Source of the DNA: an uncultured Candidatus Saccharibacteria bacterium
GTDB lineage: Bacteria > Patescibacteriota > Minisyncoccia > Phycocordibacterales > UBA3531
Assembly: GCA_964361405.1 (NCBI GenBank)
Contig: CAYIAA010000004.1
Location: 10,508 to 74,507 of the forward strand
Reading direction: 5' to 3'
DNA length: 64,000 nucleotides
Part shown: positions 1-64,000 of the stretch, one piece after another
How positions within the stretch are numbered: the stretch's first letter is position 1
Layout: the number at the start of each line of letters is the position of its first letter
The notes under the pieces: model-generated
What the model was told of the DNA's origin: nothing
Database searches by the model: none
What the model saw: only the letters and a program-made list of their open reading frames with translations
Translations under genes and position numbers: made by a program

Positions 1-1271
1 GCGATGCGCGCGCAGACATTTTCCAGAAAGAGGCCGCCTATAGCGCAGCTGTGGCAAGGCTCAAGTCACTCCAGAATGGAACCCGCCCGGAGCAGATCGC
101 AATCACAGAGTCGAGCGTAGCGAGTGCAGAAGCAACACTTCTCCAAGCCAATCAGGCCTTGGTTGATGCGGTGCGGAATGCGTACACACAGTCCGATGAC
201 GCTGTGCGTCGCCGTGTTGACCAATTCATGTCGAACCCTCAGAGTTCCACACCGCAATTAAATTTCACCGTGTCCAGCCAACTGGAACTTGATGTTGAGT
301 GGGGCAGGTTCCTCGCCGAAGCCATGCTTACCGGGTGGAAAACAGCCGTTGATTCTTTGAACGCCTCGAGCAATCTCGAAACTGCTCGCGCCGCCGCAAT
401 ACAAAACCTCGACGAAATACGATCGTTTCTTGAGAAAGTGGCGTCAGCGCTCAATGTGGTTTCGCCGTCCTCCAATTTGTCGCAAACGACCCTTGACGGT
501 TACCGCGCCGACGTTACGACCGCGCGCACCAATGTGAATACCGCCGTTACCTCACTCACTTCCGCGGTGACCGCGCAGAAAAACGCTGCGGCGGCTCTCG
601 TCACTCAAAAACGAAGTCTTGAACTTGAACAAGCCGGGGCCGTAGAGGAAGATATCGAGACGCAGGAAGCACAAGTGAAAATCGCCGAAGCCGATCTTTT
701 AAGCGCCCGGGCACGGTTTCAGAAAACGCTTGTCGTTGCGTCCTTTAACGGCATTGTAACCAGGATGGACGCCAAGGTCGGCGGCAGCGCCTCGTCAAAC
801 TCATCCGCGATTACTATGATCAGTGAGGGGAAGCTTGAGATTGAGAGTTTTATTCCGGAGATCAACGCGCCTTTGGTTAAAGTGGGGAACAATGCAAGAG
901 CGACGCTCGATGCCTACGGAGAAAGTATGCCCTTCGCCGTACGCGTCATATCGGTTGACCCGGCGGAGACCATTCGCGACGGGGTCTCGACCTATCGCGC
1001 CAAACTACAATTTGTGGAACATGATGCGCGTGTTAAGTCGGGCATGACGGCAAACATTCTCATTACTACGGAGAAAAAAGAGAACGTCATCGCGGTTCCG
1101 CAGGGGATTGTTATCCGCCGCGATGGCAAAGAATTCGTACGTCTCCAGAAAGGAAGGACTGCTCTCGAGCGTGAGGTTACGACAGGCAGTGTTTCCTCGC
1201 TCGGCACGGTGGAAATTATCTCGGGGCTTCGGGACGGGGATACTGTCCTCCTTGCACTTCCGGAGGAATAA
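1..1271 (+). CDS. HlyD-family periplasmic adaptor (membrane fusion) subunit of an ABC efflux system. 5' end truncated by the window edge; the frame is open from nt 3.
   Basis: The ORF at 51..1271 continues in-frame to the window start. It has coiled-coil-rich Ala/Gln segments followed by a beta-barrel-like C-terminus typical of MacA/HlyD adaptors. It sits immediately upstream of a permease and an ATPase. Confidence 0.7.
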   Translation, partial: DARADIFQKEAAYSAAVARLKSLQNGTRPEQIAITESSVASAEATLLQANQALVDAVRNAYTQSDDAVRRRVDQFMSNPQSSTPQLNFTVSSQLELDVEWGRFLAEAMLTGWKTAVDSLNASSNLETARAAAIQNLDEIRSFLEKVASALNVVSPSSNLSQTTLDGYRADVTTARTNVNTAVTSLTSAVTAQKNAAAALVTQKRSLELEQAGAVEEDIETQEAQVKIAEADLLSARARFQKTLVVASFNGIVTRMDAKVGGSASSNSSAITMISEGKLEIESFIPEINAPLVKVGNNARATLDAYGESMPFAVRVISVDPAETIRDGVSTYRAKLQFVEHDARVKSGMTANILITTEKKENVIAVPQGIVIRRDGKEFVRLQKGRTALEREVTTGSVSSLGTVEIISGLRDGDTVLLALPEE

Positions 1272-1282
1272 AGAGAAGACCC

Positions 1283-2542
1283 ATGTTTTCGAATTTAGGA
1301 CTTAACATCCGTATCGGGTTTTTCCTTGCACTGCGGCAAATACGTCGCGCGAGCCTTTGGACGACGAGCTTGATCGTTTTTGTCATGGTGCTCACATTCT
1401 TAAACCTTGTCGTAGTCTCGGGTATTTTGGTCGGTCTCATTCAAGGCGCAGTTAATCAGGCACGGAGCGAGTTCACCAGCGATGTGATTATCTCGACTCT
1501 TGACGACAAAAAGTACATTGAAAACAGTCCCAATATCCTTGCGCTTATTAAAAGTTTGCCGGAAATAGAAGCTATGTCGGCGCGCTATAGCGAAGGTGTC
1601 ATCCTTGAGGCAAATTATAAGACTCGAAAAGAGACAGATAAACCAAACACCGCCGGAGCGCAAATATTTGGAATTAATCCAGAGAACGAAGATGCCGTTA
1701 CGCGCCTCTCGTCGTCAGTCTCGGAGGGGTCGTACCTCGCCCCGGGAGACTACGACCAAGTAATAGTTGGCCAGTTTCTTTTGAGCCAGTATGTTCCCGT
1801 TGACGATCCCAACCTTGCGGCCCTCGACAATGTTGAAGTGGGGACGAAAATCCGGATTACTGTGGGCGGTGTGACGCGCGAGGTGAGAGTGAAGGGCATT
1901 ATTAAGAGCAAGGTGGATGCTCTGACCCGGAACGTGTTTATGGTTGATTCGCAGTTCCGGAGCATGATCGGGAGAAACGACGGTAACATCGATCAAGTCG
2001 CAGTGCTTCTCAAGAACGGTGCGGACCCCATTTTTGTCAAAGAGAAACTAAAACGAAGCGGCGTGACGCAATTTGCTCAAGTCCAAACTTTCGAGGATGC
2101 CCAGCCGCAGTTTTTGAAAGACATCATCGACACATTTAACATGCTCGGATTTGCCTTCGGTTCGATCGGCCTCGTGGTTGCTTCCATCACCATCTTCATC
2201 GTCATTTTCATCAACGCTCTCACACGGCGTAAATATATCGGCATTATGAAAGGTATCGGCATCGACGGCGGAGCGATTCGGCTCTCCTACGTGTTTCAGT
2301 CCATTTTCTACGCCCTCCTTGGTTCCGTTATCGGGCTCGCCTTCGTCTACGGATTCCTCGTTCCGTTCGTCGGAGAGCACCCGATCGACTTCCCATTCTC
2401 CGACGGTATTCTGGTCGCGCCCATTGACGAAACGCTCTTCCGTGTGGGACTTCTCGTTTTTTCGACTATTATCGCCGGCTACATTCCCGCGTGGATGATT
2501 ATCAGGAGGAACACGCTTGACTCAATCCTCGGAAGAAATTGA
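1283..2542 (+). CDS. ABC transporter permease, FtsX/MacB-like (N-terminal TM helix, large periplasmic domain, C-terminal 3-TM bundle).
   Basis: 419 aa with the topology of the MacB/FtsX permease family. ATG at 1283 is preceded by AAAGAGAAG. The stop overlaps the next gene. Confidence 0.8.
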   Translation: MFSNLGLNIRIGFFLALRQIRRASLWTTSLIVFVMVLTFLNLVVVSGILVGLIQGAVNQARSEFTSDVIISTLDDKKYIENSPNILALIKSLPEIEAMSARYSEGVILEANYKTRKETDKPNTAGAQIFGINPENEDAVTRLSSSVSEGSYLAPGDYDQVIVGQFLLSQYVPVDDPNLAALDNVEVGTKIRITVGGVTREVRVKGIIKSKVDALTRNVFMVDSQFRSMIGRNDGNIDQVAVLLKNGADPIFVKEKLKRSGVTQFAQVQTFEDAQPQFLKDIIDTFNMLGFAFGSIGLVVASITIFIVIFINALTRRKYIGIMKGIGIDGGAIRLSYVFQSIFYALLGSVIGLAFVYGFLVPFVGEHPIDFPFSDGILVAPIDETLFRVGLLVFSTIIAGYIPAWMIIRRNTLDSILGRN

Positions 2543-3221
2543 TATGATCGAAACCAAAAACCTCATTAAAACGTTCAGGAACGGCGACGTGGAGACGCAT
2601 GTCCTTCGGGGCATTGATTTTCAAGTCAAAGAAGGTGAATGGAGTGCGATTATGGGGCGCTCAGGCGCCGGGAAAAGCACTTTCCTTTACCAGATGAGTC
2701 TCCTCGATGAACCGACCTCTGGAGACGTGGTCGTCGATGGTCGTAGCACAAGAGAAATGAGCGACACGGAAGAGGTTCTCCTTCGGCTCCATAAATTCGG
2801 ATACGTTTTTCAGGACTACGCGCTCTTGCCAGATCTCACCGCGCTCGAAAATGTGGCACTGCCGTCCCTTATGCAAAACCTCGATCGTCGTAGCGCCTAT
2901 GCCAAGGCAACCGACGCCTTGACCAAGGTGGGGCTCGGGCATCGACTCAACAACCTTCCGAGCCGGCTCTCCGGCGGCGAGCAGCAGCGCGTTGCCATCG
3001 CCCGGGCCGTGGCGCACTCTCCGAAAGTCCTCTTTGCTGACGAGCCGACCGCGAACCTCGACAACGACTCGTCAGAGGCCATCATGAAAATTTTTACGGA
3101 GCTTCACCGGGAGGGGCAGACTATTATCATGGTGACCCACGAAGAACAATACGCAAAACTTGCGGAGAAAATTACCACAATGGATGATGGCAAAATAGTG
3201 TCTACCGTCAAGAACAGGTAA
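2517..3221 (+). CDS. ABC transporter ATP-binding protein (MacB/LolD-type). The start is more likely ATG 2544, directly after the permease stop.
   Basis: Walker [13 protein letters not shown] signature [14 protein letters not shown], Walker B LFADEPT and H-loop VTHE are all present. Confidence 0.9.
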
Positions 3222-3259
3222 GTTCACGGGAAATACCTTGGAGTGGTATACTCGTTTGT

Positions 3260-4105
3260 ATGAAAAACACTCTGATTGCTCCGATACTACTCATTCTCAT
3301 CGGAGGTTTCGGATACGTTATGTTCTCTGGCGGCGGAAGCTTAAGCCGAGCTCAGAGTCCTTTTGATGCGACATACCTTGTTGAAGATGAATCGGTAACG
3401 CTTGTCGACGGCACGTTTGAAAAGGAAACTGCGCCGGGGTCGGCAACCAAGATCAGAACTTTTGTCTTCGGCGAACCAACGGTGGGCGACATAGACGGTG
3501 ACGGAGATGAAGATGCCGCCCTTTTTCTCGTTCGCGATTCGGGAGGGAGTGGGACGTTTTACTATGCTGCCGTAGCTCTCAACAGAGGCGGCGCATATAT
3601 GGGCATGAATGCTGTCCTTCTTGGCGACAGGATTGCTCCACAAACTATTGAGATTAAAGAGGGACAAGTCATTGCAAACTATGCCGAGCGAAAACCGGAT
3701 GAACCAATGACGGCACAGCCATCGGCGGGACAGTCGAAATATCTCATGGTTTCAAGCGATGAACTTGTCGAATCGGAGAATGCCGACAGCAGTACTGCGG
3801 TTTTTGATGCGGGGCTCAATGAAAAAGTGAGTGGTCTCGGAATATCCATAACACCGCTTGAAGTGCTTGAGGATAGCCGATGTCCATCTGACGTGGTATG
3901 TATTTGGATTGGGCAGGTCCGTCTTAAAGCAAAACTCTCAAGCGGACTCGGCGAAACAGAGCAAATCTTTATATCAGGACAGGCCATTACCACCGAAGCC
4001 GAAGAAATCATTCTTTCTGAAGTTTTCCCGGCTGCTTATTCAACACAGCAAATCAAACCCGCTGATTACCGATTCCAGTTTACAGTTTCAAAACGAACTT
4101 TGTGA
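3260..4105 (+). CDS. Hypothetical secreted/membrane-anchored protein (N-terminal TM/signal, DGDGDED acidic calcium-binding-like loop).
   Basis: The N-terminus is hydrophobic (LIAPILLILIGGFGYVMF). A DIDGDGDEDAALF motif resembles FG-GAP/VCBS-type loops. No confident family assignment. Confidence 0.5.
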   Translation: MKNTLIAPILLILIGGFGYVMFSGGGSLSRAQSPFDATYLVEDESVTLVDGTFEKETAPGSATKIRTFVFGEPTVGDIDGDGDEDAALFLVRDSGGSGTFYYAAVALNRGGAYMGMNAVLLGDRIAPQTIEIKEGQVIANYAERKPDEPMTAQPSAGQSKYLMVSSDELVESENADSSTAVFDAGLNEKVSGLGISITPLEVLEDSRCPSDVVCIWIGQVRLKAKLSSGLGETEQIFISGQAITTEAEEIILSEVFPAAYSTQQIKPADYRFQFTVSKRTL

Positions 4106-4144
4106 TAGACTGGCGCCATAATCAATCAATCTAAAGGCAGTTAT

Positions 4145-5263
4145 ATGAACAAACTTTTCGTTTTCGCATTATTGGGCGCCGTCGCGATGTTACCCGCGCT
4201 TGCCCTTGCGGCAGATGTGCGGGTGGGGGAACAACCTTCAATAGGTGCTGGGGAACGGATTACTGACGATGTGTATATCGCCGGTGGTTCGGTCTCAAGC
4301 TCTGGCGTAATTTTCGGCGATCTCATCGCCGGCGGGGGAAATATTGTGGTGAGCGGGAGTGTTGGTGGTGATCTCATGGCAGGAGGCGGCAGTGTTATTG
4401 TTATCTCAAATATCCCCGATGATGTGCGTGTCGGTGGCGGGAATATTGTTATTCAAGGCACAGTTGGAGGAGACCTTCTTGTCGGCGGAGGACAGGTGCA
4501 TATTAGTTCTTCTCGCGTCGGAGGAGACGTTATCGCCGGTGGAGGGCTCATTCGGATTGATGCGGCTGTGGGCGGTGATATCTTGGCGGGCGGTGGTGAG
4601 GTCTATCTGAACGGACCCATTACCGGAAGTGTGAAAGTGAAAGCGGACAAGCTCACCTTGGGAAAGAATGCCGTGATTTCTGGGGACATTACCTACAGTG
4701 CCAAGAAAGAAATGACCTTGGAAGAAGGAGCGGTAGTACGCGGCGAAATCAAATTTGAACCGCGAAAAGAGATGAAAGCCGGAGCCAATGTACTCGCATT
4801 CCTCGGTTTGGGCAAACTTGCGGCGCTTCTTGCATGCGCTCTCTTAATCGGTCTCATTTTCCGCCGTTACGCGCGGGAGATTGTAGGACTTGTGACTCGG
4901 AGCCCGCTTACCGAGCTCGGGAGAGGACTCGTGATTGCCATCGTGCTTCCTGTCCTATCAGTCTTCCTCTTGATCACGGTTGTTGGTATCCCACTCGGCA
5001 TCATCGGCCTCGTCAGTTTCGTCGGAGCATCGCTCTTCGTATGGATTCTCGCGCCGATTATTCTCGGCAGTGTCGTGTACCGCTTTATTACGAAGCGTGA
5101 TACTTATGAAGTGTCGTGGACGACAATACTTCTCGGCGTGGTTCTCTATTCTATCCTCAGCTTTATTCCCATTCTCGGGTGGATAGTGCAGTGTGGTCTT
5201 ATATTTGCCACTCTCGGTGCCGCGGTCAAGTTGAAGTGGTCTATCGTGAAAGAGTGGAGATAA
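4145..5263 (+). CDS. Beta-helical repeat membrane protein: signal peptide, ~10-residue GGGxVxVxGxVGGDLxA repeats (bactofilin / polymer-forming-cytoskeletal-like or adhesin-like beta-helix), and a C-terminal polytopic membrane domain.
   Basis: Signal-like N-terminus [22 protein letters not shown]. At least nine tandem GGD/GGG repeats follow, then four hydrophobic helices at the C-terminus. Confidence 0.6.
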
Positions 5264-5342
5264 TTATTCCGTCATTTTTTTCCGGACTTACATCCTGATC
5301 GGCATTCTGATTGCGGCGCTTTTTGCGCTCACACTTTTTCTC

Positions 5343-5831
5343 ATGGGGCAAGAACCCATCTGCGAATGCGGGTATATTAAGCTTTGGCACGGTGTGACGA
5401 TGAGTTCGGAGAATTCCCAGCATATCTCCGACTGGTACACGTTCTCGCACATTATCCACGGCTTTTTCTTCTACTGGGTCCTTTCACTTTTCGCCCCGCG
5501 GATGCCAATCGGGGCGCGTTTTATTGTTGCACTTCTCGCCGAAACCTCGTGGGAGATTTTCGAGAATACTGATTTCATAATCAACCGCTACCGCGAGACA
5601 ACCATATCGCTTGATTACTACGGTGATTCCGTTATCAATTCCGTCGGCGATGTCATTGCGAGTGTTTTCGGATTCGTCCTCGCTCACCGCTTGCCCGTGT
5701 GGGTTGTTGTCGCTGCCGCGATTGTAATGGAGGCAGGGGTGGGATACGCGATTCGCGACAATTTGACGCTTAATATCATTATGCTGATCCAGCCATTCGA
5801 TTCGATTAGGGTGTGGCAGGGTGGTGGGTGA
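5343..5831 (+). CDS. Membrane protein resembling the UPF0314/DUF2585 family (ICxCGY...SENSQ...DWYTFSH..HG motif, C-terminal WQGGG). It may have an upstream N-terminal extension without a canonical start (see findings).
   Basis: The conserved-looking motif string and three or four hydrophobic helices are present. The family assignment is from memory and should be confirmed by HMM search. Confidence 0.55.
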
Positions 5832-5846
5832 TAAAATAGATACACC

Positions 5847-8033
5847 ATGAACCGCGCAGAAAAAAACATGCACTGTGTGTGCGGCAAGACCTGCATTATA
5901 TGCAGCGCGGAGGAACTTGCCGTTACCTGTGGTTGCGGTATTGAGGCCAAACAGCACGAATACAATCTTAAGAAAGATTCATGGCATCAGGAACACAGCG
6001 GGCACGGAGTAGAGCACTTGAGTCACCGCGATCACGAAGCCGCCATGACGAGTCCGCGCTTGGCAAAACAGATGGAGGCGGATATGCGTCGGCGGTTTTT
6101 CATTTCTCTCGCGCTTACCATTCCTATTGTCCTTTATTCGCCGATGGGAGAAATGCTTTTCGGTATTTCACTCTGGTTTCCTTTTCCGAAAAATTCGTTT
6201 TTGTTTCTTCTGACCACACCCATAGTGTTTTGGACGGGCTCAATTTTTATCACTGGCACGTATTATTCGTTGAAAGCTCGCACGCTCAACATGACGGTCT
6301 TGGTCGCAACGGGAATTTTGGCGGCGTATCTTGGCAGTATCGCTCTCACTTTTACTGGTGGAGGCGAAGTATTCTACGAAGCGGCTGCGATGCTCGTAAC
6401 GTTTGTGCTTTTTGGACACTGGATGGAAATGAAATCTCGCCGCGGGACGTCGGATTCTCTCCGTGCGCTCTTTGATCTCGTGCCTCCGCAAGCGCGAGTG
6501 ATGCGCAATGGAAAAGAAATTTTAATCGCGAGCACGGAGGTGGTGCAAGGCGACAGTGTAGTATTAAAACCCGGCGACAAAGTGCCCGTTGACGGCATTG
6601 TAACCCTCGGAGAAACAGCGGTTGATGAGGCACTTGTTACCGGCGAATCACTCCCAGTTTCAAAGAAAATCGGTGATAAAGTCATTGGCGGTTCAATCAA
6701 TCAAAATGGAGCAATACAATTCCTCGCTACAAAAGTTGGATCAGATACGGTACTCGCCTCAATCATTAGAATGGTGGAAACGGCGCAGAATTCCAAAGCG
6801 CCCGGACAGCGAATTGCGGACAAAGCGGCAGCATGGCTTGTCGTGCTCGCGGTCGCGTCGGGTATAGCCGCATTTTTCGGATGGTACACCATTGTGGGCG
6901 CGACATTCGTTGTCGCTCTCACGTTTGCCATTTCGACTGTCGTCATCGCGTGTCCAGATGCACTTGGACTCGCCACCCCGACGGCGGTTGCGGTGGGAAC
7001 AGGGCTTGGCGCGAAGCACGGCATTCTCATTAAAAATGCGGCGACACTTGAGGGCGCGTCAAAAATCAATGCCATTGTGCTTGATAAAACGGGGACGTTG
7101 ACGGAGGGGAAGCCGAAAGTTACCGAAGTTATCACCACGGGAAATATGTCGGAGGAAACCCTTCTCCAGTATGCCGCAAGCGTTGAAACAAAATCGAGCC
7201 ATCCCTTGTCGGCGGCAATCCTCGATGAGGCGAAAAAAAGAGGCATTTCTCTCCTTGCGACGGAAAATTTTCAATCACTTTCGGGATTAGGACTTGAGGG
7301 TGTTGTTGGCGGAAAAAACGTTCTTGTTGGCACCGAGCGATTGTTGCGTGACCGCGGTATTGACACGGAGAATATGAGAGGAGCAATCGAGAAACTTTTG
7401 GCGGGCGGTAAAACATTGAGTATTATTGCCGTTGACAATCTCGCCGTAGGCATCATCGGCATTTCCGACGAAGTGCGCGGAACATCAAAAAAGACGGTAA
7501 CGAAACTGAAGGAGCTCGGCATTGAAACAGCGATGATTACCGGGGACAATAAAAAAATTGCGGAAGCGGTGGGGGTAGAGCTCGGTATTGACCGTGTATT
7601 CGCGGAAGTCATGCCGAAAGACAAAGCGAGCTTCGTGAAGAAATTACAAGACGAAGGAAAATTCGTCGCGATGGTGGGGGACGGCGTGAATGATGCGCCC
7701 GCCCTCGCGCAATCGGATATCGGCATCGCGATTGGTGCCGGAACGGATGTGGCGATTGAAACGGCAAGCATTGTACTCATGAAGTCCGACCCGTATGACA
7801 TTGTCGCGGCGATCCGTTTGAGCAAGGCGACTGTCCGTAAAATGAAGCAGAATCTGTTTTGGGCGGCAATCTATAACGTGCTCGCCATTCCGATTGCGGC
7901 CGGTGTTTTTTATTCCTCGCTCGGGTGGACTCTGCGGCCTGAAATTGCGGCCCTTCTTATGTCGGCATCGTCCATTATCGTCGCCACAAATGCCGTTCTT
8001 TTGAAGCGGGTGGAATCTGGATTAACTGAATAA
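5847..8033 (+). CDS. copA: Heavy-metal-translocating P1B-type ATPase, CopA-like (Cu+ signature YN in TM7 and MSASS in TM8). It has a non-canonical CPD transmembrane motif and a Cys/His-rich N-terminus.
   Basis: DKTGTLT phosphorylation motif, TGDN, GDGVNDAP hinge, and the CPD+ALGLATP TM6 motif. The N-terminus reads MHCVCGKTCIICSAEELAVTCGCG followed by the His-rich stretch HQEHSGHGVEHLSHRDHE. Confidence 0.9.
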   Translation: MNRAEKNMHCVCGKTCIICSAEELAVTCGCGIEAKQHEYNLKKDSWHQEHSGHGVEHLSHRDHEAAMTSPRLAKQMEADMRRRFFISLALTIPIVLYSPMGEMLFGISLWFPFPKNSFLFLLTTPIVFWTGSIFITGTYYSLKARTLNMTVLVATGILAAYLGSIALTFTGGGEVFYEAAAMLVTFVLFGHWMEMKSRRGTSDSLRALFDLVPPQARVMRNGKEILIASTEVVQGDSVVLKPGDKVPVDGIVTLGETAVDEALVTGESLPVSKKIGDKVIGGSINQNGAIQFLATKVGSDTVLASIIRMVETAQNSKAPGQRIADKAAAWLVVLAVASGIAAFFGWYTIVGATFVVALTFAISTVVIACPDALGLATPTAVAVGTGLGAKHGILIKNAATLEGASKINAIVLDKTGTLTEGKPKVTEVITTGNMSEETLLQYAASVETKSSHPLSAAILDEAKKRGISLLATENFQSLSGLGLEGVVGGKNVLVGTERLLRDRGIDTENMRGAIEKLLAGGKTLSIIAVDNLAVGIIGISDEVRGTSKKTVTKLKELGIETAMITGDNKKIAEAVGVELGIDRVFAEVMPKDKASFVKKLQDEGKFVAMVGDGVNDAPALAQSDIGIAIGAGTDVAIETASIVLMKSDPYDIVAAIRLSKATVRKMKQNLFWAAIYNVLAIPIAAGVFYSSLGWTLRPEIAALLMSASSIIVATNAVLLKRVESGLTE

Positions 8034-8533
8034 TGGTATTGTGGTACACTGACAATATGGATGCTTTTTCGAGGATATCACTGTTTTTTCTCCGCATTGC
8101 AATGGGCTCTTTCCTACTCTACGCAGGACTCACCAAGGTGCTCGACCCATCATGGTCGGCCGCGGTTTATCTCGGGGGAACCAAGACATTTCAGAGTTTC
8201 TATCAGTTGCTCCTCGCTCCGAATGTGCTTCCAGCAGTCAATTTTTTAAATGAATGGGGGATGACGCTCCTCGGCCTTTCACTCATCCTCGGGATATTTG
8301 TGAGATTGAGCGGAATCGCAGGGGCACTCCTTATGGTACTTTACTATTTTCCGATACTTGATTTTCCATACCCGAACCCCCCTTCGGATATCGTAGACGA
8401 GCATATTATCTACGCGCTCGCATTCTTAGTACTTGCCGCATCTCGGGCAGGACGTGTGTGGGGCCTTGAGAACTGGTGCGTGGGTTTGCCAATATGCTCT
8501 CGGTACCCTCGATTCCGTAGTTTACTAGGTTAA
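8033..8533 (+). CDS. DoxX family membrane protein
   Basis: FLLRIAMGSFLLYAGLTKVLDP is a typical DoxX N-terminal motif. Four TM helices. The start overlaps the copA stop (ATAATGG). Confidence 0.7.
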   Translation: MVLWYTDNMDAFSRISLFFLRIAMGSFLLYAGLTKVLDPSWSAAVYLGGTKTFQSFYQLLLAPNVLPAVNFLNEWGMTLLGLSLILGIFVRLSGIAGALLMVLYYFPILDFPYPNPPSDIVDEHIIYALAFLVLAASRAGRVWGLENWCVGLPICSRYPRFRSLLG

Positions 8534-8543
8534 TATTACATCT

Positions 8544-9245
8544 ATGAAAAAAATCATTGGTATTGTGCTCCCTGTCCTCGCATTCTTCGTGTTTTTGATA
8601 TCAGTAGCCGATGCACAGATGATGCTGCGCGGGGGTTTTCAATTGGAGCAAGATTCAACGTGGGGGGAAATCGTTGAGCACACGAAGGAAGAAGAAGCCG
8701 AGGGTGCCACCCTCTGGGAAAAACTGCAGAGCGGGGAACTTTCCTGCGCCGCACTCACGGCTGAAAACTTTGAAGCGCTGGGAGAGTATTTTATGGGCAC
8801 CATGATGGATGAGGGGCATGCGTCGATGAACGCGATGCTCATCCAGATGATGGGTGAGGACGGAGAAGAGGCGATGCACGAGTCAATGGGCAGACGTTTG
8901 AGCGGATGCGACCCCGATGCGGTTATTCCCGGGAGCGGGATCGGTTTTATGCCGATGATGAATATGATGGGAGGATGGTCGGGTTTTGGAGGATTCGGAC
9001 CAATGAGTCCGTTGAGTTCGTGGATGACTAGCAACTGGACCGGCGTCGGATTTTTTGGGGGCCTCCTCGCCATTCTCTGGTGGGCCGTCATCATCGCGGG
9101 TATCGTGGCTGTCGTGAAGTGGGTAGCACACCGCGGGGAGCGGCAATCGGGAGAATCTCCGCTTGAGATTCTCGGCGCACGTTACGCCAAGGGGGAAATT
9201 ACAAAACAGGAGTTCGACGAAAGAAAAAAAGATTTACAGCAATAG
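8544..9245 (+). CDS. Signal-peptide protein with a Met/His-rich putative metal-binding ectodomain, one TM helix and a C-terminal SHOCT domain
   Basis: Signal peptide MKKIIGIVLPVLAFFVFLISVADA. Met-rich motifs MMDEGHASMNAMLIQMMGEDGEEAMHESM and GFMPMMNMMGGW. TM helix GLLAILWWAVIIAGIVAVV. C-terminal ILGARYAKGEITKQEFDERKKDL fits the SHOCT consensus. Confidence 0.6.
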   Translation: MKKIIGIVLPVLAFFVFLISVADAQMMLRGGFQLEQDSTWGEIVEHTKEEEAEGATLWEKLQSGELSCAALTAENFEALGEYFMGTMMDEGHASMNAMLIQMMGEDGEEAMHESMGRRLSGCDPDAVIPGSGIGFMPMMNMMGGWSGFGGFGPMSPLSSWMTSNWTGVGFFGGLLAILWWAVIIAGIVAVVKWVAHRGERQSGESPLEILGARYAKGEITKQEFDERKKDLQQ

Positions 9246-9335
9246 CCGTACCTATTTCATCGTTACCGCGCCACGCCTGCCATAATATCTCGCTGTGGGG
9301 TACAATGGATGCATTAGTACAGTAACGTTGTTTCT

Positions 9336-9527
9336 ATGATGAAATTATCATGCACGGATTTGAATCCGAGTTCGGAGTGCCGGTACGAGGCGACCGGCGA
9401 AAATGCGAAAGAGGTTGCGGTGAAGATGATGGCGCACGCCAAGGCGGAGCACCCGGAGGATATTGAGAAAATGGGGATGGATGATACGGCAATGCGGGCG
9501 ATGTTCGAGACCAAGGTCCACGAATAA
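9336..9527 (+). CDS. DUF1059 / COG5466-like predicted small metal-binding protein
   Basis: 63 aa with C..C near the N-terminus (SCTDLNPSSEC) and H...H (AHAKAEHPED). This resembles DUF1059 proteins. The assignment is from memory. Confidence 0.5.
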   Translation: MMKLSCTDLNPSSECRYEATGENAKEVAVKMMAHAKAEHPEDIEKMGMDDTAMRAMFETKVHE

Positions 9528-9550
9528 CTCCAACATTTCCTTCTAATGGG

Positions 9551-10045
9551 ATGGATATCGCAACACTTATATCTTTTGACGATGCGGTGAGTGTATTCGT
9601 CCGCACTATTCTCATTTTTTTCTTCGCATTCGTCATCCTCCGCTTCCTCGGGCGGCGACACCTTTCGCACCTCACCTACCTTGACCTTCTTCTCGTTATC
9701 GGGCTCGGCTCGGCCGTAGGGGACGTGATGATTTACGGTGAAAATACGGTCCATTTCCTTGCTTCGGCAATTGCCATCCTCGCTGTTGGTCTCTCAATCA
9801 AAGTCCTCGACGAACTCTCGTCGCGTTCCAAGCGGGTAAGTTTCCTCGTCACCGGGACAGCCCGGCTCATTATTGAAGATGGGAAAATACTATCCGACAT
9901 GCTTGAGAAAGAAGATATGACTGAAGCGGAGTTAATGTCTCTTCTTCGCGAGAAGGGTGTGAGTTCGATTGGAAATGTGAAGCGCGCCTACATCGAAATC
10001 GATGGTGAGGTGAGTATTATTTTCAACCGGAAGCATCAGGGTTAG
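9551..10045 (+). CDS. DUF421 (YetF/YdfS-like) membrane protein
   Basis: An N-terminal two-TM region with RRHLSHLTYLDLLLVIGLG, and a C-terminal soluble domain typical of DUF421. Confidence 0.7.
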   Translation: MDIATLISFDDAVSVFVRTILIFFFAFVILRFLGRRHLSHLTYLDLLLVIGLGSAVGDVMIYGENTVHFLASAIAILAVGLSIKVLDELSSRSKRVSFLVTGTARLIIEDGKILSDMLEKEDMTEAELMSLLREKGVSSIGNVKRAYIEIDGEVSIIFNRKHQG

Positions 10046-10086
10046 GCGAATTCAGACGATTGGCAGTTAAGAAGTTTTCCTGATCC

Positions 10087-10623
10087 TTATCTATAGCGCA
10101 AGACGAGGTAGTGTCTTGCGATTTGAGCAACCGCAATACTCGCTACCAGGGCACCCAGATAAACCGCCATAATCTCTATATAGGAATAGGGAACTCTGTG
10201 GAGCGATCCCAGAATAATGGCGTATATCCACGAAGCGGAAGATATTCCTCCGCTTACGAAGATAGCCACATTTGTTACGGCGCGATTCGCAAGGAGTGAG
10301 GGGATATGTTTCAGATGAAAATAGATGCCATTTAGTATAATCACACCCACAACAGAAATTTTGGCGAGAAACTTGCTTGAACCAATGTAGTAATTAGGGT
10401 CGGTGAGAAAAAGTCCGATACCCGATATGACGAGTATGGTGAGTCCGATCCAGACCGAGGAACTCGCGAGAATGAGAAATCGTTTTTCAGTTGCGGTGAT
10501 TTTTTTATCCCGTACGCTCTCCCAAAATATCCGATCGGCCGCGAACGCGCCACCCGCGCCGATCGCGACACCGATAATGTGGAGAGTCGTGTAAAATATT
10601 TTGAGATTGAAGAATATATCCAT
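10087..10623 (-). CDS. Hypothetical polytopic membrane protein (5 TM). Possibly CopD-like, but not established.
   Basis: 178 aa and highly hydrophobic. It is the only minus-strand gene within the metal cluster. Confidence 0.45.
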   Translation of the reverse strand: MDIFFNLKIFYTTLHIIGVAIGAGGAFAADRIFWESVRDKKITATEKRFLILASSSVWIGLTILVISGIGLFLTDPNYYIGSSKFLAKISVVGVIILNGIYFHLKHIPSLLANRAVTNVAIFVSGGISSASWIYAIILGSLHRVPYSYIEIMAVYLGALVASIAVAQIARHYLVLRYR

Positions 10624-10746
10624 GATAAAACAGACTTGAGTGTATCATGGCGAGCGTGGCTTGTACTACTCGGCTTAACCGCCTATACTGTCTCTCGTGG
10701 GCACGGGAGACGGCGCAATACATTAGCAATTTTAACATTTGGAAAT

Positions 10747-11133
10747 ATGGCTGAAATCACATTTTTAATTGGCCGCATTCTCTTTGGAGGATATTTCTTT
10801 ATGAATGGGATGAATCACTTTCTGAAGCGTGGGGCGATGACGGGCTATGCAACCTCAAAAGGGGTGCCGATGCCGGAAGTCATGGTTTTGTTTTCCGGAC
10901 TTCTTATCATACTCGGCGGTCTTGGGGTTGTGCTCGGAGTTCAAATTGAAATAGCTCTCGCACTCATCATTCTTTTTCTTGTTCCGGTGACATTGAAAAT
11001 GCACGCTTTTTGGAGTATTTCTGATCCGCAAGCGAAGATGGGTGAGATGGTGAACTTTATGAAGAACACCGCACTCATTGGAGCGACACTGATGCTGTAT
11101 TCTGTTTGTGCCGTCTGGCAATCATTTCTCTAA
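10747..11133 (+). CDS. DoxX family membrane protein. The start is trimmed to ATG 10747 because the track ORF 10579 overlaps the minus-strand gene.
   Basis: ILFGGYFFMNGMNHF... matches the DoxX pattern. ~128 aa with four TM helices. Confidence 0.65.
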   Translation: MAEITFLIGRILFGGYFFMNGMNHFLKRGAMTGYATSKGVPMPEVMVLFSGLLIILGGLGVVLGVQIEIALALIILFLVPVTLKMHAFWSISDPQAKMGEMVNFMKNTALIGATLMLYSVCAVWQSFL

Positions 11134-11145
11134 ACCATTAATTAT

Positions 11146-11808
11146 TTGAGTAGTTTTGTGGTAGATAATACCCCCTTTGCGCCGGAAACTCCCGGAAAGA
11201 AAAACGATTATTTCATGAAGCGTGAGGAACGTGAACGTGCGGAGCGGGCGCGGGAACGAGCACGAATGGGGAAGCGGACACTGCGCTACTTTCTCATAGG
11301 GGTAGTTGTGCTTGGAGCCATATTCATTTTGTATCGTGCGCTTGAGAGAGGAACTCCAGCGAGTACGGACCAGAGCATCGAATACCCCATACAAGGGAGA
11401 GAGCACATTGAAGTTGGATCTACCCATCCGCCTTATAATTCAAATCCGCCGTCTTCGGGGTGGCACTATGAGGAACCAGCAAAGACAGGTTTTAGAGAAA
11501 AAGAGATTCCTGATGAACATCTGGTGCACTCTCTCGAGCACGGCGATATCTGGATTGCATACCATCCACGAGTGGTGAGCGAGGTGAAGGAGGCGCTCCA
11601 AGAGTTCGCTGGCAGTAAAGTTGTCGTGACCTCGAGATTGGCGAATGACACGGATATAGCGCTCGTCGCGTGGGGACGGGTGGATAGTTTTAGTCTCGAT
11701 CCATCCGGATTTTCCGCCACGACTACAACGCGGATTAACGATTTCATCACACGTTACGTAAATAAAGGACCCGAGCAGATTCCGGCGGGAATGAGTGAGG
11801 GGATTTAG
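11146..11808 (+). CDS. DUF3105-like secreted/membrane-anchored protein
   Basis: N-terminal TM YFLIGVVVLGAIFILY. The conserved-looking HSLEHGDIWIAY motif is characteristic of DUF3105 (assignment from memory). Confidence 0.5.
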   Translation: MSSFVVDNTPFAPETPGKKNDYFMKREERERAERARERARMGKRTLRYFLIGVVVLGAIFILYRALERGTPASTDQSIEYPIQGREHIEVGSTHPPYNSNPPSSGWHYEEPAKTGFREKEIPDEHLVHSLEHGDIWIAYHPRVVSEVKEALQEFAGSKVVVTSRLANDTDIALVAWGRVDSFSLDPSGFSATTTTRINDFITRYVNKGPEQIPAGMSEGI

Positions 11809-11823
11809 GATTACCTTTCGTGT

Positions 11824-13026
11824 GTGGGTAAATCTATGAACCCGATAGGATTTACCATTGAGAAAGAAGATTCCAGTCGAGCACGCACTGGCAGACTCTC
11901 CACTCCTCATGGCGTGGTGGAGACACCGGCATTTGTCGCGGTTGGTACCAAAGGAACCGTGAAATCGCTTACTCCGGATGACGTTCGTCGAGCGGGTGTT
12001 GGCATCGTATTTGCAAATACCTTTCACCTCTACCTTGAGCCGGGCGAGAAAATAGTCCGGGATGCGGGAGGACTCCACGCGTTCATGAACTGGAGTGGAC
12101 CACTGATGACTGACTCCGGTGGATTTCAGGTTTTTTCACTCGGTGCGGGATATGAAGGGAAAGTGAATAAATTTGGAGGGGAAGAGGAGTCGAGTTTGGT
12201 AGCGAAACCTCCACACCACCCTTTAGTTCGTGTCGATGATGACGGCGTCACGTTTCGTTCGCCCTTGGACGGAAGCGAGCACCGTTTGACCCCGGAGCGC
12301 TCGATAGAGATACAGAGGAACTTAGGAGCCGATATCGTTATTGCTTTTGATGAGTGCACATCACCTACGGCACCGCGGAAGTATCAGGAAGAAGCGCTTG
12401 TGCGGACGAATTTGTGGGCTACGCGTTCGCTCGAAGCCTTCGAGCGTCTCGGCACTTCAAGAAAACAAGGTCTCTTTGGGGTTATCCAAGGTGGGCGGTT
12501 TCGCGATTTGAGGGAAGCGAGTGCAAAATATATCGCCTCACTTCCATTCAGCGGGTTTGGCATTGGAGGGTCTTTCTCAAAAGATGATCTCGGTGACACA
12601 CTTCTCGCAGTTACCCTACACTTGCCCGCGGAGAAGCCGCGGCATCTTCTCGGTATCGGAGAGCCAGAAGATATATTTCAAGGAGTCCGCGCAGGCGTTG
12701 ATCTTTTCGACTGCGTTTCTCCGACACGCGTCGCGCGCACGGGAACTCTTTACACGAGAAAAGGGAAGATGAATATCGGAAACGCTCGGTTCAGAAATGA
12801 TTTTTCCTCGGTTGACGAAACCTGTATATGCGAACTTTGCCAAAACTATACCCGCGCCTACCTCGCACATCTTTTTCGCGCGAAAGAAATTCTCGGTATC
12901 CGGCTCGCGACAATGCACAACCTCACTTTCATCACCTCTCTCTTTCGGCGCATTCGCGAGTCTATTGCTGAGACCAAACTGGATTATTTTGAAAATGAAT
13001 TTTTCTCACACTATCGGGTGTCATGA
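11824..13026 (+). CDS. tgt: Queuine tRNA-ribosyltransferase
   Basis: LMTDSGGFQVFSLG catalytic region, the DxxD Asp nucleophile context, and a zinc site CICELCQNYTRAYLAHL (CxCxxC...H). Confidence 0.9.
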   Translation: MGKSMNPIGFTIEKEDSSRARTGRLSTPHGVVETPAFVAVGTKGTVKSLTPDDVRRAGVGIVFANTFHLYLEPGEKIVRDAGGLHAFMNWSGPLMTDSGGFQVFSLGAGYEGKVNKFGGEEESSLVAKPPHHPLVRVDDDGVTFRSPLDGSEHRLTPERSIEIQRNLGADIVIAFDECTSPTAPRKYQEEALVRTNLWATRSLEAFERLGTSRKQGLFGVIQGGRFRDLREASAKYIASLPFSGFGIGGSFSKDDLGDTLLAVTLHLPAEKPRHLLGIGEPEDIFQGVRAGVDLFDCVSPTRVARTGTLYTRKGKMNIGNARFRNDFSSVDETCICELCQNYTRAYLAHLFRAKEILGIRLATMHNLTFITSLFRRIRESIAETKLDYFENEFFSHYRVS

Positions 13027-13242
13027 ATGTAACTTGACTCTCCATTTTTTAGTGAGTACACTACAACCTAGAAAGAAATTGACAGTGGAAGGTCTTGGAG
13101 CTCGTGCCGCACACCACCTCGCTACTTCACCAACGCATACTCTCGTTCCATATCCCTCCATGTTGCCACCTGGAACGAAAGTAGAAGGAGGAAGAGGAGT
13201 CTAGCGAGCGCGAAAACTCGCTCTTCGAGATCATCCCTGGGC

Positions 13243-13288
13243 CCCACCTTGCGTCGCTTCGGCGTTCGCAAGGTGGGGTTTCTCATTT
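13243..13288 (+). terminator. Rho-independent terminator-like hairpin (12-bp stem CCCCACCTTGCG/CGCAAGGTGGGG) followed by TTTCTCATTT
   Basis: A perfect 12-bp stem seen directly, followed by a T-rich tail. It lies ~215 nt downstream of tgt and just upstream of the uvrB start. Confidence 0.5.
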
Positions 13289-13323
13289 ATGGGGTAGTCT
13301 AAGTAATATACTATGTATTCGAC

Positions 13324-15372
13324 ATGAAAAAAGGATGTTTTACCATTCATTCGCCGTGGGAGCCCGCTGGAGACCAGCCCAAGGCTATTGCCGAGCTTGT
13401 TCACGGTCTTAGAAAGGGGACGCGGCACCAAACACTTCTTGGGGTGACCGGTTCTGGAAAAACATTTACGATGGCGAACGTCATAGAGAACTGGGGAAAA
13501 CCGACACTCGTTATTGCACACAATAAAACTCTCGCCGCGCAACTCGCACAGGAATATCGAGAATTTTTTCCTGAAAGCGCTGTGCACTACTTTGTATCCT
13601 ATTATGATTTCTATCAGCCGGAAGCATACATTCCGCACTCCGACACCTATATAGAGAAAGACGCACAGGTGAACGAAGAAATTGACCGCCTGCGGCATGC
13701 AACGACCCAGGCTCTTTTGACACGGCGTGACGTCATTGTCGTCGCGTCGGTTTCGTGCATCTATGGGCTCGGTAGCCCGGAAGAGTATGAGGTTGCGAAT
13801 ATTCTCATTTCCCGTCGCGAGAAACTTACTCGTGCCACTCTTATGCGACGCCTCATAACGCTTCACTTTGAACGAACAAACGCCGATCTCAAACCCGGAG
13901 TTTTCCGCGGTATCGGGAATGCGGTCGAGATCGTCGGGTCGGGCGACCGACATATTACGCGGATTGAATGGAAAGGTGAGAAAATTGATCGGATTGAACT
14001 TATTGACCTTATCACGCGAAGGATTTTACGTGGGCTTGACTCCGTTGTTATATTTCCCGCAAAGCATTTCATGACGCCCGGCGATGAAATGAAGCGGGCG
14101 CTTGCCGCAATCTCGGATGAGCTTCAGGAGCGGCTTTCAGAACTTACAAAGGCGGGGAAACTTCTTGAAGCGGATCGCCTGAAACGCCGCACGAATTACG
14201 ATATGGCCATGATGCGCGAGGTTGGATACTGTAATGGTATTGAAAACTACTCACGCCATATCTCGGGAAAAAAAGCTGGCGAGCCGCCCGAAACCCTCCT
14301 CTCCTATTTTCCGCGTGCGAAAGATGGCACACCGGAATTTCTTACGGTGATTGATGAAAGTCACGTAACACTCCCGCAGATACGTGGGATGTATGAGGGA
14401 GATCAGTCACGCAAACGAACCCTCGCCGAACACGGTTTTCGGCTTCCATCAGCGCTCGACAACCGCCCGCTCCGCTTCAGTGAATTTGATGCACGCATTG
14501 GGGCAGCTATCTACACTTCCGCAACGCCCGCCGAGTATGAGCTTGAGCTCTCGAGGAAGGAAGGCAAGGTTGTGGAACAAATCATACGACCGACGGGGCT
14601 CGTCGACCCGGAGATTGAAGTGCGCCCGATTATTAGTTCATCGAAAGGAAAGAGCTACGGAGGACAGATTGCTGACTTGATAGAAGAAGTTATCAAAGTT
14701 ACCGGAGAGGGCGGCAGGTCGATTGTGACAACTTTGACGAAAAAAATGGCAGAGGATTTGAGTGAGTACCTGAAAGAAAAAAAAATCAAGGCCGAATATC
14801 TTCACAGCGATATCAAAACGCTTGAGCGCATCAAGATTCTCACCGAATTTAGGAGGGGAACATTCGACTGCCTCATTGGTGTGAACCTTCTTCGTGAAGG
14901 ACTCGATTTGCCCGAAGTCGTTTTCATCGGTATTCTCGATGCGGATAAAGAAGGATTTCTTCGCTCGGAGACTTCGCTTATTCAAACCATCGGCCGAGCC
15001 TCACGGAATGTTCGTGGCCGTGTGATTCTCTATGCAGACCACATGACGGGCTCAATGGAGCGTGCCATCGGAGAGACGAACCGTAGGCGGGGAGTCCAGC
15101 TCGCGTACAACAAAAAGCACGGAATTACGCCGAAATCGATTCAAAAATCGGTTGGTGATATCACTGAACAGATTGAGAGCACATACAAGAAAACCGTCGC
15201 TGATATTCTTGCCATAGATAAACTACGTTTCTCGGAGAATCCAAAGAAACTTATTGCCGAGAAAGAGAAACAAATGAACGAAGCCGTGAAAGAGCTTGAT
15301 TTTGAGACCGCGGCGATTGTGCGAGATGAATTACTCGAGCTTCGACGTCTGGTTGGAAAAACACTCGATTGA
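13324..15372 (+). CDS. uvrB: Excinuclease ABC subunit B
   Basis: GVTGSGKTFTMANVIE Walker A, helicase motifs, C-terminal UVR domain (ETAAIVRDELLELRR). Confidence 0.95.
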   Translation: MKKGCFTIHSPWEPAGDQPKAIAELVHGLRKGTRHQTLLGVTGSGKTFTMANVIENWGKPTLVIAHNKTLAAQLAQEYREFFPESAVHYFVSYYDFYQPEAYIPHSDTYIEKDAQVNEEIDRLRHATTQALLTRRDVIVVASVSCIYGLGSPEEYEVANILISRREKLTRATLMRRLITLHFERTNADLKPGVFRGIGNAVEIVGSGDRHITRIEWKGEKIDRIELIDLITRRILRGLDSVVIFPAKHFMTPGDEMKRALAAISDELQERLSELTKAGKLLEADRLKRRTNYDMAMMREVGYCNGIENYSRHISGKKAGEPPETLLSYFPRAKDGTPEFLTVIDESHVTLPQIRGMYEGDQSRKRTLAEHGFRLPSALDNRPLRFSEFDARIGAAIYTSATPAEYELELSRKEGKVVEQIIRPTGLVDPEIEVRPIISSSKGKSYGGQIADLIEEVIKVTGEGGRSIVTTLTKKMAEDLSEYLKEKKIKAEYLHSDIKTLERIKILTEFRRGTFDCLIGVNLLREGLDLPEVVFIGILDADKEGFLRSETSLIQTIGRASRNVRGRVILYADHMTGSMERAIGETNRRRGVQLAYNKKHGITPKSIQKSVGDITEQIESTYKKTVADILAIDKLRFSENPKKLIAEKEKQMNEAVKELDFETAAIVRDELLELRRLVGKTLD

Positions 15373-15456
15373 CGAGAATGCCTCTAGGATTTGAGGGACC
15401 GGAGGTCGACATGCTAAACTCACGGTACCCCTCTAGGGCACCAGAGCGGGTTTTTC

Positions 15457-16473
15457 ATGTTATTTAACGAAGGTACTCGGGCACCACAAAAACTCCTCGT
15501 CGCGGCACTTATCGTGACCGGCTTTGTTGTGGGCGGAGTGGCTCTCTTTGAGGCTCACTTTGTGAGCACTGGAGAGCTCACTCTACTCCTTGAAGAGTCA
15601 AACCAAGAGATTGCTCTACTCCGCGATGAGCTTGGTCAAGTTACTATTGAGACCGAAACTCTCCTTAAAAATGCAAGCGAAGAGACAAAGCGGGAAGTAG
15701 ATCAAAGACTTGCCGAAGAAGCGAAAAAGCTCGCTTCAGTCGAGGAAAAACTCTCGCAGGAATCTTTTGAGCGGAATAAGGCAGAGTCGCAGATACGGGC
15801 TCTGACCGGACTTTCAGAATCGAAAATTCTCGAACTCGAACAAAAATTCTCGAATTCACAATATAACGTAGCCCAGGTGATTGCGGCGTGGAGACCTCGG
15901 ACAGTGAGTGTCGTTTGCAATTTTGGGCTAAACAAGCGGAGCGGATCGGGAACGCTGTACCGATATGTCGAGAACGGAGCGGAAAAATTTGCCGTTCTTA
16001 CCAATCGTCATATCGTTATTGATTCGCAAAACATATCCGCATCTTCATGTGAACTGCGGTTTCCCGACCATACCACGACATATACCGGCTCTCGCGCCGC
16101 GGGTGACATCGAGATTTCAAGCGACGGGTATGATTTCGGACGTATCATAATCGGAAATCCGAGTCAGTATCTTCGGAGTATCGCAACGTCCAATGCATCT
16201 TTCTGCTCCCTGCGCGCCGCTATCGGGGACGAGATTATCATCTTAGGGTACCCGCTCATCGGTTCGCAGAATGATATAACGGCGACGGACGGCATTATCT
16301 CCGGGTACGACTCCGACTACTACATCACTTCCGCCAAGGTTGAACAGGGGAATTCAGGGGGCACTGCAGTCCTTCTCTCGAAGAATTGCCTCCTTGGAAT
16401 TCCAACCTTTGTTCAGCTGGGAACGCTCGAGGCGCTCGCGCGCATTCTCGATATCAGTGTTATTGCGCGCTAA
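15457..16473 (+). CDS. Trypsin-like (S1/S1C) serine peptidase domain protein with an N-terminal TM anchor and a coiled-coil segment
   Basis: TM LLVAALIVTGFVVGGVALF. Coiled-coil at residues 40-130. C-terminal catalytic-serine region KVEQGNSGGTAV (GDSGG-like). Confidence 0.65.
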   Translation: MLFNEGTRAPQKLLVAALIVTGFVVGGVALFEAHFVSTGELTLLLEESNQEIALLRDELGQVTIETETLLKNASEETKREVDQRLAEEAKKLASVEEKLSQESFERNKAESQIRALTGLSESKILELEQKFSNSQYNVAQVIAAWRPRTVSVVCNFGLNKRSGSGTLYRYVENGAEKFAVLTNRHIVIDSQNISASSCELRFPDHTTTYTGSRAAGDIEISSDGYDFGRIIIGNPSQYLRSIATSNASFCSLRAAIGDEIIILGYPLIGSQNDITATDGIISGYDSDYYITSAKVEQGNSGGTAVLLSKNCLLGIPTFVQLGTLEALARILDISVIAR

Positions 16474-16475
16474 GC

Positions 16476-19034
16476 ATGGAAGATCACATCACAATCAAGG
16501 GGGCGCGGACGCATAATCTCCAGAATGTTTCCCTTTCTCTCCCGCGAAACAAACTGATTGTTTTCACCGGACTCTCGGGATCGGGTAAATCCTCTCTCGC
16601 CTTCGACACGATTTTTGCGGAAGGACAGCGTCGTTACGTCGAATCGCTTTCGGCCTATGCCCGGCAATTTTTTCGGCAGATGCAGAAACCCGATGTTGAC
16701 GAGATTACCGGTCTTTCCCCAGCCATCTCCATTGATCAGAAATCACGTTCCAATAATCCTCGCTCGACCGTCGCCACGATTACGGAGATTTATGATTATT
16801 TGCGCGTTCTCTATGCTCGCGTAGGCCATCCACACTGCCTCGAGTGCGGTGACGAAATTAAGAAACTTTCCCAAGAGGAAATTACGAATCTCGTGCTTGC
16901 CCGTGTTGGAAAAGGAGTTGGGTATTCAAAAATACAGATTCTCGCGCCAGTCGTGCGCGGGAGAAAAGGGGAATACTATCAACTGCTCTACGACTTCCTC
17001 GGCAAGGGGTTCGCAAAGGTTGTCGTTGATGGTGAAGAAAAAAGTCTCCGCGAACGGATACTTCTCTCGCGCCATAAGAAGCATCACATTGACATCGTTG
17101 TTGACGAGCTCGATCCAGGGGCATTTCCCGGTAAGCGCGGTTTCCGCGAGCGGCTTTCCGAGGCAATCGAGCGCGCACTTGCCGAGACGGACGGAATCAT
17201 TCGAGTTTCTTTTTCCAAGGGGAGACGGAAGAAACCTTCGAAAGACGACACTCCAGACGAAATCCTTGTATCAACGAACTATACCTGTCCCAAGGACGGT
17301 TTTTCTTTTGTTGAGATTGAACCGCGTCTTTTTTCATTCAATTCTCCGTATGGCGCGTGCCCAAAGTGCCACGGCCTCGGCACTAAACACTTTTTCGGAG
17401 AAGAAGATTGCGAGACGTGTAAGGGTGCTCGGCTTCGCCCTGAAGCGCTCCATGTGCTTATTGGAGGGAAGAATATTGTTGACCTCGCGAATTCCACCAT
17501 TGCGGATGCATCAGGGTTTTTCGATGCACTTTCGATGACGGAGAAAGAGAAAGAGATTGCGGCACCAGTGACACGGGAGATCATATCGCGACTCTCCTTT
17601 ATGCTTGAAGTGGGGCTTGATTATTTGGCACTCTCGCGCCGTGCCAACACGCTCTCCGGCGGAGAAGGTCAACGCATCCGACTTGCTTCCCAGCTCGGCT
17701 CGCGGCTCGTGGGTGCGCTCTATGTTCTGGACGAGCCAACAATCGGGCTCCATCAGCGCGATAACGAGCGGCTTATAAAAACCTTAAAGGAACTCCGCAA
17801 TCTCGGGAATACGATTATCGTGGTCGAGCATGATGAAGATACGATCTATGCCTCTGACTATCTTGTTGACATCGGTCCCGGGGCGGGAATTCACGGCGGC
17901 AAGATTGTGGTCTCCGATGATACGGATAAATTACTCACCGCAAAGCGCAATACATCGAAATCAATCACACTTGAGTATCTCCGCGGCGAACGAGAAATCC
18001 CTATTTCTCTCCCGCGACGAGGGAAAGATAAAGGCACGCTCGTGATTGAAGGCGCTTCTATCTATAACATCAAGAACCAGAATTTTTCGATTCCACTCGG
18101 AAGAATAATCGCAATTACCGGTGTATCCGGTTCCGGCAAGTCAACGCTTCTCTATGAACTTCTGTATAAAAATCTTCGGGCGCGTTTTGACCGTCGGTAC
18201 CGGTCAAATGAAGTGTTCCATTGCGCCAAGTTTTCCGGGGTAGAGTATGTGAGTCGCACGGTCTTGGTCGACCAAAGCCCCATCGGCCGGACGCCGCGTT
18301 CGAACCCCGCTACCTATACGGGTACTTTTACCTTTATCCGCGAACTCTTTTCCGCTACGGAGGAGGCACGGTTCCGCGGGTGGGGCCCCGGGAGGTTCTC
18401 TTTCAATGTCCGAGGTGGGCGCTGTGAGGCATGTGAGGGAAATGGGAGTATCGCCGTTGAAATGCAATTTTTGCCCACTGTCTTTGTCACCTGCGATGTA
18501 TGCTTGGGGAAGCGATTTGAAGCCGAGACGCTTGAAGTTCGTTACAAGAAAAAAAATATCTACGATGTTCTCAAAATGACGGTCGAGGGGTCGCTTGAAT
18601 TTTTTAAAGACATTCCCGCGATTTACGATCGCCTGAAAACGCTTGACGATGTGGGACTCGGCTACCTTGAGCTCGGGCAGAGCGCGACGACGCTCTCTGG
18701 CGGAGAGGCCCAGCGGATTAAAATTTCCTCCGAACTCTACCGGCCTTTTACCGAGCGCACTATCTATCTCATGGACGAGCCGACAGTGGGGCTTCACTAT
18801 GAAGATGTCCGACATTTGATTGTGGTCTTAGAGCGACTCGTCAACCGCGGTAATACCGTGGTAGTGATTGAGCATAACTTAGATGTCATCAAGTGTGCCG
18901 ACTGGGTTATTGACCTCGGCCCAGAGGGGGGCGTTGGAGGCGGAAGGGTTATTGCCAAAGGAACCCCCGAAGAAATTGCCGAGAACAAACATTCCCACAC
19001 TGCAAAATATTTGAAGAGAACTCTTAAAAAATGA
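16476..19034 (+). CDS. uvrA: Excinuclease ABC subunit A. The start is set at ATG 16476 (MEDHITIKGARTHNL); the track ORF start at 16386 overlaps the protease gene.
   Basis: Two ABC modules (GLSGSGKSSLAFDT; GVSGSGKSTLLYE), LSGGEGQRIRLA and LSGGEAQRIKIS signatures, and Zn-finger cysteines (CPKCHGLG, CEACEGNG). Confidence 0.95.
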   Translation: MEDHITIKGARTHNLQNVSLSLPRNKLIVFTGLSGSGKSSLAFDTIFAEGQRRYVESLSAYARQFFRQMQKPDVDEITGLSPAISIDQKSRSNNPRSTVATITEIYDYLRVLYARVGHPHCLECGDEIKKLSQEEITNLVLARVGKGVGYSKIQILAPVVRGRKGEYYQLLYDFLGKGFAKVVVDGEEKSLRERILLSRHKKHHIDIVVDELDPGAFPGKRGFRERLSEAIERALAETDGIIRVSFSKGRRKKPSKDDTPDEILVSTNYTCPKDGFSFVEIEPRLFSFNSPYGACPKCHGLGTKHFFGEEDCETCKGARLRPEALHVLIGGKNIVDLANSTIADASGFFDALSMTEKEKEIAAPVTREIISRLSFMLEVGLDYLALSRRANTLSGGEGQRIRLASQLGSRLVGALYVLDEPTIGLHQRDNERLIKTLKELRNLGNTIIVVEHDEDTIYASDYLVDIGPGAGIHGGKIVVSDDTDKLLTAKRNTSKSITLEYLRGEREIPISLPRRGKDKGTLVIEGASIYNIKNQNFSIPLGRIIAITGVSGSGKSTLLYELLYKNLRARFDRRYRSNEVFHCAKFSGVEYVSRTVLVDQSPIGRTPRSNPATYTGTFTFIRELFSATEEARFRGWGPGRFSFNVRGGRCEACEGNGSIAVEMQFLPTVFVTCDVCLGKRFEAETLEVRYKKKNIYDVLKMTVEGSLEFFKDIPAIYDRLKTLDDVGLGYLELGQSATTLSGGEAQRIKISSELYRPFTERTIYLMDEPTVGLHYEDVRHLIVVLERLVNRGNTVVVIEHNLDVIKCADWVIDLGPEGGVGGGRVIAKGTPEEIAENKHSHTAKYLKRTLKK

Positions 19035-19037
19035 TCT

Positions 19038-19069
19038 AGCCCCGTCCGGCTTGGCTACCGGACGGGGCT
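19038..19069. terminator. Bidirectional terminator-like hairpin (12-bp perfect stem AGCCCCGTCCGG/CCGGACGGGGCT). On the minus strand a TTTTTT run follows it.
   Basis: Seen directly. It begins 4 nt after the uvrA stop. The minus-strand reading is hairpin+AGATCATTTTTTAAG. Confidence 0.5.
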
Positions 19070-19372
19070 AGGGGGGAAAAGCGTGATGATCTGCGAGAGG
19101 ATTTCGACCGCTCTTTGCAGTGTTTCCGTGGGGAGATCGACATTCTCAGACACGCTGGGGTGTCTTTCCATGGCGAACGCGAGGCGGATATACTTGTGTC
19201 CCCGGTGCAGATTGATCAGGTGACGGAGATCGGTCAGAGAGCACGTGCTGATGAACTTGCTGTCAGCAGAGACAAGGGAGACCATATGGTTTTTATGGTC
19301 GTACCTGACGTGCAAACCCTCAACCGTTTCTGGAACAGCGATCATGAAAAAAATTTCGCTTAGAGTCGGCAA
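19055..19372 (-). CDS. Hypothetical small protein (105 aa). Coding status uncertain.
   Basis: Second ORF of a tandem minus-strand pair separated by 2 nt. Its 3' end runs into the hairpin. No recognisable domain. Confidence 0.3.
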   Translation of the reverse strand: MPTLSEIFFMIAVPETVEGLHVRYDHKNHMVSLVSADSKFISTCSLTDLRHLINLHRGHKYIRLAFAMERHPSVSENVDLPTETLQRAVEILSQIITLFPPSPVR

Positions 19373-19374
19373 GG

Positions 19375-19623
19375 CTACAGGTCTTCCTCGGCAAATGACC
19401 GTGTTGGTGGGGTGTTTTCGCCCGCAAAATCAATAGCCGCAAGTGCGGTGCTACGGGCTATATGAGCTCGAGCTTCATCTCGTGGAATACCATGCCGTGC
19501 AAGAGATTCCACTTTGTCGTTGAGAATCCATTTGAGATGGCCCATGAGGTTCCTGCACTCGTACTCGATAATTGTCCTGATTTGTTTCTCCGCTAAGATT
19601 CTCGATTCCGGTGCTTCACCCAC
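19375..19623 (-). CDS. Hypothetical small protein (82 aa). Coding status uncertain.
   Basis: First ORF of the tandem minus-strand pair between uvrA and uvrC. Predicted helical. No recognisable domain. Confidence 0.3.
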   Translation of the reverse strand: MGEAPESRILAEKQIRTIIEYECRNLMGHLKWILNDKVESLARHGIPRDEARAHIARSTALAAIDFAGENTPPTRSFAEEDL

Positions 19624-19723
19624 TGTCTGTCTCCTTTGTGAGATTTATTAAGAACACTCTTTTCCTATACTGCCGATATGAAGTGGATGAGTCAAGCTTT
19701 TCTACAAACATTGAGTATCATGA

Positions 19724-20968
19724 GTGTCTTCCGTTACTATTGATGCCATGGATCAAAAGGATTTGAAACAACCCATCCCGAATTCTCCGGGCGTATATTT
19801 CTTCCGGAGCGGCAAGAGCCGTCGTTCTCGCCCACTCTATATCGGCAAGGCGACCTTTCTTCGAGACCGCGTGAGAAGTTATTTTACTGCCGATATTTTG
19901 AGCGCGCGGGGGCCGCGCATCGTTACAATGCTCCGAGAGGCGAAATCGGTTGAAGTAGAAGAGACGGACTCTGTCCTTGAAGCGCTTATTCTAGAGAGCA
20001 AATACATCAAGCGTTACCAGCCAGTTTATAACGTTCAGGAGCGCGACGATAAAAGTTTCAATTATGTCGTTCTGACGCATGAGGAGTTTCCACGTGTTTT
20101 GGTCGTGAGAGGGCGCGAACTCGGCCGTGATTCAAAAATGAAAGTCCAAACGATGTTTGGTCCTTTCCCGCATGGAGGAGAGTTACGAAGTGCGCTCAAA
20201 ATCATCCGGAGACTTTTTCCATACCGCGACCGTTGTACACCGAGGGCGGGGAAGCCTTGTTTCAATCGCCAAATTGGTCTCTGTCCGGGTGTTTGTACCG
20301 GCGAGATGGGGGTAGAGGAATATAGAAAAACGATTAGAAACTTGAAACTGTTTTTTGATGGGAAGAAGAGAGAAATTGCGGCGCATTTGAAACGTGACAT
20401 GAAAGCGTTTGGCCGCACACATGAATTTGAAAAAGCCGCGATTGTGCGAAATACGCTCTTTGCACTTGACCATATCCGAGACGTGTCGCTCCTCAGGCGC
20501 GAGGCACCGAGTGTTTCGGAACCATTCTCGAGAATTGAGGCCTATGACATCGCGCATATCTCTGGCACGAATACGGTGGGAGCTATGACGGTATGGGAAG
20601 GGGGAGAATTGATGCGCTCCGGGTACCGACTTTTTAAGCTTCGTAGCAAGAGAGGTGCAGACGACACCGGAAATTTGAGGGAGGTACTTGAACGACGGAT
20701 GGGACATTCAGAGTGGCGTCTTCCCGATGTCATTGTCGTTGATGGGGGCATGGCGCAGGTGAATGTAGCGCGCGGTGTACTCGCCGAGAGAGGGTTTGAT
20801 ATTGCAGTCGTTGGCGTCGTGAAGGATTCGCGGCATCGGGTGGCGAAACTCGTGGGGAATGTGATGGCGCTTGGTACCCGAAGGGATGCGGCAGTACTTG
20901 CGAATGCTGAAGCGCATCGTTTTGCCGTAACCTATCACAAGAAATTGCGGTCTCGGTTATCCTCCTGA
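19724..20968 (+). CDS. uvrC: Excinuclease ABC subunit C, short form (GIY-YIG + UvrBC-interaction + RNase H-like endonuclease domain, no C-terminal (HhH)2)
   Basis: GIY-YIG motif GVYFFRS...LYIGKA. C-terminal DVIVVDGGMAQVNVARGVL matches the UvrC endonuclease/RNase H-like region. 414 aa versus ~600 in canonical UvrC. Confidence 0.85.
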   Translation: MSSVTIDAMDQKDLKQPIPNSPGVYFFRSGKSRRSRPLYIGKATFLRDRVRSYFTADILSARGPRIVTMLREAKSVEVEETDSVLEALILESKYIKRYQPVYNVQERDDKSFNYVVLTHEEFPRVLVVRGRELGRDSKMKVQTMFGPFPHGGELRSALKIIRRLFPYRDRCTPRAGKPCFNRQIGLCPGVCTGEMGVEEYRKTIRNLKLFFDGKKREIAAHLKRDMKAFGRTHEFEKAAIVRNTLFALDHIRDVSLLRREAPSVSEPFSRIEAYDIAHISGTNTVGAMTVWEGGELMRSGYRLFKLRSKRGADDTGNLREVLERRMGHSEWRLPDVIVVDGGMAQVNVARGVLAERGFDIAVVGVVKDSRHRVAKLVGNVMALGTRRDAAVLANAEAHRFAVTYHKKLRSRLSS

Positions 20969-20993
20969 CGCTTTACTGGGTTATACTAGACTT

Positions 20994-21962
20994 ATGGGGC
21001 GTGTTAAAGTTGCCGTGGTTCGTGGCGGAACAAGCTCAGAGTATGACGTTTCGCTCAAATCAGGAGGACATATTCTCCGAAATCTTCCGCATCGCTACCA
21101 TCCACAGGACATTCTGATTGCACGGGATGGTACTTGGCACATGGGCGGTGTGCCCATCCACCCAGAAATGCTTGCACAGAAGAGTGATGTTGTCTTTAAT
21201 GCACTCCACGGTTCTTACGGGGAGGACGGAAAAGTACAGCAGATTTTTGAAAGTCTTGGTCTCCCGTATACCGGTTCAGGTGTCGTCGCGAGCGCGCTTG
21301 GGATGAATAAGATACTTGCGCGAGAGGCTTTCTCTAAGCACGAGTTCAAGTTGCCGCGCGCAGATACGGTTTTTTCTTATGAATCAGCCGAAGACGGAGC
21401 GCATCGAGTATTTCGCTCGATGTCGCCACCGTGGATTGTGAAACCATCATCGGCGGGGTCGTCCATTGGGGTAGGGTTTGCCCGCTCTCTCCTCGAGCTC
21501 GGAGAGGCAATACGTGAAGCACGGAAGCATAGTGAGAAGGTGTTGATTGAGGAGTTTATTGGTGGACGGGAGGCGACAGTGTGTGTTGTTGGCGCCTTCG
21601 AGGGAGGCCGCATTCACGCGCTTCCGCCGATTGAAATACGAAAACCTGTTGGGCGCCCGGTCTTTGATTTTGAGTTGAAGTATGGAGGTGAGATGGAAGA
21701 AGTGTGTCCAGGAGATTTTGATTTCTCGACACGCCTTCTCCTTGAAACCCTCGCAATCGGGGCGCATGAGTCAATCGGCGCGCGTCATTATTCGCGCTCT
21801 GACTTCATCGTCTCGCCCAAGCGGGGCATCTATCTTCTTGAAATCAATACGCTCCCCGGACTTACGGAGGAGTCGCTACTTCCCAAAGCGCTTGCCGCAA
21901 TAGACTGCCCCTTCGGTGATTTTCTTGACCATGTTCTCACACTTGCCCTTCAAGGAAAGTGA
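20994..21962 (+). CDS. ddl: D-alanine--D-alanine ligase
   Basis: N-terminal VAVVRGGTSSEYDVSLKSG, ATP-grasp motifs (KPSSAGSSIGV; EEFIGGRE), C-terminal LLEINTLPGLT. Confidence 0.9.
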   Translation: MGRVKVAVVRGGTSSEYDVSLKSGGHILRNLPHRYHPQDILIARDGTWHMGGVPIHPEMLAQKSDVVFNALHGSYGEDGKVQQIFESLGLPYTGSGVVASALGMNKILAREAFSKHEFKLPRADTVFSYESAEDGAHRVFRSMSPPWIVKPSSAGSSIGVGFARSLLELGEAIREARKHSEKVLIEEFIGGREATVCVVGAFEGGRIHALPPIEIRKPVGRPVFDFELKYGGEMEEVCPGDFDFSTRLLLETLAIGAHESIGARHYSRSDFIVSPKRGIYLLEINTLPGLTEESLLPKALAAIDCPFGDFLDHVLTLALQGK

Positions 21963-22008
21963 GGTATAGTGTTTGGGCCCTTAGCCCCTCACTTGGGATG
22001 GTCATGAT

Positions 22009-22278
22009 ATGTATTATGTATATGTACTGCAAAGCAAGAAGGATAGAAGTTTATACATTGGCTATACAAACGATCTGAAAAGGCGGTTTGAGGAACACAA
22101 TAAGAAATTAAGCAGATCAACAAAATTCAAAACGCCTTTTCAGCTCGTGTATTACGAAGCATATCAATCACGAGCCGATGCGCGATATCGTGAAGATAAT
22201 CTCAAACGATATTCTGGTGCGTATACGCATCTGCGACGCAGGATTAAGAACAGTGTCGCAGATGACCATCCCAAGTGA
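22009..22278 (+). CDS. Stand-alone GIY-YIG nuclease family protein (UPF0213-like)
   Basis: YYVYVLQSKKDRSLYIGYTNDLKRRFEEHN is the canonical GIY-YIG motif. The stop is 1 nt before the tRNA. Confidence 0.8.
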   Translation: MYYVYVLQSKKDRSLYIGYTNDLKRRFEEHNKKLSRSTKFKTPFQLVYYEAYQSRADARYREDNLKRYSGAYTHLRRRIKNSVADDHPK

Positions 22279-22279
22279 G

Positions 22280-22355
22280 GGGCCGTTAGCTTAGTTGGTA
22301 GAGCGCCACATTTGCAATGTGGAGGTCGCCGGTTCGAATCCGGCACGGTCCACCA
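22280..22355 (+). tRNA. tRNA-Ala(TGC), CCA encoded
   Basis: Hand-folded cloverleaf: acceptor GGGCCGT/ACGGTCC with G3:U70, anticodon stem CCACA/TGTGG, loop TTTGCAA (anticodon TGC), T-arm GCCGG TTCGAAT CCGGC, discriminator A, then CCA. Confidence 0.85.
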
Positions 22356-22706
22356 AACGAAACATTGTCGGAATTAAGAATATGGAGCGATTTTGCGGGA
22401 GGAAAAGGATTTGCTTTGCCCCGTCCGAATTGAAGCCCCGCCACACTGCCCGAATACTTGGAGGGCAGAACCCCGAAAGAAAAACACCCTTTCCTTTTTC
22501 AAAAGAAATTTCACCCCCGCCAAATCAGAAATGCAAGGAGTGTTTTTTCTTTCGGGGTTGCCGAGGCTCTGCGAGGCGGTGGCGGAACGATTCATTCTCG
22601 CTCAAAAAAAGTTCGAGCAAATGCTATAATAACATCACCAAATTAAACTTTCATCAGTCGTTAACTGGGGGATTGTCTAACATAGAAAAAGTGCTAAAAT
22701 ATTTCT

Positions 22707-23108
22707 ATGCGAACACTACTGAAAAATAAAACATCTTTCTACGGCATAGCCATAGCAGTGTTTCTCACTGTTAGTGTTTTCAGTTCCACGATGATGCCCG
22801 GAATGTCCCACGATGAGATGGGCGGTATAGGCAATTGCCCTTTTCAGATTGGCGGGACCATTCTTTGCGAAATGAACGTCCTTGACCACCTCGCCTTGTG
22901 GAAAGCGATGTTCGCGTCCCTTTCTCCGCAAATAACTATTGCCGCGCTTCTTCTTTCCGCATTGCTTGCGCGGGCAATTTTCAGGCATCTCTTTGCCTCG
23001 CTAGACACCCACGGGCGACAACCTCTTTTCGCATACTTACATGACACCCACATTCCGTCTTTTCACCTGCTTCCATTCGGAAGCGCAATAAGTCCGCGCG
23101 CTCCTTAG
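22707..23108 (+). CDS. Hypothetical small membrane protein
   Basis: 133 aa with two hydrophobic segments. No recognisable domain. Confidence 0.35.
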   Translation: MRTLLKNKTSFYGIAIAVFLTVSVFSSTMMPGMSHDEMGGIGNCPFQIGGTILCEMNVLDHLALWKAMFASLSPQITIAALLLSALLARAIFRHLFASLDTHGRQPLFAYLHDTHIPSFHLLPFGSAISPRAP

Positions 23109-23212
23109 TTTGTTGCTCTCGGCTCTTATTACTCACTAGCTAGAAACAAACCAAACTGGCGAAATTGAAACGATGAAGCAGTGACGCAAAGAATGGTTTA
23201 ACCAGTAATCCT

Positions 23213-24112
23213 ATGCAGAGAAATTATGTCATCACAGGAGGGGTTGTCATACTCCTTCTGGGTGTTCTGTTCTTCCTCAGTTTTGACAACAAACCAAACA
23301 AAAACGAGACGGCAGACAACCTCACGCCGGTATCCTCGTTCAGCCATTCGCATGGCATCGCAGTTGACGTAGCCGACCCAAAAAAGGTTTACATCGCAAC
23401 GCACGAAGGTCTCTACTTGCTCTCCGAAGACAAAGACCTCTACCAAATCGGTAAGACGCGGGACGACCTAATGGGTTTCATTCCGCACCCGACAGAAGCA
23501 GACACGTTCTTCAGTAGCGGACACCCATCACGGGGCGGTAACATTGGTTTCCAAAAAACAACCGATGACGGCATAACGTGGGAACGCGTATCAGACGGGC
23601 TAGGCGGTCGCGTTGACTTCCACGCAATGACCGTGAGCCAAGCAAATCCAAACATTATCTACGGCTTCTTTGGGGATAAACTTCAAAGGAGTATTGACGA
23701 GGGTCGCTCGTGGGAATATGCCAAAGGTATAGTTGCCCCCATTTCATTATCGTCCGACTTGAAAGACGAGAATGTAGTGTATGCCTCAACACAAAATGGA
23801 TTACAGGTGAGCAGGGATAAGGGCGATACGTGGCAGAGCGTATCGCCGCAATTGGAAAGCGGAGCGGTGAGTGTTTTTGCTCTTGACCCGACCTCTGTGT
23901 ATGCACTCACATTCTCCGAAAAACTCGGTGGAATGGGAAAAAGTGTTGATGGAGGCGTGACTTGGCAAAAATTAGACGAAACATTTGGAAGTGAAGTAGT
24001 ACTCTATGTTGCGTTTAGTAAATCGCAATCTGGCTTGGTCTACTCGCTGACTAACGCAAATGGTGTCTACAAAAGCACAGATAACGGAGGTACTTGGACA
24101 AAAGTACGATAA
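23213..24112 (+). CDS. BNR/Asp-box repeat (sialidase/Ycf48-like beta-propeller) protein with an N-terminal TM anchor
   Basis: Five S-x-D-x-G-x-T-W motifs (TTDDGITWERV, SIDEGRSWEY, SRDKGDTWQS, SVDGGVTWQKL, STDNGGTWTKV). N-terminal helix VITGGVVILLLGVLFFL. Confidence 0.75.
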   Translation: MQRNYVITGGVVILLLGVLFFLSFDNKPNKNETADNLTPVSSFSHSHGIAVDVADPKKVYIATHEGLYLLSEDKDLYQIGKTRDDLMGFIPHPTEADTFFSSGHPSRGGNIGFQKTTDDGITWERVSDGLGGRVDFHAMTVSQANPNIIYGFFGDKLQRSIDEGRSWEYAKGIVAPISLSSDLKDENVVYASTQNGLQVSRDKGDTWQSVSPQLESGAVSVFALDPTSVYALTFSEKLGGMGKSVDGGVTWQKLDETFGSEVVLYVAFSKSQSGLVYSLTNANGVYKSTDNGGTWTKVR

Positions 24113-24141
24113 AACTCCTCTGGCTGAAGGCAAAACACCCC

Positions 24142-24170
24142 GATAATAAAGGGGTGTTTTATTATGCAGA
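24142..24170 (+). terminator. Terminator-like hairpin AACACCCC-GATAATAAA-GGGGTGTT followed by TTATTAT
   Basis: Seen directly, 30 nt after the stop of the BNR-repeat gene. Confidence 0.45.
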
Positions 24171-24313
24171 AGGATGCCTTTGCATAACAGCAGAGACGTG
24201 CCTTGCTTTTTTTGACCGACAACCCCATCATCGTAAATCATCAAAACGCAGGATACAGCGCAGGAGTTTCTTCGCTTTGCTTTTCAGTAATCTTTTCAGT
24301 ATACTGCTGCCAT

Positions 24314-24466
24314 ATGGATATGAATGTTGAAGGTCGCTGTATGAAGTGCAAGACCCAGCGCGCGATGAAGGAAGCGAAGGAAGTGAAAATGAAGACAGGC
24401 ATGCGCGCGGCAAAGGGGACTTGTTCCGTGTGCGGCACCGGAATGTACAAAATTCTCGGGAAATAA
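24314..24466 (+). CDS. Small zinc-ribbon protein (50 aa; CxxC...CxxC) resembling the DUF5679 family
   Basis: MDMNVEGRCMKCKTQRAMKEAKEVKMKTGMRAAKGTCSVCGTGMYKILGK, with two CxxC pairs ~23 residues apart. The track ORF 24203 has a longer, unlikely N-extension. Confidence 0.5.
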   Translation: MDMNVEGRCMKCKTQRAMKEAKEVKMKTGMRAAKGTCSVCGTGMYKILGK

Positions 24467-24601
24467 CCCCGGGACAATCTTTCTTTCTAGCTCTCTCTTG
24501 TGGTGTAAGGTTTTGCACACCGTATTTCTAGTTTCTTGCGGTATAATTTGGAGTGTTGAGTATACACACCTTCTTTTTTAGTTTAGAGGGTTATACGCAC
24601 A

Positions 24602-26431
24602 TTGCAATTAGAGCAGGGGAACAACTATCGTCTTAAACACAACTATTCCCAGCGAACCGCTGGGGGTTTTAGTTTGGTTGAAATAGTGATTGGCGTTTTT
24701 CTCTTCGCGGTGCTTGGCACGGGAATCTATCAGGGTTATGCACAAGTGGCCGAAGTTGCTCGTCTTTCACGTCTCAAGGTTACGGCTTCAGCGCTTGCGA
24801 ACGAACAGTTTGAGATTATTCGTAATCTTCCGTACGCGGATGTTGGTATTTCCGGTGGTATTCCGTCGGGCGTTCTCACAGCCAATAAAACGGTTGTGCG
24901 AGATAGTGTATCTTTTAACGTCGTCACTACGGTCAGGAACGTTGACGATCCATTTGACGGAACGATTGGTGGCAATCCAAATGATCTCTCGCCGGCGGAC
25001 TACAAGCTCGCGGAAGTTGTTATCACTTGTCCTACATGCAAGCAATTCTCGACGATGTCGTTCTCGACCAATGTCGCTCCCAAAGATCTCGAGAGCGCTT
25101 CGACGAACGGTGCGCTTTTCATTCAAGTACTTGACGCGAACGGTCAGCCCCTCCCAGGCGCGAATGTCCATATAGAAAACAATGCGGAAATTCCGCCTAT
25201 CGTCATTGACGATACGACGAATGTCGATGGACTCCTCACCATCGTTGACGCGCCTCCGGGGATCGAAGCGTATGAAATCACGGTGACAAAGCCAGGATAC
25301 TCCGAAGAGCAAACCTATCCCACTGGCGCTCCGGGGAATCCAAATCCATCAAAGTCCCATGCGACTGTGCTTCTCCAGCAGGTAACGCAGGTGACGTTCT
25401 CGATCGATAGGACGAGCGCGTTTGAGATCTCGAGCGTACGGGATACTTGCAGTGCCGTGGGCAGTATTGATTTCACACTCGCTGGTACCAGAGTGATCGG
25501 CACGAATCCTGATATCTTGAAATATGACCAGGATCATATAACGAGTGCCGGTGGCGCGAAGTCAGTTACCGGTCTTGAGTGGGATACTTATGGAATTGCA
25601 CTCATCGATGGAGCATATGATCTCATCGGCACTATTCCGCTCATTCCACTCGGATTGAGCCCGAATACGACACAGAATTTCAAACTCATTGTGGCGCCAA
25701 AAGATCCGCAAAGTTTATTGGTGACCGTAAAGGATGCTGCGACGCTCTTGCCACTCTCCGGAGCCAGTGTGCGATTTGAAGGACCGGGCTATGACGAAAC
25801 GCTTCTCACCGGCCGTGGTTTTCTTCGGCAGACCGATTGGTCTGGTGGAGGAGGACAAACGGATTTCCTTGACCCGACTCGTTACTTTTCATCCGACGGA
25901 AATATCGAAGATGCCGGTCCAGTAGGTGAACTCCGACTCCAGAGTGTTTTAGACGAGTACGCCGCGGCGGGGAATCTTACGTCATCGTCCTTTGACACAG
26001 GGTCGGCAAGTAATTTTTATGACATTGGCTGGCAACCGGAAGACCAGCCGCCGGAAACAGGCGTGAACGTAGTGCGGTTCCAGATTGCGACGAACAATGA
26101 CAATGCGACGTGGAGTTTTCTTGGGCCTGATGGAACGGGGGGCACCTATTACACGCTTGCGGACCAAAACATAAATGGGGTCCATAACGGCGACCGGTAT
26201 CTTCGATACAAAGCATTTCTTGAGACTGCAAGCACAACACTCACTCCTAACGTTTCCGACATTGCCGCGACCTTTACATCATTGTGTGTTCCTCCCGGGC
26301 AAGTGGCTTTCAGTGGTCTGGCATCGGCGGGATACACGCTCACTATTTCAAAAGTGGGCTATCAACCGTGGAGCGATATCGTTAATATTGCCACTCCCTG
26401 GCAGGAAATCACTGTCACTTTGGCTCCATGA
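24602..26431 (+). CDS. Large (609 aa) prepilin-type N-terminal cleavage/methylation-domain protein (type IV pilin-like)
   Basis: TTG start. Leader ...QRTAGG followed by FSLVEIVIGVFLFAVLGTGIY (class III signal peptide with E+5). Long beta-rich C-terminal region. Confidence 0.75.
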   Translation: MQLEQGNNYRLKHNYSQRTAGGFSLVEIVIGVFLFAVLGTGIYQGYAQVAEVARLSRLKVTASALANEQFEIIRNLPYADVGISGGIPSGVLTANKTVVRDSVSFNVVTTVRNVDDPFDGTIGGNPNDLSPADYKLAEVVITCPTCKQFSTMSFSTNVAPKDLESASTNGALFIQVLDANGQPLPGANVHIENNAEIPPIVIDDTTNVDGLLTIVDAPPGIEAYEITVTKPGYSEEQTYPTGAPGNPNPSKSHATVLLQQVTQVTFSIDRTSAFEISSVRDTCSAVGSIDFTLAGTRVIGTNPDILKYDQDHITSAGGAKSVTGLEWDTYGIALIDGAYDLIGTIPLIPLGLSPNTTQNFKLIVAPKDPQSLLVTVKDAATLLPLSGASVRFEGPGYDETLLTGRGFLRQTDWSGGGGQTDFLDPTRYFSSDGNIEDAGPVGELRLQSVLDEYAAAGNLTSSSFDTGSASNFYDIGWQPEDQPPETGVNVVRFQIATNNDNATWSFLGPDGTGGTYYTLADQNINGVHNGDRYLRYKAFLETASTTLTPNVSDIAATFTSLCVPPGQVAFSGLASAGYTLTISKVGYQPWSDIVNIATPWQEITVTLAP

Positions 26432-27060
26432 AATACATAAACGGGGATAAGGGAAAGCGGGCAAGGGAATACGGTTTTTCTATTATCGAAGTAGTCATCG
26501 GTGTTTTTATTCTGGGACTCATCGCTATCTCCCTCGGAACTCTCCAGGCAGATATTTTTTCACTGCACACGATATTTTCCAATAATTTAGTAGCCCAACA
26601 AGAAGTACGACAAGCGTTTAAGACAATGATTCAAGAAGTGCGGCCTGCTTCTCCGTCGAGTACGGGTGCATACCCGATTGCGGCGGCCTCTGCCACATCA
26701 TTTACATTTTACAGTGACATTGACGATGACAATCTACGAGAGCGCATTCGTTACTACCTCGATGTTGGTGTTCTCAAGCGGGGAGTACTCGAACCGACCG
26801 GTGTTCCACTTGTCTATAATCCGGCAAATGAAATCGTGACTACGCTCGTAAAGGATGTTATCGCAACGACCACGCCACTCTTCAGCTACTATGATACGAA
26901 CTACAACGGCACGTCGGACCCTCTTCCGGAACCGGTCAATATTCTCGCCGTGCGTCTTCTTAAAATTTCTGTGACGGTTGACCATAACCCGGCGCGGCCG
27001 CCTTCGGCGACGACAGCCACAACCCAGGTCTCGATGCGGAACCTGAAGGACAATCTCTAA
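26428..27060 (+). CDS. Prepilin-type N-terminal cleavage/methylation-domain protein (minor pilin/pseudopilin-like)
   Basis: Leader MKYINGDKGKRAREYG then FSIIEVVIGVFILGLIAISLG. ATGA overlap with the upstream pilin-like gene. Confidence 0.75.
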   Translation: MKYINGDKGKRAREYGFSIIEVVIGVFILGLIAISLGTLQADIFSLHTIFSNNLVAQQEVRQAFKTMIQEVRPASPSSTGAYPIAAASATSFTFYSDIDDDNLRERIRYYLDVGVLKRGVLEPTGVPLVYNPANEIVTTLVKDVIATTTPLFSYYDTNYNGTSDPLPEPVNILAVRLLKISVTVDHNPARPPSATTATTQVSMRNLKDNL

Positions 27061-27070
27061 AAATATAAAA

Positions 27071-28492
27071 ATGAACCACGAGACAGTAAGGGGGCAAATT
27101 CTTATCCAGGTCGTCATCTATGGAGCGATAGCTGCACTCTTTATCGGAGCGCTTGTCTTGTGGGCAGGAATTAATATTCGCGCATCGCGCCAGGCATACT
27201 ACCGCGAAGAGGCAATCCAAATAGCCGAAGCGGGCATTGATTACTATCGCTGGCATTTAGCACATGCACCAGCGGACTATCAGGACGGAACCGGAGTTCC
27301 CGGGCCGTATGTACATGACTTTCGAGATAAGGATGGAAACATAATCGGGCAGTTCACGCTTGAAATCACCCCGCCCATGATTGGATCAACAATCGTGAGA
27401 ATTAAATCAACCGGCGAGACAGATGCGGCCCAAGGCGTTACGCGGAGTATCGAGACACGTCTCGCAAAGCCGTCATTTGCAAAATACGCATGGGTTTTGA
27501 ACAGTTTCGTTTTCTTCGGGTCGGCGGCGGAGGTATTCGGCCCCATACATTCAAATGACGGTCTCCGTTTTGACGGTCTTGCGCATAACATTGTGACCTC
27601 CGCGAGAGATCAGTTTGACGACCCAGATCACTCCGGCGGAAATGAATTCGGCGTTCATACGCACGATTCGCCAACTGACCCTCTGCCACCCGCGGCAGTT
27701 CCATCACGACCGGATGTTTTTGAGGTTGGGCGGCAGTTCCCGGTTCCGGCGACTGACTTCGCCGGAATTACGGCCGACTTAGCCGAGATAAAGGCAGACG
27801 CGCAAGCAAGTGGGTACTATTTCGCCGCTTCCGGTGCGCTCGGGTACCACATTGTGCTTAGAACTGATGACACATTCGACCTCTACCGGGTGAATGCACT
27901 CGTCCCTCCGCCGAGTGGATGTTCGAATAGCACGACCGGCTGGGGAACATGGAGTATTCAAACACTTGGTGAGACTCTTCTTCAAAACTATCCATTTCCG
28001 GCGAATGGATTGGTATTCGTCGAAGACCATGTGTGGGTGAGCGGGCAGATCAATTCGGGACGGATCACGATTGCTTCGGGGCGATTCCCCGATAATCCCG
28101 CGACGCGAACGAACGTTATCGTTAATAACAACCTTCTTTATACGAACTATGATGGGCAGGACGCGGTGGCTCTCATCGCGCAAGGGAATTTTAATGTCGG
28201 ACTCCGGAGCGAAAACGATCTCCGTATTGACGCCGCGATTATTGCGCAGAACGGCCGCGTCGGACGATTCAGTTATTCAAGTTCAAGTTGCGGGGTTGAA
28301 CGCTCGCGCGCCCAACTTACCGCGTACGGGATGCTTGGCTCTTTCGGGCGGCCGGCATTCGCCTACAGCAGTTCGAACGGTTACCAGGCGCGCACCTATA
28401 TTTATGACGCGAATCTGCTCTACGGCCCCCCGCCATCATTCCCGCTCACGTCGGATCAGTACCAGATTCTATCGTGGGATGAAGTGAGGTGA
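27071..28492 (+). CDS. PilX-like / non-canonical minor-pilin-like protein (N-terminal hydrophobic helix, large extracellular domain)
   Basis: GQILIQVVIYGAIAALFIGALVLWAGI helix at the N-terminus, without a G-F cleavage motif. Third gene of the pilin-like cluster. Confidence 0.5.
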   Translation: MNHETVRGQILIQVVIYGAIAALFIGALVLWAGINIRASRQAYYREEAIQIAEAGIDYYRWHLAHAPADYQDGTGVPGPYVHDFRDKDGNIIGQFTLEITPPMIGSTIVRIKSTGETDAAQGVTRSIETRLAKPSFAKYAWVLNSFVFFGSAAEVFGPIHSNDGLRFDGLAHNIVTSARDQFDDPDHSGGNEFGVHTHDSPTDPLPPAAVPSRPDVFEVGRQFPVPATDFAGITADLAEIKADAQASGYYFAASGALGYHIVLRTDDTFDLYRVNALVPPPSGCSNSTTGWGTWSIQTLGETLLQNYPFPANGLVFVEDHVWVSGQINSGRITIASGRFPDNPATRTNVIVNNNLLYTNYDGQDAVALIAQGNFNVGLRSENDLRIDAAIIAQNGRVGRFSYSSSSCGVERSRAQLTAYGMLGSFGRPAFAYSSSNGYQARTYIYDANLLYGPPPSFPLTSDQYQILSWDEVR

Positions 28493-28496
28493 TTTC

Positions 28497-29051
28497 TCAC
28501 GAGCATTTTTTCGATTCCATCAGGAAGTAGGAGGGGAAATTTAAGGGAATGAAGGAAATGTCCACATTACCGAATACCTCTTTGAGGGTTTTTGCCATTG
28601 TAGTCGAGTATTGATACACGATGAAAGAGCCGCCGGGAGTGAGCGCTTTACGTGTGTTTTCCACGATACTGCGGCGGAGACGTTTTTTGATGAAACTGAA
28701 GGGAATACTTGAAAACACGTACTGAACTTCCGTGATACCGAGCTCTGCGAGGATTTCCGGCAGATGTTGAGCGAAGTCATGAGCGATGGTAAGACGCGGG
28801 TCATTGATTGACGTGAGTTTTCCCACAAAATATGGATTTGATTCGATCGCGATCAATTTTGAACGAGGGGTCATTCGCTCCAGTATTTCTTTCGTTACTA
28901 CGCCATCGCCAGCACCGTACTCGACGACGGTTACGTCGCGCGAGAAATCAGCCGCGTCGCAGACTCTCGCTACCGCGAACTTTGAACTTTTTGTGATTGC
29001 GCCGACGCGGTAATCTTTAAGAAAAGTTTTAAAGTAGGTGAGTGTGGACAC
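28497..29051 (-). CDS. Class I SAM-dependent methyltransferase (small, rRNA adenine-dimethylase-like fold)
   Basis: VVEYGAGDGVVTKEIL glycine-rich SAM-binding motif I and an acidic motif II (IAIESNP). Confidence 0.7.
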   Translation of the reverse strand: MSTLTYFKTFLKDYRVGAITKSSKFAVARVCDAADFSRDVTVVEYGAGDGVVTKEILERMTPRSKLIAIESNPYFVGKLTSINDPRLTIAHDFAQHLPEILAELGITEVQYVFSSIPFSFIKKRLRRSIVENTRKALTPGGSFIVYQYSTTMAKTLKEVFGNVDISFIPLNFPSYFLMESKKCS

Positions 29052-29179
29052 GTTCGATAGTATACAAATAATACGTACTCCATGGAATCAAAACGGGAGA
29101 AAACCGTGTATAACTTAACCCCGCTTGTGCGGCTATTTCTTTTCTTGTATCGTGACTGCGGATGAAGCGCGATGATTTT

Positions 29180-29253
29180 GAGTCCGTAGCTCAGTTGGTT
29201 AGAGCACTGTCCTCACACGGCAGGGGTCGGTGGTTCGAATCCACCCGGGCTCA
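29180..29253 (+). tRNA. tRNA-Val(CAC), no encoded CCA
   Basis: Hand-folded: acceptor GAGTCCG/CGGGCTC, D-arm GCTC AGTTGGTTA GAGC, anticodon stem CTGTC/GGCAG, loop CTCACAC, T-arm GGTGG TTCGAAT CCACC, discriminator A. Confidence 0.8.
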
Positions 29254-29297
29254 CAGTAACTAGATGGATTCGAACCCGAGGAGATCGTCTCCTCTAT

Positions 29298-29537
29298 CGG
29301 GCACAGGTGTAACGGTAACATGCACGGTTTGGGGTTCCCTTTTGTGTCGGGGCATGGTGTAACGGTAACATGCACGGTTCGGGATCGTGTGACTCCGGGT
29401 TCGAATCCCGGTGCCCCGACACAAAAGGGAACCCAATGTCTGGGGGACATTGGAGGAAGTTTACAGAAATAAACTTGTTTGACTCCGGGTTCCCTGGCCG
29501 ACTGCGTCAGCGGACTAGGCGAATCCCGGTGCCCCGA
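29298..29537 (+). pseudogene. Disrupted tRNA-Pro-like copy. Its 5' fragment (29298-29330) and 3' fragment (29478-29537, with a 28-nt insertion in the T-loop) are separated by the intact tRNA-Pro(CGG) unit. The whole is flanked by a 21/22-nt inverted repeat (29284-29304 / 29529-29550).
   Basis: The 5' fragment shares GGTGTAACGGTAACATGCACGGTT (24/24) with the intact gene, but its acceptor is missing one G. The 3' fragment has CCGGG TT [CCCTGGCCGACTGCGTCAGCGGACTAGG] CGAAT CCCGG TGCCCCG A. Confidence 0.5.
29348..29419 (+). tRNA. tRNA-Pro(CGG), no encoded CCA. The leader and trailer form a perfect 23-bp helix that includes the acceptor stem.
   Basis: Hand-folded: acceptor CGGGGCA/TGCCCCG, D-arm GTGT AACGGTA ACAT, anticodon stem CACGG/TCGTG, loop TTCGGGA (CGG, G37), variable TGACT, T-arm CCGGG TTCGAAT CCCGG, discriminator A. 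Confidence 0.85.
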
Positions 29538-29570
29538 TAGAGGAGACGATTACTAATAGAGAGTTTGAAA

Positions 29571-29644
29571 GGGCCCGTAGTTCAGTGGTAAAACGCTCGA
29601 TTCGCATTCGAGAGGCGGGAGTCCGATTCTCCCCGGGTCCACCA
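29571..29644 (+). tRNA. tRNA-Ala(CGC), CCA encoded
   Basis: Acceptor GGGCCCG/CGGGTCC with G3:U70, anticodon stem CTCGA/TCGAG, loop TTCGCAT, T-arm GGGAG TCCGATT CTCCC, discriminator A, then CCA. Confidence 0.8.
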
Positions 29645-29667
29645 TTTCAGATTTGTCGAAGAAGTTG

Positions 29668-29698
29668 CCCCTGCCTGCCGGTAGGCAGGCAGGGGTTT
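29668..29698 (+). terminator. Terminator-like hairpin (12-bp stem CCCCTGCCTGCC/GGCAGGCAGGGG, loop GGTA) followed by TTT
   Basis: Seen directly, 24 nt after the last tRNA of the array. Confidence 0.5.
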
Positions 29699-29764
29699 CA
29701 CGCCACCGCAGAGAACGATTTTGGCCGGGTTGAGATGGTTGGATTTGCTATACTATTCTGAATA

Positions 29765-30121
29765 ATGAATATACTGATTATCGCGGAACCAATAACAATA
29801 AGTGAGGTTAAGGCGCTTGCCGAGGTGACCTACGGGGACATGCTTAAAGGGGTCGTTGATATTGTCCGCGACCGTTGCGCGCTTGGTGGCGAGTGGCATA
29901 TAGATGCTAATAATGTCCTTCTTGCCGACGGGTCGCGGCAGGAAAATCTTTGGGGATTCAACATTTATCCAGATCGCCACGGGGACGAAGCTCTTGAATA
30001 CGTGTCGCTTATCAATGTGCGTCCCGCGCACGGAAACACAGCAATGGAAATCAGCGATACAAACTTACGAAGCACGATGCGCAGTATTATCAAGCGCCTC
30101 GTCCCCGACTTATTTTCATGA
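29765..30121 (+). CDS. Hypothetical protein (118 aa). First gene of a translationally coupled pair.
   Basis: ATG at 29765. The stop overlaps the next start (ATGA). No confidently recognised domain. Confidence 0.5.
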   Translation: MNILIIAEPITISEVKALAEVTYGDMLKGVVDIVRDRCALGGEWHIDANNVLLADGSRQENLWGFNIYPDRHGDEALEYVSLINVRPAHGNTAMEISDTNLRSTMRSIIKRLVPDLFS

Positions 30122-30387
30122 AGGAACGGAGCGCAAAATTTTACTTTGCAAATTTATGTGCGGATGTTATGCGCTGTATTATCGCTGCAGAAGCCCTTGA
30201 TGCGGAGCGTTATCGCTCGTCACTTGCCCGCGCCAGAACAACACTTTCGAGAATTCGTGATACCCGCCGTTATGAAGCGTATGAAGAAGGACTTCTGCTC
30301 ATTCGCGCCTTGGAGCACGCCCGAGAGGGAAACACCTTGGGGGTATTCCGTCGTCAAGTAAATCAACTGGCAACGAGCATAGCGTAA
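30118..30387 (+). CDS. Hypothetical helical protein (89 aa). Second gene of the coupled pair.
   Basis: Overlapping start. Arg-rich helical sequence. No recognised domain. Confidence 0.45.
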   Translation: MKERSAKFYFANLCADVMRCIIAAEALDAERYRSSLARARTTLSRIRDTRRYEAYEEGLLLIRALEHAREGNTLGVFRRQVNQLATSIA

Positions 30388-30399
30388 CCTTGGGTATCA

Positions 30400-31746
30400 C
30401 TACTGATACAACCCTTTCACGTGGGAGAGAAGTATGCCCACGTCTTTCCAGTAATCGTCTGAACCGAGGACGATAACCGCAAGCGGGCGCCTTTCTCCCT
30501 TCATTGCGGTTTCAAATAAAGCTACCATGGTGCCGCCAGCGGCGGTCGTTTGTCCCACTTTGCCGCCGATGAACTCTGGGTTATCACGAAATCCGTTCAT
30601 GCTTTTAACGTTTGAAAATGCGGAAGCGTAGGCGCTTCCTTTCACCGAGCCCGCGCTCACGCTCAAAATGAAGACACGGTTTAGGTAAAGATAGCGGGCC
30701 AGGATAAAGAGATCCTCCGGCGTTGAGATATTTCCCGCACTCGCACCCGTTGGATCGGTAAATGTAGTATTTTTCATCCCAAGCGCCTGCGCCTTTTTAT
30801 TCATCAGTTCGACAAAATAAGTGGGGCCGAGATGGCGTGAGATTGCAAGCGCGGCTTCATTCGATGACTCGAGGAGAATGAGGTTTAGGAGGTCATATGC
30901 GGTGTACTCTTTCCCGATAATGAGCCGCGGCTTTGATGTGCTTGCGATCATCGAAGGAGTTATGGTTATGCTTTTGTCGAGATTTATATACTCGGTTGCG
31001 ACAACGGCAGTCATCAGTTTTGTGACCGAGGCAATTGGAGCTTTTTCTCTCGACCCACGGTCGAGGAAAACGAAGTTATTTTTTAGGTCGGCGACGAGAT
31101 ATTGTTTGGCGAAAACCTCCGGGGTATGGAGACCATGCTTGAAGGAATCGCTCGCGAAGTCATCCTCAAAAACAAGGACCGGTGTTCCAATACTCGCCAT
31201 GCTGAATACTTTTGCGGCATCCATCGTGGCAATACGTACACATCCTCCGGTGTAGCTCGAGCTCACTGGCTCACCCGTGTCATCGGTGGGGACACCGTGG
31301 ATGAAGAAGTTACCTTGAAATTGCATGCTCCATGGCATCGTGACCCGTCCGATGGATGAGAAATGCGTAGTTTCTTTACTCTCAATCTGGTAGATTCCGG
31401 CCGGCGTTTCCCACCACGAACCCTTTCTGCCTTTGGTGAGGATTGGCACATCAAATACGGGTGACCCAGCATTAAACACCGTGAGTTTCATCTGCGAAAG
31501 ATTTACTTCGATAAAGTTTGCTTTTTGTTCGACAAAATCTTTGTGGACGCGGTTAAAAAAATCAACGTTCGCGAGTGCAGTTTGAGGGCCATAGGAGAGT
31601 TTTATTTCACCTCCGTTCTCAAGCGGAACACGAAGTTCATACTCATAGGCAATATCTTTCCAAGCGAGCGTGAAGAGGGCAGTCGCCCCGGCAACGCAGA
31701 GGATGATTGCGATGGCTATTGAAAATGGGATCTGCTGGTGAAACAA
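30400..31746 (-). CDS. Fusion protein: N-terminal TM anchor + L,D-transpeptidase (YkuD) catalytic domain + serine-type D-Ala-D-Ala carboxypeptidase (S11/PBP5-like) domain
   Basis: YkuD motif FIHGVP...SYTGGCVRIATMDAAKVF (His/Cys catalytic pair). PBP motifs SVTKLMT (SxxK), LLESSNEAA (SxN), KVGQTTAAG (KTG-like). Confidence 0.8.
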   Translation of the reverse strand: MFHQQIPFSIAIAIILCVAGATALFTLAWKDIAYEYELRVPLENGGEIKLSYGPQTALANVDFFNRVHKDFVEQKANFIEVNLSQMKLTVFNAGSPVFDVPILTKGRKGSWWETPAGIYQIESKETTHFSSIGRVTMPWSMQFQGNFFIHGVPTDDTGEPVSSSYTGGCVRIATMDAAKVFSMASIGTPVLVFEDDFASDSFKHGLHTPEVFAKQYLVADLKNNFVFLDRGSREKAPIASVTKLMTAVVATEYINLDKSITITPSMIASTSKPRLIIGKEYTAYDLLNLILLESSNEAALAISRHLGPTYFVELMNKKAQALGMKNTTFTDPTGASAGNISTPEDLFILARYLYLNRVFILSVSAGSVKGSAYASAFSNVKSMNGFRDNPEFIGGKVGQTTAAGGTMVALFETAMKGERRPLAVIVLGSDDYWKDVGILLSHVKGLYQ

Positions 31747-31802
31747 GTCGCTTTGAGTTGATAGTAAAGAATTTCTGCTCTCGTGGTTTCAGGCAGAGCT
31801 TC

Positions 31803-32636
31803 TTATGGCTGTAGAATATCTTTGGTCCGGCCGTCGACGGAAATAATCACATCCTTTACGGTCGAGAACTGTTTGAGTGTTTCTTCGATCTGGGCGCGGA
31901 TTGCTGTCACACGGCATGAACCACCGACTGCGCGTTCGAGTTCGCTATCGAACTTTGCGGTCCCGACACCATTGGTGATGGTGAGTTTTTCTAGAGTGAC
32001 ACCGGGGTTCACTGATGTATAGAAGCCTTCATTTTTTTCTTCTAGGGTCGGACCCTTGAGTAGTTCTAGAAGTGCCGCGCGCCCAACATCAGGGCGCTTG
32101 GGAATTTCCCGGAGTACCGGGTACACGAGAGCGCAATCGAGGGTTTCTGGATTTTTAACGCTGTTGCCAAAGTAGACCTTCACCGACATGCGTTCCCCGG
32201 CATTCTCACGGAAGCTCACCGGAATTCGGAAACTGTCGTCATGTTCGGGCAGACCGGATGGATTGTCTTTCATGAAAACGACAAAACCTTCTGTGGTGTC
32301 GTCAGCATTGAAATCTACCTTTCCGGAAAAGGGGACAAAATTTTCCGTCATCCATTCGCTCTCTGCCTGCGCTATTCCCACACCGAGTTCTTTACCCGTT
32401 TTGTCGGTCACACTGACGGGGAAAGATGCCTCAAAAAACCACATTCCCCGCGCTTCACCGCTGAAAGCGAGGGGGCTCTCGACTGTATCGCCCGTTTTCG
32501 GCGCACTCACTCGTATAAGATCGTCTTTTTCTCCACTCCCATTCTCTCCGTAGTTTGTGAGAAGTCTAACGAAAAGAAAAAGAAATCCGAGCACGATCAG
32601 GATACCGAATGCTATTGTAGTTAGATTTTTGCTCAT
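31803..32636 (-). CDS. GerMN domain protein with an N-terminal TM anchor and a Gmad2-like Ig domain
   Basis: TM IAFGILIVLGFLFLFV. Central and C-terminal region with a GerMN-like pattern (LLELLKGPTLEEKNEGFYTSV...LEKLTITNGVGTAKFDSEL). Confidence 0.65.
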   Translation of the reverse strand: MSKNLTTIAFGILIVLGFLFLFVRLLTNYGENGSGEKDDLIRVSAPKTGDTVESPLAFSGEARGMWFFEASFPVSVTDKTGKELGVGIAQAESEWMTENFVPFSGKVDFNADDTTEGFVVFMKDNPSGLPEHDDSFRIPVSFRENAGERMSVKVYFGNSVKNPETLDCALVYPVLREIPKRPDVGRAALLELLKGPTLEEKNEGFYTSVNPGVTLEKLTITNGVGTAKFDSELERAVGGSCRVTAIRAQIEETLKQFSTVKDVIISVDGRTKDILQP

Positions 32637-32685
32637 GGTTTTGTGATGGTAGCAGTTTTAGGTTGGAGAGGCAATGGAGTAAAAA

Positions 32686-32711
32686 AACAAAATCCCGCGA
32701 TTAAGCGGGAT
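32686..32711 (-). terminator. Rho-independent terminator for the RRM gene. On the minus strand: AAAATCCCGC-TTAATC-GCGGGATTTT then GTTTTTTTAC.
   Basis: 10-bp stem seen directly, followed by a T7 run on the minus strand. It lies 47 nt downstream of the RRM-gene stop in the direction of transcription. Confidence 0.6.
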
Positions 32712-32757
32712 TTTGTGTGGCTATCGCCTGACCTACCGATAGGCAGGCCGAAGAAAA

Positions 32758-33099
32758 TTAATATCTTCCCCCGCGACCTCCACCGAATCCTCCACGATCT
32801 CCACCGAAACCGCCGCGGCTTCCACCACCACCACCACCATTAGTCCGCTCGGTCATGGGGCGCGCTTCATTCACGACGATGGTCCGGTCTCCCAATTGGT
32901 GGCCGTTCAACGTCTGGATGGCTTTCTGCGCCTCATCGTCGTTAGACATCTCGACGAAGCCAAATCCTTTGCTCCGTCCGGAGATTCTGTCGGTGATTAC
33001 CTTGGCAGAGTCGACGGTGCCCGCTTGCGCGAAGAGCTCAGAGAGCTCGGCATCGGTCGTCTCATACGGAAGGCTTCCGACATATAACTTCTTTGCCAT
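32758..33099 (-). CDS. RNA-binding protein with an RRM (RNP-1/RNP-2) domain and a Gly/Arg-rich tail
   Basis: RNP-2 LYVGSL, RNP-1 KGFGFVEM, C-terminal GGGGGGSRGGFGGDRGGFGGGRGG. Confidence 0.85.
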   Translation of the reverse strand: MAKKLYVGSLPYETTDAELSELFAQAGTVDSAKVITDRISGRSKGFGFVEMSNDDEAQKAIQTLNGHQLGDRTIVVNEARPMTERTNGGGGGGSRGGFGGDRGGFGGGRGGRY

Positions 33100-33289
33100 A
33101 ATAACTTTTCACTAGGTACGGTGCACCGTCTTACTTAAAAGTAGCCGAAACACACGTATAACTTAGTATGTCCCTGTATCGACTGCGCACCTCTATTTAA
33201 TGATGCAAACAAGGTATCGAGGACAATAGCACAGATAGTTTGAATATGCAATAGTTCAATGCCTTACCATGAAGGGTGCTACACTGTAG

Positions 33290-34192
33290 TTGAGAAAAAT
33301 GCTTAAGGTATGGCTTAACGGCAAGATTGTTTCGGAGCAGAGAGCTCGCGTGTCCATTCGCGCACACGCTCTTCACTACGGCACCGGCGTCTTTGAGGGA
33401 ATCCGGTTTTACGATACGGAAAAAGGGAGAGCAATTTTTAGACTTGATGATCACATCAAGCGTCTCCGTTACTCCGCTCGGGCAATCGGGGTGCAAAATA
33501 TTCCAACTTCGGCAACTATACAAAAAGGAATCATAGACATACTCCGTGCGCACACGTACCGCTCTGGGTATATCCGCCCGATTATTTTTTTCGGAGAAAG
33601 TAATCTTGGGCTTTCCACAGAGGGTCTCAAGGCAGATTTTGCCGTTATTGTTTTGCCGTGGAAAAAATATCTTGCGAAGACATCTATTTCACTCAAGACC
33701 GCAGAGACGCGGCGATTTAACCCGCGCGCATTCGACCCGAACGCGAAGATAAGTGGTGTGTACGTAAATTCAATCACGGCGCACCGCGAAGCGGAAAAAG
33801 CTGGGTGCGACGAGGCACTTCTTCTTGGGGACGACGGCTCGGTCGCTGAAGGAGCAGGGGAGAATATTTTTATCATAAAGCGAGGAGTTCTCTATACGCC
33901 GCCCCGGGGGAATATTCTTCCCGGCATTACGCGGAAGACTGTATTTGAAATTGCAAGAAATTTTAAAATCCCCGTGCGGGAAAAACGCCTCCGCCTCGCC
34001 GATCTCTATCGCGCCGACGAATGTTTCCTCACGGGCACTGCCACGGAAGTGACGCCGGTCGGGCGTATTGACGGGAAATTAATCAATCGCGGCCGCGTTG
34101 GGGACAGTACGTCCCGGATCAGTGACAGATTTCAAGAGATTGTGAATGGTCGCGCGCGGAGCTATTGGCACTTACTCACATTCGTCGGGTAG
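33290..34192 (+). CDS. Class IV (branched-chain amino acid / D-amino acid) aminotransferase
   Basis: HYGTGVFEGIRFY. A Lys-containing active-site region. ENIFIIKRGVLYTPP...LPGITRKTVFEIA matches the fold type IV PLP enzymes. Confidence 0.85.
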   Translation: MRKMLKVWLNGKIVSEQRARVSIRAHALHYGTGVFEGIRFYDTEKGRAIFRLDDHIKRLRYSARAIGVQNIPTSATIQKGIIDILRAHTYRSGYIRPIIFFGESNLGLSTEGLKADFAVIVLPWKKYLAKTSISLKTAETRRFNPRAFDPNAKISGVYVNSITAHREAEKAGCDEALLLGDDGSVAEGAGENIFIIKRGVLYTPPRGNILPGITRKTVFEIARNFKIPVREKRLRLADLYRADECFLTGTATEVTPVGRIDGKLINRGRVGDSTSRISDRFQEIVNGRARSYWHLLTFVG

Positions 34193-34929
34193 CGTCGTAT
34201 GAGCGGGTCTTGGGAAGGGAGGCCAAGGCTCGAAATTTGTGCGACTCCCGTCACGCTTCCCCACTTGGAAGCGAAGCTTCCAAGTGGGGACTTTCGCATA
34301 CTGTGGACCCGCGGGGAGTCGGTCATCCCGCCAAGCGGGACGACCCCGCCTCACTCGCCTGTGCTCGTTCCGGCCTGCGACTCCCTGCAAATATACTGCC
34401 TAATTGTGGTCACGAGTCACTAAGTATATTGCTTCGCATTGCTCGCAATCTACGTAAGTGCTCGCGACCCCGGCTCGTGGTTTCGCCTCTCGACGAAACA
34501 TCACTGCGCCTTCCACAAGCTAAAAATTACGAGCAGTCGTAATTTTGCTTACGCTTGTGGACCCGCGGGGAGTCGGTCACATATAATTTTCTGCTGAAAA
34601 TTTATGCGACCCCGCCTCACTCGCCTGTGCTCGTTCCGGCCTGCGATCCCCGCCACGCTTCGCTACAGTATGCAAAAATCCCCACTAAAAAAGCAGGGAC
34701 TTTCGCATACTGTGGACCCGCGGGGAGTCGCACCCCGGATTCGTCCATGCCATGGACGCGTGTTACTGCTATACTACGGGCCCGTTACGGATTACGGATT
34801 CAATTATACACAGATATACACAGAGTTGCGGAAAATGAAAAAAAGAAGGTTCTCTTTCTTAGTATACTCTATAGATATGAACGCCCAAGAGTTTCTGGGG
34901 TGCGCTTTTGTGGTTAGAAGCCCATCTAA
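34193..34929. repeat. Repeat-rich noncoding region containing: a 39-nt direct repeat (34342-34380 = 34608-34646, identical); a second repeat family GGGACTTTCGCATACTGTGGACCCGCGGGGAGTCG (34287-34325, 34695-34729, partial at 34556-34579); and one copy of the dispersed palindrome (34258-34290).
   Basis: Seen directly by string comparison. The overlapping track ORFs here are judged spurious. Confidence 0.7.
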
Positions 34930-37900
34930 GTGACTAAAATAAAAACAGTGTCATTCAAGCACGCACGTTTCTTATTTGTCTTCGCTGTTCTTGTTGGGGG
35001 AGTGCTTTTCCTAGGCTTGGCGTCACCGAGGACCAGTTTTGCCGCCGCTTGCCAGTCTGCCGCTCCCGGCGGCGCCAACTGGTCAAATGCAGGTGCGTGG
35101 ACGAACTGTGGTGGGACTACCCCGGGTGCCGCTGATACCGTTCAAATCTTGAACGGCGATGTCGTGGCTCTAGACACTAATGCTACTACTACCTCCATTA
35201 CCATCGACAATGGAGGCCTTTTGTACGAAGATGGGGCTCGCGTCTTGGTTGTTTCCGGTGGCTGGACTAATAACGGAACGTTTACGAGTGGCACCGGTTT
35301 GGTGAAATTTACTGGCACTCAAACGATTACTGGCACGACAACTTTCAACGGTCTTGAATTCGCCCCTACCTCTGCCGCCACCTTCACCATCGCCTCCGGC
35401 ACTTTTGCCACGACAACAGGGACCCTAACCATCAGTGGTAGTAACAACGTCACCCTCAATACCGGCAACCTTAATGCTCAAGGCAATATTATGGTTACTA
35501 ACAGTGGCACTGGGGGCGGTGGCACGGCAACCATTACGATCAACGGAACAGGAAGTCAGACCTTGACCGGACCCTCAACACTTGGTCAGGGAATATTACC
35601 CAACCTTACCTACAACAAAACTTCAGGCTCATTTTCCGCGACCGGCAACATTACCGTGAGCGATTTTAGGATTAACGCTGGCACGTTTACCTCGACATCC
35701 GGCACGCTGGAAGTGCAAGGCTCGACCCTCAACATGAGTGGCGGCACGTTTACGCATAACGGCGGCACCGTGAGGATTAAATATTCAATGACCCTCACCG
35801 GCTCGCAGACATTCAACAATTTAGAGCTCATACCGACAGGCGGGCGCACGCTCACCATCGCCTCTGGCACCTTCGCCACGACAACCGGAACCCTGACGTA
35901 CGGTACGTACAGCAACTCTTCCGCCGACAGAATGACCATCAATACCGGCAACATTGACGCGCAGGGCGATATCACGGTTACCAATGTCAGCACTATTTTA
36001 GGCGGCGGCACGGCGACCATTACGATCAACGGCACGGGAGCGCAGGTTTTCACCGGGCCGGCGACGCTCAACGCCAACCCCCTTGCGCGTCTCCCGAAAA
36101 TTACCATAGACAAGCCATCGGGCACACTCACCTTGGCCGGCTTTATCACGGTCGCCGGCAACTGGACGTATGTCCGCGGTACCGTGGACGCGACCACCAA
36201 CGATTCAACCGTCGTCACCATAGCCAACATTACCTTCGACGGCCAGGGGACTTCCGCGACCATGGCATTTGACAACATACGGGTACATGCTGGCACGGTT
36301 ACCTTGGGCGGCAATCTCGACATGGACGGTAACTTGACAATAATTTCTAGCAGATTTCTCGTTGCCGCAGACTTCAGCGTCAATGTCGCCGGCGACTGGA
36401 GCAATAGCGGCACCTACACATCAGGAACCAACACAACCACTTTCGACGGCAGTGGCACCTCTACTATCACCACCGGCGGAACGGGTACGGGCAATGATTT
36501 CCAGGATTTCACCGTCGACAAGTCTGGCGGCGCAACTGCGCAACTTCTGGGACCCCTGGACGTGGACGGCACCCTCACGATTACGGCCGGCACTTTGGAC
36601 TTGAATACCCAGAACCTCTCCACCGTCACCACCTGTGATAATTCCGCCACCTTCAAACTTGCCGGTGATGAAACTATTTCATGTACACCAACCAATAATG
36701 CCGGCTCCACGGTGGAATATACCGCTACGACGACCACCAGAAACATCAAAGATTGGACATATCATCACCTCACGGTGAATGGTAGTGGTGGCACATTCAC
36801 CTCCGGCGCTGACGAAACCATTGGTGGTAATCTCACTGTTTCTGCTGGGACCTTGGACACCTCCACCGGCTCCCGTACGTTTACTGTCAATAACACCCTG
36901 ACGGTAAACGGTGGCACACTCACAGCGACGAATGGCACCTTAAATGCCAACCGCGATGTATCTCTTACCTCCGGGACGCTCACGGCACCCTCGGGCGTCT
37001 TCACCGTCTTAGGCAACTGGGTCCAATCAGGCGGCACTTTCACGCACTCATCGGGCACGGTCACGTTTGCGAGCACTTCTGTCCAGACTTTGAACTCCGG
37101 CGGCTCCACCTTTAATGCTATTTCTCACAATGCCGGCGGCACGCTCCGCTTTTCCACGAATCCTCTCTACGCGTCCTCGACCGTCACCAATTCTGACGGC
37201 ACTTTTGACGCGAATGACCTCGCCGTCCTTGCTGACGGATTGGTTACGGTGAGTGGGGGAGAATACCAGTCAAAAACTGCTTCGAGCACTTTTAGTGGCG
37301 GTTTAACCGTCTCCGGCGGCACGTTCACTGGCTCGACTGGCGGGGTAGAGGTGAATGGTAATCTGGCTTTATCCTCCGGAACGCTCACGGCACCCTCGGG
37401 CCCTTTCCTTGTCTCCGGCTCCTGGTCACAAACGGGTGGCACATTTACTCCCGGTACCGGTACGGTGAGGTTTGATGGAACTGCGGCGGGTAATACGATT
37501 AACACTGGTGGCACATCTTTTTATCAATTGACGGTGAACGGTTCGGGCGGTGCCTGGACACTCGCCACTTCTAACGCCACTACCACTGCCACTACAACCG
37601 TCACCGCCGGCACCTTGACCGTGCCGGCAACTCTCACCCTCAGCACTGCCTCAACTACTATCAACGGGGGAACGCTTACCGCAACCTCTGGCACTTTGGA
37701 TATAAATGGCAACCTCACTCTTTCCTCGGGAACGCTCACCGCGCCGTCGGGGACAATGACGCTCTCCGGAAATTTTACTAACTCGGGCGGCACGTTCACT
37801 CACAGCTCTGGTACCTTTACCTTGGACGGTGCCGACCAGACTCTTTCCGGCGCTACTATCTTTGGGAATCTCACTAAGACTGTCACCAGTGCTCGCATAC

Positions 37901-39495
37901 TCACTTTTGATAATGCTTCCACGCAGACTATTGCCGGCACTCTCACTCTTCAAGGAGCGGCCACTACCCTCCTCTCGCTCCACTCTGACGTTGACGGCAC
38001 CCAATGGGAGATCGATCCCCAAGGTACTCGGGACATTTCCTATATTGATGTCAAAGATTCCAACAACACCAATGCCACGGCCATTAACTGTATCAGTGAG
38101 AAAAGATGCACTGACTCGGGCAACAACACCAACTGGACCTTTGTCCAAGCCGCGAGTGCCCAAACCTCGAGCGAAACCACATCAAGCGGCGGGGGTGGCG
38201 GAGGAGGGGGACCAATAGGATTATTCGGGAGTATCGGTATTTCGATTCCATCCATTTCGGTCGTTGAAACAGTTACCCCGGTCGTTGAAACGATACATGA
38301 ATTTATAGAAGAAATAACGCCTTCTCTTATCCCTTTCATACCAGAGATATTCCGACCGAAGCCGCCACTTGCTGAAAAATCCCCCTCGGAGGCCGTGGAA
38401 ACTGTTACCCCGCCGTCATTCGCCGGCACATGGAAACTCTTGAATACCCAAAAGATCGGTGCCTTTGCTTTTGCACCATTGCCACCGGCCCTTGCCGCCC
38501 TCGTCGTGAAATTCCCCGAACTTGAAAAAACATTTGCGAAAGTCGGTGTGGTGCGTTTCTCGGATGTCGAGAAACTCGAAGGCGTGTCACTGCACTTACC
38601 ATCGTTTAGTGAAGTCGCTGACCTTCCAACCGAAGTGATATTTGCCAGCGCAGGGAAAAGACTTTTTGATTATAATTTGGCGCTCGACGTATCGGGGAGC
38701 GGAGAGTTGACACAGCGCCTCAACGCCGTTTCCGGTCAGCTGCTCGAACTTTCTGTCCGGCCGGAGCATGCGGTAACAAGTATCGATGGATATCTCACTC
38801 TGAAAACGAGCGCGTTCTCGGAAGATACGGAGACGATACCGGCACGATCTCTCACCGCGGGGCTTATTATGTCGCACGCGGTTTTTGCACAGTCGATTTC
38901 AGATAAAGTTAAGATCGAAGATCGGCTTCTTCTTACCTCATTTGACTATGCTGATCCTGACTACGACGGTGTGTACACCGCAGCTCTTCAGGCGCCCCTC
39001 GTCGCTGGGAATTTTGAAGTTATTACGATTATTACTTACGAAGACCCGAAACTCGGCAGAAAGGAACTTCGGTTGACGCTCGTTGTTGACCCAGAGGGCT
39101 ATGTCTATAGCCTGGTTTCAGGTGGCGAGCTCCGTATAGAAAATGCCCTCGTCACAATTTACTGGAAGAATGAAGAAACAGGGGCTTTCGAGATTTGGAA
39201 CGCACGGGAGTTCCAGCAAGTGAATCCGCAAACGACTGAAACAAGCGGTGAATACTCTTTCCTTGTCCCGCCCGGCACCTATTATCTTTCCGTACTCGCG
39301 TCCGGGTATGAGCCCTACACGAGCGAACCATTCCCAGTTCTCGTTGGGTCCGGAGTCCATCGGAATATTGAACTCACCCCCCAGGGCGGTATATTCCGTC
39401 GGATAAATTGGATAGTAGTGGTCGGAGTGTTCCTCACACTCTCCCTCCTCTACAATTTCTATCGGGATCGGACAAGGTTGCGAAGTGCTTCATGA
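34930..39495 (+). CDS. Giant (1521 aa) cell-surface protein: signal peptide, long Thr/Gly/Asn-rich beta-helix-like region with ~33-aa degenerate tandem repeats, poly-Gly linker, C-terminal Ig-like (carboxypeptidase-regulatory-like) module and a TM anchor
   Basis: GTG start. Signal/TM FLFVFAVLVGGVLFLGLASPRTSFAAA. Repeats of the form SGTLTAPSGxFTVxGNWxQSGGTFTHSSGTVTF. GGGGGGGGP at ~1085. C-terminal INWIVVVGVFLTLSLLYNFY. Confidence 0.8.
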   Translation: MTKIKTVSFKHARFLFVFAVLVGGVLFLGLASPRTSFAAACQSAAPGGANWSNAGAWTNCGGTTPGAADTVQILNGDVVALDTNATTTSITIDNGGLLYEDGARVLVVSGGWTNNGTFTSGTGLVKFTGTQTITGTTTFNGLEFAPTSAATFTIASGTFATTTGTLTISGSNNVTLNTGNLNAQGNIMVTNSGTGGGGTATITINGTGSQTLTGPSTLGQGILPNLTYNKTSGSFSATGNITVSDFRINAGTFTSTSGTLEVQGSTLNMSGGTFTHNGGTVRIKYSMTLTGSQTFNNLELIPTGGRTLTIASGTFATTTGTLTYGTYSNSSADRMTINTGNIDAQGDITVTNVSTILGGGTATITINGTGAQVFTGPATLNANPLARLPKITIDKPSGTLTLAGFITVAGNWTYVRGTVDATTNDSTVVTIANITFDGQGTSATMAFDNIRVHAGTVTLGGNLDMDGNLTIISSRFLVAADFSVNVAGDWSNSGTYTSGTNTTTFDGSGTSTITTGGTGTGNDFQDFTVDKSGGATAQLLGPLDVDGTLTITAGTLDLNTQNLSTVTTCDNSATFKLAGDETISCTPTNNAGSTVEYTATTTTRNIKDWTYHHLTVNGSGGTFTSGADETIGGNLTVSAGTLDTSTGSRTFTVNNTLTVNGGTLTATNGTLNANRDVSLTSGTLTAPSGVFTVLGNWVQSGGTFTHSSGTVTFASTSVQTLNSGGSTFNAISHNAGGTLRFSTNPLYASSTVTNSDGTFDANDLAVLADGLVTVSGGEYQSKTASSTFSGGLTVSGGTFTGSTGGVEVNGNLALSSGTLTAPSGPFLVSGSWSQTGGTFTPGTGTVRFDGTAAGNTINTGGTSFYQLTVNGSGGAWTLATSNATTTATTTVTAGTLTVPATLTLSTASTTINGGTLTATSGTLDINGNLTLSSGTLTAPSGTMTLSGNFTNSGGTFTHSSGTFTLDGADQTLSGATIFGNLTKTVTSARILTFDNASTQTIAGTLTLQGAATTLLSLHSDVDGTQWEIDPQGTRDISYIDVKDSNNTNATAINCISEKRCTDSGNNTNWTFVQAASAQTSSETTSSGGGGGGGGPIGLFGSIGISIPSISVVETVTPVVETIHEFIEEITPSLIPFIPEIFRPKPPLAEKSPSEAVETVTPPSFAGTWKLLNTQKIGAFAFAPLPPALAALVVKFPELEKTFAKVGVVRFSDVEKLEGVSLHLPSFSEVADLPTEVIFASAGKRLFDYNLALDVSGSGELTQRLNAVSGQLLELSVRPEHAVTSIDGYLTLKTSAFSEDTETIPARSLTAGLIMSHAVFAQSISDKVKIEDRLLLTSFDYADPDYDGVYTAALQAPLVAGNFEVITIITYEDPKLGRKELRLTLVVDPEGYVYSLVSGGELRIENALVTIYWKNEETGAFEIWNAREFQQVNPQTTETSGEYSFLVPPGTYYLSVLASGYEPYTSEPFPVLVGSGVHRNIELTPQGGIFRRINWIVVVGVFLTLSLLYNFYRDRTRLRSAS

Positions 39496-39523
39496 ATAGT
39501 ATAATCACGAGCGTGCCCACTAT

Positions 39524-39754
39524 ATGAAAAAACCTCTGTATATTTTTTCAGCGTGTATCTTTTTCTTACTCATCGCCACGCTCTGGTGGGGGTGGGCGCT
39601 AGAAAAGGAGGTTCTAGAACTCAAGGCGAATGAGCTGTCCATAGAGGTTAATGGGAAGGTAATCGAATTTGCACATGCTTTTATAACCATTGTTCTCCGT
39701 GCCGATGGCGAAGTGGATTTCGAAGACCGACTGAAACTTGAGACTATGGTTTGA
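39524..39754 (+). CDS. Small membrane protein (76 aa). The ORF is followed in-frame by a further 52 sense codons after its TGA (39752-39754), ending at TAA 39911-39913.
   Basis: N-terminal helix LYIFSACIFFLLIATLWWGWAL. The downstream frame (GIGDKEIFDAWSAIPKS...GGGVKISE) is protein-like. Possible pseudogene, sequencing error or readthrough. Confidence 0.35.
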   Translation: MKKPLYIFSACIFFLLIATLWWGWALEKEVLELKANELSIEVNGKVIEFAHAFITIVLRADGEVDFEDRLKLETMV

Positions 39755-39927
39755 GGCATTGGCGACAAAGAGATATTTGACGCATGGAGCGCAATACCGA
39801 AGAGTACGAGTGAAAACGTCGCACAAAAACGGGTTCTCGACCTGCTTGAAATTCTCTTTGGGAAAATCAGCACGCAAGAGAATGCGGGGGGAGGCGTAAA
39901 AATATCGGAGTAATCAAGAGAGAAACT

Positions 39928-40170
39928 GTGAACAACAATACTGTTATCATGTATACAACTCCGACGTGCACGTACTGCAAAATGGCGAAGGATTTCTTCA
40001 AAGCGCAGGGAGTTGTGTATTCAGAGCACGATGTCGTCTCTGATCTTTCGGCGCGAAAAGAGATGATCGATAAATCAGGCCAGATGGGAGTACCGGTGAT
40101 TGAAGTGAACGGCGAAATCGTTATCGGTTTCAACAAGGAAAAGCTCTCAACTCTTCTCGGATTCGTCTAG
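39928..40170 (+). CDS. Glutaredoxin-like protein (thioredoxin fold, CxxC)
   Basis: YTTPTCTYCKMAKDFF active site. A GVP cis-Pro region and a C-terminal GF motif (VIGFNKEKLSTLLG). Confidence 0.8.
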   Translation: MNNNTVIMYTTPTCTYCKMAKDFFKAQGVVYSEHDVVSDLSARKEMIDKSGQMGVPVIEVNGEIVIGFNKEKLSTLLGFV

Positions 40171-40176
40171 GAGGAT

Positions 40177-41133
40177 ATGGAGTCCTACGATGTCGTCATT
40201 ATTGGCACTGGCGCCGCAGGACTCTCCGCGGCACTCTATGCGGGGCGCTACCGGCTGAAAACACTCGCAATCGGAAAAGAATTCGGCGGAGAGACCGCGA
40301 CAGCCGGCGTGATCCACAATTACCCCGGCGTCGCGGATGTCGACGGCTACGACCTTATGAAGATTATGCGCGAGCAAGCGGAAGGTGTCGGCTCGGAAAT
40401 TATTGATGGAGAGGTGACGGAAGTGCGAGGCGACCAAGGATGTTTCATCATTGTAGCGGGTGGGAAAGAATACTCCGCGGGTACGATTATTTTTGCCTTG
40501 GGCACAAAGCGGAGGCATCTGGGACTCCCTAATGAAAAAGAACTCACTGCGCGTGGGGTCCACTACTGCATCACCTGCGACGGGCCGCTGTATACTGGCA
40601 AAACAATCGCCGTTGTCGGCGGGGGAGATGCCTCGGTAAAGGGCGTCAATTTGGCGGGGGAGTACGCAGAGAAGATTTATCTGATCGTGATGGACAAAAA
40701 GATTACCGCAGAGCCGATTAATTACCAACAAATGGAACGGCTGGGAAATAAAGTAGAGATACTCTACGAGACCGAGGTCAAAGAGATTATAGGGAGCGAA
40801 AAACTCGAACACCTCGTACTCTCAAAGCCCTTCAGTGGTTCGACCAATCTTGCAGTAGACGGTCTTTTTGTTGAAATTGGCGCACTGCCGAATGTTCTGC
40901 TTCCTCAATCACTCGGCGTATTGCTCGACAGTCGCGGCTATATTGCTACTGACGCCATGATGAAGACGAATGTGCCCGGTATTTTTGCCGCAGGAGATAC
41001 GGTAAATCTCTTTGGGAGGTTTAAGCAGGATGTTACGGCTGTGGCTATGGGAGCCGTTGCGGCAACATCGTCCTACGAGCACGTTAAGCAGAACGGAAAT
41101 GTATGTGTTATTCATCAACGCGTGAGGGCGTGA
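40177..41133 (+). CDS. trxB: Thioredoxin-disulfide reductase
   Basis: FAD motif VVIIGTGAAGLSAALYAGR, redox CITCDG, NADPH motif AVVGGGDAS, C-terminal GIFAAGD. Confidence 0.9.
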   Translation: MESYDVVIIGTGAAGLSAALYAGRYRLKTLAIGKEFGGETATAGVIHNYPGVADVDGYDLMKIMREQAEGVGSEIIDGEVTEVRGDQGCFIIVAGGKEYSAGTIIFALGTKRRHLGLPNEKELTARGVHYCITCDGPLYTGKTIAVVGGGDASVKGVNLAGEYAEKIYLIVMDKKITAEPINYQQMERLGNKVEILYETEVKEIIGSEKLEHLVLSKPFSGSTNLAVDGLFVEIGALPNVLLPQSLGVLLDSRGYIATDAMMKTNVPGIFAAGDTVNLFGRFKQDVTAVAMGAVAATSSYEHVKQNGNVCVIHQRVRA

Positions 41134-41975
41134 TGGGCAACAATACCATGTCTCACAAACTCCTTTTTGATATCGGTGGTACGCGGACACGTCTCGCATT
41201 CTCGCCCGACGACGATACCCTGGGTGCCATAGAAAGTTTTGATACAGCGAAAGAATTCGGAGATCAGCTAAAAGCCATGAAGAGTGCGGCTTTGAAGTTA
41301 GCCGGCGGCGATGTACAAGGGATTTTTGGAGGATTGCCGGGGGTTTTAAATCGCGATAAAACCACTCTTCTCACTTCACCACATCTGCCTCAATGGGTAG
41401 GCGTAAATATAAAGGAATCGCTTCGTACATTATTCGGCGGAGATGGAGAGGTGCGACTTGAGAATGATGCCGCACTCGCGGCTTTGGGAGAAGCACACCG
41501 TGGTGCCGGGAAGGGATATCGCATTGTTGCCTATATCGGCGTTGGAACAGGGATAGGCGGCGCTCGCATCGTAGGTGGAAAAATTGATGAGAGATTCGCC
41601 GGTTTTGAACCTGGGCACCAGATTATTGATGTTCGTGGAACACTTCACCCGGAGGCAGGGAATAAAACGAGGTTCGAGGAATTAGTTTCAGGTTCTGCAT
41701 TCGAAAAACGCTTTGGAAAACATCCACGGGAAGTCACCGACGAGGCGGTATGGGACGAAACGGCAAAGATTTTCGCCGTGGGGCTTCATAATACTATCGT
41801 CCACTGGTCGCCGGAGGTAGTTGTCCTCGGCGGGAGCATGTTCAAAACACCGGGAATATCAATAGAGCGCGTCCGAGACACCCTCAAGGAATACCTCGCC
41901 ATTTACCCGGAACTTCCGGAGTTGAAGCATGCCGAGCTTGGAGATGAGAGCGCCCTATATGGCGCACTCATCTGA
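41133..41975 (+). CDS. ROK-family sugar kinase / glucokinase-like ATPase. The start is set at ATG 41133, overlapping the trxB stop (ATGA).
   Basis: LLFDIGGTRTRLAF phosphate-1 motif, ENDAALAALGE, GVGTGIGGARIVGG. Confidence 0.7.
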   Translation: MGNNTMSHKLLFDIGGTRTRLAFSPDDDTLGAIESFDTAKEFGDQLKAMKSAALKLAGGDVQGIFGGLPGVLNRDKTTLLTSPHLPQWVGVNIKESLRTLFGGDGEVRLENDAALAALGEAHRGAGKGYRIVAYIGVGTGIGGARIVGGKIDERFAGFEPGHQIIDVRGTLHPEAGNKTRFEELVSGSAFEKRFGKHPREVTDEAVWDETAKIFAVGLHNTIVHWSPEVVVLGGSMFKTPGISIERVRDTLKEYLAIYPELPELKHAELGDESALYGALI

Positions 41976-42038
41976 ACTTGCGTCTAGAGAGAGACAGAAC
42001 TCTCATAAAGAGAGGCCCCAATAGAACAATGTGGTACT

Positions 42039-43145
42039 ATGGCGCCCATGTCACTTAAAGCGGGTATTGTTGGGTTGCCGAATGTGGGGAAATCGACCTT
42101 GTTTAATGCGCTCACCGGTCGGTCAGTTCCTGCCGAGAACTATCCTTTTACTACCATTGATCCGTCGGTGGGGACGATCTCGGTGCCCGATGAAAGGCTT
42201 ATAAAGCTTACCGAGCTGTCGCGATCAAAAAAGACCGTTCCAGCCATTGTTTCATTTGTGGACATTGCCGGACTCGTTCAAGGAGCGCACAAGGGTGAAG
42301 GGCTCGGCAACCAGTTTCTTTCTCACATCCGAGAAGTTGACGCGATCATTGAAGTTGTCCGATTATTTTATGACGATAAAATTATTCATGTTGGAGGAAA
42401 AGTCTCTCCGGTTGAAGATATCGGGGTCATTGAACTTGAACTTACACTTGCGGATCTGGGGACGGTCGAGCGGCGGCTCGGCGCACTTACCGGAGATGTG
42501 AAAAAGGGCATCCCTCTGGCACTTCTCGAAACAAAAGTTTTAAGTTCACTTAAGGAAGCCCTTGAGAGGGGAAAGAGGGTCTCCTCTCTTCAACTGGATA
42601 AAAAAGAAGAGCCCTTCGTGAAGAATCTTTCTCTTCTTACCGCGAAACCCGTTTTGTATGCGTTCAATATAAAAATTGGCGGACGCAATATGAATGAAAC
42701 CGAGCCGGAAAAGTTTCAGGAGTTTTGTGACGGAATACAGAGCCGCGGCGATCGGTATGTCATCGTCGACGCGGGGCTTGAGTTTGGGATGGAGTCACTC
42801 TCGAAGGAAGAGCAATCCGAAATTCGTGCCGGATTGCCTTCGGGATATGGAGGGCTCGATGCCCTTATCAAAGAATCTTATGCACTTCTTGATCTCATCA
42901 CATTTTTTACAACGGGCGAGGATGAGACACGTGGATGGACAATTTCCCGAGGTGAGAGCGCACCGGAGGCGGGAGCCGCAATCCACACTGACTTTCGGGA
43001 TACATTTATTCGAGCGGAAGTTGTCGCCGCAAGCGATCTCCTCACGTTGGGAAGTATGGCGAAGGCCCGGGAAGATGGGCGCGTTCGAACGGAAGGGAAG
43101 GAATACATCGTAAAAGATGGAGATGTAATTGAGTTTAAGATATAG
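42039..43145 (+). CDS. ychF: Redox-regulated ATPase YchF (Obg family)
   Basis: GIVGLPNVGKSTLFNALT G1 motif, DIAGLV G3, NxxE-type G4 variant, C-terminal TGS domain (KEYIVKDGDVIEFKI). Confidence 0.95.
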   Translation: MAPMSLKAGIVGLPNVGKSTLFNALTGRSVPAENYPFTTIDPSVGTISVPDERLIKLTELSRSKKTVPAIVSFVDIAGLVQGAHKGEGLGNQFLSHIREVDAIIEVVRLFYDDKIIHVGGKVSPVEDIGVIELELTLADLGTVERRLGALTGDVKKGIPLALLETKVLSSLKEALERGKRVSSLQLDKKEEPFVKNLSLLTAKPVLYAFNIKIGGRNMNETEPEKFQEFCDGIQSRGDRYVIVDAGLEFGMESLSKEEQSEIRAGLPSGYGGLDALIKESYALLDLITFFTTGEDETRGWTISRGESAPEAGAAIHTDFRDTFIRAEVVAASDLLTLGSMAKAREDGRVRTEGKEYIVKDGDVIEFKI

Positions 43146-43208
43146 TTCGGCGCGTAGAGTATATATACTGTGGCGGAGGACTATATACAATACAACGTTG
43201 CAGAGTTA

Positions 43209-43259
43209 TCATAATCATGATAACTTGTGTTTTCTACAACAATACTTTTTTGCTATAAT
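43209..43259 (+). promoter_or_regulatory. Candidate promoter/operator for the hicB-like gene: palindrome TTATCATAATCATGATAA (43209-43226) and -10 TATAAT (43254-43259), 16 nt upstream of ATG 43276
   Basis: The palindrome and the consensus -10 hexamer are seen directly in an AT-rich 130-nt intergenic stretch. Confidence 0.4.
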
Positions 43260-43275
43260 TAAATCGATACGTATG

Positions 43276-43611
43276 GACGTAACGCAAGCACGAAACAGGT
43301 TAAAGGCATTCATGGGGGAGTATGACACACTAACTTTTAGTGTGTCTGATTATCCTAGTGGTGAATGGATAGCAGAATGCAGAGAAATTCCTGCGATTCT
43401 AACTGGAGGTATGAACGAAGCTGCTCCAGAACGTATCGAAAAAATGCAAGATGCTATTATCACTGCTGCAGGGATTCCAGCAGGACACGCTAACGTTCTT
43501 AAGCTTTCTGGATATCAATTTAATGAAGAAGCACAACAGGAGTTAGGTAGGTCTTTTAATTCAATGGCAACATATGTCCTACAACCCGAGAGAAGCCTAC
43601 AGGTCTGTTAG
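43276..43611 (+). CDS. HicB-like antitoxin domain protein (UPF0150/HicB_lk_antitox-like)
   Basis: YDTLTFSVSDYPSGEWIAECREIPAILTGGMNEAAPERIEKMQDAI fits the HicB N-terminal pattern (y..ve..e.gGyva.vPelpGc.sqGeT.eEA...ireAi). Local GC is lower than the flanks. Confidence 0.5.
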   Translation, partial: DVTQARNRLKAFMGEYDTLTFSVSDYPSGEWIAECREIPAILTGGMNEAAPERIEKMQDAIITAAGIPAGHANVLKLSGYQFNEEAQQELGRSFNSMATYVLQPERSLQVC

Positions 43612-43915
43612 GCTTAACAAAGGACATCTTGTTGCCCGGATAAAAAATATAACCCAGAGTAAATGGACCAAGGTTTGTGAAAATCTTGGCCTTTTTGTAT
43701 CAAAAGAATATGGAAAAGGAGGACACTACTCCGTTTATAGGTCAAAAGAATGTTCCCCAGAGTACACAAATGATAGTAGTTGTCTCGTTTTAACTATTCA
43801 GAAAGACCAATATCCAGAAATTCAGAGGGATAATGTAAAAAAGATTGTTGCCTATGGGGCTTACAGTAAGCTTTATACAGAAGAAGATGTTTGGAAAGCT
43901 TTAGGAATTCAATAA
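43574..43915 (+). CDS. Possible HicA-like mRNA-interferase toxin (divergent, 113 aa). It overlaps the upstream gene by 38 nt.
   Basis: KVCENLGLFVSKEYGKGGHYSVYRS resembles the HicA core (G-f....GSHh.f). Assignment is weak. Confidence 0.35.
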   Translation: MSYNPREAYRSVRLNKGHLVARIKNITQSKWTKVCENLGLFVSKEYGKGGHYSVYRSKECSPEYTNDSSCLVLTIQKDQYPEIQRDNVKKIVAYGAYSKLYTEEDVWKALGIQ

Positions 43916-43925
43916 CCCGATTTTA

Positions 43926-43979
43926 TATCAAGGGCCGCCCTTGATAATTAAGGACACTTGGAAGCTTCGCTTCCAAGTG
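43926..43979. repeat. Two adjacent hairpins: ATCAAGGG-CCG-CCCTTGAT (43926-43944), and a copy of the dispersed palindrome CACTTGGAAGC-TTC-GCTTCCAAGTG (43955-43979)
   Basis: Seen directly. Located immediately downstream of the hicA-like stop. Confidence 0.7.
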
Positions 43980-44064
43980 CGAAAAAGATAAGTTCTCGTG
44001 GCGAGAGTTGTACCCTTATGGAAATTAGTGATATACTTGCCCCATACTAGTTATTCACTAAAAT

Positions 44065-45030
44065 ATGAATACAGACACACAACGTATAAGAACAAGTCCG
44101 AAGGATTTTTTCCTTCACGTAGCCGCAATCATAACGCTCTATACGAGCTCCTATGCGCTACTCCAGCTTACGTTCCAGCTCGTAGATTATCTTTTCCCGG
44201 ATGAGCTTGCGTTCTATGTCGATCCGTATGCCGGCGCGATTCGCTGGTCCATTGCACTTCTCGTCATTATTTTCCCCGTCTATATCTTGTGCATGTGGTT
44301 TTTGAATCGGGAAATGGTGAAAAATCCAGAAAAGCGAGATGTCGGAATCAGAAAATGGCTTCTCTATCTTACGCTTTTCATCTCCGGCACCGTGGTTATT
44401 GGAGACCTCATTGCTCTCATCAATACTTTCCTGGGAGGTGAAATTACGGCTCGTTTCATGTTGAAGGTCAGTGCTGTACTCATCGTTGCCGCGCTCATTT
44501 TCGGTTACTATATCTTCGACTTACGCTCGAGTGGCGGGCGCGACCGCCGGAAGTACCGAATATTTATGGGGACCGCTATCGCCCTCGTACTTGCCGTTCT
44601 CGTCGGTGGATTCCTAGTGATGGGTTCACCGGGGACACAGCGTATTAAGCGTTTTGATGCGACACGCGTGGAGAATTTACAGGCAATTCAGTGGGAAATC
44701 ATCAATTATTGGCAACAGCGCCAAATACTTCCACCTGACCTTGAAGCCATGACAAACCCTATCGGCGGATGGATTGCCCCGACAGACCCCGATACCCAGG
44801 AACCTTACAACTATGAAGTACTTGGGTCGCGCATCTTTAAACTCTGTGCCACCTTTAGTCTCGCTTCAGACGGAGTCTCTGGAGCGGATACCCTTTCTAG
44901 AGAGCCAGCCCGGCCGGTTAAGGCGATTCCCGGGGGGAGTATGGAATCGTGGAATTGGCAGCACAACACTGGACCAACTTGTTTTGAGAGAACCATCGAC
45001 CCACAGATATATCCCCCATACAAGAATTAA
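44065..45030 (+). CDS. Hypothetical polytopic membrane protein (~6 TM in the N-terminal 190 aa, soluble C-terminal domain)
   Basis: Hydrophobicity pattern only. A possible DUF5671-like architecture, not confirmed. Confidence 0.5.
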   Translation: MNTDTQRIRTSPKDFFLHVAAIITLYTSSYALLQLTFQLVDYLFPDELAFYVDPYAGAIRWSIALLVIIFPVYILCMWFLNREMVKNPEKRDVGIRKWLLYLTLFISGTVVIGDLIALINTFLGGEITARFMLKVSAVLIVAALIFGYYIFDLRSSGGRDRRKYRIFMGTAIALVLAVLVGGFLVMGSPGTQRIKRFDATRVENLQAIQWEIINYWQQRQILPPDLEAMTNPIGGWIAPTDPDTQEPYNYEVLGSRIFKLCATFSLASDGVSGADTLSREPARPVKAIPGGSMESWNWQHNTGPTCFERTIDPQIYPPYKN

Positions 45031-45051
45031 AACCTTCTATCTTCTGCTACT

Positions 45052-47529
45052 GTGTCTGCCTACGACCACCGCAAAGTAGAGAAGAAGTGGCGAGAAAAGT
45101 GGGAAAAAGAAAATCTCTACCGCACGCCTGAAGACTCGTCCATAGGGCCTACGTCCGAGGACTCCGGTAAAAAGAAATTTTATGCACTCGACATGTTTCC
45201 GTACCCCTCTGGGGATGGACTCCATGTAGGGCATCCGAAGGGTTACATAGCCACCGACGTTTATACGCGGATGAAGCGGATGCAGGGATACCAAGTGCTC
45301 CACCCAATGGGATGGGATGCCTTTGGCTTGCCTGCGGAGAATTACGCGATTAAAAATAAGATTCATCCGAGGGTGGCGGTTGAAAAAAACATTGCGCGAT
45401 TTAAAGAGCAACTATCTCTTCTTGGATTTAACTACGATTGGACTCGTGAATTGAATACCACCGATCCTGAATATTACCGATGGACGCAGTGGGTATTCCT
45501 AAGGCTTTTGGGGAAAGGTCTCGCCTACGAATCGAATGAACCAATCAATTGGTGTCCGTCATGCAAGACCGGACTCGCAAATGAAGATCTTGATGGCGAT
45601 AGTTGTGAGCGTTGTGGAACCAAGGTAGAGAAACGGCCGGTACGCCAGTGGGTGTTGAAAATTACCGATTACGCAGACCGCTTACTCAGTGGTTTGGAAA
45701 AACTCGACTGGCCGGAATCAATCAAAGAATCGCAGAGAAACTGGATTGGAAAGAGCGAGGGGGCCGAGATCGATTTTCCAATCAAAGACTACGATAAAAA
45801 AATTACGATTTTTACCACTCGGCCGGATACGCTTTTCGGCGCGACCTATATTGTGCTTTCTCCCGAGCACCCGCTTGTCCAAGAATTGAAGCCATCCATC
45901 AATAATTGGGACGAGGTTATATACTATGTGAAGATTGCGCTGGCGAAACAGGACATTGATCGCACCGCCGAAGGAAAAGAAAAAACTGGTGTGGCGCTCA
46001 AGGGTATATCGGCGGTAAATCCGGGAACAGGTGAAAATATTCCCGTATGGATTGCCGACTATGTGCTCCCGCACTACGGCACTGGGGCTATTATGGCGGT
46101 GCCGGCGCATGATGAGAGGGATTTGAGATTTTGGAAAAAATATCGTGAACAACTGGGAAAATTTTCTGCGGTCATTTACCCTGACGGAGCGGAACTTGAA
46201 ATACCCCAAATAATTGAAACAGCCGCAGCATATACCCGCGAAGGCATACTGCGCAATTCCGCCGAGTTCAACGGCATGGAGAGCGGCAGGGCACGGATTG
46301 AAATTTCAAAAAAGTATGGCAGATTGAAAACTGCATACCATCTCCAGGACTGGATTTTCTCACGCCAGCGCTACTGGGGGGAGCCGATTCCGGTTATTCA
46401 TTGCCCCGCCTGCGGCGTGGTTCCGGTACCCGAAAAGGATTTGCCCGTGACATTGCCGGACGTGGCGACATACGAGCCGACGGGTACGGAAGAGTCACCG
46501 CTTGCGGGGATTTCAGAGTGGGTGAACGTAGAGTGCCCTCGGTGCGGTGGAAAAGGTAAGCGTGAGACGAATACCATGCCCCAGTGGGCGGGGTCATGTT
46601 GGTACTATCTCCGGTATCTTGATCCAAAAAATAATACGGAGCTTGTGAATCGAGAAAAAGAAAAATACTGGCTTCCAGTAGACCTCTATGTTGGCGGCGC
46701 GGAGCACGCGACACGGCACCTAATCTACGCCCGATTTTGGCACAAATTTCTTTATGATATCGGGGTAGTACATACGGAGGAACCATTTACCAGGCTTCAA
46801 AGTGTCGGGCTTGTACTTGCCGAAGACGGTAAAAAAATGAGCAAACGGTGGGGTAATGTTATTAATCCCGACGACATTGTTGAGCGTTTCGGCGCGGACA
46901 CACTCCGGATGTACGAGATGTTCATGGGGCCCTTTTCACAATCGATAGCGTGGAGTACCGATAATATGGTCGGGGTTAGGAGATTTCTCGAGCGGGTATG
47001 GGAATATGTTACCGATGGGAGTGTGTCTTTGGGGGCAGACGAAAGTAGTGATGAACAAAAAGTACTGCTTCATAAAACAGTAAAGAAGGTGGGTGATGAC
47101 ATAGAGTCTATGCGTTTTAATACGGCCATATCTGCGCTTATGATATATCTCAATGAAACAAAATCTCGGAAACCTTCGCGGCAGAGTATTGAAGCATATC
47201 TGAAACTTCTCGCTCCATTTGTTCCCCATATTGCCGATGAGCTTTGGGAAGAGATGGGACATACTAAATCTATCCACCTTGAATCCTGGCCCATGGCAGA
47301 GCCGCGATATTTCAAGGCGGGGAGTGTGACAATTCCCGTACAAGTGGACGGCAAGGTGCGTGACGTGATGATATTCGATTCTTTACCTACCAAAGAAGAG
47401 GTGGGGAAGAAAGTTAAACAGAGCGAGAAGATACTACGCTTCATTGGGGATAAAAAAATCGTACGGGAGGTTTATGTCGAGGGTAAAATATACTCATTAG
47501 TGCTCGAGAACTTGACGGAAGGAAGCTAA
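45052..47529 (+). CDS. leuS: Leucine--tRNA ligase
   Basis: HVGHPKGY (HIGH), KMSKRWGN (KMSKS), CP1 editing region, Zn-knuckle cysteines (CPSCKTG...CERCG). Confidence 0.95.
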   Translation: MSAYDHRKVEKKWREKWEKENLYRTPEDSSIGPTSEDSGKKKFYALDMFPYPSGDGLHVGHPKGYIATDVYTRMKRMQGYQVLHPMGWDAFGLPAENYAIKNKIHPRVAVEKNIARFKEQLSLLGFNYDWTRELNTTDPEYYRWTQWVFLRLLGKGLAYESNEPINWCPSCKTGLANEDLDGDSCERCGTKVEKRPVRQWVLKITDYADRLLSGLEKLDWPESIKESQRNWIGKSEGAEIDFPIKDYDKKITIFTTRPDTLFGATYIVLSPEHPLVQELKPSINNWDEVIYYVKIALAKQDIDRTAEGKEKTGVALKGISAVNPGTGENIPVWIADYVLPHYGTGAIMAVPAHDERDLRFWKKYREQLGKFSAVIYPDGAELEIPQIIETAAAYTREGILRNSAEFNGMESGRARIEISKKYGRLKTAYHLQDWIFSRQRYWGEPIPVIHCPACGVVPVPEKDLPVTLPDVATYEPTGTEESPLAGISEWVNVECPRCGGKGKRETNTMPQWAGSCWYYLRYLDPKNNTELVNREKEKYWLPVDLYVGGAEHATRHLIYARFWHKFLYDIGVVHTEEPFTRLQSVGLVLAEDGKKMSKRWGNVINPDDIVERFGADTLRMYEMFMGPFSQSIAWSTDNMVGVRRFLERVWEYVTDGSVSLGADESSDEQKVLLHKTVKKVGDDIESMRFNTAISALMIYLNETKSRKPSRQSIEAYLKLLAPFVPHIADELWEEMGHTKSIHLESWPMAEPRYFKAGSVTIPVQVDGKVRDVMIFDSLPTKEEVGKKVKQSEKILRFIGDKKIVREVYVEGKIYSLVLENLTEGS

Positions 47530-47554
47530 GCTGATACAATTATTACCACTGGAT

Positions 47555-48589
47555 ATGAAGCAAATTGTCATCACGTTTAAACCAAGGCAGGTGACTCGCG
47601 CTATCCTCTCTCCGCTCTCTGAGCGGGCACAAGAGGTTATTAAAATGCGTTATGGCCTTGGTTCGGAACCGCGGAAAATGACACTTGAAGCGATTGGAGA
47701 GCGTTATGACATCACTCGTGAGCGAGTGCGCCAAATAGAAAGCTTTTCGTTGGCAAGCATCAGAAAATCGAAAAATTTCGAAGAGATAACTCCGGTTTTT
47801 GACGAACTAAAAGAGATAATGAATGATTACGGAAGTATCGTCCATGAGAAAGATTTTTTGAAACATGTTTCTCCCGAGCCGGCGCTCCAAAATCATATTC
47901 ATTTTCTACTTGTTGTAGGAGATTATTTTGAACGGTTGCGCGAGGACGAAGAATTCCACCACCGTTGGATAGTCGACAAAGAACTCGGCGAGCAAGTGCA
48001 TACATCGCTTCGTAAACTCTATAAAGGACTTTCTCCGGAGGGTCTTGTGAGTGAGTCAGACATTATCGTAAAATTCCTCGATCACCTTCGAGAGGAAATA
48101 AAGGGTATGCGGGACAAGGAAATGGCGGGGCGGTGGCTCCGTATCTCGAAGACCATTGGAAAAAATTCGCTTGGGGAGTGGGGAGTTGCGAGTTCTCCAA
48201 ATGTTCGTGCCCGGGGAATCCGAGACCTTGCCTATCTCGTTCTTCGCCAGCACGGCTCTCCCATGCACTTTACCGAGGTGGCTCGGGCGATCGAAGCGAA
48301 GTTCGGACGGAAGGCACATGTCGCCACTTGCCATAACGAGCTCATTAAAGATAAACGATTCGTTCTCGTGGGACGCGGACTCTATGCACTGAGTGAATGG
48401 GGGTACGAGCGGGGAATTGTGAAAGACGTAATTAAGACGATTCTCACGAAAGAAGGTCCCCTCAAGAAAGAGGACGTTGTCGACCGAGTGCTCAAGGAAC
48501 GACACGTCAAAGAAAACACAATTCTCGTCAATCTTCAGAACAGCAAACACTTCAAGCGCGACGGAAGCGGACGATATATGCCGGTATAG
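47555..48589 (+). CDS. Sigma-70 region-4-like HTH domain protein with a long C-terminal extension (a CPR-type sigma-related DNA-binding protein)
   Basis: N-terminal LSERAQEVIKMRYGLGSEPRKMTLEAIGERYDITRERVRQIESFSL is a region 4.2 HTH. No regions 2 or 3. Confidence 0.6.
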   Translation: MKQIVITFKPRQVTRAILSPLSERAQEVIKMRYGLGSEPRKMTLEAIGERYDITRERVRQIESFSLASIRKSKNFEEITPVFDELKEIMNDYGSIVHEKDFLKHVSPEPALQNHIHFLLVVGDYFERLREDEEFHHRWIVDKELGEQVHTSLRKLYKGLSPEGLVSESDIIVKFLDHLREEIKGMRDKEMAGRWLRISKTIGKNSLGEWGVASSPNVRARGIRDLAYLVLRQHGSPMHFTEVARAIEAKFGRKAHVATCHNELIKDKRFVLVGRGLYALSEWGYERGIVKDVIKTILTKEGPLKKEDVVDRVLKERHVKENTILVNLQNSKHFKRDGSGRYMPV

Positions 48590-48600
48590 GTATAGAGGAT

Positions 48601-49851
48601 ATGTCTGTCGGCGAAGTATTAAGCCAGCTTCGAGAGCCCTTCGGGGAGCTTTTTGGGCAGGTCTATTTCGTTTATTTTGCCACAACCCTCCCGTACTGGG
48701 GGCCACCACTTCTCCTTTGGCTATTCATCTATCTCTGGTTTTTTTATGTCCAAATGTACTTCGCCTCGGAACGAGACTGGATTATGCTCGAAGTGAAGCT
48801 CCCGAAAGATATTATGAAATCGCCCAAGGCGATGGAGGTTGTGCTTAACGTTTTTCACCAGCCTCCGCGCGGGACATGGTTTAACCGTCTCTGGAAGGGG
48901 CAGTTGCGAGCGTGGTTTTCGCTTGAGATCGTTTCTATCGGAGGAAATATAAAATTTTTCATTCGAACACATTCGTTTTTCCGGGAGATGATTGAATCGC
49001 AAATCTATTCACAGTACCCAGAAGTGCAGATTGAGACCGTCGAAGATTACACACGATACGTATCCTACCTCGACCCGGGTTCACCATGGGATTTCTACGG
49101 ACTTGAATGGAAACTTGATAAACCTGATCCGTATCCCATAAAAACCTATATTGACTATGAGCTCGATAAAGAGCGTCGAGAAGCGCGTGAACACGTCGAT
49201 CCGATCACCCCTATTATTGAGCTCATGGGATCTCTCCGGGGAAGCGAGCAACTATGGTTCCAGTTTGTCATCCGTGCAACGGACAAAAAATTCGGACGGA
49301 CGGGCTGGTTTAAGAGAAACGACTGGAAAGATGAAGGACGTGACCTTATACGTAAGCTGACGAAGCGAGATATAAAGGGCCCGGCTACTGAACAGCTTAG
49401 TTTCGCGGAGCAGTCTCTTTCGCCCGGAGAGCGACATGTTGTTGAAGCGATTGAGCGGAGTATTTCAAAATACGGATTTGACGTCGGAATTAGGACTGTC
49501 TACCTTGCCAAAAAGGAAGATTTTCGGCCGATCAGTTTTGTCGGCATGTTTATCGTGATGAAACAGTTCAGCTCTGCCGATCTGAACGGTTTCAAACATA
49601 TGAAAAAAACCGACTGGGACTATCCTTGGGAAGACTTTCGTGGGCATCGGCTCCGTATAAGGAAAAGGAGTATGTTCCGGGCATATGTGAGGAGATGGTT
49701 TTTTTACCCACCGTACCGGAGGCCGTATATGGTGCTCTCCGCGGAAGAGCTTGCAACTATCTACCACTTCCCGGGCGCTGTTTCCGAGACTCCAACTTTC
49801 GAGCGAACTACTTCCCGAAGAGCTGGTCCTCCGCCAAACCTTCCTACCTAA
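48601..49851 (+). CDS. Hypothetical membrane protein (N-terminal TM hairpin, 350-aa soluble domain)
   Basis: Hydrophobic N-terminus (FVYFATTLPYWGPPLLLWLFIYLWFFYVQMYFA). No recognised domain. Confidence 0.5.
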   Translation: MSVGEVLSQLREPFGELFGQVYFVYFATTLPYWGPPLLLWLFIYLWFFYVQMYFASERDWIMLEVKLPKDIMKSPKAMEVVLNVFHQPPRGTWFNRLWKGQLRAWFSLEIVSIGGNIKFFIRTHSFFREMIESQIYSQYPEVQIETVEDYTRYVSYLDPGSPWDFYGLEWKLDKPDPYPIKTYIDYELDKERREAREHVDPITPIIELMGSLRGSEQLWFQFVIRATDKKFGRTGWFKRNDWKDEGRDLIRKLTKRDIKGPATEQLSFAEQSLSPGERHVVEAIERSISKYGFDVGIRTVYLAKKEDFRPISFVGMFIVMKQFSSADLNGFKHMKKTDWDYPWEDFRGHRLRIRKRSMFRAYVRRWFFYPPYRRPYMVLSAEELATIYHFPGAVSETPTFERTTSRRAGPPPNLPT

Positions 49852-50842
49852 AGCTGTGTCCGACATTCTTCGGTACTTAGAGAGAGTAAGAGTCCAACTT
49901 CGCTGTGCAAGCGAAGGATATTCTGTCTTTCTACTTCTCTCAATTATTTTTATTCACTACCTGCTTTTCTCTCCGCCAAACGGATTCCCCGTCAACGGAA
50001 AAATAGTCATCGAAGAGGGGTGGCCACTTGGACGTGTAGCAGAAGAATTAAGTAATAAAAGAGTGGTGCGTTTACCGCAAATATTCACTCTCCTTGTGTT
50101 CGCCTTTCGTGGCAACGCGAGAGCGGTAGCCGGTGAATATTATTTTTTTGAACCGGCTCATGCGTTTTCCGTAGCAGAGAGGGTTTCAAGCGGAGATTAC
50201 GGTATTACTCCATCTCGCATAATCCTTTTTGAAGGATCAACGGTACATGATTACGCGTCGCAACTTTCCAGCATTTTGCCCAATGTTGATGTAAAAACAT
50301 TCATTGAAGCCGCGCGTTTGGATGAAGGGTACCTTTTTCCAGACACCTATCTTTTTTCACCGAGTGCAGATACCGATACAGTGCTCAAAGAGCTTAAGGA
50401 AAATTTTGCAAAAAAAATAGGCCCGCTTTTTCCTGATATTGCTCGGTCTGGAAGAACTCTTCGAGAGATTGTCATTATGGCCTCTATGCTCGAGAAAGAG
50501 GCTTCACGAGAGGAGGATCGGAGGCAAATTGCTTCAGTTCTTTGGAAACGTTTGGACGCCAGTATGCCGCTTCAGGTCGACGCGACACTCGACTACGCAC
50601 TCGGCAAGAACACGTACGAGCTTACCAAAGAAGATCTCCGCAGTGATTCGCCATATAACACCTACGCGTATCGAGGACTTCCCATAGGACCAATTTCTAA
50701 TCCCGGACTTGCTTCGCTTCGCGCGGCGCTCTATTATGAGGATTCGCCGTATTGGTATTATCTTTCCGATCGGCGAGGTATATTGTATTTTTCTAAAACA
50801 TTCGAAGAACATGTGGCATATAAAAAACAATACCTAGAGTAA
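49751..50842 (+). CDS. mltG: Endolytic murein transglycosylase MltG (YceG-like). The track start is a TTG that overlaps the upstream gene by 100 nt. An in-frame GTG at 49856, 5 nt after the upstream stop, is an alternative.
   Basis: N-terminal TM VFLLLSIIFIHYLLF. Conserved YceG region PDTYLF...LQVDATLDYAL...YNTYAYRGLPIGPISNPG. Confidence 0.85.
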   Translation: MQLSTTSRALFPRLQLSSELLPEELVLRQTFLPKAVSDILRYLERVRVQLRCASEGYSVFLLLSIIFIHYLLFSPPNGFPVNGKIVIEEGWPLGRVAEELSNKRVVRLPQIFTLLVFAFRGNARAVAGEYYFFEPAHAFSVAERVSSGDYGITPSRIILFEGSTVHDYASQLSSILPNVDVKTFIEAARLDEGYLFPDTYLFSPSADTDTVLKELKENFAKKIGPLFPDIARSGRTLREIVIMASMLEKEASREEDRRQIASVLWKRLDASMPLQVDATLDYALGKNTYELTKEDLRSDSPYNTYAYRGLPIGPISNPGLASLRAALYYEDSPYWYYLSDRRGILYFSKTFEEHVAYKKQYLE

Positions 50843-50845
50843 TTA

Positions 50846-51397
50846 ATGAAAAAACACAACCTCGTATTTATCGACCTTGAAACAACAGGCCTCGACCCCG
50901 AGCGGCACGAAATCATTGAAATTGGGTGTATTATTGCCCGCCAGGTCGCGCGCCCCGGCAAAGGTCCGGTTGTCGAAAAAATCGAAGAAATTGACCTCAA
51001 GGTTAAACCCGAACATATTGAAACTGGAGACCCGCAATCGTTTCGCATCAACGGCTATACACCGGAAGCGTGGCTTTTTGCCGTTGACTTGAAACCCGCT
51101 CTTGAAAAAATCGTGGAAAAAACTGCGGACGCGATTATGGTCGGACAAAACGTTTCTTTCGACTGGGTATTTTTAGAAAAAGCATTTGCGAAAACTGGCG
51201 TAATACACAAGATGCATTACCACAAAATTGACACCATCGCACTCGCTTTCGCCAAGCTCTACGACGACGACCGAGCGCAAAAGTTCTCACTGCGTTCACT
51301 CTGTGAACTCCTGGGGATTGTGAATGAACACGAGCATACCGCGCTCTCGGACGTACGGGCAACTTACGAGGTCTACAAAAAACTTTTGAATTGCTAA
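50846..51397 (+). CDS. DEDDh 3'-5' exonuclease (DnaQ/epsilon-like)
   Basis: Exo I FIDLETTGL, Exo II GQNVSFDWVFL, Exo III HTALSDVRATYEVY. Confidence 0.8.
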   Translation: MKKHNLVFIDLETTGLDPERHEIIEIGCIIARQVARPGKGPVVEKIEEIDLKVKPEHIETGDPQSFRINGYTPEAWLFAVDLKPALEKIVEKTADAIMVGQNVSFDWVFLEKAFAKTGVIHKMHYHKIDTIALAFAKLYDDDRAQKFSLRSLCELLGIVNEHEHTALSDVRATYEVYKKLLNC

Positions 51398-52515
51398 CAA
51401 TGTCAAGGGGAACCCTTGACAATAGTATGCGGCACAGCAAGGTTATAGTTGCCATGTCTGGCGGCGTGGATAGTTCCGTTTCCGCGGCGCTTCTTCACCG
51501 CGCGGGCTATGACGTTACCGGCGTTTTTATCCGCGTATGGTATCCGCCCGGGATTTATTGCTCGGCGGAAGACGACCGGCGTGATGCGCTCCGTGTGGCG
51601 GCTAAAATTGGTATTCCGCTTCTCACGGTCAATTTGGAAAAAGAGTACAAAACTGCGGTGATAGATTCGATGTTTCGTGAGTATACGCGCGGACGGACGC
51701 CCAACCCCGATATTCTCTGCAATGAAAAAGTAAAATTTGGAGCATTTCGTACGTGGGCGCGAAAGCGTGGAGTTGATGCAATCGCAACGGGTCACTATGC
51801 CCGGATTGTGAAACAAGACGGAACACTCCACCTCCGTGCCGGAAAAGATAAAGAAAAAGACCAAAGTTATTTTCTGTATCGCCTCGGAAATCGGGCACTC
51901 GCGCGGATTATTTTTCCTGTGGGAGCCATGGAGAAGAGTGAAGTACGGGCACTCGCGCGGCGATTTGGTCTCCCCACTGCGGAGAAGAAAGATAGCCAAG
52001 GGCTTTGCTTCGTGGGGAAATTTGATTTCAAGGAATTTTTGAAACACTATGTGCCAGTGAAATCCGGTACCGTGCTCGATACGAAAGGCAAAATCATCGG
52101 GCACCACGATGGAGCTCTTCTCTATACCATCGGCGAGCGGCATGGATTTAATGTGACAAAAAAAAGCCCGCACGATCCGCCGTACTACGTTGTTGGGCGT
52201 GACGTAAAAAAGAATACGCTTACTGTCGCTCGGGGAAATGAAGAAAAGAGATTTTTCAAACGAAAAATAATCCTCTCTCATCCCCACTGGGTTTCTGGAA
52301 AACCGCCCGCACTCTCGGGAACATACCGCGCCCGTATTCGCTACCGCCAACCGCTTCAATCCTGCCGATTAGTAAAACAACCCCCACTTGGAAGCGAAGC
52401 TTCCAAGTGGGGGTATATGGTTGTTTTTGATCGCCCCCAGAGAGCTGTCACGCCCGGGCAATCACTGGTTCTTTACCGCGGAATAGAGTGTCTCGGTGGA
52501 GGAGTGATTACATAG
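51391..52515 (+). CDS. mnmA: tRNA-specific 2-thiouridylase MnmA. It carries an in-frame 33-nt palindromic element near the C-terminus.
   Basis: PP-loop AMSGGVDSS, catalytic cysteines (DILCNEK; GLCFVG), C-terminal AVTPGQSLVLYRGIECLGGGVI. Confidence 0.9.
   Translation: MLTMSRGTLDNSMRHSKVIVAMSGGVDSSVSAALLHRAGYDVTGVFIRVWYPPGIYCSAEDDRRDALRVAAKIGIPLLTVNLEKEYKTAVIDSMFREYTRGRTPNPDILCNEKVKFGAFRTWARKRGVDAIATGHYARIVKQDGTLHLRAGKDKEKDQSYFLYRLGNRALARIIFPVGAMEKSEVRALARRFGLPTAEKKDSQGLCFVGKFDFKEFLKHYVPVKSGTVLDTKGKIIGHHDGALLYTIGERHGFNVTKKSPHDPPYYVVGRDVKKNTLTVARGNEEKRFFKRKIILSHPHWVSGKPPALSGTYRARIRYRQPLQSCRLVKQPPLGSEASKWGYMVVFDRPQRAVTPGQSLVLYRGIECLGGGVIT
52381..52413. repeat. Palindromic element CCCCCACTTGGAAGC-GAA-GCTTCCAAGTGGGGG (15-bp stem) inside the mnmA coding sequence. 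It encodes PPLGSEASKWG in-frame.
   Basis: Seen directly. The same core is at 34258-34290 and, in the opposite loop orientation, at 43955-43979. Confidence 0.8.
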
Positions 52516-52540
52516 CGACTTTGTTATACTAGTCACACCC

Positions 52541-54427
52541 ATGCAATCAGACGAAATCCGTAAGCGATTCCTCGCTTTTTTTGAGAAACGCGGACATACA
52601 GTCATTCCTTCCGCTTCTCTCGTTCCTGAAAACGACCCTTCTGTCCTCTTTACGACAGCTGGAATGCAGCCCCTCGTGCCCTACCTCCTGGGACAGCCAC
52701 ATCCGGCCGGGAAACGCCTAGTAAACGTCCAAAAATGTGTTCGGACGCAGGATATAGATGAAGTCGGGGACAAGACCCACGATACTTTCTTCGAGATGCT
52801 CGGGAATTGGTCGCTTGGGGACTATTTTAAAAAAGAGGCTATTACGTGGAGCTATGAATTCCTGACATCAAAAGAAGAAGGACTTGGACTCGATCCAAAG
52901 CGCCTCTATATTACGTGTTTCGAAGGTGATGCTGACGCGCTGAGTGGCTCGCCCGTAGCATCGCCCGTAGGGCTATGCCCGAGGGACGAAGAATCGGCAA
53001 CAATTTGGAAATCACTCGGCATCCCGGAGAATCGAATTTATTTTCTTGGGAAAGACAGTAATTGGTGGAGCCCGGGTCCTAGTGGCCCTTGTGGGCCAGA
53101 CACCGAGATGTTTTACGACATCACCGGCAATTTGAATCTTTCATCCAAGGAAGAATTTCTCAAAGCGGATAAAGAGCAAAAGGTGGTTGAGATTTGGAAC
53201 GATGTATTTATGGAGTATGAGAAAAAAGACGGTAAAGTAATCGGTAAACTTTCGCAGAAAAACGTGGATACCGGAGCCGGACTCGAACGCCTCGCGATGG
53301 TGACGCAAGGAAAAGACACTATTTTTGAGACGGATTTATTTTCATATCTTATTAAAAAAGCAAAGAAGTTTTCAAGAGATTCTAAAAAACAAAGAATTAT
53401 TGTGGACCATCTTCGCACCACAGCTTTTATGATTACCGATGGTGTGAAGCCTTCAAATACCGATCGAGGATATATTTTGCGTCGCCTTTTGCGAAGGGCT
53501 ATTTTTAACACTGATCAAAAAGTATTCTCAAAAGAAGATATCCAAGAGGTTATAACTTCTGTCGTAGAAAAATATGGAATTATTTATAAAAATTTAAGGG
53601 ATCAAAAAAATGAGACTATAGAAATAATTTTAGAGGAGCAGAAAAAGTTTAGTCAAACACTCAAACCGGCTACTCATGAGTTACTGGACTATTTGCAAGA
53701 TTTATATAATAGCCGCAAATCGGTATTTGAGAAAAATCCATTTGATCGTTGTGTCACAGCTGAAAGATTTTTCTACTTTAATACAAGTAGGGGTATACCC
53801 AACGACTTAATATGGGCAATGATAGAGGATTGTGGACTTTCTCAATTTCAAGAAGAAGGTTTCGAAGAAAAATTAAGATTATTGTTTGATAAACATAAAG
53901 ATATCTCCCGGGCAGGTGCTGAAAAGAAATTTAAAGGCGGACTTGCTGATGAAAGTCCCGAGACGATCCGCCTTCATACCGCCACCCATCTCCTTCATGC
54001 CGCACTTCGAAAAGTTCTTGGCGATCACGTATATCAGAAGGGGAGTAATATCACGCCGGAGCGTTTACGTTTTGATTTTTCTCACCCCGCAAAAATGACG
54101 ACCGATGAAATTAATCGCGTTGAAAAAATCGTAAATGATTCAATCACGATGAGTTATGAAATGCGCCGTGAGGTGCTCACTGTCGATGAGGCAAAAAACC
54201 GCGGCGCCATCGGACTCTTTGATGACAAGTATGCTAAAATTGGTGGAAAAGTTTCAGTCTATAGCACAGTTGATCCGACGAGCGGAAAGGTATATTCAAG
54301 CGAGATATGTGGAGGACCACATGTCGGGTATACACATGAGCTTGGTCATTTTAGAGTTTTAAAAGAGGAGGCGGTGGCGGCTGGCATCCGACGGATTAAG
54401 GCAACACTTAGCCCCTTACCTTCTTGA
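52541..54427 (+). CDS. alaS: Alanine--tRNA ligase, short form (catalytic + tRNA-recognition + editing domains; no C-Ala/DHHA1 tail)
   Basis: N-terminal FFEKRGHTVIPSASLVP...FTTAGM. Editing-domain HxxxH (HTATHLLHAAL) and CGGPHV. Confidence 0.9.
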   Translation: MQSDEIRKRFLAFFEKRGHTVIPSASLVPENDPSVLFTTAGMQPLVPYLLGQPHPAGKRLVNVQKCVRTQDIDEVGDKTHDTFFEMLGNWSLGDYFKKEAITWSYEFLTSKEEGLGLDPKRLYITCFEGDADALSGSPVASPVGLCPRDEESATIWKSLGIPENRIYFLGKDSNWWSPGPSGPCGPDTEMFYDITGNLNLSSKEEFLKADKEQKVVEIWNDVFMEYEKKDGKVIGKLSQKNVDTGAGLERLAMVTQGKDTIFETDLFSYLIKKAKKFSRDSKKQRIIVDHLRTTAFMITDGVKPSNTDRGYILRRLLRRAIFNTDQKVFSKEDIQEVITSVVEKYGIIYKNLRDQKNETIEIILEEQKKFSQTLKPATHELLDYLQDLYNSRKSVFEKNPFDRCVTAERFFYFNTSRGIPNDLIWAMIEDCGLSQFQEEGFEEKLRLLFDKHKDISRAGAEKKFKGGLADESPETIRLHTATHLLHAALRKVLGDHVYQKGSNITPERLRFDFSHPAKMTTDEINRVEKIVNDSITMSYEMRREVLTVDEAKNRGAIGLFDDKYAKIGGKVSVYSTVDPTSGKVYSSEICGGPHVGYTHELGHFRVLKEEAVAAGIRRIKATLSPLPS

Positions 54428-54430
54428 AAT

Positions 54431-54679
54431 ATGGAGTTCCAAGGATTAATCCTCGATTCCGCTACTCTTAACTCTTTTTTCGTAACACAGGGAGGAGCCA
54501 CGCTCTGGGGTATATTCGGCGTCGTCTTCATTCTTTTTCTCGTTGTCTCGGCGGCACTGGTATATCATCTCGAGCGCTATGGATATGACCGATACAGAAT
54601 AAAATTCACCGAACTTCTATTTTTCTCAGTTTCTCTCGTGCTATTATTGGTGATGGCTGGCGCAATACTCTCGTTTTAG
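54431..54679 (+). CDS. Small two-TM membrane protein
   Basis: 82 aa, hydrophobic. Start 4 nt after the alaS stop. Confidence 0.4.
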   Translation: MEFQGLILDSATLNSFFVTQGGATLWGIFGVVFILFLVVSAALVYHLERYGYDRYRIKFTELLFFSVSLVLLLVMAGAILSF

Positions 54680-54688
54680 CTTACTCTC

Positions 54689-55213
54689 ATGCTTACACTT
54701 GATCACGGTGAAGAAAGGATTTTAGTGCTCCGGAGACATTGGTTTGTTATCCTCGAGCACTCCATTTTTATTGTGCTCACTTTATGTATTATTATTGCCG
54801 CAGCAGTGGTCGTGAGAGGTCTTTCTATAGAACTTCCTGCCGGAAACTCTGATGCTCTTCTCATATTTACCATTGCACTCTTTGGTCTTCTTGCATGGAT
54901 AGTCTTTTTTGTCGGGTGGACAAATTACTATCTCGATATATGGGTTATTACGAATCGTCGCATTCTCGATATCGAACAGCATTCTTTTTTCACACGAGAG
55001 GTATCAGAATTCCGTCTAGACCGTGTCCAGGACATCACGGTGCAAGTACAAGGACTCATTGCAGAATTTTTTGATTTTGGCGATGTACATGTTCAAACAG
55101 CCGGGGAAAGACATACATTTATTATCTCAAGTGCTCCACACCCGTATCGTGTAAAGGAAGTTATTACCCAAGCGATTGATAAGGCCGTAGAAAGGGGTAC
55201 GATGAGAACATAA
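54689..55213 (+). CDS. Bacterial PH domain (bPH_2/DUF304, YdbT-like) membrane protein
   Basis: Two N-terminal TM helices, then the bPH_2 pattern (YYLDIWVITNRRILDIEQ...DFGDVHVQTAGE). Confidence 0.6.
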   Translation: MLTLDHGEERILVLRRHWFVILEHSIFIVLTLCIIIAAAVVVRGLSIELPAGNSDALLIFTIALFGLLAWIVFFVGWTNYYLDIWVITNRRILDIEQHSFFTREVSEFRLDRVQDITVQVQGLIAEFFDFGDVHVQTAGERHTFIISSAPHPYRVKEVITQAIDKAVERGTMRT

Positions 55214-55217
55214 AATT

Positions 55218-56408
55218 ATGTCTTTTTTTTCATCTCAAAAAAAACGTGAGTACGCGGCGATATTTGATATCGAGAGCGGGAGCGTTGGCGGTTCCATGGT
55301 AGCGCTTGAACATGGTGGCAAACCCGAAATACTGTTTTCATCCCGTAATGTATTCCCGGTTCCCGCAAAGCTCGCATATGAGCGTTATTTTTCCCTGCTC
55401 ATCTCAAGTCTTGAAAAGATTATTGCTGATATGCAACGGAAAGCTTTGAAACGACCGAAGCACATTTATATTTCATTACCGTCGGTACTCCACCTCTCGG
55501 CGCTTCGCGTACTTCGAAAAAAAGAAGATACTCCGATCCTTGTCACAAAAAAAAGCTTGGCGGGAATGGTTGGTGAAGCGCCAAAGACTCCCGAGGCGAC
55601 AGGAAGCGATTCCTACCTTCCACCCGAGACTCCGACATCGACCATTGAACGCCAGGTTATCGGAATCAAACTAAACGGTTATGACGTGGCTAACCCTTAT
55701 GAGAAACGCGCGACGGAAGTGGAACTGACTCTCTATGAAAGCATCACCGAGGAGTTAATTATGAAAAAAATTGCAACATCCGTCGGAGGTCTTTTCCATT
55801 CGGAACACATCACCTTTTTCACCTCTATGCTTGCAGTTTATAGTGCACTCCGAGAGGTGCTCCCGGAGATGGATAATTACCTTGTTCTTGACGTGACCGG
55901 TGAGGTAACTGACGTTATTGTTGTTGCGAGGAAAGGTCTTGCGAGTACTTTTTCCATTCCTTTTGGTGCGCACGCCTTGGTTCGCTCAATTGGCGTCGCG
56001 CGGGGCACAAATTCTGATGAAGGCCTCCTTACGCTAAAGCTGTACACGAATGCGTATTCCACGGATGAGCACCGTGAGAGTCTTGCCCCAGCACTCGTCG
56101 AAGCGGAAAAGAAGTGGGGTGACTACATTTCTCGGGTGCTTGAATTCGTACGTGCGGAGTGCTGTGCCGCTCATCGCGTATTCATTATTGCGGACAGCGC
56201 TTCAGGCCCGGTTTTCAGCACTTGGATGGAGCGCTTACTCTTGGCGCGCAAAGGACGAGGAACTGACCTATCTCTTCCCGGCGAATTTTCCCCGACAGTT
56301 ACCAGACTCGATGAATCGCTCATGAAATCCTCCATGAGAGAGGTCGGGGCCGTAGAGAGTGATCTTCGCCTCATGATAGCCGCTTCTTTTGTGAATAATT
56401 CCCTTTAA
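55218..56408 (+). CDS. Divergent actin-like (ASKHA) ATPase-fold protein, FtsA/PilM-like
   Basis: Phosphate-1-like AAIFDIESGSVGGSMV and phosphate-2-like LVLDVTGEVTDVIVV...SIPFGAHAL. The glycines are partly replaced. Confidence 0.4.
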   Translation: MSFFSSQKKREYAAIFDIESGSVGGSMVALEHGGKPEILFSSRNVFPVPAKLAYERYFSLLISSLEKIIADMQRKALKRPKHIYISLPSVLHLSALRVLRKKEDTPILVTKKSLAGMVGEAPKTPEATGSDSYLPPETPTSTIERQVIGIKLNGYDVANPYEKRATEVELTLYESITEELIMKKIATSVGGLFHSEHITFFTSMLAVYSALREVLPEMDNYLVLDVTGEVTDVIVVARKGLASTFSIPFGAHALVRSIGVARGTNSDEGLLTLKLYTNAYSTDEHRESLAPALVEAEKKWGDYISRVLEFVRAECCAAHRVFIIADSASGPVFSTWMERLLLARKGRGTDLSLPGEFSPTVTRLDESLMKSSMREVGAVESDLRLMIAASFVNNSL

Positions 56409-56447
56409 TGTCTTTTAAGATAGGGGATAGTAGGATACACTAGCGCT

Positions 56448-57779
56448 ATGCCACGTCGAGAAGTAGAGGATATAGTACTCCGGAGGGCGCCACGGCGTCC
56501 GCCAATTAGATCAACGTATACCCCCTCTACTTCCCCAAGTACTCCGACTGAAACCTCTCCGCCTTTTTCACCGGAGCCTCCGCGATTGCCGAGGGAGCGA
56601 AAGCCGCGCCGGCGTTTCATTGTATTTTTAATTGTTACACTCATAATTTTTGGCGCAGGGGCATACCTCTGGGAACGATTCGGTACCGTTGTTGTGACGC
56701 TTACGCCGAAAATGATAGGAGCCGATGTTGAAGCGGTTATTTTGGCACGTTCGAAGGCCTCTGCCGCGACGGATGAGCTCTCCTACGACACCATCCGAGT
56801 ACCTGAAGTATCACTTTCACAGAGTCTTGTAGCGCATGGCACAAAGGAAGTGGAGAAGCGTGCGAGTGGGGAAATTGTTATTTTCAATAGTTATAATGGA
56901 ACTCCCCAGAGACTTATCGAGAGAACAAGATTTACGGCTCCCGACGGAAAAATCTTCCGTATTGAAGAACCAATTGTTGTTCCTGGCGGGGTTCTAAAGA
57001 GTGGGACCCTCACTCCGGGGTCCATAGTGGCTACGGTCTACGCCGATGAGCCGGGAAAAGAGTTTAATATCGGACTCACTGATTTTACGATACCCGGTTT
57101 CAAAGGAGATCCACGCTACGATAAATTTTACGCGAGATCGAAGACTCCCATGGAAGGAGGTTTTGTGGGAACACTCCGAGTTGTTGATGAGAGCGAACGT
57201 GAAGCGGCAATAGCGGCCCTTCAGAGTGAACTTGCCGTGCGTCTCGGGGAGAGTGTAAGCAAAGAGATTCCCGAGGGGTTTACTGTTTTTAGCCAGACCT
57301 CGGTGTCGCAATTTAGTGTGACCGACGACGCTCCTGGCGAGCCCGGTTCAGAATCAAAGGTGAACATCACGGTAACCGGTCGTATGTGGGCTTTTGCATT
57401 TAACACCGAAGAGTTCAGTTATGTACTGGCCCGAGCGGCGCTCGGGGAAGGTGTAGAGCGGGGTATTCGTGTCGCGAACCCGGAGAAGCTTGAGATTGAA
57501 CTCTTGAATCGAGCGACAATAAATCCCGACAACGATGAACAGCTTTCACTTGCTGTCCGGAGTCCGGCTACCTTTATTTCTCCAGTTGATCTTGACGCTC
57601 TTCGAAGGGCACTCGCTGGAATGGCAAAAGATTCCTACAAAAATGTTTTTCTCTCATTCCCGAGTATTGAAAGCGCCGAAGTGCGTTTCAGTCCTTCGTG
57701 GAGAAAGACTTTTCCAGAGAACGTAGAGCGCATCACAATCGAAACCTCGCCTACCGGCGGGCAAGCTGTAAACCCCTAA
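56448..57779 (+). CDS. Hypothetical bitopic membrane protein (Pro/Arg-rich cytoplasmic tail, one TM, large extracytoplasmic domain)
   Basis: Tail PRREVEDIVLRRAPRRPPIRS...PRRRF. TM IVFLIVTLIIFGAGAYLW. Confidence 0.5.
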   Translation: MPRREVEDIVLRRAPRRPPIRSTYTPSTSPSTPTETSPPFSPEPPRLPRERKPRRRFIVFLIVTLIIFGAGAYLWERFGTVVVTLTPKMIGADVEAVILARSKASAATDELSYDTIRVPEVSLSQSLVAHGTKEVEKRASGEIVIFNSYNGTPQRLIERTRFTAPDGKIFRIEEPIVVPGGVLKSGTLTPGSIVATVYADEPGKEFNIGLTDFTIPGFKGDPRYDKFYARSKTPMEGGFVGTLRVVDESEREAAIAALQSELAVRLGESVSKEIPEGFTVFSQTSVSQFSVTDDAPGEPGSESKVNITVTGRMWAFAFNTEEFSYVLARAALGEGVERGIRVANPEKLEIELLNRATINPDNDEQLSLAVRSPATFISPVDLDALRRALAGMAKDSYKNVFLSFPSIESAEVRFSPSWRKTFPENVERITIETSPTGGQAVNP

Positions 57780-57820
57780 TGCCTCACACGCCCCAATCCC
57801 TAGTCTTTGGCATGGCGTAC

Positions 57821-57850
57821 TTGACCCAGCGGGGCAATAACTGGTAGTAT
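57821..57850 (+). promoter_or_regulatory. Candidate sigma-70-type promoter for the infA operon: TTGACC (57821-57826), 18-nt spacer, TAGTAT (57845-57850)
   Basis: Hexamers seen directly, 20 nt upstream of the infA ATG. Confidence 0.35.
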
Positions 57851-57869
57851 AGGCAGTCCCCTAGAGGCA

Positions 57870-58085
57870 ATGGCGAAAGAGGAAAGTACAACCCCAGTCG
57901 AAGGTACGGTGACTGACACCTTCCCGAATACAACCTTCGGGATTACACTTGATGACGGTCGGTCGCTCTCCGCGTACCTCTCCGGCAAAATGCGTATCAA
58001 TCGAATCAAAGTACTGGTTGGTGATCGCGTAAGTCTTGTCCTCGACCAGTATGGGGAACGCGGAAGGATTGTTAAACGCCTCTAA
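57870..58085 (+). CDS. infA: Translation initiation factor IF-1
   Basis: S1-like OB fold sequence EGTVTDTFPNTTFGITLDDGRSLSAYLSGKMR...VLVGDRV. Confidence 0.95.
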   Translation: MAKEESTTPVEGTVTDTFPNTTFGITLDDGRSLSAYLSGKMRINRIKVLVGDRVSLVLDQYGERGRIVKRL

Positions 58086-58151
58086 ATGATTAGTCAGTTG
58101 CCCTCCATGCGCACTCTGGCTCGGGGGTTAGCACAATTACTGGATTAAAAC

Positions 58152-58265
58152 ATGAAAGTCCGCTCATCAATTAAAGCCCGGTGCCCTCTTTGCAAGCTCG
58201 TACGGCGACGGGGAAAATTGTACATCATCTGTCAAAACCCGAAGCATAAACAGCGCCAAGGGTAG
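58152..58265 (+). CDS. rpmJ: 50S ribosomal protein L36 (37 aa; absent from the supplied ORF track)
   Basis: The translation [37 protein letters not shown] shows the zinc-ribbon C..C..C..H pattern. Position between infA and rpsM is as in the canonical operon. Confidence 0.9.
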
Positions 58266-58289
58266 GATGACGACGGCACGATTTTTAAT

Positions 58290-58670
58290 ATGAGAATTCT
58301 TGGAGTAACTGTACCAGAAGCAAAGCGTCTTGAGATCGGGCTCACGACGATTTTTGGCATTGGCAGACCCCGAGCACAAAAGATTCTCGCCGCCGCAGAA
58401 ATACCGTTCGGGAAAAAACCGGGCGAACTCTCCGCCGATGAAGAAAACCGCATCAGGACCCATATCGAAGCGTTTCGCGTCGAGGGAGACTTAAAGCGTG
58501 AAGTTTCAGGCAATATCAAACGCTTGAAAGATATCAAGTGCTATCGGGGGGTGAGACATTTGAGACGTCTCCCGGTTCGCGGACAAAAAACCCGCGTCAA
58601 TTCACGTACGGTGCGTGGAAATGTGAGAAAGACAATGGGATCGGGAAAACGAAAGGTTGAAAAAACCTAA
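58290..58670 (+). CDS. rpsM: 30S ribosomal protein S13
   Basis: MRILGVTVPEAKRLEIGLTTIFGIGRPRA. Confidence 0.95.
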   Translation: MRILGVTVPEAKRLEIGLTTIFGIGRPRAQKILAAAEIPFGKKPGELSADEENRIRTHIEAFRVEGDLKREVSGNIKRLKDIKCYRGVRHLRRLPVRGQKTRVNSRTVRGNVRKTMGSGKRKVEKT

Positions 58671-58675
58671 TATCT

Positions 58676-59110
58676 ATGGGCAAGAAAAGAATCATCACAA
58701 AATCAGGAGGCGACGTGAGCGGCGAAACCAAAGAGCGCTCGCTCTCACACGTCTCGAAACGGAGACTCGAGAATGGTATTGTCCACATAGAATCAACCTA
58801 CAACAACACCAAGTTAATCCTCACAGATACGGAAGGGAATGCATTGGTGTGGTCATCGAGCGGATCACTCGGTTTTAAGGGAGCAAAAAAGGGGACACCC
58901 TTCGCCGCTTCAAAAGTTTCAGAGGTCGTTGCCGAAAAAGCAAAAGCTTTAGGTATTAAGGAGGTGTATGTGGTAGTAAAAGGAGTCGGTTCCGGACGAG
59001 AATCATCTATTCGAACGCTTATCGGAAAAGGTATTGAAATTTCGGCGATTCAGGATAGAACTCCGATTCCGCACAATGGACCACGAGCTAAGAAACCACG
59101 ACGAGTATAA
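58676..59110 (+). CDS. rpsK: 30S ribosomal protein S11
   Basis: VHIESTYNNTKLILTDTEGNALVWSSSGSLGFKGAKKGTPFAA. Confidence 0.95.
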   Translation: MGKKRIITKSGGDVSGETKERSLSHVSKRRLENGIVHIESTYNNTKLILTDTEGNALVWSSSGSLGFKGAKKGTPFAASKVSEVVAEKAKALGIKEVYVVVKGVGSGRESSIRTLIGKGIEISAIQDRTPIPHNGPRAKKPRRV

Positions 59111-59112
59111 GT

Positions 59113-59724
59113 ATGCGAACAGGACCAAAATATAAAATTTGTCGACGTCTTGGAGAAGGAGTCTACGAACAGTGTCAGACCCCCAAGTTTCAGATATCAA
59201 AAAGCAAAAAAGTGGGAAAGAAGCCGCGCAAGTTCTCCCGGCAGAAAACGGAATATGGAGTCCAACTTCTTGAAAAACAAAAGACTCGTTTCACCTATGG
59301 CGTCACGGATCGTCAGCTTTCAAATTATGTTGGACGAGCGCGGGAAGGAAAGAAGCCGCCGCTCGGGGCCCTCTATCAAATGCTTGAGCGGAGACTTGAT
59401 AATGTTGTCTTAAAACTCGGCCTTGCTCCCACACGAGCGGCGGCGCGTCAGATGGTTAGCCACGGTCACGTAACGGTTAACGGGAAACGCATGTCCATCC
59501 CATCTTACGAAGTTGTTCTCGGTGACCGCGTAGCTATTCGGGAAGCGAGCCGCGCGAAACTTTTCTCGGATACCGCCAAAGAACGCATGGAATCACTCCG
59601 CACTCCGTCATGGCTTCTGCGCGCCGAAGATACCGGTGGAAAAGTAGTGCGTTTACCGGAGGAACCGGAGGGTGAATTCGTCGCCGACCTTTCGAGGGTG
59701 CTTGAGTTTTATAGCAGGGTTTAA
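59113..59724 (+). CDS. rpsD: 30S ribosomal protein S4
   Basis: MRTGPKYKICRRLGE. C-terminal S4 RNA-binding domain (RLDNVVLKLGLAPTRAAARQMVSHGHVTVNGKR). Confidence 0.95.
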   Translation: MRTGPKYKICRRLGEGVYEQCQTPKFQISKSKKVGKKPRKFSRQKTEYGVQLLEKQKTRFTYGVTDRQLSNYVGRAREGKKPPLGALYQMLERRLDNVVLKLGLAPTRAAARQMVSHGHVTVNGKRMSIPSYEVVLGDRVAIREASRAKLFSDTAKERMESLRTPSWLLRAEDTGGKVVRLPEEPEGEFVADLSRVLEFYSRV

Positions 59725-59749
59725 TTAGAAGTTAGCCAATTACACTACT

Positions 59750-60715
59750 ATGCCAGACGATAAAGTAATCGTACCATCAAAACCCCGGGTCGTAAGCGAG
59801 GATGATTTTAAAGGAATTTATGAAATTGACGGGCTTTACCCCGGATATGGGCACACGCTCGGGAATTCTTTGCGGAGAATTATTCTCTCATCGCTTCCGG
59901 GCGCGGCGGTTACCACGGTCAAAATCGAAGGGGTGAGCCATGAGTTCTCGATTATTCCCGGTGTGAAGGAAGACGTCATCATGATTATTCTGAATTTGAA
60001 AAAGGTCCGATTCAAAATGACGGGCGATGAACCGCAACACGTAACACTTGATGTTTCTGGCATTATTGATGTTACGGCAAAAGACCTTAAAATCCCCGGG
60101 CAGATCGAAGTGGCAAACCCCGACCAGCACATTGCCTCACTCACCGACAAAAACGCCAAACTTTCCTTTGAACTTACCATTGAACGCGGTATCGGCTATG
60201 TGCCGAAGGAAGTTATTCACCAAGACAAGGTTGATATTGGCGTTATCCCTGTTGACGCAGTCTTTACCCCGATTCGGCGGGCGAATTATGAAGTTGAGAA
60301 CATGCGCGTCGGAAATAGGACGGACTTCAACACACTTCGAATCATAATCGAAACTGACGGTATTATCTCACCCCGCGAAGCTCTCGAGCGCTCTATCGCA
60401 ACAATGATTAATCAGCTCAAGGCGATTATCGGATTTAGCGATAAGACCGAAATAGAAGCACCTCTCTCAACCGACGATACCGAAGCGGACACAACTATGG
60501 AGAAAGGTCGCGTGGAGGATGTGCTGAAAACACGCGTTGAGGACCTCAATTTCTCCATGCGCACAATGAAAGCGCTTTCTCAAGCTGGCATCAGAACAAT
60601 CGGGGGGCTTGCGCGGAAAAACGAAGTGGACCTTCTTGATATCAGCGGTCTTGGAGAGAAAGGGCTCCAGGAAATAAAGCGAATACTCAGTAATTTCGGT
60701 ATCACACTGAAGTAA
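59750..60715 (+). CDS. rpoA: DNA-directed RNA polymerase subunit alpha
   Basis: N-terminal dimerisation domain ([22 protein letters not shown]). C-terminal domain with HhH ([22 protein letters not shown]). Confidence 0.95.
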   Translation: [321 protein letters not shown]

Positions 60716-60716
60716 C

Positions 60717-61070
60717 ATGCGTCACCACCGGTCAAAAAGTAAATTGGGAAGAAAGAGTGGGCCTCGAAGAGCGCTCTTGAAGAGCCTTGCTCGAAACCTG
60801 ATACTTGCAGGTTCTATTACGACCACTGAATCTCGGGCCAAGGAACTTCGGCCATTCCTCGAAAAACTAACGACGCGCGCCCGGGGTGCTGACATTCACT
60901 CACGGCGGATTCTAGAGGCGCGGCTTGGCGATACTGATGCAGTGCGTATCCTTATTGAAAAAATAGCGCCGAAGTTTGATATGGTTTCCGGAGGATACCT
61001 TCGCATTACAAAACTCGGAATGCGCAAAAGCGACGGGAGTCGGAGAGCTGTTATTTCGTTCACTCGCTAA
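60717..61070 (+). CDS. rplQ: 50S ribosomal protein L17
   Basis: MRHHRSKSKLGRKSGPRRALLKSLARNLI. Confidence 0.95.
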   Translation: MRHHRSKSKLGRKSGPRRALLKSLARNLILAGSITTTESRAKELRPFLEKLTTRARGADIHSRRILEARLGDTDAVRILIEKIAPKFDMVSGGYLRITKLGMRKSDGSRRAVISFTR

Positions 61071-61072
61071 AA

Positions 61073-61438
61073 TTGCTACGTATGGATACCAAGACTCATT
61101 ACGAATTTGATGCAACAGGGAAATCGCTTGGACGTCTCGCGAGTACGGTGGCTTCCATCCTTTCGGGTAAGGCCGACCCCACGTCAAAGCCGAACCTTGT
61201 CACCAATGTCAAAGTGGTGATAAAAAATGCACAGCATCTCGCGGTCAGTGAAAAAGCAAAGAGGGAAAAAACATACACACGCTATACCGGCTATCCGGGT
61301 GGCTTGAAACATAAAAGCTTATCTCAAGTAGCCGAGCAACACGGTTATAGCGAAATACTTCGACGGGCAGTGCAAGGAATGCTTCCGCGAAACCGGCTCC
61401 GGGGGACCAAGATGAAAAATCTCGTAATTTCGGAATAA
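61073..61438 (+). CDS. rplM: 50S ribosomal protein L13
   Basis: THYEFDATGKSLGRLASTVASILSGK...GYPGG. Confidence 0.9.
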   Translation: MLRMDTKTHYEFDATGKSLGRLASTVASILSGKADPTSKPNLVTNVKVVIKNAQHLAVSEKAKREKTYTRYTGYPGGLKHKSLSQVAEQHGYSEILRRAVQGMLPRNRLRGTKMKNLVISE

Positions 61439-61449
61439 TTATATCGACT

Positions 61450-61872
61450 ATGGAAACTGTAAAAACCAAACAAGGAAGTAACGCGCGATACACTGAGGCA
61501 GTCGGCAAGCGGAAGACGTCGATTGCCCGCGTCCGGATAGTACCTGCCCGACAGACGGAAATTACTGTGAATGGTAAACCTTTTAACGAATATTTCCGTA
61601 CGGATGAACTTCAGCACATTGTCACCGATTTTATTTCGCCTCCATATTTCGACTCTGCGCTGAAAGTGAGCGCGCGGATAACGGGAGGAGGAATCCACTC
61701 TCAAGGTGAAGCCTTGCGGCACGGCCTTGTCCGCGCACTTATCGTGCTTCATCCTGAATTGCGAATCCGGTTAAAAAAAGTCGGAGCTCTTACCCGAGAC
61801 GCGCGAATCAAAGAACGGAGAAAGTTCGGGCACAAGAAAGCCCGGAAGTCTCCACAATGGTCAAAACGGTAG
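61450..61872 (+). CDS. rpsI: 30S ribosomal protein S9
   Basis: C-terminal GGGIHSQGEALRHGLVRAL...KKARKSPQWSKR. Confidence 0.9.
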   Translation: METVKTKQGSNARYTEAVGKRKTSIARVRIVPARQTEITVNGKPFNEYFRTDELQHIVTDFISPPYFDSALKVSARITGGGIHSQGEALRHGLVRALIVLHPELRIRLKKVGALTRDARIKERRKFGHKKARKSPQWSKR

Positions 61873-61878
61873 AAAGAT

Positions 61879-62463
61879 ATGCATCTCCGTCATGGCGGAA
61901 AAGGGGACGAAGGCCTGCCTGCCGATAGGCATGGCGAGGAGAGCGAAATTGAGATTTCGCCTGAAGATAGCGACCACACCGAAGCGCTCCACGCGCTCAA
62001 AGAAAAACTTGCGCGTTGTCTCCTCGAACGGCAGGAATATCTCGATGGTTGGCAACGCTCGCGTGCAGATTTTATCAATGCCCGTAAAGATGACGAGGCA
62101 CTCCGAGGGAGAATCTCCGAAGGAGCGAAGAGCGATGTCGTCCGCGAAATGCTCCCTGTGCTTGATGCCGTAGAGTTAGCGATACATGACGTGGAGTCAT
62201 GGGCCAAGCTTCCTCCGGCATGGCAGAAAGGGATAGAAGGGATACATGCGGCCATTCTCGGAGCGTTTGAGCGCTCTGAAGCACTTCTTTTTTCCGACCA
62301 AGGTCAACCCTTCGACCCAAGCCGTCACCAGTCGATAGGCGTTGAGGCTGTAACTGATAGAAAGCTTGACGGGATCATTACATATGTTGTACAAAAAGGA
62401 TGTAGTATCGGCGGAAAAGTGATACGGCCAGCCCATGTCAAGGTTGGTGAATACCGGGATTAG
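61879..62463 (+). CDS. grpE: Nucleotide exchange factor GrpE
   Basis: Long paired-helix region followed by the beta-sheet C-terminus (ITYVVQKGCSIGGKVIRPAHVKV). Positioned directly upstream of dnaK. Confidence 0.75.
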   Translation: MHLRHGGKGDEGLPADRHGEESEIEISPEDSDHTEALHALKEKLARCLLERQEYLDGWQRSRADFINARKDDEALRGRISEGAKSDVVREMLPVLDAVELAIHDVESWAKLPPAWQKGIEGIHAAILGAFERSEALLFSDQGQPFDPSRHQSIGVEAVTDRKLDGIITYVVQKGCSIGGKVIRPAHVKVGEYRD

Positions 62464-62522
62464 GGGACCAAAATCGACAAGTGAGTAAAAAAGATTTACC
62501 ATAACGTTATAAATGAAATAGT

Positions 62523-64000
62523 ATGCCAAAAATCATAGGAATTGACCTTGGAACGACGAACTCCGCAATGGCTTTGATCGAAGGTGGGGTTCCGAAGATT
62601 ATCGAAAACGCAGAAGGTGCCCGGACCACCCCATCAATTGTCGCGACCTCGAAAGGAGGAGAGCGCATCGTTGGGCTTCTCGCGAAGCGTCAGGCAATTA
62701 CGAATCCCGCGAATACAATCCACGGGATCAAGCGCTTTATGGGTCACCCTTTTGACGACAAAAATGTCGAACGAGACCGTGGCATGGCGACCTTTGTGAT
62801 CGAACGGGCTGACACGGGCGGCGTCAAAGTAAAAATGGGCGATAAGTTTTTCCGACCGGAGGAAGTTTCGGCGATGATTCTTCAAAAGCTGAAAACTGAC
62901 GCGGAAGCAAAGCTTGGAGAAAAGATAGAAGAAGCGGTGATTACCGTCCCCGCGTACTTTGACGATTCTCAAAGACAAGCAACAAAACATGCGGGCGAAA
63001 TCGCGGGATTTAACGTCAAACGCATCATCAACGAACCGACGGCTGCGGCGCTTGCGTACGGGTTCAATAAAAAGAAGAACGAAAAAATCGCCGTGTATGA
63101 TTTTGGTGGCGGGACTTTCGATATATCAATTCTTGAAATCGGATCCGAAGGCGATGAGCAAAGTATTGAAGTTCGGTCAACCGATGGTGACTCGCATATG
63201 GGCGGAGAGGATATCGATCATGACATCATCAAGTGGATCGCAACGGAATATAAAAAGGAATCGGGCATCGATATTTTGAAAGACCAGCTTGCCCTCCAGC
63301 GCTTAAAAGAGGCGGCCGAGAAAGCGAAGCATGAGCTCTCAAGCACGACCGAAACGGAAATCAATATTCCTTTCATCACTTCGGACGCCGCGGGGCCGAA
63401 GCATCTCTTGATGAAGTTCACGCGTGCAAAACTCGAAGATATCGCGGCTCCCTACGTGAACCGCTCCGTTGAGATTACGAAGCGTGCCATTGAAGCGTCC
63501 GGTTTTAAAACCTCGGACATTAACGAGGTAATCCTGGTCGGCGGACAGACCAGAATGCCCGCCATTCAGGATGCGGTGAAAAGTGTGTTCGGAAAAGAGC
63601 CAAACCGCTCCATTAACCCCGATGAAGTGGTCGCTATCGGAGCCGCCGTACAAGCGGGGATTTTCCAAGGGGATGTGAAAGACGTGCTCCTCCTTGATGT
63701 CACTCCGCTCTCTCTCGGTATTGAGACGTTGGGAGGCGTTGCAACGAAGCTAATCGAGAAAAATACGACCATACCTGCGGCGAAAACCCAGGTGTTCTCG
63801 ACTGCCGCAGATAACCAAACGTCGGTGGAAATCCATGTGGTGCAAGGAGAGCGTGAAATGTCCGCGGATAATAAAACACTCGGCCGCTTTGTTTTGGACG
63901 GTATCTTGCCCGCTCCGCGCGGCATGCCGCAAGTGGAAGTGACCTTCGATATCGATGCAAACGGTATTTTGAGCGTAAAGGCAAAAGATAAAACATCGGG
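62523..64000 (+). CDS. dnaK: Molecular chaperone DnaK (Hsp70). The 3' end is truncated by the window edge and the gene is not in the ORF track.
   Basis: The translation from ATG 62523 reads [22 protein letters not shown]...DGGTFD...DLGGGTFD-type motifs ([14 protein letters not shown]) ...[11 protein letters not shown]. The frame is open to nt 64000. Confidence 0.95.

Follow-up and report, generated by a model that had tools for sequence, protein, structure and literature searches.

A CopB-like P1B-type ATPase with a clade-wide CPD motif and a Cys-rich N-terminal module in an uncultured Patescibacteria bacterium

The window analysed here is a 64,000-nucleotide stretch of DNA from an uncultured Patescibacteria (CPR) bacterium of Hainich groundwater. 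It carries a string of genes in which a P1B-type ATPase of 728 amino acids (positions 5847–8033, + strand; an alternative start at 5868 would give 721 amino acids) follows a DUF2585/UPF0314 membrane protein (5343–5831, +; Pfam E-value 3e-74) and precedes a DoxX-family membrane protein, DoxX1 (8033–8533, +; Pfam DoxX E-value 3.5e-6), and a Met/His-rich membrane-anchored protein with a Pfam SHOCT match (8544–9245, +). The gaps between these four genes are 15, −1 and 10 nucleotides, with the start of DoxX1 overlapping the ATPase stop codon by one nucleotide. Further downstream lie a 63-residue DUF1059 protein (9336–9527, +; Pfam E-value 1.9e-6), a YetF/DUF421 membrane protein (9551–10045, +; Pfam DUF421 E-value 7e-15, with YetF_N also matched), a 5-TM protein on the opposite strand (10087–10623, −) whose sole match, to DUF2214, is sub-threshold (E-value 6e-4; 20 bits, where the cut-off is 34), and a second DoxX protein, DoxX2 (10747–11133, +; Pfam DoxX E-value 2.7e-9). 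The most likely start of DoxX2 (MAEITF...) gives 128 amino acids: a start at 10579 would overlap the opposite-strand gene, and the gene calls in loci L081 and L087 correspond to the 128-residue form. The same string continues, beyond the range of the original prediction, with a DUF3105 protein (11146–11808, +; Pfam E-value 3.8e-21) and then tgt. Pfam searches bore out the proposed DUF2585, ATPase, DoxX, SHOCT, DUF1059 and DUF421 assignments, and matched no HMA domain in the 728-residue ATPase.

The DUF2585 protein, 162 amino acids as called, scores 268 bits against NCBIfam PRK00944 (cut-off 241), and the match starts at position 34 of the 195-position profile. Upstream of the called start the frame stays open, running through a TM-like segment that contains no ATG, GTG or TTG, and the closest relative (L083) has a 211-residue version that overlaps the ATPase start. 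DUF2585 has been assigned, as cpCone-DUF2585, to the Lipocone superfamily of predicted lipid head-group enzymes. The closest relative also keeps DUF1059 and YetF/DUF421, and DoxX1 is absent from it.

The ATPase contains E1-E2_ATPase and Hydrolase domains (Pfam) and passes the NCBIfam model TIGR01511, 'copper-translocating P-type ATPase', with 571 bits against a cut-off of 397. Its best PDB matches are the CopA proteins of Archaeoglobus fulgidus and Legionella pneumophila (E-value ~1e-159, residues 101–721), and its AlphaFold2 model has a P1B core compatible with eight TM helices. The catalytic motifs are intact, with DKTGT, TGES, GDGxNDxP and the HP motif each present. Where other P1B pumps have CPC or CPH, the corresponding TM helix carries C369-P370-D371 (6951–6959, +), and in the PDB sequence alignment D371 takes the place of the second Cys of the CopA CPC. 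The last two TM helices display copper-type signatures (7872–7973, +), namely Y676-N677 (7872–7877) and M705-S706-A707-S708-S709 (7959–7973). YN and MxxSS are thus kept, and the Lys/Asp pair of ZntA-type pumps and the SPC and HEGxT motifs of cobalt pumps are absent. The genes and the CPD and copper-type motifs lie where the original prediction had placed them, and the HMA domain is missing as it had stated.

The cytoplasmic N-terminus carries a Cys-rich module (residues 10–39; 5874–5963, +) that runs to EAKQhEY and includes the stretch MHCVCGKTCIICSAEELAVTCGCG. This stretch had been described as a cluster of seven cysteines, but it holds six (C10, C12, C16, C19, C28 and C30). The stretch is more than noise: a module of about 30 residues, CxCx3Cx2C...EAKQYEY, recurs in 38 of 120 homologues, and the first four cysteines, those of CxCx3Cx2C, are invariant among those 38. 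Of the 7439 ORFs in the loci studied, 17 matched an HMM of the module, and these were all CPD ATPases. No Pfam model matched it at E ≤ 10 apart from noise, and AlphaFold2 assigned it no confident fold (pLDDT < 50). In CPD pumps the known HMBD zinc-ribbon module either replaces or joins it. The module is followed by a His-rich stretch (H47–H63) and a Met-rich pre-membrane segment, HEAAMTSPRLAKQMEADMRRRF; across the two (5985–6095, +), at least 90% of clade members keep H50, H53, H60, H63, M67, M76 and M80, of which M67, M76 and M80 are specific to CPD pumps.

The CPD motif is present in all 120 of the closest database homologues and in 80 of 80 genome loci; set beside any characterised P1B pump, it is non-canonical. 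It is genuine, as originally proposed, but not novel: the CPD subtype was described in Rhizobiales in 2017 (PMC5552934). CPD is a fixed trait of a large subgroup that had been noticed before. Our literature search found no functional test of any CPD-type pump.

The original prediction took the ATPase to be CopA-like and called for its placement among P1B subgroups. In a distance-based (neighbour-joining) tree with limited taxon sampling, all 100 bootstrap replicates split CPD and CPH proteins from CPC proteins, and the CPD and CPH proteins alone have in common a set of derived residues (GHWxEM; S98, H191, M195, G200, L331, A335, G339, M666 and A680). Because of this split and these residues, the pump is placed with CopB-type (CPH) proteins: judged by sequence, the gene encodes a genuine pump for heavy-metal efflux from the CopB-like (former P1B-3) branch, outside CopA proper. 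Monophyly of the CPD proteins was recovered in 50 of 100 bootstraps. The window pump sits in a separate CPR clade of CPD pumps (100% bootstrap), and other members of the CPD group, such as P0123 (MSGSS, with a degenerate HMA-like N-terminus), lie outside CPR.

Genes near CPD pumps in the 80 loci include those for CsoR-type repressors (17 loci), multicopper oxidases (16) and YHS proteins (18). A second P1B ATPase family occurs in 19 of these loci, and a full-length ORF with both CPC and HMA was confirmed in 14. The size of the CPD clade and the frequent presence of a canonical CPC/HMA CopA beside its members suggest that the CPD pump has a non-redundant role and is not a broken copy. In the window itself, no copper sensor, multicopper oxidase or chaperone gene was found beside the pump in the region examined (about 1–13.4 kb).

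The Met/His-rich protein consists of a signal peptide (residues 1–24), a helical ectodomain (about 40–130), a Gly/Met-rich linker, a TM helix (169–201) and a cytoplasmic SHOCT domain (206–231; Pfam E-value 6e-10). Its family has at least 452 members, in which C68, C122, H92, H112, M84, M95, M115 and M138 are invariant. The ectodomain is modelled as a helical hairpin (AlphaFold2, pLDDT > 90), with no fold match in the PDB and, for its roughly 90 residues, no Pfam model. SHOCT-type relatives lie near the pump in 16 of 80 loci seeded with the ATPase; reciprocally, a P1B ATPase is found in 7 of 80 loci seeded with the Met/His-SHOCT protein, directly adjacent in several. More frequent neighbours of the latter are DsrE-like genes (35 of 80) and DUF302 (14 of 80), and no ATPase lies near three family members that were checked individually. 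Short proteins with a Gly/Met-rich segment, a TM helix and SHOCT also accompany CPD pumps in several loci. With its invariant Cys, His and Met residues and its loose recurrence near CopB-type pumps, this protein remains a candidate partner, as first suggested; it is plausibly a disulfide-capable extracytoplasmic protein that binds or buffers metal and appears to accompany such pumps in some genomes. Small SHOCT membrane proteins (PF09851) likewise carry a C-terminal SHOCT after a single TM helix, and one from Haloferax has been reported to be induced by silver (PMC10694973); the window protein differs from them in an additional conserved extracytoplasmic domain, about 90 residues long, in which Cys2, His2 and Met are invariant.

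Combining these findings, we propose that this CopB-like P1B pump probably carries Cu(I), and possibly Ag(I), out of the cytoplasm. Both the YN and MxxSS signatures that it keeps and the copper-type neighbours of its relatives point to copper as the substrate. The N-terminus would capture the metal through its Cys4 module, His-rich stretch and Met-rich pre-membrane helix and pass it to a membrane site that may comprise C369 and D371, Y676 and N677, and M705, S706 and S709, whence it would be released outside by a normal E1/E2 phosphorylation cycle. In this putative site, the Asp of the CPD clade takes the position of the CopB His or the second CopA Cys.

That CPD might stem from CPC through faulty sequencing or assembly, or mark a decaying gene, has in its favour the rarity of the motif among characterised pumps, and its chance is vanishingly small: an identical protein is present in four independent assemblies (ERR3858113, ERR3858114 and ERR3858115 from Logan, ERZ1292627 from ENA), an error would need two base changes (GAT to TGT), and fixation among homologues together with intact catalytic motifs rules this origin out. 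A carboxylate, harder as a ligand than Cys or His, could change the selectivity of the pump. The Asp, standing at the ion site in place of a thiolate or imidazole, might have retuned the membrane site to an ion that is harder or divalent (Cu2+, Zn2+, Cd2+, Pb2+ or Co2+), giving the pump another specificity beside a Cu(I) CopA; the 14 loci with a full-length CPC/HMA CopA, which argue for non-redundancy, and the age and spread of the CPD clade, partly outside CPR, agree with this. We nevertheless regard it as rather unlikely, as the copper signatures are kept, zinc- and cobalt-pump motifs are absent and the neighbours of relatives are copper-typical; moreover, the parallel argument that CPH denotes Cu2+ was overturned by experiment, CopB/P1B-3 pumps now being held to be Cu(I) transporters according to PMC10654040 and PMC7558416, which cite Purohit 2018. 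Cu(I) pumps are known to fall into two functional classes (PMC7558416), and the multicopper oxidases near CPD pumps, often with a separate CopA, would fit a pump that mainly feeds copper to extracytoplasmic cuproenzymes in the manner of CopA2/CcoI and does not serve detoxification. This is improbable for a protein that groups with CopB-type and not FixI/CcoI-type pumps, has no cuproenzyme gene near it in the window region examined, and has relatives with CsoR-type repressors nearby, which are typical of detoxification loci.

The original prediction treated the string from DUF2585 to DoxX2 as a cluster of putative metal-handling genes; read in this sense, it would be one dedicated metal-resistance operon of cooperating members. 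Its genes, mostly on one strand and separated by very short gaps, the DoxX gene that 5 of 80 metagenome loci have next to the Met/His-SHOCT gene, and the gene order shared with a relative whose ATPase is 85% identical (ABC transporter, 281-aa protein, DUF8173, DUF2585, ATPase, Met-rich protein, DUF1059, DUF421) speak for it. However, outside the species itself the cluster as such is kept in this one close relative only, where DoxX1 is already gone, and its members fail to co-occur beyond it: among 80 CPD-ATPase loci, DUF2585, DUF1059, YetF and DoxX2 were never found, the 5-TM protein was found once, DoxX1 twice and DUF3105 four times. The conserved synteny also takes in an unrelated ABC transporter, tgt and uvrB, and therefore reflects recent common ancestry and not selection for a unit. 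No result obtained here gives a metal function to any of these families, be it the metal-handling label of DUF2585, DoxX and DUF421 or the metal-binding label of DUF1059, on whose function we found no information in the literature; for DUF2585, membership of a predicted lipid head-group enzyme superfamily speaks against such a role. A dedicated operon is thus a doubtful reading, and the genes around the pump, the so-called 'metal gene cluster', mostly form a local arrangement and not a conserved system. DUF2585, the two DoxX proteins, DUF1059, YetF and the 5-TM protein are lineage-specific neighbours that may be co-transcribed.

Among known systems, CopA (P1B-1, CPC; 3RFU, 7R0G, 3J09) provides the best structural sequence matches and has the same catalytic motifs and copper signatures in the last two TM helices, and relatives of the window pump are named 'copper-translocating P-type ATPase' by NCBI; the window pump nevertheless lacks an HMA domain (GMxCxxC), has CPD for CPC and falls outside the CPC group. 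The 'atypical' CPD Cu-ATPases of Rhizobiales (cluster VIc: Xanthobacter autotrophicus, Nitrobacter hamburgensis, Bradyrhizobium sp.; PMC5552934) resemble it in having CPD in TM6, YN(x)4P in TM7 and an MSxSS-type motif in TM8 and in being placed beside CopB-type pumps. Those proteins, which non-CPR representatives such as P0123 resemble, are described as His-poor and longer, whereas the 728-residue window pump is His-rich, carries the Cys4 module and belongs to a separate CPR clade. With CopB (former P1B-3, CPH; for example the CopB proteins of Archaeoglobus fulgidus and Enterococcus hirae), since merged into P1B-1, the group of Cu(I) transporters, it shares a His-rich N-terminus without an HMA domain, GHWxEM and the other derived residues, and YN(x)4P and MSxS(S/T) in the last two TM helices; some CPH proteins also bear the HMBD zinc-ribbon seen in the CPD clade. 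It departs from CopB in the Asp that replaces His in the CPx motif, in the ALGLATP that follows the motif as in CopA (ALGLA(I/V)P in CPH proteins), in MSASS in place of the classical MSxST, and in the added Cys4 module and Met-rich pre-membrane helix. This variant of a known pump is widespread and uncharacterised.

The P1B-type ATPase encoded by nucleotides 5847-8033 of the forward strand (728 amino acids) scores 588 bits against TIGR01525 (cut-off 346), and its phosphorylation motif D413-K-T-G-T417, actuator motif T265-G-E-S268, hinge G611-D-G-V-N-D-A-P618, and N-domain pair H452-P453 show no variation across the alignment. The helices of its AF2 model fit eight transmembrane (TM) segments, with a break at residues 368-370, the site of the Cys-Pro-Asp (CPD) motif. 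C369-P370-D371 corresponds exactly to nucleotides 6951-6959, and D371 aligns with the second cysteine of the CPC motif in A. fulgidus CopA. The copper-type signatures of the pump are Y676-N677 in TM7 (WAAIYNVLAIP) and M705-SASS709 in TM8 (LLMSASSIIV).

The identical protein is found in three Logan assemblies (ERR3858113, ERR3858114, and ERR3858115), and a 195-kb contig of the ENA Hainich groundwater assembly Hain_H51 encodes it as well. CPD is present in all 120 of the 120 best database homologues (64-100% identity, nearly all from Patescibacteria/CPR MAGs) and in 80/80 loci from species-representative genomes seeded on the pump. Together with the invariant catalytic motifs, its recurrence in four assemblies and in these homologues excludes a sequencing error or a pseudogene, and the CPD motif reported in the original prediction is real. 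R697 was considered as a charge compensating for D371. Although 96% of the clade has this residue, it is missing from two CPD representatives and present in one CPH protein, so the two positions are not strictly coupled.

The position of the pump among P1B ATPases was examined by searching 1.84 billion 50%-identity representatives, from which the 150 best matches were taken. Seven CPD proteins and one SPD protein top this set, followed by 133 CPC and 7 CPH proteins; two matches had no motif call. In a neighbour-joining tree of 52 sequences and 646 columns, the CPD and CPH proteins group together, apart from the CPC proteins, in 100/100 bootstraps. The CPR proteins form a clade of their own (100/100 bootstraps), nested beside CPD proteins from outside the CPR, in which a degenerate HMA-like domain is accompanied by His/Met repeats. 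Monophyly of the CPD proteins as a whole was recovered in no more than 50/100 bootstraps after the exclusion of one protein. Several residues, namely S98, H191 and M195 (of GHWxEM), G200, L331, A335, G339, M666, and A680, are common to the CPD and CPH proteins and absent from the CPC proteins. Considering (i) the separation of CPD and CPH from CPC and (ii) these shared derived residues, the pump is, as judged from its sequence, CopB-like, and the CopA-like label originally attached to it does not hold. The NCBIfam model would still call it a copper-translocating P-type ATPase, which is also how NCBI and JGI name its relatives. The clade is widespread and has been noticed before, and represents a variant of a known pump type; no characterised CPD pump was found among the PDB matches or in the searchable literature.

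The N-terminus of the pump was described as an atypical seven-cysteine stretch in place of an HMA domain. We counted six cysteines; the atypical character is borne out, as neither the whole protein (E ≤ 0.01) nor the N-terminus (E ≤ 10) gave a Pfam match to HMA, and residues 10-39 form a Cys4 module that recurs in 38/120 homologues. Its consensus comprises C-x-C-x3-C-x2-C, A-E-x-L-x-V, [C/S/A/V]-G-[C/S], and x-x-E-A-K-Q-[Y/F]-E-Y, in which only the first four cysteines are invariant across the 38 homologues. Of the 7439 ORFs in the fetched loci, 17 matched an HMM built from the module, and all 17 are CPD ATPases. Pfam holds no model for the module, relaxed thresholds (E ≤ 10) returning only noise, and in the AF2 prediction, made without metal, residues 1-70 have a pLDDT below 50 and the module is not folded. 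Other clade members carry an HMBD zinc-ribbon (PF19335; YTCPMHPE...CPxCGM) instead of the Cys4 module, or both in tandem, and some contain a third Cys-rich unit. Two CPD pumps, P0097 and P0102, have an extra N-terminal Cys-rich unit (YRCPECGFQY...CEAWCKAHHTCNIE) before the Cys4 module, with a weak match to DUF7128 (E 0.019). Further downstream in the pump, H50, H53, H60, and H63 are conserved, as is a Met-rich segment (M67, M76, and M80) that is specific to the CPD clade. The N-terminus of this clade is thus highly modular and probably constitutes a cytoplasmic metal-binding or regulatory region.

The genes named in the original prediction are all present in 5343-11133, at accurately given coordinates. 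These are a DUF2585/UPF0314 gene (5343-5831), the ATPase gene, a first DoxX gene (8033-8533), a gene for a protein in which a signal peptide precedes a Met/His-rich region, a single TM helix, and a SHOCT domain at the C-terminus (8544-9245, hereafter the Met/His-SHOCT protein), a DUF1059 gene (9336-9527), a YetF/DUF421 gene (9551-10045), a gene for a five-TM protein on the opposite strand (10087-10623), and a second DoxX gene (most probable extent 10747-11133). The same-strand string continues with a DUF3105 gene (11146-11808) and then tgt and uvrB, and the cluster is preceded by genes for an ABC transporter, a 281-residue protein, and a 372-residue protein labelled DUF8173. The gaps between the first four genes of the cluster (15, −1, and 10 nt) make their co-transcription plausible; a scan for consensus promoters and terminators marking operon limits returned counts equal to those expected from shuffled sequence. 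The longest ORF of the second DoxX gene (start 10579) runs 45 nt into the 5′ end of the opposite-strand gene, and gene calls in other assemblies give the shorter 128-residue form that starts at 10747. A CopD-like identity was discarded for the opposite-strand membrane protein, whose sole match was a sub-threshold one to DUF2214. The DUF3105 protein, 12 nt after the second DoxX gene, carries an HSLEHGDIW motif. The 372-residue protein (4145-5263), directly upstream of DUF2585, contains GGD(L/I)xAGGG repeats and, at its C-terminus, TM helices; its DUF8173 label derives from precomputed Pfam annotation of other assemblies, and our own hmmscan gave no match.

This gene order is retained in other assemblies of the same species. 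A relative with an 85% identical ATPase keeps the ABC transporter, the 281-residue protein, DUF8173, DUF2585, the ATPase, a Met-rich protein devoid of SHOCT, DUF1059, and DUF421, and its first DoxX gene is missing. We counted relatives of the neighbouring genes in the 80 CPD-ATPase loci, using 10 kb flanks where available. DUF2585, DUF1059, YetF, and the second DoxX protein have relatives in 0/80 loci each, the five-TM protein in 1/80, the first DoxX protein in 2/80, DUF3105 in 4/80, and the Met/His-SHOCT type in 16/80. The proposed metal-handling cluster, whose members were supposed to co-occur in related genomes, is therefore not a conserved unit, except for the pump and perhaps one neighbour: most of it is a lineage-specific arrangement, conserved only locally, in the same species and the 85% relative. 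We found no literature linking DUF1059 to metals or to any function. For annotation purposes, adjacency in one lineage is not enough to call the surrounding DUF genes metal-related. An unrelated CPR contig among the fetched loci (L089, 7588-11220) carries a gyrA-like gene interrupted by an intein, the Pfam Intein_splicing match lying between two DNA_topoisoIV segments.

The CPD pumps in these loci are accompanied by a DsbD-type membrane protein (25/80), a second P1B ATPase family (19/80, of which 14 were confirmed as full-length proteins with CPC and HMA), a YHS-domain protein (18/80), a CsoR-type repressor (17/80), a multicopper oxidase (16/80), and a redoxin (14/80), none of which is found in the cluster of the window. 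The most frequent neighbour in CPR genomes, above the CsoR-type repressor or the multicopper oxidase, is a 318-residue protein (31/80; for example, 5440-6396 of locus L007), which has no Pfam match and is likewise absent near the pump of the window.

Most likely, the pump exports Cu(I), and possibly Ag(I), as a member of the CopB lineage in which an aspartate would replace the histidine or cysteine of the membrane site. This assignment draws on the copper signatures that the pump retains, the copper-type genes around its relatives, and the precedent regarding the third residue of the CPx motif. The main rival explanation is that the carboxylate of D371, in a motif kept throughout the clade, shifts the selectivity to a harder ion. 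A comparable role was once ascribed to the histidine of the CPH pumps, the former P1B-3 group, on account of which they were thought to transport Cu2+; PMC10654040 and PMC7558416, which cite Purohit et al. 2018, now place these pumps in P1B-1 and regard them as Cu(I) transporters. By analogy with this experimental precedent, the third CPx residue alone would not make a Cu2+ pump. The frequent co-occurrence of a canonical CopA suggests that the CPD pump has a distinct, non-redundant role.

The SHOCT domain of the Met/His-SHOCT protein (residues 206-231; 38.9 bits, cut-off 27) is the only annotation of a family with 452 or more members. C68, C122, H92, H112, M84, M95, M115, and M138 are invariant in the family alignments, and many further methionines are nearly so. 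In the AF2 model, residues 40-130 form a helical hairpin (pLDDT above 90), which is followed by a disordered Gly/Met linker, the TM helix, and the SHOCT helices; a Foldseek search of the PDB with this model gave no match at E ≤ 0.001 (best E 3.6), and Pfam at relaxed thresholds returned only noise for the ectodomain. A signal peptide that ends ADA-Q, together with basic residues following the TM helix, points to a topology with the ectodomain outside and SHOCT inside. Among 80 metagenome loci seeded on the family (flanks of 4 kb or more in 49), a DsrE-like gene lies nearby in 35, DUF302 in 14, a P1B ATPase in 7 (five CPH, one CPC, and one CPD, several directly adjacent), and DoxX in 5; in the CPD-ATPase loci, DUF302 occurs in 12 and the DsrE-like gene in 5. 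The DsrE-like protein is small (about 108-118 residues) and its gene adjoins that of the Met/His-SHOCT protein in 29/80 metagenome loci (L130:6891-7217, L090:5682-6008, L088:1632-1988, and others), the two genes overlapping in L090. Together with DUF302, the second commonest neighbour, this suggests a recurrent small module. The invariant residues and the neighbourhood counts make the family a credible candidate for extracytoplasmic metal binding with a loose tie to CopB-type pumps. Of the partnership with the pump that had been proposed, a candidate binder near CopB-type pumps stands, but the family is not dedicated to the CPD pump.

DUF2585/UPF0314 is best known from Proteobacteria. The gene in the window matches the Pfam family with an E value of 3e-74 and the NCBIfam model PRK00944 with 268 bits (cut-off 241), although the ORF as called does not cover the first 33 positions of the latter profile. 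Its reading frame extends without a stop ahead of the called ATG (5262-5345), across a TM-like segment that contains no ATG, GTG, or TTG, and the protein of the 85% relative (L083) has 211 residues; initiation at a non-standard start codon or an N-terminal truncation may account for this. As none of the 80 other CPR loci contains a relative, it may have been acquired horizontally. The family has been assigned to the Lipocone superfamily, whose members are predicted lipid head-group enzymes (bioRxiv 10.1101/2025.01.14.632903).

Two elements deserve further work: the Cys4 module and the Met/His ectodomain family. It is conceivable, if rather doubtful, that the CPR CPD pumps and their accessories hold two undescribed metal-binding modules: (i) the cytoplasmic Cys4 module (CxCx3Cx2C...EAKQYEY), which could deliver or sense metal for a Cys/Asp site with a selectivity unlike that of CopA and CopB, and (ii) the extracytoplasmic Cys2/His2/Met helical domain, which has a TM helix and SHOCT as its anchor and could represent a new metal or sulfur/metal family with DsrE-like, DUF302, and CopB-type partners in minimal-genome bacteria. 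A few membrane residues serve to class P1B pumps and to predict what they transport, and a large conserved Cys-Pro-Asp clade exists among these pumps. Settling whether the aspartate keeps Cu(I) selectivity would refine these prediction rules, as the re-evaluation of CopB did for histidine, and would bear on how groundwater CPR bacteria cope with copper.

Compared with the known systems, the pump has neither the TM7 lysine nor the TM8 aspartate (DxG) of ZntA (P1B-2), and the ZntA models score far under their cut-offs. It has the same YN in TM7 and MxxSS in TM8 as CopA (P1B-1), and differs from it in having CPD instead of CPC in TM6 and no HMA domain; the ALGLATP motif of CopA is also found in the CPD proteins, whereas the CPH proteins have ALGLA(I/V)P. 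As for CopB (P1B-3), aspartate replaces the histidine of its TM6 CPH motif, the His-rich stretch is present (H47-H63), and TM8 reads MSASS where the CopB feature is MSxST.

What the first reader, a model, noticed from the sequence alone, without database searches (positions are those of the whole stretch)
29254..29560. tRNA-Pro(CGG) with a perfect 23-bp leader/trailer helix, nested inside a broken second tRNA-Pro-like copy that has its own unrelated 21-bp leader/trailer inverted repeat
Seen directly.

(1) The intact tRNA-Pro(CGG) (29348-29419) is embedded in a perfect 23-nt inverted repeat, GGGTTCCCTTTTGTGTCGGGGCA (29332-29354) and TGCCCCGACACAAAAGGGAACCC (29412-29434). The precursor acceptor stem therefore continues as a 23-bp helix through the discriminator A, which pairs with leader T-1.

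(2) A 5' tRNA-Pro-like fragment lies just upstream (29298-29330). It shares the 24 nt GGTGTAACGGTAACATGCACGGTT with the intact gene, and the remnant of its anticodon loop is TTTGGGG.

(3) A matching 3' fragment lies downstream (29478-29537). Its T-loop is split by a 28-nt insert containing the palindrome GACTGCGTCAG.

(4) This outer broken copy is flanked by a second inverted repeat, ATCGTCTCCTCTATCGGGCAC (29284-29304) versus GTGCCCCGATAGAGGAGACGAT (29529-29550). It has the same architecture (leader T pairs with discriminator A) but a completely different sequence. The helix is therefore conserved in structure and not in sequence, which is compensatory covariation.

(5) A reverse-orientation T-arm-like fragment (TGGATTCGAACCCGAGG) lies at 29263-29280.

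Interpretations, both inference: (a) one tRNA-Pro unit was inserted into the anticodon loop of its paralog, a recombination scar of the kind left at integrase att sites in tRNA genes; (b) a lineage-specific tRNA-Pro precursor structure with an extended processing helix. The Val and Ala tRNAs in the same array lack any such helix.
Basis: partly seen in the sequence, partly recalled or inferred. Interest (0 to 1): 0.8.

Follow-up and report, generated by a model that had tools for sequence, protein, structure and literature searches.

The report
Hairpin-flanked tRNA genes nested in tRNAs
In this groundwater Patescibacteria genome a working proline tRNA gene, clamped by a perfect 23-bp hairpin stem, sits inside the anticodon loop of an older, now dead, proline tRNA gene, and the same nesting recurs for valine and alanine tRNAs in relatives, which points to an undescribed way of replacing tRNA genes from the inside.

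Summary
It is identical in four independent assemblies. The inner tRNA-Pro(CGG) (29348-29419) is a normal bacterial tRNA whose acceptor stem continues into a perfect 23-bp leader/trailer helix. The outer copy is a tRNA-Pro(UGG)-like pseudogene, split after nt 35 and again in its T-loop.

Two syntenic relatives (L009, L018) keep the identical inner tRNA and the helix. Six arm positions differ from the window, and all six are compensated. In those relatives the outer copy is decayed or truncated and has no helix of its own.

The architecture recurs:
- L009 and L018 have a foreign tRNA-Val(CAC) with its own arms, placed next to a 14-nt 5' piece of the resident Val.
- L021 has a tRNA-Ala(UGC) with 14-bp perfect arms (about 80-nt imperfect arms) exactly between nt 35 and 36 of an identical Ala gene.

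More distant relatives have plain tRNA-Pro genes. I found no group I intron and no target duplication. No integrase, transposase or reverse transcriptase was found in the window.

Best reading: a palindrome-flanked replacement tRNA cassette lands in a loop of the cognate gene and takes over. The arms probably act as an RNA clamp and processing stem, or are a DNA-templated palindrome. How the cassette inserts is unknown. I found no description of this in the literature library.

The parts
29122..29179 (+). Conserved promoter/leader block upstream of the tRNA array. One transcription unit Val ... Pro ... Ala is inferred.
   Evidence: Nearly invariant across window, L018 and L009, although the flanking CDS is only 75-83% identical. 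No promoter-like or terminator-like site on the + strand inside the array.
29180..29254 (+). Intact tRNA-Val(CAC) with no leader/trailer helix. This is the unsplit state of the gene that has a cassette beside a 14-nt 5' piece in L009 and L018.
   Evidence: comparison.
29263..29280 (+). Reverse-orientation T-arm copy (GGATTCGAACCCG is the reverse complement of 29396-29408). It also forms a local 7-bp hairpin with the outer leader (GAGGAGA / TCTCCTC).
   Evidence: I3, I4. The same kind of inverted T-arm piece lies next to tRNA remnants in L021, L031 and window 34239-34385.
29284..29297 (+). Outer leader arm ATCGTCTCCTCTAT.
   Evidence: I2. Related to the outer leader of L018 (GGTCGTTTTTTGTGT) and to the window's inner leader.
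29298..29331 (+). Outer 5' half of a tRNA-Pro(UGG)-like pseudogene (positions 1-35). Its acceptor strand is altered (CGGGCAC).
   Evidence: Only 77% (L018) and 63% (L009) identical to the window, against 99-100% for the inner tRNA.
29332..29347 (+). Inner leader arm GGGTTCCCTTTTGTGT.
29348..29419 (+). Functional tRNA-Pro(CGG): C1-G72, A73, no encoded CCA.
   Evidence: 72/72 identical in L009 and 71/72 in L018.
29419..29434 (+). Inner trailer arm: A73 plus CACAAAAGGGAACCC. It pairs with 29332-29347.
29433..29476 (+). Spacer with two small hairpins: CCAATGTC/GACATTGG at 29433-29453 and AAGTTTA/TAAACTT at 29457-29476.
   Evidence: Kept in L018 at 82% identity, with two compensated pairs and one G.U read by eye from the sequences. 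Replaced by an unrelated hairpin in L009.
29477..29492 (+). Outer 3' half, first piece: degraded anticodon-stem 3' strand, variable loop, T-stem 5' strand, TTC.
   Evidence: (D3).
29493..29519 (+). 27-28-nt hairpin-forming insert at the centre of the TTC|GAA T-loop of the outer copy.
   Evidence: Unique in the window.
29520..29536 (+). Outer 3' half, second piece: CGAAT, T-stem 3' strand, acceptor 3' strand.
   Evidence: D2. The 18-nt repeat 29520-29537 is 18/18 identical to the inner gene.
29537..29550 (+). Outer trailer arm: A73 plus TAGAGGAGACGAT. It pairs with 29284-29297.
   Evidence: I2.
29571..29644 (+). tRNA-Ala(CGC) with encoded CCA and no helix. It closes the array and is followed by the hairpin 29668-29695.
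   Evidence: (I5).

Best explanation
The locus is a layered tRNA-Pro gene. A short palindromic cassette lies just after nt 35 of the anticodon loop of an older tRNA-Pro(UGG-like) gene. The cassette is a 16-nt leader arm, tRNA-Pro(CGG), and a trailer arm that is the exact reverse complement of the leader. The older gene had the same leader/trailer architecture and is now a pseudogene.

This is one case of a recurrent DNA-level process in this Patescibacteria clade. A tRNA gene flanked by inverted repeats arrives from elsewhere, lands in a loop of the resident gene of the same identity, and takes over its function. The outer halves then decay. Insertions into other essential tRNA genes would be lethal, which may be why only same-identity nestings are seen.

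The whole array is read as one transcript. In that transcript the arms extend the inner acceptor stem to 21-23 bp.

Steps that are shown:
- the nesting itself and its recurrence;
- the foreign origin of the Val cassette;
- the decay of the outer copies;
- the complementarity of the arms, which is kept through substitutions.

Steps that are inferred:
- The helix keeps the inner tRNA folding on its own despite the homologous outer halves. It gives a double-strand RNase (RNase III type) an entry site before RNase P and 3' trimming.
- The palindrome also reflects how the cassette is made or inserted. One possibility is a snap-back single strand whose 3' end is primed on the acceptor stem and is then ligated into a break at the tip of a stem-loop. 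This would explain why the arms abut position 1 and position 73/76 exactly, why there is no target duplication, and why the arm pairs are almost all Watson-Crick.
For: Nesting is real.
- It is reproduced in independent assemblies.
- The outer copy with its inserts removed is still called tRNA-Pro(tgg).

The inner helix is kept by compensation.
- 23 pairs, 6 changed on both sides, none changed on one side only, 95.7% of cells paired.
- Controls with the 3' partner slid by 1-3 columns give 35-54% paired.

Outer copies decay.
- Outer 5' half: 63-77% identity, against 99-100% for the inner tRNA.
- The outer T arm is deleted in L018 and the outer 3' half is absent in L009.

The architecture recurs.
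- L009 and L018: the 14-nt 5' piece GAGTCCGTAGCTCA of the resident Val is followed by arms and a different tRNA-Val(cac). In L009 the resident anticodon arm follows.
- L021 clade, six assemblies: tRNA-Ala(tgc) with a 21-nt inverted repeat that runs through ACCA. It lies exactly between nt 35 and 36 of an Ala gene whose 35-nt and 39-nt halves are 100% identical to the inner gene.

The cassette comes from elsewhere.
- Val#2 differs from the resident Val in the acceptor, anticodon and T stems.
- The L021 arms are unrelated to the outer flanks. They are about 25% decayed distally while the outer halves are intact.
- L018 and L009 share identical arms although their flanking CDS is only 72% identical.

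The arms help predicted folding.
- Shuffling the L021 left arm drops the inner acceptor-stem probability from 0.98 to 0.33.
- In the window the drop is from 0.96 to 0.85.

The arms are not a general tRNA feature.
- Plain tRNA-Pro(CGG) in L001, L002, L011, L012 and L021.
- Other tRNAs of the window have no helix.
Against: - No second copy of any cassette in a different genomic context was found, so mobility is inferred rather than seen.
- The arms of different cassettes share no terminal sequence, as the ends of a transposon family would.
- No enzyme is identified. No transposase, integrase, reverse transcriptase or RNase III is among the ORFs of the window.
- The compensated changes amount to one evolutionary step (window versus L009 plus L018). 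They could equally come from arm-to-arm DNA copying or from allele replacement by recombination.
- 141 Watson-Crick pairs against 1 G.U in 11 arm helices fits DNA templating better than RNA-only selection.
- The outer helix of the window is perfect although the outer gene is dead. A pure RNA-function account does not explain this.
- The Val case can also be read as an insertion upstream of the resident gene with a 14-nt duplication, not a split.
- Only three lineages were available.
Confidence: 0.5

Rival explanations
1. Repair scars with no function. tRNA genes are quasi-palindromes and act as fragile sites. Breaks at stem-loop tips are repaired by fold-back synthesis and template switching. 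This creates inverted copies and partial duplications. Continued arm-to-arm templating keeps the arms perfect. In this view nothing is mobile and the helices have no RNA role.
For: - Arm pairs are almost all Watson-Crick (141 against 1 G.U).
- Arms start exactly at stem ends.
- Insert positions coincide with dyad centres: Ala 35|36 inside TTGCAA, and T-loop TTC|GAA.
- Many inverted partial T-arm copies and repeated 3' fragments lie next to tRNAs in the window (34239-34579), L021 and L031.
- The outer Pro leader of L018 resembles the inner Pro leader of the window, as expected for a local self-copy.
Against: - The inner Val is a different allele from the resident Val, so it did not arise by local copying.
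- The L021 arms are unrelated to local flanks.
- In L021 the 14 arm positions next to the tRNA are perfect while the distal roughly 62 aligned positions carry about 27% mismatches. By my estimate the chance of that is about 0.01, which suggests constraint near the tRNA.
- The functional copy always sits in the centre.
Confidence: 0.22
2. Processing stem only. The leader/trailer helix is a lineage-specific precursor element, an RNase III-type stem like those that flank rRNAs. The nested half-copies are unrelated junk from occasional duplication.
For: - Compensated helix in two relatives.
- Helix length of 21-23 bp in all three.
- Co-transcription is likely.
- Predicted fold z = -9.6.
Against: - Helices occur only on nested cassettes, for three different tRNA identities. 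They are absent on the other tRNAs of the same array and window.
- They are absent in more distant tRNA-Pro(CGG) orthologs.
- The dead outer copy also has a helix.
- There are virtually no G.U pairs.
Confidence: 0.13
3. The outer genes are functional, and the insert is a new kind of bacterial tRNA intron that happens to contain a tRNA. A long helix brings the two exon ends together for cleavage and ligation.
For: - In L021 both outer halves are 74/74 identical to the inner gene, although the arms have decayed.
- The insert lies at 35/36, the site reported for group I introns in Patescibacteria tRNAs (PMC13011429).
- The predicted fold is a cloverleaf with an extended anticodon helix.
- One strain (L025) carries a C6.A67 mismatch in the inner copy.
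Against: - No group I or group II hit.
- The insert ends in A rather than G, the 5' exon ends in G rather than U, and the non-tRNA part is only about 130 nt.
- I saw no bulge-helix-bulge motif at the junctions.
- The window, L018 and L009 outer copies are clearly decayed or truncated.
Confidence: 0.06
4. Remnants of integrase-mediated insertions at tRNA att sites in the anticodon loop or T-loop.
For: - Insert positions in the anticodon loop and T-loop match the classic att sublocations. This is established knowledge recalled from memory (Williams 2002).
- Repeated 3' fragments lie downstream of tRNA-Ala(GGC) at 34303-34579.
Against: - The 5' halves are duplicated and a complete gene is enclosed. 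An att crossover does not produce this.
- The inserts are only 141-237 nt.
- The two junctions do not share a core sequence.
- No integrase is found in the window.
Confidence: 0.05
5. Assembly artefact.
For: The region is repeat-rich, and some Logan contigs end near it.
Against: - Identical sequence in the ENA contig and in Logan assemblies of three runs.
- Homologous nested structures in L009, L018 and six L021-type assemblies.
Confidence: 0.01

Closest known systems
Archaeal split and intron-containing tRNA genes (Nanoarchaeum and Caldivirga split tRNAs; bulge-helix-bulge introns). Recalled from memory.
   Same: A 5' half is followed, and a 3' half is preceded, by mutually complementary sequences. 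These form a helix next to the anticodon stem. The insert sits in the anticodon loop.
   Different: The host is bacterial. I saw no 3-4-3 bulge-helix-bulge motif at the junctions. The insert contains a complete working tRNA of the same identity. The outer copies decay, so they are not being spliced.
Group I introns at position 35/36 of Patescibacteria tRNA genes (Nakagawa et al. 2026, PMC13011429).
   Same: Same phylum. Same insertion point (35/36) for the L021 Ala case and probably for the window Pro case.
   Different: No Rfam group I match. The insert does not end in G, and there is no U before the 5' junction. The insert is too short. Its core is a tRNA clamped by a helix.
tRNA-gene att sites of integrative elements. 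Recalled from memory.
   Same: Anticodon-loop and T-loop target positions. Leftover tRNA fragments.
   Different: Both halves are duplicated around a whole gene. The insert is tiny. There is no integrase. The junctions do not share a core sequence.
Fold-back miniature elements (MITEs, Correia, REPIN) and rRNA intervening sequences or processing stems cut by RNase III. Recalled from memory.
   Same: Short non-coding inserts whose ends are inverted repeats. These fold into long RNA hairpins within transcripts. Helices of about 20 bp or more are typical RNase III substrates.
   Different: The payload is a functional tRNA. The arm sequences are not shared between copies. There is no target duplication. 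Only a single copy is seen per genome segment examined. The target is the cognate tRNA gene.

Membership tests
Group I intron | Conserved P3-P9 catalytic core detectable by the Rfam model | tested here: not met
   No Intron_gpI hit at E <= 10 in window 28900-29900 or L021 2600-3400.
Group I intron | U at the end of the 5' exon and G as the last intron base | tested here: not met
   L021 junctions are ...CATTTG|TCCC and ...GGGGA|CAAT, and the boundaries cannot be shifted. The defining feature itself is established knowledge.
Archaeal-type bulge-helix-bulge intron or split tRNA | Two 3-nt bulges separated by a 4-bp helix at the splice sites | tested here: not met
   In the predicted folds the junctions lie inside a continuous helix (G35-C36 stacked on U-A), not in bulges. 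This was read by eye. No dedicated motif search was run.
Archaeal-type bulge-helix-bulge intron or split tRNA | Presence of a splicing endonuclease (EndA) and a ligase in the genome | not testable with these tools
   Only 64 kb of the genome is available, and none is seen among its ORFs.
Integrase att-site scar in a tRNA gene | Direct repeat of the 3' portion only, bounding an element that carries or carried an integrase | tested here: not met
   The 5' half is duplicated as well. The insert is 141-237 nt. No PF00589-type protein is found in the window.
MITE or fold-back transposable element | Terminal inverted repeats | tested here: met
   Perfect arms of 14-16 nt next to the tRNA. In L021 the imperfect arms of about 80 nt reach both insert ends (TCCCGAAAA...TTTTGGGGA).
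MITE or fold-back transposable element | Target-site duplication | tested here: not met
   No direct repeat at the L021 or window Pro junctions. The Val case is ambiguous.
MITE or fold-back transposable element | Multiple copies with shared terminal sequence | tested here: inconclusive
   The arms are unique in the window and in the fetched loci. The arms of the Pro, Val and Ala cassettes share no motif. Whole genomes could not be searched.
RNase III processing stem | Uninterrupted double-stranded RNA of about two helical turns in the transcript | tested here: met
   23 bp in the window, 22 bp in L018, 21 bp in L009 and 21 bp in L021.
RNase III processing stem | Actual cleavage with a 2-nt 3' overhang | not testable with these tools
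   Needs RNA end mapping.
Bacterial tRNA-Pro (inner gene) | Cloverleaf, C1-G72, A73, NGG anticodon | tested here: met
   (61.2 bits against a gathering score of 29). Sequence. The identity elements are recalled from memory.

The most novel reading that the evidence does not exclude
A previously unrecognised class of selfish or semi-selfish genetic element in Patescibacteria. It would be a protein-less, palindrome-flanked tRNA gene that spreads between genomes, perhaps through DNA uptake. It inserts at the tip of a stem-loop of the resident cognate tRNA gene. That destroys the resident copy and makes the host depend on the incoming copy. Repeated rounds would give onion-like layers of dead tRNA halves. 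The hairpin arms would be both the insertion structure (DNA) and the maturation signal (RNA).
Probability: 0.3. Interest if true: 0.85.

Novelty: new variant of a known kind. Interest (0 to 1): 0.7.

Why it matters
tRNA genes are usually treated as passive landing sites for mobile DNA. Here the incoming DNA is itself a tRNA gene of the same identity. It is packaged in a hairpin, and the resident gene is replaced from the inside.

If the process is general in Patescibacteria, four things follow:
- It is a new route of tRNA gene turnover and horizontal exchange in the smallest bacterial genomes.
- It explains the tRNA-fragment debris seen around their tRNA genes.
- It warns annotators that half-genes and inverted T-arm pieces near tRNAs are layered relics.
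- It gives a natural test case for how extended leader/trailer helices affect RNase P, RNase Z and RNase III processing.

It also bears on the old debate about how split and intron-containing tRNA genes arise. A half, arm ... arm, half arrangement is generated here by insertion, not by ancestry.

Tried and rejected
- **Group I or group II intron.** No Rfam hit, and the junction bases are wrong.
- **Integrase scar.** No integrase, and the duplication pattern is wrong.
- **Phage origin.** The tRNA-Pro and Val#2 patterns give no hit in viral contigs.
- **Repeated small element for the 28-nt T-loop insert.** It is unique in the window and in the loci.
- **Synteny through DUF5674 homologs.** The closest contigs are too short or not syntenic.
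- **Further methyltransferase homologs (P0111, P0112, P0115).** Not syntenic.
- **Literature.** Nothing was found on nested tRNA genes or on GIY-YIG next to tRNAs in Patescibacteria. One search failed.
- **Strand asymmetry of wobble-compatible mismatches in the decayed distal L021 arms.** Counting by eye on the alignment gave about 5 against 4, so there is no sign of RNA-level selection there.
- **The GIY-YIG nuclease gene near tRNA-Ala(TGC) as the mobilising enzyme.** Its position after ddl is conserved in distant genomes. It looks like a long-resident gene, and its arms share a core (CCCTCAC) that the tRNA cassettes lack. The link remains only a lead.
Full report
**1. What is there**

ARAGORN finds three + strand tRNA genes in the array: Val(cac) 29180-29254, Pro(cgg) 29348-29420 and Ala(cgc) 29571-29644. 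Rfam agrees, at 66.8, 61.2 and 62.8 bits.

- a 23-nt perfect inverted repeat, 29332-29354 / 29412-29434, around tRNA-Pro;
- an 18-nt perfect inverted repeat, 29284-29301 / 29533-29550, which continues after one bulged C into CAC/GTG;
- a direct copy of the 5' half, 29297-29333 against 29347-29383;
- two direct copies of the 3' part, 29477-29492 and 29520-29537;
- a reverse-complement T-arm piece, 29266-29278.

The RNA fold of 29255-29570 contains both nested helices at -150.7 kcal/mol, z = -9.6. In the whole 64-kb window the three longest perfect inverted repeats within 400 nt of each other (23, 22 and 18 nt) all touch tRNA ends.

The window comes from a 195-kb contig of a Hainich groundwater metagenome (ENA ERZ1292627). 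The neighbouring genes look like a Patescibacteria chromosome: pilin-like proteins, DUF5674, ddl, uvrABC, tgt. The nested region is base-for-base identical in Logan assemblies of ERR3858113, ERR3858115 and SRR32696705. It is therefore not an assembler artefact.

**2. The inner gene works and the outer gene is dead**

The inner gene is a standard bacterial tRNA-Pro with C1-G72 and A73.

When the 141-nt anticodon-loop insert and the 27-28-nt T-loop insert are removed in silico, ARAGORN still calls the outer copy tRNA-Pro(tgg). But its acceptor 5' strand (CGGGCAC) no longer matches the 3' strand, and two positions of the anticodon-stem 3' strand are changed.

**3. Relatives**

Exact-pattern scans of GTDB genomes and JGI metagenomes gave four distant Patescibacteria tRNA-Pro(CGG) loci (L001, L002, L011, L012). 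None has leader/trailer complementarity.

One hit, L009, is a true syntenic relative. It has the same methyltransferase gene at 75% nt identity, the same promoter block and the same Ala gene. A second syntenic relative, L018, was reached through the methyltransferase protein, with 83% nt identity.

In both relatives the inner tRNA-Pro is 72/72 or 71/72 identical to the window. It is flanked by GGTTATCCCCCGTGT / ACACGGGGGATAAC(C). Six arm positions differ from the window, including TTTT/AAAA against CCCC/GGGG. All six are compensated and none is changed on one side only. 95.7% of cells are paired, against 35-54% when the 3' partner is slid.

The outer copy behaves as a pseudogene:
- Its 5' half is only 77% (L018) and 63% (L009) identical to the window.
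- Anticodon position 35 reads G, T or A in the three loci.
- L018 has lost the outer T arm and has no trailer complementary to its outer leader.
- L009 has lost the outer 3' half altogether.

The outer leader of L018 (GGTCGTTTTTTGTGT) resembles the inner leader of the window (…CCCTTTTGTGT). The outer and inner units are therefore paralogous, leader included.

**4. The architecture recurs with other tRNAs**

*Val in L009 and L018.* The first 14 nt of the window-type tRNA-Val (GAGTCCGTAGCTCA) are followed by three pieces:
- an arm, A[A/G]CTTGTCCCGTTACACTT;
- a different tRNA-Val(cac), with other acceptor, anticodon and T stems;
- a trailer, ACTCGT-AAGTGTAACGGGA-TG-AAGTT, which pairs with the arm over 13 + 5 bp.

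In L009 the anticodon arm of the resident Val (GCACTGTCCTCACACG…) follows further on. The window keeps the unsplit resident Val.

*Ala in L021.* This is a more distant relative, with a 59% identical methyltransferase protein and a plain tRNA-Pro. Its tRNA-Ala(tgc) lies in a 237-nt insert placed exactly between nt 35 and 36 of a second Ala gene.
- The outer 35-nt and 39-nt halves are 100% identical to the inner gene.
- The 21-nt inverted repeat runs from the acceptor stem through ACCA (leader …ACAAGCATTGTGGT).
- Beyond it the two arms remain an imperfect inverted repeat over their whole length of about 80 nt, up to the insert ends.
- The predicted fold is a cloverleaf within a cloverleaf, at -159 kcal/mol, z = -11.3.
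- The locus is 99.5-99.7% identical in six assemblies from different samples.

**5. What it is not**

- No group I intron is detected. The junction bases also exclude one. Group I introns at 35/36 are the only tRNA insertions described so far for this phylum (PMC13011429).
- There is no target duplication at the Pro or Ala junctions.
- There is no integrase, transposase, reverse transcriptase or RNase III among the ORFs of at least 110 aa in the window.
- There is no match in viral contigs.

**6. How it most likely works**

*Shown.* A tRNA gene flanked by inverted repeats has repeatedly come to lie inside, or directly against a fragment of, the resident gene of the same identity. The enclosed copy stays intact and the outer one decays.

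The incoming unit is not always a local copy:
- Val#2 is a different allele from the resident Val.
- The L021 arms are unrelated to the local flanks. They are about 25% decayed distally while the outer halves are still perfect. This suggests an old cassette that arrived recently.

The array is also a recombination mosaic:
- L018 and L009 share identical arms and the Val cassette, although their flanking CDS is the most divergent pair (72%).
- The window and L009 share an identical Ala(cgc) and nearly identical downstream sequence (99% over 99 nt), while the L018 Ala is only 70% identical.

*Inferred (a), the RNA role.* The array appears to be one transcript. It has a conserved upstream block and no internal promoter-like or terminator-like site on the + strand. 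In that transcript the arms lengthen the inner acceptor stem to 21-23 bp.

In partition-function calculations, shuffling the arm lowers the probability of the inner acceptor stem:
- from 0.98 to 0.33 in L021, where the outer halves are identical competitors;
- from 0.96 to 0.85 in the window, where they are decayed.

A perfect helix of two turns is also the classical substrate of RNase III. A fully paired leader would be expected to hinder RNase P until it is opened. This last point is established knowledge and was not tested here.

*Inferred (b), the DNA side.*
- The arms begin exactly at position 1 and at position 73 (or 76).
- They are almost purely Watson-Crick, with 141 pairs against 1 G.U in 11 helices.
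- Inserts sit at dyad centres: 35|36 within TTGCAA for Ala, and TTC|GAA in the T-loop.
- There is no target duplication.

All of this fits a snap-back single strand whose 3' end, primed on the acceptor stem, copies the opposite flank and is then joined into a break at a hairpin tip. Arm-to-arm templating could also keep the arms identical.

I cannot separate RNA selection from DNA templating with three lineages. In L021 the 14 arm positions next to the tRNA are perfect while the distal part has about 27% mismatches. By my estimate the chance of that is about 0.01. Something therefore constrains the proximal helix.

**7. Rivals**

- **Pure repair scars without mobility or function** remain plausible (0.22). 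They explain the Watson-Crick purity and the surrounding inverted T-arm debris. They do not explain the foreign Val allele or the foreign L021 arms.
- **A processing stem alone** (0.13) does not explain why helices occur only on nested cassettes.
- **A new kind of intron** (0.06) is suggested only by the perfect outer halves of L021 and by one inner-copy mismatch in strain L025. The decayed outer copies elsewhere contradict it.
- **Integrase scars** (0.05) and **misassembly** (0.01) are unlikely.

**8. Verdict**

The finding is best described as a recurrent, so far undescribed form of tRNA gene replacement by hairpin-flanked cassettes in a Patescibacteria clade. The insertion mechanism is unknown.

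I rate it as a new variant of known kinds (fold-back insertions and processing stems). I give about 0.3 probability that it is a distinct class of protein-less selfish tRNA element. Interest 0.7.

Noticed in passing
window 21976-22355: A small GIY-YIG nuclease gene (22009-22278, 89 aa, Pfam E = 3.6e-16) is enclosed by a perfect 22-nt inverted repeat (21984-22005 / 22262-22283). The right arm of this repeat is the leader plus the first 4 nt of tRNA-Ala(TGC). An 11-nt direct copy of the tRNA 5' end (GGGCCCTTAGC, 21976-21986) precedes the left arm. In the predicted fold the upstream copy pairs with the tRNA 3' acceptor strand and the 22-bp helix closes off the ORF.
   Followed up: partly
L032 1765-1912; L034 1477-1832: The order ddl, GIY-YIG, tRNA-Ala(TGC) is conserved in distant Patescibacteria. 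Both loci again show the 11-nt tRNA 5' copy, followed by an arm beginning CCCTCACATG that is the reverse complement of the tRNA leader plus GGGC. In L034 the arms enclose the ORF. In L032 they enclose only a 25-nt hairpin, and the ORF lies upstream. Arm length and sequence differ between genomes, but the arms stay complementary. The layout looks like terminal inverted repeats with an 11-bp target duplication. The protein family is very large in this phylum, with 968 hits at E <= 1e-8.
   Followed up: partly
window 34150-34783 (minus strand): tRNA-Ala(GGC) is followed by two further exact copies of its last 19 nt (34575-34557 and 34321-34303). Each copy is preceded by the T-stem 5' strand, a different hairpin inserted in the T-loop, and an inverted T-arm piece (34376-34385, 34239-34249). 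A 45-nt unit is repeated at 96% identity. ORFs listed here (34165-34542, 34555-34917) are probably not genes.
   Followed up: partly
L021 3154-3267; L031 1737-1866: The same debris pattern lies downstream of other Patescibacteria tRNA-Ala genes. An inverted T-arm piece (GGAGATTCGAAC or TGGGGGATTCGAAC) is followed 80-100 nt later by a 3' fragment that starts in the T-loop (CGAATC…CCA). The two pieces form a 10-11-bp helix around the intervening sequence.
   Followed up: no
window 22469-22559: A 16-nt perfect inverted repeat (AACCCCGAAAGAAAAA / TTTTTCTTTCGGGGTT) with 59 nt between the arms lies about 110 nt downstream of tRNA-Ala(TGC). Its content is not tRNA-like.
   Followed up: no
window 34258-34290 and 52380-52414: Two hairpins share the core CCCCACTTGGAAGC / GCTTCCAAGTGGGG at distant places in the window. 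This may be a small repeated palindromic element or a shared terminator.
   Followed up: no
L018 1982-2053 versus window 29571-29641 and L009 1336-1406: The tRNA-Ala(CGC) of L018 is only 70% identical to that of the window and L009. The window and L009 genes are identical to each other and their downstream sequence is nearly so (99% over 99 nt), although L018 is the closer relative by the flanking CDS. L018 also has about 400 extra nt between the methyltransferase gene and the array promoter. The tRNA array is a recombination mosaic.
   Followed up: partly
L025 2977; L009 1083-1089: Two possible defects in inner copies. L025 has G2977A, which gives a C6.A67 mismatch in the inner tRNA-Ala, while its outer half keeps G. 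The inner tRNA-Val of L009 has an A.C mismatch in the T stem (GGAGG/CCCCC), where L018 has GGAGG/CCTCC.
   Followed up: no
L013 1-110: In the closest DUF5674 relative (92% aa identity) the tRNA-Ala(CGC) 3' end lacks the encoded CCA. It is followed by a long hairpin, TTGCAAAAG…CTTTTGCAA, where the window has CCA plus a different terminator hairpin.
   Followed up: no

Follow-up and report, generated by a model that had tools for sequence, protein, structure and literature searches.

Displaced fragments of tRNA genes reportedly mark integrated genomic islands, an observation credited to Reiter in 1989 and Williams in 2002. Dispersed palindromes are known as REP/BIME sequences in enterobacteria and as the palindromic elements of Rickettsia, and the Rickettsia type inserts in-frame in genes. 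When genomic islands are mapped with Islander, the signature is an intact tRNA gene plus a cognate 3′ fragment in the same orientation (PMC4383910). Sites in the T-stem region constitute one of the two main integration classes, and tandem arrays occur (PMC4383910).

Here we describe a locus that shares features with each of these systems. It lies in a 64,000-nucleotide stretch of DNA, hereafter the window, which is part of a 195-kb contig from a metagenome of 0.1-µm-filtered Hainich groundwater. The gene content noted includes DUF5671, DUF5674, peptidoglycan enzymes and ribosomal operons. This content and the nearest tRNA match, in a Nomurabacteria metagenome-assembled genome, jointly indicate a member of the Patescibacteria (CPR).

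An overlooked tRNA gene in the repeat-dense region

The region of interest is bounded by two protein-coding genes and includes a tRNA gene with its upstream spacer.

33299-34192, plus strand: class IV aminotransferase gene, adjoining the array side of the region
34712-34783 (read from 34783 to 34712), minus strand: tRNA-Ala(GGC) gene (ARAGORN; Rfam tRNA, 47.7 bits, E = 4e-9)
34784-34929: AT-rich divergent spacer from the tRNA gene to the surface-protein gene, delimited by reading the sequence
34930 or 34948 (start), plus strand: surface-protein gene encoding 1515-1521 aa, on the other side of the region

A sequence-only reading of this DNA had described the interval between the two protein-coding genes as noncoding and as having no convincing open reading frame (ORF). 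The latter claim agrees with our results. None of five tested ORFs from the repeat region matched Pfam (ORFs of 43-125 aa are listed there), the gene caller of the public contig called no genes in the repeat region, and nothing scored when a six-frame translation of the region was compared with the protein collection. The description as noncoding has to be abandoned, since both ARAGORN and Rfam identify a tRNA-Ala(GGC) gene on the minus strand. Its Rfam score compares with a gathering score of 29 for the tRNA family, and the default Rfam filters missed it in the gathering run on the whole window. The local annotation is thus corrected to include an overlooked tRNA gene with an atypical T-loop.

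This tRNA carries the G3:U70 acceptor pair that serves as the alanine identity pair, and CCA is not encoded by the gene. Its T-loop, UGCGACU, is atypical in having G at position 55, which is normally U55. The gene is 97% identical to the tRNA-Ala(GGC) gene of a Nomurabacteria metagenome-assembled genome (L013), and the T-loop is the same in both. The tRNA gene reads toward the aminotransferase gene, such that the two genes are convergent. On its other side, the spacer includes TATAAT on the minus strand about 21 nt upstream of the tRNA 5′ end, which is a putative promoter for the tRNA. The same spacer contains the short tandem repeats TTACGGA (2.5 copies) and TATACACAGA (2 copies).

Two repeat families in one composite module

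The repeats that were first reported are largely as described. An identical 39-mer is present at exactly 34342-34380 and 34608-34646, where shuffled sequences are expected to yield none, and it extends to a 45-nt repeat with 96% identity. For the second family, a 35-mer, the copy at 34287 is present as stated, the other full copy begins at 34696 rather than 34695, and the partial third copy at 34556 corresponds to a 24-nt core. This core of 20-24 nt, TGTGGACCCGCGGGGAGTCG(GTCA), occurs three times, at 34302, 34556 and 34711 (again with none expected from shuffles). Shorter repeats are GCGACTCCC, at 34241 and 34377, and GGGAGTCG, at 34314, 34568 and 34723. The sequence-only reading had also argued that these repeats do not form a CRISPR array, and we likewise rejected this candidate. 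Such an array needs repeats of equal length, regular spacing and unique spacers of similar length, whereas the spacing here is irregular (155, 254 and 266 nt) and two kinds of repeat form one composite.

The two families are parts of a single composite module that is anchored on tRNA-Ala. Reverse-complemented, the final 20 nt of tRNA-Ala give the core of the “35-mer” family, and two of the three copies in this family also include 15-21 nt of the trailer. The “39-mer” is located directly upstream of both extra copies of the tRNA 3′ end. The shared 20-mer CGACTCCCCGCGGGTCCACA, as read on the minus strand, extends from C56 of the T-loop through discriminator A73 and then CA. All three copies are in the orientation of the tRNA, and every one begins at C56. 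The parts of the array are as follows, all on the minus strand.

34711-34730: 20-mer CGACTCCCCGCGGGTCCACA, copy 1, inside/at the end of the tRNA gene
34665-34713: trailer hairpin 1 (inverted repeat I3; minimum-free-energy fold)
34556-34651: unit X_B, 96 nt (repeat search, core identity and fold)
34614-34640: GA-rich hairpin P2 of X_B
34575-34611: variable hairpin P3 of X_B
34556-34575: tRNA 3′-end copy 2, in X_B
34512-34561: trailer hairpin 2, 9 + 10 bp (minimum-free-energy fold)
34404-34499: degenerate unit X_C (repeat family D4; fold)
34302-34385: unit X_A, 84 nt (repeat search, core identity and fold)
34341-34375: 35-nt core of X_A, identical to the core of X_B
34321-34345: hairpin P3 of X_A
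34302-34321: tRNA 3′-end copy 3, in X_A
34240-34252: truncated start of a further unit, antisense T-arm copy GACGGGAGTCGCA, at the array end
34730 to 34576: repeat 1 of the head-to-tail module
34575 to 34322: repeat 2 of the head-to-tail module, which includes X_C
34321 to 34240: repeat 3 of the head-to-tail module, truncated after the antisense T-arm copy

Trailer hairpin 1, whose 5′ arm begins at the tRNA discriminator, comprises 18 bp, of which two are G-U on the minus strand, and a 12-nt loop. Trailer hairpin 2 is its positional homolog with a diverged sequence. Unit X_B opens with GGGGATCGCA, an antisense copy of the T arm, and continues through the 35-nt core that carries P2, hairpin P3, and TGAC joined to tRNA 3′-end copy 2. 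The order in X_A is the same, in that the 35-nt core, P3, and TGAC with tRNA 3′-end copy 3 come after its antisense T-arm copy. That copy, GGGAGTCGCA, exactly complements tRNA positions 54-63. The core provides the GA-rich internal loops of P2 and terminates in CGGGGTCG. Hairpin P3 is variable in sequence and conserved at its base (GGUCG/UGACC), and the next tRNA 3′-end copy comes after it. In both X_A and X_B, a T-arm-like sequence (CGGGG-U...CGACU-CCCCG) is therefore split by P3. Unit X_C has a P2-like hairpin (34480-34499) and lacks the tRNA 3′-end block. Its GGGGTCG and TGACC are separated by a 52-nt insert, and together they form a 62-nt P3 stem-loop at 34408-34469. The array ends at 34240, which is 48 nt from the aminotransferase stop codon.

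Repeats 1 and 3 are homologous through their trailer and antisense T-arm segments, to about 100 nt past the tRNA end, and repeat 2 aligns at its start. When X_A and X_B are compared, the 35-nt core and the 24-nt block formed by TGAC and the tRNA end are 100% identical, the adjacent trailers are roughly 60-90% identical, and the hairpin between the identical blocks is unrelated. Within about 82 kb of the contig, the 35-nt core occurs at this locus only, and the 18.5 kb searched beyond the window added neither copies nor tRNAs.

On either strand, the predicted fold of the region is much more stable than those of shuffled sequences (z = -12.3 for minus and -10.2 for plus). The minus strand has the lower energy (-277 versus -248 kcal/mol), and the G-U pairs of the hairpins work only on that strand. 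Units X_A and X_B adopt a common fold of three helices (z = -3.1 and -3.8), wherein the minimum-free-energy structure has a helix P1 (GGGAGUCG:CGACUCCC) that encloses P2 and P3. A search of the minus strand inside the array for promoter or terminator consensus sequences found none. Inverted repeats I1 and I2, of 20-22 nt, flank segments of about 330-360 bp, and their sequences can be explained as sense and antisense copies of the T arm.

Related populations and public collections

Homologs of the aminotransferase with 82-86% identity were found in three other populations. Their contigs all end 66-167 nt past the aminotransferase stop codon, inside or just beyond a tRNA-3′-like block that is of the unit type (…GTGTGACC-GACTCCCCGCGGGTCCACA) and is not the tRNA itself. 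At the equivalent position in L005, the block of TGAC and the 20-mer is identical at 24 of 24 nucleotides. This block is also kept in L006 and L020, with the addition of a 19-nt hairpin-forming insertion. For comparison, synonymous sites in the adjacent aminotransferase gene are only about 62% identical. The 35-nt core is absent from L005, which has no P2 at all, and only the ends of the core are kept in L006 and L020. In L020, the closing stem and GGA/GA internal loop of P2 are kept, the distal helix is replaced and an extra 35 nt are present. L005 and L006 have one P3 hairpin in common and diverge beyond it. Overall, the aminotransferase side of the block is homologous in the relatives, whereas the opposite side differs and looks mosaic. 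When the far side of the array was sought through homologs of the surface protein, the contigs were either unrelated or too short.

An independent assembly of the same population (k=31) is identical in the two flanks, up to 34285 on one side and 34741 on the other. Exactly the array is left unbridged, and the assembly holds no copy-number information. The array breaks short-read assemblies at this spot in every relative sampled.

Matches to the 20-mer among GTDB genomes were only tRNA-Ala(GGC) genes, chance matches and one unrelated tRNA-like minigene. The tRNA-Ala(GGC) genes of Nomurabacteria and Wildermuthbacteria have ordinary flanks without units of the kind described here. A scan of JGI metagenomes returned a single contig, which is identical to the L006 type. 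In IMG/VR, 18-mer matches proved to be tmRNA or tRNA-Ala genes, and a 22-nt probe from the 35-nt core had no match there. GenBank phages likewise gave no match.

Dispersed palindromes and a parallel tRNA-Pro locus

The region was said to include one copy of a palindrome that is dispersed in the window, and this copy was recovered along with two others.

34259-34289: dispersed palindrome, 31 nt, at the loop position of trailer hairpin 3
43952-43982: further copy in the window
52380 or 52382 to 52412: further copy in the window

The copy in the array sits where repeat 1 has only a 12-nt loop. The palindrome is found in three settings, namely the loop of another hairpin, an intergenic position behind a gene, and an in-frame site in mnmA. 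The mnmA copy adds about 8 residues at a β-hairpin, and these residues are not found in MnmA homologs of solved structure. The palindrome at 34259-34289 thus has the attributes of a dispersed element, with three copies in the window and with sites lacking it in paralogous or homologous sequence. It is the only array hairpin that belongs to the dispersed family.

A second tRNA locus in the window (29262-29560) carries an intact tRNA-Pro(CGG) gene enclosed by fragments of another gene that resembles tRNA-Pro(UGG). The 3′ fragment equals the intact gene except for a 27-nt hairpin inserted in the T-loop at the position equivalent to that of P3. Because the two fragments joined in silico give only a poor tRNA, with mismatches in the acceptor and anticodon stems, the outer gene is a pseudogene. 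This locus resembles the alanine locus in having partial isoacceptor copies by an intact gene and a hairpin at the same T-loop position. The two differ in that the proline locus has 5′ and 3′ fragments that enclose the gene, with perfect inverted repeats of 14-17 bp, whereas only 3′ fragments are reiterated at the alanine locus. The tRNA-Pro locus and the mnmA palindrome together show that tRNA fragments accumulate in this genome and that palindromic hairpins enter it as DNA insertions, in many cases at the tip of a hairpin already present. In this streamlined genome of a groundwater member of the Patescibacteria, tRNA loci collect both tRNA fragments and hairpin insertions.

Units compared with known RNA classes

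With ARAGORN and Rfam, tRNA-Ala is the sole call, and neither X_A nor X_B is called a tRNA or a tmRNA. Both gathering and permissive Rfam scans of the window, the region and the related loci returned tRNA and no other family. Removing P3 in silico, with 40 junction variants and relaxed thresholds, still gave no tRNA or tmRNA call. Just 27 nt lie between what would be the acceptor and T stems of X_A and X_B, and the candidate 5′ acceptor strands (GGGAUCG and GGGAGUCG) cannot pair with CGGGUCC unless a mismatch or a bulge is allowed. Enforcing a tRNA-like fold on the units costs 6-12 kcal/mol relative to the minimum-free-energy fold. We therefore rejected X_A and X_B as tRNAs, including intron-bearing forms, given that no cloverleaf is called either in the native units or after hairpin removal. 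The literature provided nothing relevant on T-loop introns or tRNA-like RNAs in these bacteria.

Origin of the array

Our preferred explanation, which we hold tentatively and at slightly short of an even chance, is that a module built on a tRNA 3′ fragment was reiterated locally and was later remodeled by palindrome insertions. On this view, the units are pseudo-tRNA modules that originated in the DNA through recombination at the T arm of tRNA-Ala. A tRNA 3′ fragment would have arisen beside the tRNA-Ala gene, and the module would then have reached about 3.5 copies by unequal or illegitimate recombination between T-arm-derived repeats. Hairpins, including the dispersed palindrome of 31-33 nt, would have been inserted or expanded later at the apexes of existing palindromes. 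If transcribed, the array would be the 3′ trailer of the tRNA, with its hairpins serving as a terminator or a processing barrier between the convergent genes. We infer the order of these events, as well as transcription and the absence of a dedicated function.

Reiteration is favored over independent integrations because the homology between repeats spans the whole module and not an att-like core alone. Likewise, one degenerate unit and one truncated unit are to be expected for decaying copies. The confinement of the core to this locus and its lack of conservation in relatives also speak for this explanation, as do the absence of tRNA or tmRNA calls for the units, the similar pattern at the tRNA-Pro locus and the insertions of the dispersed palindrome. 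Other findings weigh against a scar. The identical blocks of X_A and X_B amid diverged trailers need gene conversion plus a hairpin swap, or else selection. Furthermore, the perfect retention of the 3′ block in L005 despite the divergence of the adjacent gene, the minus-strand G-U pairs with the better predicted fold of that strand, and the retention of the P2 stem and loop in L020 would each be compatible with a functional RNA. Even so, the array is most likely a recombination scar and not a regulator of the surface-protein gene.

A functional RNA is the foremost alternative, although we consider it unlikely. In this case, X_A and X_B would yield a lineage-specific small RNA derived from tRNA, either as genes or as segments processed out of the tRNA-Ala precursor. 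The sequence-only reading had listed an sRNA locus among its candidate roles, and such a locus could lie on the minus strand. Similarly unlikely is the specific architecture that such an RNA would have, with a closing helix P1, a K-turn-like and GA-rich P2, an expandable P3 and a 3′ tail identical to that of tRNA-Ala. The tail could recruit factors that process or bind tRNAs. This proposal gains from the fact that the core is identical in two copies with diverged surroundings, that both copies fold alike into three helices, and that the G-U pairs are specific to the minus strand. The base of P3 and the 3′ block are also conserved in relatives against a synonymous divergence of about 38%, and in L020 the distal helix of P2 is swapped whereas its closing stem and internal loop are retained. 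However, the units are known from only two or three lineages, none of which has a full-length homolog, and L005 is without P2. There is no match to an Rfam family, one copy is degenerate and another truncated, and no minus-strand promoter or terminator consensus was found inside the array. The identical blocks, the conserved 3′ block, the strand-specific G-U pairs and the preserved P2 loop of L020 are each explicable in neutral terms as well, whether by conversion from the adjacent functional tRNA gene, which could account for conservation of the 20-mer, by a recent conversion with one hairpin swap, or by palindromes that are self-complementary from the outset. In addition, insertion of a DNA palindrome yields the same replacement of one hairpin by another.

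Rather unlikely, in our view, is a history of successive integrations into the T-loop region of tRNA-Ala(GGC), in which the copies are displaced tRNA 3′ fragments (scars of the attL/attR type). It would further require, with no greater probability, that the integrated elements have since been deleted to 135-234 bp or that they were non-autonomous mini-elements. This is the closest known phenomenon, and it explains why the boundary falls in the T-loop and why the “island side” varies among relatives. The Islander signature is present, in that an intact tRNA-Ala(GGC) gene shares its strand with cognate 3′ fragments, the 20-mer copies at 34556 and 34302. In accord with it, the fragments begin in the T-loop, and relatives are homologous on the aminotransferase side and different or mosaic on the other. 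Nevertheless, the model fails three tests, which concern an integrase, island-sized DNA and unexpected flank homology. No integrase occurs in the intervals or within ±10 kb (Pfam list), and searches of the window and the related loci for XerD-type recombinases and smpB were negative, including tblastn of the 64-kb window for XerD-like sequences. The intervals of 135 and 234 bp are far below the size of an island. For about 100 nt, the DNA that follows the last fragment shows homology to the DNA that follows the tRNA, whereas simple integration predicts none. Moreover, a hairpin interrupts the T-arm-like core of the units where the crossover region should be, and neither IMG/VR nor GenBank phages contained an attP-like match. 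The suggestion of “decayed mobile-element ends” made in the sequence-only reading comes close to this surviving explanation. Taken as a whole, the interpretation offered in that reading is supported in part.

More doubtful is a broader possibility, namely that the units are a new structured RNA of Patescibacteria that is derived from tRNA and maintained by selection, for instance as a decoy or scaffold for proteins that process or bind tRNAs, or that they are miniature, non-autonomous elements that move through the T-loop of tRNA-Ala. In the former case, the RNA would be a mimic of the Ala-type T arm and acceptor 3′ strand, with an expandable T-loop hairpin and a K-turn-like GA hairpin, and it would originate from the tRNA-Ala precursor.

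The two weakest explanations are both very improbable. A regulatory or phase-variable (invertible) element that controls the 1521-aa surface protein, as the sequence-only reading had proposed, might be suggested by the inverted repeats I1 and I2 and by the position upstream of the giant gene. This proposal finds no support because a divergently oriented tRNA gene separates the repeats from the surface-protein gene, the repeats point in the opposite direction and no recombinase is nearby. Furthermore, the probable promoter spacer is outside the array, the inverted repeats are accounted for by sense and antisense T-arm copies, and the independent assembly agrees in both flanks, its sole failing being that it does not span the repeats. 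A tmRNA gene in remnant or unusual form, whether one-piece or permuted, has just as little prospect. The 18-mer CGACTCCCCGCGGGTCCA is the 3′ end of three phage-borne tmRNAs, and the Rfam model tmRNA_permuted gives a weak alignment in which CGGGUCC pairs with a downstream GGGAUCG (16 bits, E = 0.44), but this score lies well under the gathering score of 47, ARAGORN detects no tmRNA, no plausible tag frame with a hydrophobic/Ala ending was seen when reading the sequence, the candidate 5′ acceptor strands carry a purine-G mismatch or a bulge, and smpB was not found in the window. The alignment reflects only the common Ala-type T-arm and acceptor sequence.

Each of the main readings has its own consequence. 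If the units are expressed, they would represent a new class of tRNA-derived RNA. If they are mobile, they would be unusually small elements that target T-loops. If they are neither, then the array is a dissected example of a recombination scar that should not be mistaken for a regulatory region.

Comparison with known systems

The units share with the tRNA-like domain of tmRNA and with mascRNA a T-stem-like pairing and an Ala-type acceptor 3′ strand with U70, which here is identical to that of the neighboring tRNA. Unlike these RNAs, the units lack a convincing 7-bp acceptor stem and have an interrupted T-loop. Their tRNA-like fold is disfavored, and they are called neither by covariance models nor by ARAGORN.

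The dispersed palindrome resembles REP/BIME sequences and the Rickettsia palindromic elements in being a perfect palindrome of 31-33 nt that is present in three copies in 64 kb. It is much shorter than the Rickettsia elements, and no transposase of the RAYT type or any other type was seen.

The likeness to islands marked by displaced fragments is the most extensive. In both cases, direct copies of a tRNA 3′ end follow the intact gene in the same orientation, the copies start in the T-loop or T stem, and there can be more than one fragment. The array differs from such islands in lacking an integrase and island-sized DNA, in having about 100 nt of extra homology and in having a core that is split by a hairpin. 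It is a variant of the known class of tRNA-fragment scars, both real and unusual.

tRNA-Pro and tRNA-Ala genes in the window

A 5' and a 3' fragment, both from a tRNA-Pro(UGG)-like pseudogene, enclose an intact tRNA-Pro(CGG) gene, and the 3' fragment carries a 27-nt hairpin as an insertion in its T-loop.

Features of the nested tRNA-Pro locus (window positions)
29262-29560, plus strand: entire locus
29298-29333, plus strand: 5' fragment of the tRNA-Pro(UGG)-like pseudogene
29348-29420, plus strand: intact inner tRNA-Pro(CGG) gene
29480-29537, plus strand: 3' fragment of the pseudogene
29493-29519: T-loop hairpin insertion

Perfect inverted repeats of 14-17 bp adjoin the acceptor ends in the inner tRNA-Pro gene and in the outer one alike, and folding of the whole region (29262-29560) gives z = -7.8. 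The locus may have long stems for processing, or it may be a tRNA gene that has taken up a tRNA cassette.

Three tRNA-Ala isoacceptor genes (UGC, CGC, and GGC) lie within the 64-kb window, as does a short alanyl-tRNA synthetase gene. U is near-universal at T-loop position 55 of tRNAs. The GGC isoacceptor instead has G55 (UGCGACU), both in the window and in a Nomurabacteria MAG (L013). This tRNA scores just 47.7 bits with Rfam and was missed by the gathering run on the whole window.

tRNA-Ala(GGC) and alanyl-tRNA synthetase genes
Window 34712-34783, minus strand: tRNA-Ala(GGC) with G55
L013:5949-6020: tRNA-Ala(GGC) with G55
Window 52541-54427, plus strand: alanyl-tRNA synthetase (628 aa), directly 3' of mnmA

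Immediately upstream of the tRNA-Ala(GGC) gene, the divergent spacer holds short tandem repeats (TTACGGA, 2.5 copies, and TATACACAGA, 2 copies; window 34784-34826). Inside the giant surface-protein gene, diverged direct repeats of several families recur with periods of ~470-490 nt (window 35379-37800, plus strand). They would fit a protein of repetitive beta-helix or adhesin-like type. The sole hint from Pfam for this gene is a match to CarboxypepD_reg, and it is weak.

An Ala-type tRNA-like minigene in other MAGs

An Ala-type tRNA-like minigene of 67-70 nt, which has a promoter-like sequence of its own, occurs in six MAGs (Falkowbacteria, 'Patescibacteria group', and others).

Minigene loci
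L010:5622-5900
L011:2370-2570
L014:6530-6800
L016:2545-2810
L017 around 1537, minus strand
L018 around 3122, minus strand

The acceptor (GGGCCCG...CGGGTCCA) includes G3:U70 and the T-arm is normal, the D stem is absent, and an odd arm replaces the anticodon arm. After the minigene comes a second promoter-like sequence (TTGAC-N17-TATAAT), then a ~70-nt small RNA ending in a terminator, whose 5' part is complementary to the odd arm over 12-19 nt and covaries with it between loci. Neither RNA was called by ARAGORN or Rfam, and smpB was not found near these loci. A split tmRNA-like system is one possible reading of the two; a tRNA-like RNA paired with an antisense RNA is another.

Hairpin insertions and a dispersed palindrome

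In a relative (contigs L006 and L020), the tRNA-3'-like block (L006:3447-3602 / L020:1-145) is interrupted between CGACTCCCC and GCGGGTCCA by a 19-nt insertion, GCCCCAGGCGGGCAGGCCC. The inserted stretch folds into a small GC hairpin by itself, a further case of a hairpin placed into palindromic sequence.

Dispersed copies of a perfect 31-33-nt palindrome, CCCC(C)ACTTGGAAGC-GAA-GCTTCCAAGTGGGG(G), occur in the window.

Palindrome copies (window positions)
34259-34289
43952-43982
52380-52412

One copy lies in frame within the MnmA gene, where it codes for PPLGSEASKWG and makes the protein ~8 residues longer than in solved MnmA structures. The palindrome resembles a miniature mobile palindromic element and recalls the Rickettsia palindromic elements.
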